A stretch of 21,407 nt of DNA. It comes from Prasinococcaceae sp. CCMP 1430 (Eukaryota; Plantae; Prasinodermophyta). The stretch covers positions 59,879 to 81,285 of the forward strand of contig RQSC01001337.1 of assembly GCA_013416795.1 (NCBI GenBank), read 5' to 3'. A program made the position numbers and the translations under genes. The notes under the pieces were generated by a model. That model saw nothing but the letters and a program-made list of their open reading frames with translations, searched no databases and was not told the origin of the DNA. Shown here in pieces: positions 1-21,407 of the stretch (the stretch's first letter is position 1; each line of letters starts with the position of its first letter).

Positions 1-840
1 GCGCGCGGCCACAGCTCCAGGACCCACCGCGCTGCGGCCGCGGCTGGCGCGGATGCGTGGCGAGTGCGAGCTCCTCTGCGCGAGCAGCTGCAGTCGCCGC
101 CGGCCGGCGCGCCGGCACCGCTGCGCGCCTGCTTTGTGATGAGCGGTAGCGACACGGTGGCGGAGCTGCTGGCGGCGGCGGGCTTCGATGCGCTCGTGCT
201 CGACATGGAGCACGGCGAGGCACACGCAGGTAACCTCGGGTCGCTTCTGCGCGCGACAAAAGCGGGCGGCGCCAGCGCGCTGGTGCGCGTCCCATCTCCG
301 GATGACACGGCAGCCATCGGCAGGGCGCTCGATCTGGGTGCGGATGGGCTCGTGGTGCCAATGGTGGAGACAGTGACACAAGCCGAGCGAGTGTCGCGAG
401 CCGCAGCGTACCCGCCTGCTGGCACGCGTGGCACGGCGCACCCGCTCATACGCGCGTCGTCCTACGGTCTCGACGCAGAGTACCTGGCAGAGGCGAGGAG
501 GCGCGTTGTGCTCTTTGTCCAGGTCGAAACAGCCAACGCCGACGCGGCCGCTATCGCCGCAAGCGATGGCGTGGATGGCGTGTTCGTCGGTCCGCTTGAC
601 CTCGCCGCGAGCGTCGGCCGAGCGGCCGAGCCTGCACACGCCGAGGCGATGCAGGCGAGGCTGCATGTCGAGGAGGCGGTCCTGGCCTCCGGCAAGGCCC
701 TGGCCGGCTTCGCCGCGCCGGGCGACAGTGCGAAGGCGATGCATTCGAGAGGCTACAGCCTCGTGGCAGATGCCGCCGACCTCGGCCTTTTGCGCGACGC
801 GGCTGTCCAGCGTCTGAGTGGCAGCGGGCTGGCGGAGTAG
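1..840 (+). CDS. HpcH/HpaI aldolase family protein (2-keto-3-deoxy-sugar-acid/HKHD aldolase-like), 5'-partial
   Basis: Motifs AELLAAAGFDALVLDMEHG, RALDLGADGLVVPMVET, YPPAGTRG, VQVET and GVDGVFVGPLDLAAS are typical of this family. The frame is open from base 1, so the true start lies upstream of the window (64 is a GTG). Stop TAG at 838-840; TGTAA at 883-887. Confidence 0.92.
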   Translation, partial: ARGHSSRTHRAAAAAGADAWRVRAPLREQLQSPPAGAPAPLRACFVMSGSDTVAELLAAAGFDALVLDMEHGEAHAGNLGSLLRATKAGGASALVRVPSPDDTAAIGRALDLGADGLVVPMVETVTQAERVSRAAAYPPAGTRGTAHPLIRASSYGLDAEYLAEARRRVVLFVQVETANADAAAIAASDGVDGVFVGPLDLAASVGRAAEPAHAEAMQARLHVEEAVLASGKALAGFAAPGDSAKAMHSRGYSLVADAADLGLLRDAAVQRLSGSGLAE

Positions 841-1083
841 CCGGCCGAGGCTGTGGCCGCGGCCAGCACTCAGACCCTGTATTGTAATCCCCTAAACTAT
901 CCGAGGAAATGCATTGGTCATCCATCGGTCGAATTCGCAACCGTAACCCGAAACCCTGCTGTGCGCTGCCAGCTCAGCGCCGGGCGCGAGGGCGGCAGGG
1001 CCGCCACAGGCGCGCACACCAGCGTGCGCATTTGCACTCCACAGCACGCGCGGGCGCGGGCGCCTTGCGTGGGCGCGCAAAGC

Positions 1084-1126
<43 letters not shown>

Positions 1127-1127
1127 G
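1084..1127. repeat. (AG)n/(GACA)n microsatellite upstream of MRT4
   Basis: Seen directly: agagagagagagacagacagacagacagacagacagacagacag. Confidence 0.95.
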
Positions 1128-1261
1128 TGCGCCCTGCCAGGCGCTGTGTCACACCACGCGCGTCCGCGCCCCGCCGCGCGGCCGCTCGCTCCCTCCCTCC
1201 CTCGCTCGCTCGCTCGGTCGCGCGCGCGCTCGCCCCCGCCCCGCCACAGGGCGCGGGCGCC

Positions 1262-2089
1262 ATGCCCAAGTCGCGCCGCGACAAAGTCGTGGCGCTCACC
1301 AAGGTGAAGAAGAAGGGCCGCGACGCCAAGGAGAAGGCCATCGGCGCCATCCGCGAGGAGGTCGCCAACGCCGATGCGGTGTACGTGCTGCGCTACAGTC
1401 ACATGAAGAACGCGAAGCTCAAGGAGGTCCGCGACGCGCTCGCCGGGCAGGCGCGGCTCTTCTTCGCGGCCAACGGCGTCATGGCCGCCGCGCTCGGCCG
1501 CGACGAGGAGAGCGAGGCGCGACCAGGGCTCGCCGCGGTCGCCGAGCGGCTGCGCGGCTGGTGCGGCCTGGCCATTGGCTCTGCGACCAAGGAGCAGCTG
1601 GAGGAGGTCTTCGAAATGAACGAGGAGCCCGTCTTTGCCAAGGTCGGGTCCACGGCGGGTCGCACGGTGGTCGTCGAGGCGGGCCCGCTGGAGGGATACG
1701 CGCACGACATGGAGCCGCAGCTGCGTAAGGAGGGCCTGCCGTGCCGGCTGGTGCGCGGCGTGGTGGAGGTCACAGCACGCCACGTGGTCTGCACAGAGGG
1801 CGAGCCCATCGGCGCCAAGGAGGGGCGGCTGCTGCGGCTGCTGGGTGAGGAGCTGGGCACATTCAAGATGTGGGTGGAGGCGGAGTGGCGGGAGGGCAAG
1901 GAGCTCGTGGAGCATGCCGAGGTGCCGGATGAGGTCGCGGCGTTGCCCGCCAAGGCGGCGCTTGGCCTGAGCGTGGCTGCGGACGACGGTCTCGATGACG
2001 GTCTGCCGGCGCACATGGGGCTCCCCGCAGGGTACGGCGGCGACTTGCCGCCCGACGACGGCATGGAGGAGCTGTCGGACGACGAGTGA
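1262..2089 (+). CDS. MRT4: mRNA turnover protein 4 / 60S ribosome assembly factor (uL10/P0 paralog)
   Basis: Starts MPKSRRDKVVALTKVKKKG (characteristic Mrt4 N-terminus, ATG at 1262), then MKNAKLKEVR, RLFFAANGVMAAALGR, HDMEPQLRKEGLP, VCTEGEPI..EGRLLRLLG and an acidic tail. TGTAA at 2113-2117. Confidence 0.95.
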   Translation: MPKSRRDKVVALTKVKKKGRDAKEKAIGAIREEVANADAVYVLRYSHMKNAKLKEVRDALAGQARLFFAANGVMAAALGRDEESEARPGLAAVAERLRGWCGLAIGSATKEQLEEVFEMNEEPVFAKVGSTAGRTVVVEAGPLEGYAHDMEPQLRKEGLPCRLVRGVVEVTARHVVCTEGEPIGAKEGRLLRLLGEELGTFKMWVEAEWREGKELVEHAEVPDEVAALPAKAALGLSVAADDGLDDGLPAHMGLPAGYGGDLPPDDGMEELSDDE

Positions 2090-2173
2090 GCGCCAGCGCG
2101 GGCGTGCCTGCATGTAAGAATTCGCTATGGTACAATTGCGCGCAGCGACTGACGGCGCGCGCGCATCTCACGA

Positions 2174-4855
2174 CTAGTACACATCAAGTATCTCCCCTTC
2201 GACGTCATCATCGTCGGTCTCGTAGGCGAGCTCAGCCTGCAGGTCATTGGCCTCCTCGTGCCGCCCCCGCGCGCGGAGGTCGGCGACCATGTCGTGCGCT
2301 TCGGCAGCCGCCTCACCGAAGCGATGGCCGTGGCCGGCGCGTGACGCTGCGCGCTCAAAGACATCGCGCCGGCTCTCACGGTGGCGCTTCCTGTCCTCCC
2401 TCTCCGCGTCCTTTGCCCGCATCGCAGCGAGGTCCCTGGCACGCCCGCCCATGCCCAACGCAGGCCCGTGCCACCGCACGCTGAGGTACTCGCAGTTGGC
2501 GCAGAGGCGCGGCACCATCTTTCGCAGCGGGTCGAGCGCCTCCAGGTCACCGTGCGCGTACGACTGCATGGCGTCCTGCATCGAGAGGGGAGGCATGCAC
2601 CAAAGCTGCTCGCCGCGGCACAGCACGCAAAACGTCTCGTGGTCGTAGGCAGCCCGTGGGTGACCATCGGAAAAGTGCGATCGCAGTCCCTTGCGCGGGC
2701 GCACGCCGAGTTCCACGCTCGTACCCGGTGGCCCTCCCTCCGGCTCAGCGAGCTCGTGGAGCTCTTCAAGGAAGGCGGCCGCCTCTGCGACGCTGCTGAA
2801 ACCCATGAGCGGATCCGGTAGCTCCTCGCGCACGCGCAGCTCCGAGGGATCGCCAACGGGCACGTATCCCACCAGTAGCTCGACCACATTCACACCCGAG
2901 AGGATGCCGTTCGGATGTACCGAGGGCCTGGCGCCGCTCATCGCCGCATTTCGCAGCTTGAGCAGGCTCACGCCGCACAGCAAGTCCTCTTGCGGCACGA
3001 GATGCGGCAGCTTGAGTCCCCGCCACTCGGCCACCCGCCGCGCAGCGATCACGCAGTTGCGAGCGTCGGCCGCTGCGGGTCCGCCGCGCTCTCTCGGAAG
3101 GAACGCCTCGAATTCGAAGTCCCCGGCGGCAAACTCGCGCGCGAACGGACACACAACGTTGCCGTAGGCGTCAACAGCGCAGATTCGCTCGAGGCCCTCC
3201 AAGATCGCCTCGAAGCGTTCGCGCCCAGGCGCGCTCAGGCCGCGGTCGCCGGGCGGCACGCGGCCTCGCAGCAGCCCCGTGACGCCGGCGGCCACGGGCG
3301 GCTGACGGGCGGCCTCCCACGCGCGTTCGCGCGCGTTCGCGTCGAAGCCACCGTGTGGTCCCACGGCCCCCTCGAAGCACGCGGGCAGCGCCACGTCGTA
3401 CAGGTATTCCTCGAACCACTTGAACTGCTGCGGGTCGTTGAAAGGAAAGTCCGACATGCCCTTCCAGCTCACCTTCGGGAGCTCGTCCTCCATGATCTCG
3501 ATCTCCTTCGCACTCATGCGAGCGAGCTCCTCTGTGGAGGGTCGCGCGTTCTCGCTCGCGCGCTCGCACAGCTCCGCGCACGCGCTCGTGAGCGCACGCA
3601 AGGTGGCGTCGGCTAGCACGTCGTCGTCCACCGCCACGAAGAAGGCGCGCGCGCCCACCGCATCGCAGCACTCTGCTCTGACCGGCCCGGCGAAGAACGA
3701 CGGCAGCCCGCCGGGCATGAAGGCCTTCGCGCACTCGGGCGAGACGCCATCACGCGCCGCCGCGCGTCGCGCCTCGTCGCGAGCGCACGCCTCGGCGAGC
3801 CACGCCTGCGCCTGCTTCCTGTCCTCGGCATCCCTCTGCTCCGCCATTCTCTCAGCGAGGGCGTCGATCTCGTCAGCCTCGGCGTCATACTGCCCAGGAA
3901 GCTCGGGGGCGGGGCGTTCGCCGCGCTCCGGCGCCACGTCGTGCGCGAGCGCCACCCACCGCTGGGCGCTGAGCTTCCCCCAACCGCAGCGCGTCCCGAA
4001 CACGGCGACCGTCGCGCCCGGAGCGACCTGCTCCGGGCACCCATGCACCCTCGCATGGGGCGCGCCATCGCGCGGCTCCTGGAGCACGCTCGCGGGCGCG
4101 CTCCCCGAGTTCTTGTACACAAACTTCACGCGCTGCAGCGAGGCCGCGACCGCGTCGACGCCGCCGATGCGCCTGTGCTGCGCTCGCTCGCGCTCCCTCG
4201 CCGCGGCGCGGACCGTCGGCATGGCGTACGAGTTCACGCTCAGTTTGCGGACGTCGGCGCCAACCTGCTCGTCGCGTGACACCATCGCGCGCTTGACGAA
4301 GCGCTCGTCGCCGACTTGGACCTCGATGGCCGCGGCGAAGTCCTCCGCGCCGGCGGGGAGCGACGCCACGCGCACCCTGTACGCGACGTCCTTCACGCCG
4401 AGCACCTCTACGCCGAAGCCCTTGAGTGGCCCCTCCGTGACGCATCCCGTCCAAAGGGCCTCCGCTTGCGGCCCAAGCTCGGTGCACGTGTGCAGCACGC
4501 GCTCGTAAGATGCCGCGAGCGCGGCGAACGCTCCCTCCGATCCGCCCGCGCGGTCCGGGTGCGCGTCGAGCGCTCGCGCCTTGTACGCTCCGCGAATGGC
4601 GGCCGCGTCGGCCGAGCGCGTCACGCCGAGCGCGGCGTAGTCGGCCGCCGTCGCCCATCCCTCCGCCGCGGGCAGGTCCACCCCTCCCGCCTTGTCTGCG
4701 CCGTCGGCCCCGCCCGTCCGCCCCATCCGCGCCGCGCGCCGTCCCCCGCGGGCGCGCGCGAGGCCTCGCCCCGCCCCTCGCCGGAGCGTAGCAAGCCTCC
4801 TCCCCGATGACGCCGGTGACGCGCGCGCCGCCGCGCGCCGCGCGCCGCCCTCCAT
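2174..4855 (-). CDS. Large DnaJ (J-domain) protein with a putative C-terminal Cys4 zinc-binding motif
   Basis: Long uninterrupted ORF. J-domain DYAALGV..ADAAAIRGAYKARALDAHPDR.GGSEGAFAALAASYERV with the HPD motif; CVLC...CANC near the C-terminus. The start is either ATG 4855 (MEGG) or 4726 (MGRT); the sequence above 4855 looks like UTR (poly-T on the minus strand). Confidence 0.8.
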   Translation of the reverse strand: MEGGARRAAARASPASSGRRLATLRRGAGRGLARARGGRRAARMGRTGGADGADKAGGVDLPAAEGWATAADYAALGVTRSADAAAIRGAYKARALDAHPDRAGGSEGAFAALAASYERVLHTCTELGPQAEALWTGCVTEGPLKGFGVEVLGVKDVAYRVRVASLPAGAEDFAAAIEVQVGDERFVKRAMVSRDEQVGADVRKLSVNSYAMPTVRAAARERERAQHRRIGGVDAVAASLQRVKFVYKNSGSAPASVLQEPRDGAPHARVHGCPEQVAPGATVAVFGTRCGWGKLSAQRWVALAHDVAPERGERPAPELPGQYDAEADEIDALAERMAEQRDAEDRKQAQAWLAEACARDEARRAAARDGVSPECAKAFMPGGLPSFFAGPVRAECCDAVGARAFFVAVDDDVLADATLRALTSACAELCERASENARPSTEELARMSAKEIEIMEDELPKVSWKGMSDFPFNDPQQFKWFEEYLYDVALPACFEGAVGPHGGFDANARERAWEAARQPPVAAGVTGLLRGRVPPGDRGLSAPGRERFEAILEGLERICAVDAYGNVVCPFAREFAAGDFEFEAFLPRERGGPAAADARNCVIAARRVAEWRGLKLPHLVPQEDLLCGVSLLKLRNAAMSGARPSVHPNGILSGVNVVELLVGYVPVGDPSELRVREELPDPLMGFSSVAEAAAFLEELHELAEPEGGPPGTSVELGVRPRKGLRSHFSDGHPRAAYDHETFCVLCRGEQLWCMPPLSMQDAMQSYAHGDLEALDPLRKMVPRLCANCEYLSVRWHGPALGMGGRARDLAAMRAKDAEREDRKRHRESRRDVFERAASRAGHGHRFGEAAAEAHDMVADLRARGRHEEANDLQAELAYETDDDDVEGEILDVY

Positions 4856-5577
4856 CCGCGCCTGGGTCCAAAAGTAAACAAAACAAAAAAAGTAAAAAAA
4901 AAAAACGATGGTGGGTGGGTGGGCAGCGCCGACATCCGACCCACGCGCGTCCCTCGCCTGCCAGCTGGCCGGCCAGCCAGTTCCAGCCTGCTCCAGCCAG
5001 TTCCGCGCGGCGCCGGCCCCGTCCCGTCCCCGGATCGTTTCCGGGGCCCGCTTCGGCGCGGTTCCCGCCGCGCCCCCCGACAAACGCGCGCGGAACTCCG
5101 GATCAAACATCCAAATCCAACCAATGTCGAATCGATCAATCAACCAGCCAGTGAGTCAGTCAGATTCAGTCAGTCAGCAGTCAGCCGATCGACCGATGGA
5201 TCGATCCGCTGAGTGGTTGGATTCGGGTCTGCGTCCGGGTTTGAGCGGGGCTGCCCCGATCGCTTCGCGCGCGCGCGCGGGGCGCCTTCCCCCATCCGCG
5301 CCTGGGTCCGCGCCCTCCCCACCCCTGCCGCCCTCGGCGCGCGCTCGCCGCGCGCGCCGAGGGTCCCGTGGTGATCCGAAGGGGGTGGGGATTGGGGTTG
5401 GAAGCTCGCAGGCGAACATTCCCCATCAAAATGCATCCGTGCAGGACGTACGTACGTGCGGTGGAGTGCGTGCCTTTTGGGTTTAAGGGTTTACGAACCA
5501 TCGATGGATGGTACGGGCGCGCGACGACGGCGCCCGCGGAAACGCCGACGGCGCGACGCATTTTGGGTTTTGTATTG

Positions 5578-5585
5578 TAGGGTTT
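5578..5585. promoter_or_regulatory. Telo-box (AAACCCTA, read here as TAGGGTTT) in the divergent promoter between the J-domain and DHU1-like genes
   Basis: Exact telo-box match in an AT-richer intergenic stretch. Degenerate copies lie at 951-957, 5481-5493, 11150-11159, 13017-13023 and 17414-17448. Confidence 0.45.
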
Positions 5586-5798
5586 ACATGTTGGCGGATC
5601 GAGAGGTGATTTGATGGTGGGGTGGTGGGGTGTGCGAGGGCGCGGTAACGGGCTTTGCACCGGGCTGGGTGGCGGGGTCTGTGGCGGAGACGGTAGCGGA
5701 GACGGCGGCGGGATGGGCGGNCGCTCTGCCCTGCGCGCTCCCTCGCGTGCGCGCGCGTGTCGCGCGCCCGCGGCGCCAGCTGCCAGCAGAAGCGGCTC

Positions 5799-5800
<2 letters not shown>

Positions 5801-5831
<31 letters not shown>
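5801..5831. repeat. Poly-G tract, probably inside the first intron of the DHU1-like gene
   Basis: 31 consecutive G, upstream of a GCTAAC branch-like site (about 5866-5871) and the acceptor CGCAG at 5934. Confidence 0.9.
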
Positions 5832-5833
<2 letters not shown>

Positions 5834-5934
5834 GAAGCTGCAAGCCAATGCGCGGGCGCGTCGCGCGCTAACGATCGACCGTCGCCGCGCGCCGCGCCGC
5901 GGCCCACGTCGCGCGTGTGCCCTCCTCGCCGCAG

Positions 5935-8900
5935 GTACGCGAGGGCGTGCCTGCTCCTCGGCGTCTCGCCGAACGGGCGAGCGGGCGACGCCGTGGCCGA
6001 GGCAGACCGCACAGGCGTGTTCGAGCTGCGGCGGTGCGAAGTCACCGACGCGACCGCCTCGGCGCTCGCCGAAGCGCTCTCCGGGGGAAGGGCCGAGGCG
6101 GACGCGCCCTCGCCCGCGCAGCAGCGAGCGCAAGACGGGGCGGGGGCGGGCGCTGTGCGCAAGGTGGAGCTGTGCGACGTCCTTATGAGCGCGCGCGGCG
6201 CGCACATGCTGATGGCAGCCATTTGCGCCGTGCGGCCTGCCGAGGTCGCACTCGGCGGCGACTTGGTCACGCTGCCCGCGTCCACGCCGGGCGAGGACCT
6301 GCACCGCGGCAACGACAGGCGCGTGGTGCAGTCGCGCGAGGGCGCGCGCCTGCTCGCCGAGATGCTGCAGTCGCGAGCGCAAGGCGTGAGGCGCGTCTCG
6401 CTCACGCAGTGCCGTCTTCGTCGCCTCGACTACGAGCTCGAGCTGCCACACCTAGAGGCTCTCGTGCTCGATCGCAACCCCGGCCTCGCGTACATCTCCG
6501 AGTGGAGCCTCGCGGCTGGCTGCCCCAACCTCACATCGCTGTCGATGGTGGGCACGGGCGTTCGCAACCTCTGGACAGCGGTCGCGGCGCTGCGACGCTT
6601 GCCGCGGCTCACGAGCGTGTCCTTCCAGAGCAGCTCTTCGGCCTGTGCTTGGCTGCGGTGGGACGCGCGTGAGGAAGTGAGCGCGGGCGCGGGCGCTGGC
6701 GCGCACGAAGGTGGCAGCGGACCGGTCCATGACGCACACGCGCAGCGGATCGCACAGGGGCTTGCGGTGATGGTGAACGACCGAGGCGAAGGAGGAAACG
6801 ATGCCCGCGACGAAGACATGGAGGGCCAGGAGGAACACGGCGAGGCGGAGGACAATCTGAGTCCCCGTCCGTCTATTCCAGCGTCTGGCGAGCTGCACTC
6901 GCCCCACGCTGCGGCCCGCGCGACTCTGGTGGATGGCGGTGCCCGACCGGACTCCGAAGCTGCGCTCTCCGACATGATGTCCGAGGAGGGCACCATGTCG
7001 GACGACGAGCTGGCGGACGTCTACACGGACGCTGATGACGACATCGCCGACACGGATGTCGCGTCGGCTTACTTCCTCAATCCTGAAGACTTGGAGGATG
7101 ACCTCGAAGAAGAAGACGGCGACGACCTCGACGATGCCATCGACGACATGTATGCTGAGCCACTCGAGCACATGGCGCGCGAGCACGCGCACAACCGCCT
7201 CGCGCGCGAGCTCTTCGCGGGCGAGCACGCTCACGAGGCCGGAGGCGCGCGCTCTGCAGCCAACGCAGCCTCCGTCCGCATGGACGTCACAAGCACGGGC
7301 TTCGTGGTCGGGGTGGCTGGGCACGGTGACGAGGATGTCGCAGGCGCGGGGGGCGGGGCGGCGCTGGCCGGTGTGTCTGCCGCTCATGGGCTGTCGCAGG
7401 CACAGGGGCGCGCCACCGTCGCGGCTGCTGGGGTGCCAACGCCGCAGCGAGGATGGGAGGGCCTCGAGCACGGCGTGCTCCAGCGTAACTTGGGTGGCGA
7501 CGGCGACGACGACCGCAGAGGCGCGTCCCCCACCCCCGCGTGGGCCGGGCAAGCGTCCCAGGCCACGCGGCGATCTGCGAGCTCGCCCATCTGCTGCCAG
7601 CGGTACTACCGAGAGTTCATGCTCGTGAATCTCCCGCACTTGCAGGCGCTCGACGGCATTCCTATCAGCGCCGAGGAGCGCGCTCGCGCGCGTGCCGTCT
7701 ACGCCCGCCACTTCGAGGAGTCGATGGATGCCACCACCTGTCCGCGCGGACTGGTCGGCGCGCTGCGAGCTCGCGAGCTGGGAAGGTCACCGGCCAAGCG
7801 GAGTCGGCTGTTGCCTCCTCATGGCGGCGCTGGCCAGGGCGTACCGGCGCGCTCCGACACCGCAGCAAGTTCTGGCTCCGCGCTCTCGTTTTCTCCGCAT
7901 GGCTTCCGAGGCACCGCCACCGGCATGCGGCGCGGGCTGGCCGCATGGCCCGCAGTGTCGCCACTCAAGCACGAGTGCCACCAGCGCCCTCGGCAGTTCG
8001 AGTACAACCCGCACCGCTCCGAGTGGATGGTGTACGGTACACTCAACGGAGAGGTGTGCGTGGTCAACCATGAGACCGGCAACGTGGTTGGGCAGGCGCA
8101 GTCGGTGGGTGCCCCCCACTCAATTCTCGGGCTCTGCTGGTGCAACACCGACAGCAGCAAGCTCATTGCGGGCACAGATAGCGGCGCCATACAGCTGTTC
8201 GACGTCGACAAGATGCGGCCGCCCGACTGCCCGAGCGGAACGTCGAGAGGCCGCCAGCCGCGCGGATGGGCGGGTGGCGCCAGGAGGCCGTCCATCTACA
8301 CCTACGATGCCTTCGAGCAGCTCACGTCCGTTCACATCAACTGCACCGACGACTACTTCCTGGCGAGCGGGTACTCCAACCATGTGGGCATGTACGACCT
8401 GCGGACGGGCAAGACGCTGCAGACCTTCAAAGACTTGCACCGCGAGCACATCAACGTGCTCAAGTTTGCGAACCACTCGCCGACAGTCTTCGCGACGAGC
8501 TCGTTCGACCGCGACATCAAGATGTGGGACCTGCGCCAGCCCATGCACAAGCCGCTGTACACCGCGAGCTCTGACCGTGGCAACGTGATGGTGTGCTTCA
8601 GCCCTGACGATCACTTCCTGTTGTCCTCCGCCGTCGACAACGAGGTGCGGCAGCACCTCGCGTCGGACGGAAGGCTGCACACGAAATTCAACCTCGACGC
8701 GACCGGCAGCATGCACAACTACACCCGCAGTTACTATATGAACGGAAGCGACTACGTCATCTCCGGGAGCTGCGAGGAGAATACCGTGCACATCTGCTGC
8801 GCTCGCACGGGCCGGCGATTGCGCGACGTGACGCTCGAGGGCCGCGGCATGCACTCGTCGCTCTACGTCCAGAGCCTCAGAGCCCACCCCACGGCGGACT

Positions 8901-9049
8901 TCGAGTTCAGCGTCCTCATGGCGTACAACTCCGTCACGAGCAAGTCGGAGATCGCCAAGGTCAGCCTCTTGGAGAGCGCCGACGTCGCAGCGCCTGGCAG
9001 GCCGCGCGTGGCGCCGCAGACGATGCGCGTGGCAGGTCTCGGCGGGTGA
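5935..9049 (+). CDS. DHU1: LRR + acidic linker + LRRcap + WD40 protein, DWD HYPERSENSITIVE TO UV-B 1-like (main exon; first exon unresolved)
   Basis: N-terminal RYARAC..GVSPN; LRRs (LEALVLDRN, CPNLTSLSMVGTGVRNLW, LPRLTSVSFQ); SPICCQRYYREFMLVNLPHLQALD (LRRcap); RPRQFEYNP..MVYGTLNGEVCVVNHE; HINVLKFANHSP; DWD-type IKMWDLR; NYTRSYYMNG. This matches the plant DHU1 architecture as I recall it. A splice acceptor CGCAG at 5934 with an upstream GCTAAC suggests 5630-5934 of the ORF track is UTR/intron. TGTAA at 9104-9108. Confidence 0.85.
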
Positions 9050-9226
9050 ATGCGAGCAGCGCGCCCACGAATTTTTTTATCCATCCAAGTGTGCGGGTGC
9101 ACGTGTAACAAAAGAAGAACGGGCGCCCCAGGCGGCGACCTTCCTATTGTACAAGCATTGAAGGCGAAGATGGGCCTGCGGGTGCCCGAATGCGTGCGGC
9201 CGCTGTGCGATGCAACATCTTTCACG

Positions 9227-10605
9227 TTACTTACCACTGGCGCCTCCGCCTCCACCGCCGCCGCCGCCGCCTCCACGTCCGCCGCCGCCGCCGCCTCCAC
9301 GTCCACCGCCGCCGCCGCGGCCCTTCTTGTGGTGGTGTTTTCCACCGCCCCCGCGGCCGCGGCCGCCGTGATGTCCGCCGCCACGCCCGCCCCGGCCTCC
9401 ACCGCCACGGCCCCCGCGACCGCCCCCTCCAGCGTCGACTCTGGGCTTGAACTTGGGCATGTCGGCAGCCTTTCTCATTTCGTTCGGGCGGCCGCCGCGG
9501 TCAGGCACCGATCCGATGAGCACGCTCTTGACCGTCGCCGCAAACTTGTGGCCACCCGCGCTCGTCTTTGAGCCTGCCAAGTCGAGGTCGGCCGCGCGCG
9601 CCTCAAAGACGTCCTCGAGCGCCACGGTGGGCTCCACCGAGAGCGCCTCCTGACCCGCGCGCACCTGCGACGCCAGATCGGCAGCGGCGCTCCCCTCCTT
9701 CAGGCGGTTGCTCCACAGGAAGGACTGCAGCGTCACGTCGGCGCGCTGCACGCGCGCGCATGCGCGCGTGCGCAGTGAGCAGAGGAAAGCGCGCGCGGGC
9801 GGCGCCAAACACACGCTGTGTCAGCGCCGTGCGCTGGCAGAAGCGCCAGCTGACTCGGAGGCCCACAGGCAGGCGCGCGCACCTTGATGACCATCTCGCG
9901 CCGCACCCGGTACTCGCTAGTGAGTGCGGCGTGCACCTCGCCGAGGAGCGCCGTCTGCGCGTCCGAGAGCGCCGTCGGATCCACGAGCCGCCGCATCGCG
10001 CCGCTCTCCTCGGCGCGAGCTGCGGCGCCCGCCGTCGTGTCGGCTGCCGCGCGCAGCGCGGCGGCCGCGCTGGTGTTCAGGGTCTGGTCGACACCCGCCG
10101 CGGCCGCCACGCGGCGCACGCACTCGGCGGCCATCGCCGACTCGCTGGTGTCCCCCGACGAGCCCGTGCGCACGGACGCCGCCTGCGCGAGCATTCTGCG
10201 TGCCTGCATGGCCGCGACGAGCTCCTCGATGGCGGTGATGGGCACGGGCTCGTTCGCCGCTATCGATTCCGGCACTCCCGCCTTGACAGCGGCCGCGATG
10301 AGCTCCGCGCGCATCTCCGCCGGCGTCATGACTTCGACCATCTCCTTGAAAGACACGCCCGCCGACACCGTCTCCTCGGAAGACACCGCCGACACCATCT
10401 CCTTGGAAGACGCGCCCGCCGACACCAGCAGGGCGACTGCCATCCTGCGGAACGCGCGGCTCCCAGGGCCGGCGAGGTCGGCAAGCTCAGGCCCGGTGCA
10501 CGGTATGTCGCAGTCGGACAGCCGCTCGGCGAGCTCGGCGAGGCGGTCGTCCGCAGACACCGCGGGCGACATCGCAGGCGGTGCCATCGCTGACACCGAT
10601 GCCAT
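9227..10605 (-). CDS. FAM98: FAM98-family protein with an RGG/Gly-rich tail; exons 10605-9883 and 9745-9227, 137-nt intron 9882-9746
   Basis: Splicing AAG|GTGCGC...TGCAG|CGC joins LTSEYRVRREMVIK to RADVTLQSFLWSNRLK. This is followed by KSVLIGSVPDRGGRPNE..MPKF and GGRGG repeats, the FAM98 signature blocks. The start ATG could be 10605 or a nearby downstream ATG. Confidence 0.88.
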
Positions 10606-11035
10606 CGCGCGCGGCCACGCCACACCAAGCACAGGCTATGCTCGCTATGCCCCCGACCCCCACCCCCTCTTCCCCGCGCGCACGCTCCCCAGCTCCCCGC
10701 ACGCGCAGCCCGACCCCCGCCGCAGCTCACCCCGCCTGTGCGGGGACGAACGCCCCCCCGGCGCGGGCGCCGCGCGCGGCCCCCTCCTCGCCCGCCCGCC
10801 CACCCACCCGCCACCAGTTCAACTACCCTTCACTAGGTCTCTGCACCCTACTAAGCCCCCCACCGCCGTCCCGCTCGGCGGCCGCCGCCTCTGGCCGCCG
10901 GCCGCCGCCCCACCCGCCAGCGCGAAACGCGCCAAACTCCGCGCCTTTTCGCCATCGCAACGCACCCGCGCCGCGCCGCCGAAAACGCGGACGGCGCGCG
11001 AACGGCGAAAGAGGGTCGTATTTTTACCTCGCGTC

Positions 11036-11171
11036 GGGATGCTCCGCCTGGGTTGCGGTTCCGGCCGGAGGTCCTTGACAGACTATGAACTGGACCATCC
11101 TGATGGAACTTACCATCTGATGGTACACTGCGCATAATTTAGGTAAGGTGTTTAGGGTTCAGTCTGGTTTT
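11036..11171 (+). ncRNA. Candidate structured non-coding RNA of unknown class
   Basis: Hairpin 11036-11075, ANANNA (AGACTA 11080-11085), hairpin 11094-11124 followed by ACA, an enclosing inverted repeat CAGACT..GAAC/GTTCAGTCTG, and a terminal TTTT. No recognised family. Confidence 0.3.
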
Positions 11172-12055
11172 GCTGCCATGGTGGGTGTGTGGGTGGGTGG
11201 AGGCGTCGGGGTGAGGGAAACCAAGCATTTCGTTACATAAATTACGCGATACCAAGTATTTCGGGCATTATTCAAATTGCCAACATTTAGACGCCAATTG
11301 ACTCTGTCCGGGCGCGGAGGGCGGAGATGTGGGAGCGGGAGCGGGGGAATAGCTTGCGCGTGTCGGCAGCGGAGTGCGTGACCTCTCGCGGGCGGCGTCG
11401 CGCAGGTGTGCGAGCGCAGAGCACGCTCGTTGTGCTCCCGCATGCGGCGCACGCGAGTAAGAAGAAGTCGTTCCACTCAGCCGCGGTGGTTGTGTTCTCA
11501 CGCGCGGAACGCGCGATGCAGTAAATTGTTCTTCTCAAAGCCCCCATAATGACGGTGGGAAGGGAGGGAGGGCGCGTGAGTGAGTGAGGGTTAGTGTTGC
11601 CCACGGCGCGCGCTCTGGTGTGCGCGTAATAGCGCGGCGGCGATTGCGCGCGCGCGGTGAGTCGGTTGGCGCCGGGTCTTCTCGTCCGGTTGGGTGGTGT
11701 GTGTGGCACACTGATGAGCTCAAATTTTGACGATCCTGCGTGGTTTGTGTGGCCGTAGTTTAAAATCCGCTTGTACCAGAGCAGGTTAGCTATGTGGTTA
11801 GAATCTCTCGTTGTGGGCACGTTCGACGTAGACGTATCCGAGAAGACCCGGGCTCGACTTTTCAATTACGAGATTCCCGGCGGCCACAGAATTTTTTGCT
11901 CGGATCCGCAACTTTTTTGCATTACTTTGACCTGTAACCATGCATTTCACGAAATTATGACATTTATTTCACGGAATTATAATACGAAGCGGATTCCGTT
12001 GGAATCCCATTATATCTGTGAATCCGAAGGGAACCCACGGTTCCCCGACGCACCT

Positions 12056-12841
12056 NNNNNNNNNNNNNNNNNNNNNNNNNNNNNNNNNNNNNNNNNNNNN
12101 NNNNNNNNNNNNNNNNNNNNNNNNNNNNNNNNNNNNNNNNNNNNNNNNNNNNNNNNNNNNNNNNNNNNNNNNNNNNNNNNNNNNNNNNNNNNNNNNNNNN
12201 NNNNNNNNNNNNNNNNNNNNNNNNNNNNNNNNNNNNNNNNNNNNNNNNNNNNNNNNNNNNNNNNNNNNNNNNNNNNNNNNNNNNNNNNNNNNNNNNNNNN
12301 NNNNNNNNNNNNNNNNNNNNNNNNNNNNNNNNNNNNNNNNNNNNNNNNNNNNNNNNNNNNNNNNNNNNNNNNNNNNNNNNNNNNNNNNNNNNNNNNNNNN
12401 NNNNNNNNNNNNNNNNNNNNNNNNNNNNNNNNNNNNNNNNNNNNNNNNNNNNNNNNNNNNNNNNNNNNNNNNNNNNNNNNNNNNNNNNNNNNNNNNNNNN
12501 NNNNNNNNNNNNNNNNNNNNNNNNNNNNNNNNNNNNNNNNNNNNNNNNNNNNNNNNNNNNNNNNNNNNNNNNNNNNNNNNNNNNNNNNNNNNNNNNNNNN
12601 NNNNNNNNNNNNNNNNNNNNNNNNNNNNNNNNNNNNNNNNNNNNNNNNNNNNNNNNNNNNNNNNNNNNNNNNNNNNNNNNNNNNNNNNNNNNNNNNNNNN
12701 NNNNNNNNNNNNNNNNNNNNNNNNNNNNNNNNNNNNNNNNNNNNNNNNNNNNNNNNNNNNNNNNNNNNNNNNNNNNNNNNNNNNNNNNNNNNNNNNNNNN
12801 NNNNNNNNNNNNNNNNNNNNNNNNNNNNNNNNNNNNNNNNN
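12056..12841. other. Assembly gap (N run)
   Basis: Run of N. Confidence 1.
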
Positions 12842-14225
12842 CTGCGCGCGCGAGCCCCGCCGAGGCGGGCGGGAGCGCGCGCGCACGCCATCGCCTGCGC
12901 CGAGGGCCACCCCGCCGCCGCCCCTGTTGCCGCTGTGGCGCAGCGGCCGCACCGCACCGAATTCGCGGCGAACGGATGAGGTTTAGGTTAGAAACAACCG
13001 CTTTTAAGGTAATATATAGGGTTCACATTTGGGTCGGGCGGAACCCCCGCCGAATCCTCCGTCACCATCCATTCGACGTTTGGTGGTGGATTCCATTTTG
13101 TTCCAGATGTTTCGGAGCATCCCTTCCTTCAATTTCGATGCATTTTGACGCGATCTTGGGTTCCGCTCGGGGCGGGTGTCGCGCGTGTGGCTGCGGCGCG
13201 CCGGTGCGATTCTGCGCGCGCGCGCGCGCGCGCGCGCGCGGGTTCGAATTCGCGGAGGGGAGGGGCGTTTCGGAGGCGGCGTTCCGCGGGTTAGGCGCTT
13301 GGCGCGCCAGCCGGAACGTGGAGGGACCGCGGGCGGGGAACGGACTTCGCGGAAGGGGGTTTCGGCGCGTTCCCCCGCGCGCGCGCGCCCGCCGCGATTT
13401 CGCAGCTCATCTGTGAGAGATTTTCTACCCCGCACTGGCGGAGCCCCTCCCCTCGCGGGCGGCGCGCGCCTCGCCTTGCGCGGCCCCGGCGGCGGGACCT
13501 CGGCCACGCCGCCGATTCGGATGCGTTTTGATATAGCGCGGTTCCCCCGCGCAGGTGGGTAGGCATGTGGGTGGAGGCGCGGCCGCGTCACAGCGCGCGC
13601 ACGCGCGCGCGGCGGCCGGGGCGCGGCGGCGGGAGGGTTAGGGGGGGGGGCGTTGAGCGAAGGGGAGGGGTGAGCGTCCCTCCGCGCCCCCGCCGGCACG
13701 TCAGGGGCGGCCACCATGGCGATGTGCGTTTCGCGCGGAGCAGGGGGTGAGGGCGTGTGTATGTTCATGTTTGTGTCTGTGTATAAATGCGGGGGGTACG
13801 CGCGAGCCGCAACCCCAAAGGGGCGAGGGGGGCAGCGGCAGCGGGCGGCGCGACAAATGTGGCTGCACAGCGGCAGCTGGTTTGCACGGGCACCGCCTGA
13901 GGCAGGCAATCTCGCTCGCTGGCGTAGGCGCGCCGCGCCGCGCCTCCCGCACACCTCCCCATCCCACCCCCTGTGGGGCACCCGCTCGCCCGGCGCGTGC
14001 GGCGCCGCGCGCCGGATCCGTTTTCGCCCTCGCAGCCATGCGCGTTCGTTTCTGTGACAGGCTGCCGGGCAGCACCTCGACGGTGCTATTGCGACGCCGC
14101 GGAGCCTCCGCCCGATCGCCATTGCACGCGTCAGTGCGCGCCGCAGCGGTTCAGGGGCAGGGGCCGAAGCGAGGCGCCTGGCGCTGTCCTGCCGCCGAGC
14201 CGCTTTGCTGTCTCGCCTCGCAAGG

Positions 14226-16396
14226 ATGAACGCCGACTCGCTTGAGACGCATGCGAGCGGATCGCGCGCCGCGGTGCGCTTCAGCCGTGCTACACGTGCT
14301 CGCGTGCCCACCCGCCCGCTTGTCAGGCGCCCGCGCTCGCTCGCGCCATGATCCGCGCGCTGACCCGCGGCATCGTCGGTTTTGCTCATGCTCGCGTGCC
14401 CCCGCTCCCCGCCCCCCTCCCCCCCCACACCACGACCCCCCGACCCCCCAACCCCCTCGCGCACTGCTGGCAGGCCAACCCCCTCCGCCTGAAGAATGAG
14501 ATTCTGTCGGGCCTGACGGTGGCCATCGCTCAGGTGCCCGAGAGCGTGGCGTTTTCCTTCGTGGCGGGGGTGGACCCGCTCGTGGGCCTGTACGCGACCT
14601 TCTTCCTGGGCCTGGTCACCGCGCAGATCGGTGGCCGGCCGGGCATGGTGTCCGGTGCCGCGGGCGCCATGGCGGTGGTCGCGAAGATCGTGATGGACAC
14701 CAACGGGCTCTTCCCGGAGGACAAGCTGCTCGCCCGCGGCGACATTGCGCCGTGCGCGGGCGTCGAGGACGGCTGCCTGTCGCTGCGCGACCAGGCCTAC
14801 GAGGCGCGCCGCGAGCTCCTCTTCCTCACCATGTGGATCGTGGGCATCCTGCAGGTCCTGTGCGGCGTCTTCCAGCTGGGCTCGCTGGTGAAGCTCATCC
14901 CGCAGACGGTGATGATTGGCTTCGTCAACGGGCTGGCGATCATCATCTTCATGGCGCAGTTGGAGTCCTTCCAGGAGGTCGACTGGAAGAGGGCCTACGC
15001 CATGTTCGACGCGGACGCCTCGGGCTCCGTGGGGCCCGCCGAGGTGCGCGGCGTGTTCCACGCGGACCTCCCCAGCCTCACCGAGGAGCAGCTGGCCCTG
15101 TCGGTGGCCCGCGCCATGAACCAGACCGACGCGGACCGCGACGGCGCCATCTCGCTGGCGGAGTTCTCGGCCGACGGCGACTACGCCATCCACGACGCCT
15201 ACGACGAGGTCAAGCGCTGGCGCACGCTCGACGAGGGCACCACGTGGCTCATGCTGCTGTACGTGTTCGGCTCGATGCTCATCGTGCACTTCCTGCCGAA
15301 GCTCACCAAGGCCGTGCCGTCGTCGCTGGTGTCCATCTGCACGTGCCTCTTCTTCGAGCACGTCATCGCCCGCCCCGCGATGGACATGGAGACGCCCACC
15401 GTGTCGGACATGAGCCCCGTCAAGGGCGGGCTGCCCCAGTTCGCCCTGCCCGACGTGCAGCTGGACGGCGACGCGATGGGCACCATCATGCCCACCGCGG
15501 TCTCGCTGTGCCTCGTGGGCCTCATCGAGTCCATCCTGACGCTGCAGCTCGTCGACGAGATCCTCGACGACACCTCCGAGGCGACGGGGAGGTGCACCCA
15601 GGAGTGCGTCGCGCAGGGCATCGCCAACCTGCTCTCGGCCATGTTCCAGAGCATGGGGGGCGACGCCATGATCGGGCAGAGCACCATCAACGTCAAGTCG
15701 GGGGGCATCGGGCGGCTGAGCACGACCTTCGCCTCGATCATGTTCCTCATCTTCATCGTGGCGGCGTCCTCGGTGATCGAGCTGGTGCCCATCGCGGCGC
15801 TAACGGGCGTGCTCTTCATGGTGGTGTACTACACCTTCGACTGGAGCTGCCTGCGGCTGATGGCGGGCGACGTGCGCGCCTTCGCGCGGTCGGGCTTCAG
15901 GAAGTACCCGGGCGACCGCTGCCGCTGGCAGGACTCGTTCCTCATCGTGCTGGTGACGGTGGTGACGGTGCTCACCAACCTCGCGTACGCCGTCATCATC
16001 GGCGTGGTGGTCGCCGCGCTCTTCTACGCGTGGGACGGCTCCTCGCAGCTCAGCGTGCGCACGTCGGAGCAGCAGGGCCGCAAGGTGTACGCGTTCGACG
16101 GCGTGCTCTTCTTCGGCACCGACCGCGCCTTCAAGAACGCCTTCGACATCGCGAACGACCCCGACGTCGTCATCGACCTCACCGCGGTGCCCATCAAGGA
16201 CTACTCGGGCCTCGCGGCCCTGTGCAACCTCGGGAAGAGGTACGCCGAGCGCGGCGTGTCGGTCACCGTCCTCACCGCCGAGGCGCTCAACGGGCGCATC
16301 TTCGCCACCTTCGGGAAGCGCCTGACGGACGTCGAGGTCGAGTGGGCCGACGCGTGCGTCGGCGACCTCGAGGGCGCGGGGGGCAAGGACGCGTGA
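14226..16396 (+). CDS. SulP/SLC26 anion (sulfate/bicarbonate) transporter with a C-terminal STAS domain and an inserted EF-hand pair; proposed exons 14226-14273 and 14474-16396
   Basis: NEILSGLTVAIAQVPESVAFSFVAGVDPLVGLYA, GGRPGMVSGAAGAMAVV, GFVNGLAIIIFMAQL, GLIESILTLQLVDE, QECVAQGIAN, MGGDAMIGQSTINVKSGG.GRLS, and STAS GVLFFGT...DYSGLAAL. 14348-14473 looks intronic (GCTGAC at 14359, C-rich tract, CAG at 14471-14473). A phase-0 GTGCGC donor at 14274 follows an ATG at 14226; this first exon is tentative. Confidence 0.93.
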
Positions 16397-16755
16397 GGGG
16401 GGCGAGGAGGGCGCAGCGAGGGCGCGCGGGTGAGGGCGCGTTGTGGCGCGATGGCGGCGCCCCCGCGAGCGCTCGCACTCTGTACTCTTTTTTTTTCTAG
16501 CAGCCCGCCGCGCCTTTGCGCTGGCGCGCGGGCGCTGGCGTTCGGATCGCCGGCGTCTCCCCAATCTTCGCCCCGCGCGGGCGGAGCGTCTGTTACGTGG
16601 GGTGTTCTGTGCCATGCGCGCCGGCGAAGAGGCAGCCGGCGGCGCTGGCGTGCGCTCGTCTCGTGCTTCTGTCACTCGCGTCGGTCGTCCTTTCTCGTGC
16701 GCCGCGCCGCCGCGGCTGTCGCGCGCGCGCCCCGGGGGCGCGCCCGCCCGTCCCG

Positions 16756-17279
16756 NNNNNNNNNNNNNNNNNNNNNNNNNNNNNNNNNNNNNNNNNNNNN
16801 NNNNNNNNNNNNNNNNNNNNNNNNNNNNNNNNNNNNNNNNNNNNNNNNNNNNNNNNNNNNNNNNNNNNNNNNNNNNNNNNNNNNNNNNNNNNNNNNNNNN
16901 NNNNNNNNNNNNNNNNNNNNNNNNNNNNNNNNNNNNNNNNNNNNNNNNNNNNNNNNNNNNNNNNNNNNNNNNNNNNNNNNNNNNNNNNNNNNNNNNNNNN
17001 NNNNNNNNNNNNNNNNNNNNNNNNNNNNNNNNNNNNNNNNNNNNNNNNNNNNNNNNNNNNNNNNNNNNNNNNNNNNNNNNNNNNNNNNNNNNNNNNNNNN
17101 NNNNNNNNNNNNNNNNNNNNNNNNNNNNNNNNNNNNNNNNNNNNNNNNNNNNNNNNNNNNNNNNNNNNNNNNNNNNNNNNNNNNNNNNNNNNNNNNNNNN
17201 NNNNNNNNNNNNNNNNNNNNNNNNNNNNNNNNNNNNNNNNNNNNNNNNNNNNNNNNNNNNNNNNNNNNNNNNNNNNNNN
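16756..17279. other. Assembly gap (N run)
   Basis: Run of N, abutting a CA microsatellite. Confidence 1.

Positions 17280-17361
<82 letters not shown>
17280..17361. repeat. (CA)n microsatellite
   Basis: About 40 CA units with one interruption, starting at the gap edge. Confidence 0.98.
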
Positions 17362-17363
<2 letters not shown>

Positions 17364-18292
17364 GCACTCACGCACGCGCACGCGCGCGCTCGCACACACG
17401 CACGCGCGCGGTGTTAGGGTTCATTTTAAGGGTTACTTTCAGGGTTAGTGTACAGTACAGCATAGCATAGACCCTTACTGGGCGCCTTGGCCAGGCGGCG
17501 CGCGCTGGAGCGATTCTTAGGCGGGCGTAAATTAGCCTGGCGAGGCGTACGATTTTAAAGCTCACCTCTGTATTATCTTGCGGTAGAAACCCTCAAATAC
17601 GCTCGGAGCGTGAATTGAGTGAGTTTGCATTGTTCAAAGCCTTCGTAACCTTAACCTCATCCGGAACGAGGTGCCGGGAGGCGCAAGGTGCCGCCGATGG
17701 CGCGGCGGCGGGGGCGACGGCGGCTGTGCCCGCTCCCCCCGCTCACATCGCCCGCCTCGCTCGACCCGCCGGCCCTGAGCTCGGGCGAGCCACACGTGCG
17801 CGCGCGCGAGGGTTTACGAACCCGGGTTCGACGCGGGACGAGCCGGAAAAACACCGGGTCGAGCCTGCGAACACGCCCGGTCGATCCGCCGAACGCCCTC
17901 GAATGCACCGCGACTGCCCCGGGGGGGATTCTCTTTATGTTTGGGGGGGGGGAAAGGAGAGGGGGCGGAGCGCGGCGGATTCGATGCGGATTTTCACGTC
18001 CGAGGAATCGCATCGGAATGGTGAATCACGTGGATTCATGCCCGCGAAGTGTGCAATGACGACCTGACTTAATATTAGAAACGAGCGGATGGGTAGGATT
18101 TGGAGTCGCGGTACCGGACGGATCCGCGGCTTCGTTTCGATTTCGGGGTGGATTCCGGGCGATTGGGGCCGATTTGGGCCGCCGCGCAATCCGCCCGGGG
18201 CGGGGGGAAAAATCCGCCCGCGGCGCCGAAAACGCGGAGCGCGCGCGTTTCGCGCCGGCGTCCGCGGGTTTCCGGTGCGTCGCGAGCAGCCA

Positions 18293-18306
18293 AAAAAAAA
18301 AAGAAA
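18293..18306 (-). terminator. RNA polymerase III oligo-T terminator of the tRNA-Leu gene
   Basis: TTTCTTTTTTTTTT directly 3' of the discriminator base on the minus strand. Confidence 0.85.
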
Positions 18307-18460
18307 TGTCAACGGTGGGGTTTGAACCCACGCAGCTTTCGCTATTGGTACGCACAGGCGCCGGAGGCAAATTTCCGGCAAGATCCAAGTCTTGAGACCA
18401 ACCCCTTAGACCAATAAGGGTCGCAGAGAAACAGGGTCTGCGACTCTCGGGCACGTTGAC
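18307..18460 (-). tRNA. trnL-CAA: tRNA-Leu(CAA) with two introns: a D-loop intron at about 18445-18415 (31 nt) and a canonical 37/38 intron at 18390-18351 (40 nt)
   Basis: Reverse complement: GTCAACG TG CCCGAG[31 nt]TTGGTCTAAGGG G TTGGT CT CAA G[40 nt]T ACCAA TAGCGAAAGCTG C GTGGG TTCAAAC CCCAC CGTTGAC A. Perfect 7-bp acceptor stem, 5-bp anticodon and T stems, long variable arm, A73 discriminator, intact B box. Confidence 0.93.
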
Positions 18461-19107
18461 GCCATCGTAGTTTAGGTTTCGCAAACTCTTGCGTACATAG
18501 ATCTTCTCTCATGACAATGCAATTTGATGGCGGTCTGAAGTCAGGACCCTGTGCGATACCGCAAACGCGCGCGCGCCGCGAAACGGCCATGCTGGTGCTG
18601 TCGCGGCGGGCCGCGCGCGCGCTCAATGCGTTTCGATGGCGCGCGCCGGCCCCCATCGAAACGCACCCGCGGCGGCCGGAGCGGAGCGCGCTCGCGGGGC
18701 GATCTCAAAAGCTTTTTTACAGTACAAATCGCACGCGTCCGCGGCGTCGTTTCGCGGTTCCCGCGCGCTTTCGCGCTCGAGCGTTTTCTTTGTGACGCTC
18801 TTTTTCTTTTTACGTGCGTTTTGATGGGCGGACCGCGCGGGGCGGGGCGGGGGCGCGTGCCGGCCGCGCGCGCGCGCGGGGCGGAAAAAACATTTTTAAA
18901 AAAGAAAAAGAAAAAGGGGGTTCATCGACCGACCGACCCTCCAACCAAACAAACACACACACACACAGACAAAAAAAAAGCGGATGGGATGGAGGGTCGG
19001 CGCCGAGCGAGCGCCAGCGGCGCGCGCCGCGGCGCGCCGCGGCACGGGTTCCGGGTCCGTTCCTGGGTCCGCGCCGCCAGCGCGTGCGCCGGCCCGGCCG
19101 CGTCTAG

Positions 19108-19854
19108 GCACTGTTGCGCCTCACGTCCTCGGCATGGGCGGCCGTGGCGTTGCAAACGCGGCTGGTCTCGAAACAGGCCGTCCTGACGCCGAAGCAGCTT
19201 GCTGCGCGGGCCGCGCGCAAGGGCGAGCAGGCGGAGGCGGCACGCGCGAGGCAGCGCGCCGCAGAGGCCGTCCGGCCGAAGTACGACCACGCGGCACAGG
19301 CCGCTCTGGAGCGCGAGTTCGAGGAGCGAGCCTCGCGCGACAGGCAGCAGCTCGACGCGCACGCGCGAGGGGAGGCAGACACAGACGCGGGGCCGCAGCC
19401 GCTCGCCCAGCCATGGACGGAGGAGTGCGCCCCCGGCGGACCTGCGCTGCCACCGCCCCACGCCACTCCATACGTGCCTAGCAATGCCGTGCCGAGGATA
19501 CCTGGTGAGGCCGAGCGCGCCGAGGTCGGTGCGCTGGCCGCGATCCTCGAGCGATTCGGCCTGCGCGATGTGGAGGACCTCAGTGCGCTTGTGTTCCGCC
19601 AGCAAGAGAGCATCGCAAAGCTCCAGGAGGAGGTCGCCGACATGCGCGTGCGGCTCACGGCCGCCACGACGAGAGCCGCTGTGGCGGCCGCTCCCTTCGT
19701 GCCGCCGGCGGCCTCCGCGGGCGTGTCGCGTCCTGCTTTGCCGCCCCCGGNGCCCACGCCCCGTCCCCCCCCACCTTTTCTTCGCCACGGCCCCACTTCC
19801 CCCTCGCTCGCCCTCCGCCTCCCGCCGGCGCCCTCCCAAGCAGCAGCCAGCTGA
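19108..19854 (+). CDS. Hypothetical protein with predicted coiled-coil segments; exon structure unresolved
   Basis: GC3-rich, protein-like frame (KQLAARAARKGEQAEAARARQRAAEAVRPKYD.., LSALVFRQQESIAKLQEEVADMRVRL). There is no in-frame ATG after the TAG at 19105-19107, which may be a splice acceptor. GCTGAC at 19850 and AG at 19918-19919 suggest a possible last exon 19920-19945 (GSLFGYDV*). Confidence 0.55.
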   Translation, partial: ALLRLTSSAWAAVALQTRLVSKQAVLTPKQLAARAARKGEQAEAARARQRAAEAVRPKYDHAAQAALEREFEERASRDRQQLDAHARGEADTDAGPQPLAQPWTEECAPGGPALPPPHATPYVPSNAVPRIPGEAERAEVGALAAILERFGLRDVEDLSALVFRQQESIAKLQEEVADMRVRLTAATTRAAVAAAPFVPPAASAGVSRPALPPPXPTPRPPPPFLRHGPTSPSLALRLPPAPSQAAAS

Positions 19855-20136
19855 CCGGCGCACGCAAAAAAAACGAACTGCCCCCCCTACCGCACCTACC
19901 ACGCACGACACGCGAAAAGGCTCGCTCTTCGGCTACGACGTCTGAGCGCGCGGCCGCGCGCGGGCGGGCGGGCGGCAGCGCTGGCCTCCCGCGCCCCCAT
20001 CTCAACTCCCCAGTCGCGCCCGGCGGGGGACCGTGAACATTTTTGCCTCATTACACACACACACACACTTACACACCCACCCACACACATGGCGCCGTTT
20101 CGCGCACCCACACGCCACCACCCAGCCGTCCGTCGG

Positions 20137-21407
20137 TCACGCCTCGCTGCGGTGCACCGCCATGACGGCGTGGCCCGACCACTTGAGGAGCGTCGCGCGC
20201 ACCTCGTCGAAGCCGATCCACTCGCGCGGGCGCTGGCCCTTGCGCGCGCACAGCACCTGCCGCACCGCGCGGCCGCCGCCGTCCGGGCGCCACTCGCGCA
20301 TGGCGCCGATCTGTGCGCGGCGCGGGCGCGGGTGTCAGCGGGTGTCAGCGCCCGCGCCGGCCAGCCGCCCCGGCGAGCGCCGCGCAGGCGCGCGACGCAC
20401 CAGCGCGTAGTGGTTGTGGAGGTGGTACACGAGCGCCGTGCGCGGCCTGGAGAAGGCGTCGCGCAGCGCCGCCCACTGCTCGTCCGCCGCGCCGTCGCCG
20501 TCGCCCCGCGCGACGCACGCGGCGCACTTGCGCCCCTTGACGCGCCTGCTGAGCACGTAGCTCACGCGGGGCTCGCCCAGCGCGCCGCCGGCGGCCGACG
20601 CCGCGCCGCCGACGCCGCCCTCGGCGCCCGTGTAGTCGGCGCTCGCCTCGTATGCGCGGCGCAGGCCCGCGCCGAGCGCCCAGTTGCCGAAGGCGCTCGT
20701 GGAGGGCCGCGCGCGCTCGACGCGTCGCAGGCCGCGCAGCTTCTCGAGGTACTCGCCGACGGGCGCCTCCCACTCCCACCACGACACGAGCTGCCCCGCG
20801 CGCGCGCCGCGGCGCGCGCCGCCCATCGCGAGCGCGGCGACGAGCCCCTCCTCGCCCTCGGCGTCGTCCCCGCCGTCCCCGCCGTCCCCGCCCGCTTCGC
20901 CGCTCTCGCCCCCGTCGACCAGGTCGGAGCCCGCCTCGCCGTCGCCGCCGCCGCCCTCTCCCTCGTTCCCGCCCGCCGCGCCGACGCTCGCAGCGGCCGC
21001 CGCCTTCTCGTCGATGGCGCGCTTGATCTCCGCGTACAGCGGGACGAGCCCCGGCGGAGGGCCGCCCTCGCCGCCAGGGCCGCCAAGGCCGCCCTCGCCG
21101 AGCTCGGCGGCTCGCGCATGCGCGTCCTCCACAATTCGCCTCACGAGCGCCGTCAGCCGGCGCTTGGTGGGCCCGCCCTCCTTCTTGCCCGGCTTGGCGG
21201 CCAGCGCCGCGCCCCCGGCGGCGAGGCGCGCGTCCAGCTCGACGACGAGCGCCCGGAGGCCCTCGCCGCCGCGCGCGGCGAGGCCCGCCTCGAGCCGCGC
21301 GAGCCTGTCGCGAAGGAGGGCTGCGAGGTGCGCGCACGCGTCGTCCTGCGTGAGCGCCGCGGCGTGGCCGCGCGGCACGCCGGTGGCGGCGTTCCACGCG
21401 CCCGCGA
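20137..21407 (-). CDS. Conserved-looking protein of unknown function (weak resemblance to BIVM/papain-like-fold proteins), 5'-partial; exons >21407-20401 and 20310-20137, 90-nt intron 20400-20311
   Basis: Very high GC3 frame open to the window end. Splicing CTG|GTGCGT...GCTGAC...CACAG|ATC gives LVYHLHNHYAL|IGAMREW...RQVLCARKGQRPREWIGFDEVRATLLKWSGHAVMAVHRSEA*. The last exon is absent from the ORF track. Confidence 0.75.

Follow-up and report, generated by a model that had tools for sequence, protein, structure and literature searches.

Introns in the D- and T-loops of tRNA genes are described in a 2026 review as a trait of red algae and of red-derived nucleomorphs, and it is left open there whether they are ancestral, convergent or transferred (PMC13578239). 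Cyanidioschyzon merolae has 14 D-loop introns; D-loop introns are spliced in this alga, and 'no H' introns are found in it (PMC3728597). Chondrus crispus tRNA-Tyr harbors a D-loop intron (20/21) together with a 37/38 intron, and its splicing has been validated experimentally (10.1101/2021.12.21.473619). In the nucleomorph of Guillardia theta, introns of the D and T arms are excised, many of them without a defined BHB, according to what PMC4090602 and PMC3978253 relate of Kawach et al. (2005). Green algae are known from reviews for permuted tRNA genes and almost no ectopic introns (PMC3978253; PMC13578239). Table 1 of the former review, after Maruyama et al. (2010), gives one 'no H' intron, at 27/28, in the permuted tRNA-Ser(UGA) of Ostreococcus lucimarinus, the sole ectopic intron listed there for this species, and places the permuted junction of O. 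tauri tRNA-Ser(CGA) at 15/16. In archaea, independent half-motif splice sites have been described (PMC4090602). The sequence-only reading of the locus presented here had rightly pointed to C. merolae as a precedent, but its list was incomplete, leaving out C. crispus and the G. theta nucleomorph.

The window, that is, the whole stretch of 21,407 nt that was analysed, is nuclear DNA of a marine green alga, with a GC content of 0.69, in keeping with the 69.8% published for Prasinoderma coloniale (PMC7455551), the probable species. Positions 18460..18307 of its minus strand form a nuclear tRNA-Leu(CAA) gene of 154 nt with two short inserts (Table 1), and the acceptor, D, anticodon, class II variable and T arms all lie within it. 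When both inserts are removed in silico, ARAGORN calls a tRNA-Leu(caa) of 82 nt with every stem paired, so that the two-insert gene proposed from the letters alone has been borne out. The invariant bases and A73 are present in this model without inserts. The gene has a B box, does not encode CCA, is followed by a T run and lies in a nuclear context, its neighbours being eukaryotic genes such as Mrt4 and SulP. Its A box is not contiguous, as it is split by the 32-nt insert, and the longest T run inside the gene does not exceed T3. A permuted or split tRNA gene was rejected, since the three exons are collinear within the 154 nt. The gene shows no decay, as had been argued before: its stems, invariant bases, 37/38 A-I pair, B box and terminator are intact. 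The reading favoured here, with a probability of roughly 0.8, is that of a working, doubly spliced nuclear gene, probably formed by a lineage-specific intron gain.

Table 1. Features of the tRNA-Leu(CAA) gene and its flanks (positions in the window)
Feature	Position	Strand	Remarks
Exon 1, tRNA positions 1-15	18446..18460	-	14/15 identical to the relative's gene; acceptor 5' strand, U8, D-stem 5' strand, A14, G15; first half of A box
D-loop insert at 15/16, 32 nt, predicted non-canonical intron	18414..18445	-	Missing from the relative's orthologue; layout: 1 nt + 8-bp stem with 9-nt loop + 4 nt + 2 nt
8-bp hairpin of D-loop insert	18420..18444 (arms 18444..18437 and 18427..18420)	-	BHB h' position
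Last 6 nt of D-loop insert, CCUUAU	18414..18419	-	Place of H' plus bulge in a BHB
Exon 2, 23 nt	18391..18413	-	U16 G18 G19, D-stem 3' strand, anticodon-stem 5' strand, CAA, G37
Anticodon CAA	18394..18392	-	
Canonical 37/38 intron, 40 nt	18351..18390	-	Between G37 and U38
Exon 3, 44 nt	18307..18350	-	U38, anticodon-stem 3' strand, 3-bp variable arm with GNRA loop, T arm, acceptor 3' strand, discriminator A73
B box within T arm	18327..18319	-	
T11 run, predicted RNA polymerase III terminator	18292..18302	-	The relative likewise has a downstream T run
9-mer TACGCAAGA	18487..18495	-	At -35; possible upstream promoter element

A close likeness is seen to C. merolae (PMC3728597), whose genes also combine 37/38 and D-loop introns with a split A box and a downstream T run and are also missed by standard scanners; the length of the present insert falls within the 11-69 nt found there. 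However, C. merolae is a red alga outside the green lineage, its splicing was shown by RT-PCR whereas here it is predicted from DNA, and the TATA-like upstream element reported there is not evident here. C. crispus tRNA-Tyr (PlantRNA 2.0), whose gene was called a pseudogene by tRNAscan-SE, has the same two-intron layout, but it belongs to another red alga, its D-loop intron is fixed at 20/21 and not at 15/16, and BHB-like structures are predicted for it. The G. theta introns, as cited in the same secondary accounts, measure 3-24 nt, against 32 nt here, and belong to a nucleomorph of red-algal origin. The mamiellophytes are green algae likewise, but the genes tabulated for them are permuted, whereas the present gene is collinear with two cis introns. 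The non-canonical introns of archaea (Thermoproteales; Asgard, 10.64898/2026.10.13.758758) include D-arm inserts likewise missed by annotators, lineage-specific gains and many D-arm cases without a canonical BHB; they are cut by the archaeal endonuclease, and the present locus bears no sign of archaeal origin. This layout is proven in red algae and nearly absent from published green algae. By analogy, the D-loop intron would work like the red-algal ectopic introns, yet it lacks the canonical BHB. Literature searches retrieved nothing on Prasinoderma nuclear tRNAs: the Prasinoderma genome paper, with supplements (PMC7455551), is silent on nuclear tRNA genes, and two tRNA surveys, one of them PlantRNA 2.0 (10.1101/2021.12.21.473619), do not mention the genus.

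The intron at 37/38 begins one base 3' of the anticodon, and its antepenultimate G can pair with C32 (the A-I pair). It presents a 3-nt 3' bulge, an H helix with 3 of 4 pairs including C32-G, an outer helix of 6 bp and an internal GCCGGA/TCCGGC hairpin of 6-7 bp, so that the 40-nt intron, A-I pair and hairpin claimed from the sequence were all found. On this model it has the structure of a canonical 37/38 tRNA intron, with the A-I pair and 3' bulge of the canonical eukaryotic tRNA-Leu(CAA) intron, in an isoacceptor that often carries one (PMC12530127; PMC4090602). The unusual part of the gene is its D-loop intron only.

The locus can be compared with its counterpart in a related species, which was reached through Mrt4, a protein 75-76% identical to that of the window. 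Five marine contigs of this relative (L021, L022, L023, L035 and L036) carry a tRNA-Leu(CAA) orthologue, located about 350 bp from Mrt4, against 16 kb in the window. Other contigs, partly from the same samples, join SulP to an LRR-WD40 gene. The neighbourhood is thus shuffled but common to both species, and the window locus is, by this comparison of contigs, a positional orthologue and not a stray copy. At 37/38 the gene of the relative carries a 36-nt intron, with H 4/4, and its D-loop is uninterrupted. Over their 82 nt, the mature tRNAs show nine differences. They comprise three compensatory pairs of the anticodon stem (U-A/C-G, G-C/A-U and U-A/A-U), a change from A-U to G-U, a base of the GNRA loop and R57. 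None of them breaks a pair or an invariant base, an outcome with P 7.5e-5 under random placement of nine changes, and three compensatory pairs are expected from random substitution with P 3.5e-5. Exon 1 bases 10-15 are identical in both species, and among the five contigs of the relative the exons are identical while intron and flanks vary. The exons, as compared here, have thus evolved under selection for tRNA structure, and the absence of decay claimed before extends to the exon changes, which preserve structure; the compensatory changes attest selection from the species split onwards, which need not have continued after the insertion.

The 37/38 introns of both species are weakly similar (P 0.03), and the intron at this site is therefore probably ancestral. 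Gain of the D-loop intron most likely took place in the lineage of the alga, after it had split from the relative. Among other green plants, no D-loop intron is known in tRNA-Leu(CAA). A gain is accordingly more parsimonious than a loss (see also PMC13578239), a single outgroup giving no proof of the direction. Upstream of both genes, at -35 in the window and at -26 in the relative (about 9047..9039 of L021, minus strand), the 9-mer TACGCAAGA occurs once per sequence within flanks that are otherwise unalignable; its P of about 0.007 was calculated post hoc, and it gives a weak hint of a possible upstream polymerase III element. On the minus strand of L021 (8610-9881), a 423-aa ORF without Pfam match is called over the relative's tRNA gene; such a call in GC-rich DNA is probably spurious, and it masks the tRNA.

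Standard annotation had been expected to miss the window gene, and it does: neither ARAGORN nor Rfam (at E ≤ 1) reports a tRNA when run on the whole window. A local Rfam scan gives only a mis-registered match of 21.4 bits, below the 29-bit cut-off, whereas the relative's single-intron gene reaches 44.1 bits. A sigma-70 scan, irrelevant to this locus, was empty.

Another tRNA-Leu(CAA) gene with a D-loop insert is found in contig TARA_R110002003_G_scaffold9_30 (2116..1955, minus strand). It is fungal, with a Chs5 gene as its neighbour; an 81-nt cloverleaf appears only without a 31-nt 37/38 intron and a 50-nt D-loop insert (2099..2050), and ARAGORN misses it. This insert is unstructured, has no BHB, and shows a GTAAGA start, a CTAAC branch point and a CAG end, features that suggest a spliceosomal-type intron in a tRNA gene, of which no description was found in the literature by title or abstract. 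For the D-loop insert of the window, a spliceosomal intron was rejected: the insert starts with AG and ends with AT, and excision of the nearest GT...AG segment would take the D-loop with it.

The D-loop insert of the window contains a perfect 8-bp stem (z -5.1 against shuffles). When all boundaries were tested, the removal of 32 nt after G15 gave the best match to the relative, with the junction AG|UGG and a mature tRNA of 82 nt. With this boundary, fixed by the relative, the h' helix begins at the second intron base and ends six bases before the 3' site, and the 1+8+4+2 spacing of the insert is exactly that of a BHB. Eight in-register h' pairs arise in shuffles with P 1.1e-4, and a random insertion would not be expected to fall in this register. 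The central helix is a different matter. Its definition requires that exon bases -6..-3 at the 5' site form 4 bp with intron bases -6..-3 at the 3' site, and only 1 of these 4 pairs is present, so that none of the canonical forms (hBHBh', hBH, HBh') is present; a strict BHB appears at no plausible D-loop boundary, and no nested motif lies inside the insert. As the central helix does not form, the junction belongs to the 'no H' type, in which a short insert lies elsewhere than at 37/38 and a conserved tRNA is regained once it is taken out.

The missing central helix and the split A box would fit a pseudogene, in which a recent hairpin insertion had killed a once working single-intron gene, with UUG being read by another tRNA-Leu(CAA) or by tRNA-Leu(UAA). 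The relative, lacking the insert, allows for a young insertion; D- and T-arm insertions in eukaryotic tRNA genes are usually read as pseudogenes (PMC4090602); and three RNA or probable-RNA runs (X20, X23 and X24) hold no contig over the gene, although their libraries are unsuited to tRNA and thus uninformative. Against such a loss of function stand the undecayed stems, invariant bases, A-I pair and terminator, the position of the locus as an orthologue and the stem placed in the h' register with BHB spacing (P about 1e-4). A weaker point is that no second near-identical copy of the tRNA is visible in run X19, where a single unbroken contig matches the exons in records that are filtered. An insertion pseudogene is therefore unlikely.

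A functional gene with another D-loop boundary, or with two nested splicing steps, overlaps the favoured reading and is itself quite unlikely. The sequence-only reading had placed an insert of about 31 nt after G15, with a junction uncertain by 1-3 nt; the site and the 8-bp stem have stood, but not the length. Removal of 31 nt (D-loop AG|UUGG) likewise gives a valid cloverleaf, of 83 nt. Yet this boundary provides no h' pairs, against 8 for the 32-nt one, and disagrees with the relative. Two independent lines, the relative's D-loop and the BHB h' register, thus agree on 32 nt, and the mature length of 83 nt gives way to 82 nt. Nested steps are opposed by the absence of a strict BHB inside the insert. 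A 29-nt boundary, obtained when the lowest-energy fold is read as one BHB, was rejected on account of the four bases that it leaves between G15 and G18.

Three D-arm folds, any of which may be that of the substrate, lie within 0.3 kcal/mol of each other (-47.4, -47.4 and -47.7 kcal/mol), compared with -44.4 kcal/mol for the native D stem. The free fold of lowest energy has G13-G15 paired with the intron, and the intron ends on the second base of the 3-nt bulge that is left, so that the 3' junction follows this base. In another of the folds, the last bases of the insert, CCUUAU, which mimic tRNA positions 10-15, form 4 of 4 pairs with positions 22-25, as a surrogate D stem; this was noticed post hoc and has a chance probability of 0.08, or 0.014 with the A14 mimic. 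When the tRNA core is enforced, the pairing has a probability of about 0.7, and Rfam also aligns these bases as the D arm. It has therefore to be considered that only the 37/38 intron is spliced and that the 32-nt extension is kept, with the 3' end of the insert serving as D-stem strand in the native register. Such a tRNA would have U at 15 opposite C48, losing the Levitt pair, and would carry its insertion between positions 9 and 10, beside the U8-A14 core, while the native exon 1 bases 10-15 have stayed identical to those of the relative. No such cytosolic tRNA is known, and a retained insert is very improbable.

The same pairing suggests a further route for the removal of the D-loop intron, without a BHB and through a swap of D-stem strands, which on these models is possible but doubtful. 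Exon bases 10-13 and intron bases -6..-3 could both pair with 22-25 in the same register, so that in each of two alternative folds a D-stem strand would end two bases before one of the splice sites. Each site would be the '15/16' of a complete D arm, and an endonuclease that reads position along the tRNA body could cut both in turn. If true, this would be an undescribed mode of recognition, and it would account for the origin of a new intron from a duplicated exon end.

That the insert is real DNA follows from a 1014-bp contig of run X19 (depth 219), which matches positions 17793-18727 with 0 differences and 0 gaps and thereby answers the concern about misassembly raised with the first reading; it is not flagged as the source of the window, yet it may come from the same strain, so that it tests assembly and not conservation. 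An assembly artefact, for which the N gaps and low-complexity flanks of the window could speak, is thus refuted at contig level by this contig crossing the gene, no second copy of the insert or its hairpin is found in the window or the fetched loci, and its likelihood is negligible. The hairpin is also absent from the viral contigs searched. Database pattern searches comprised one single-exon and one single-insert pattern; the exon-3 pattern gave 14 matches in JGI metagenomes, 0 of them from the lineage of the alga. Contigs of the same species from the wild were reached via SulP, Mrt4 and the ORF at 19.1-19.8 kb, and no diverged wild copy with the insert was found among them, as they end before the tRNA (L033 at window position 17974).

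Several observations concern the surroundings. Contigs near-identical to the window come from Tara samples, whose wild populations are 96-99% identical to it. The window Mrt4 is 40-44% identical to chlorophyte and land-plant proteins alike, and its gene is a single frame of 275 codons (1262-2089), whereas that of the relative (L021:9375-10880) is split by introns, at least two. The SulP transporter (14459-16396, plus strand) has its best named match in Pycnococcus provasolii (69%), and its algal homologues have EF-hand matches inside the membrane domain. The wild contig L033 is 99.5% identical over SulP and holds about 1.2 kb between window positions 16755 and 17793, including a 261-aa ORF without Pfam match (L033:3438-4223, minus strand). 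The window has there an N gap (16756-17279) and an unmatched flank, and the extra segment would be either the content of the gap or an insertion polymorphism. The segment at 19107-19750 recurs at 96.6% in another gene context (L038) and is the start of a contig of its own in X19. The ORF in it lacks Pfam matches and has almost no homologues; rather than a gene linked to the tRNA, the segment is probably a dispersed repeat or a mobile element.

The favoured reading of a working, doubly spliced gene entails the following steps. RNA polymerase III would stop at the T run, giving a precursor of about 160 nt, and would transcribe the gene despite the split A box, as it does for the C. merolae genes. 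The tRNA splicing endonuclease and a ligase would then excise the 32-nt D-loop intron and afterwards the 40-nt intron at 37/38; this order is probable because 37/38 is the last substrate in C. merolae. The two D-loop cut sites would most likely be shown to the enzyme each in a half-motif of its own: at the 5' site (A14 G15|a) a 3-nt gap that separates the native D stem from h', and at the 3' site (a u|U16) the 3-nt bulge seen in the lowest-energy fold. After trimming of the ends and addition of CCA, an 82-nt tRNA plus CCA would result that reads UUG, a codon used 1, 2 and 10 times in the neighbouring ORFs.

The locus contributes an orthologue that lacks the ectopic intron, together with a junction in which the central helix does not form. 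In the gene pair the same tRNA body occurs both with the intron and without it, which makes a ready-made test. Neither ARAGORN nor a whole-window Rfam scan sees the CAA decoder of this genome. The 'no H' geometry would be a more demanding substrate for the endonuclease than a strict BHB, and, as the relative lacks the ectopic intron at the orthologous locus, a recent lineage-specific gain is favoured and hence a permissive splicing endonuclease in this deep green lineage.
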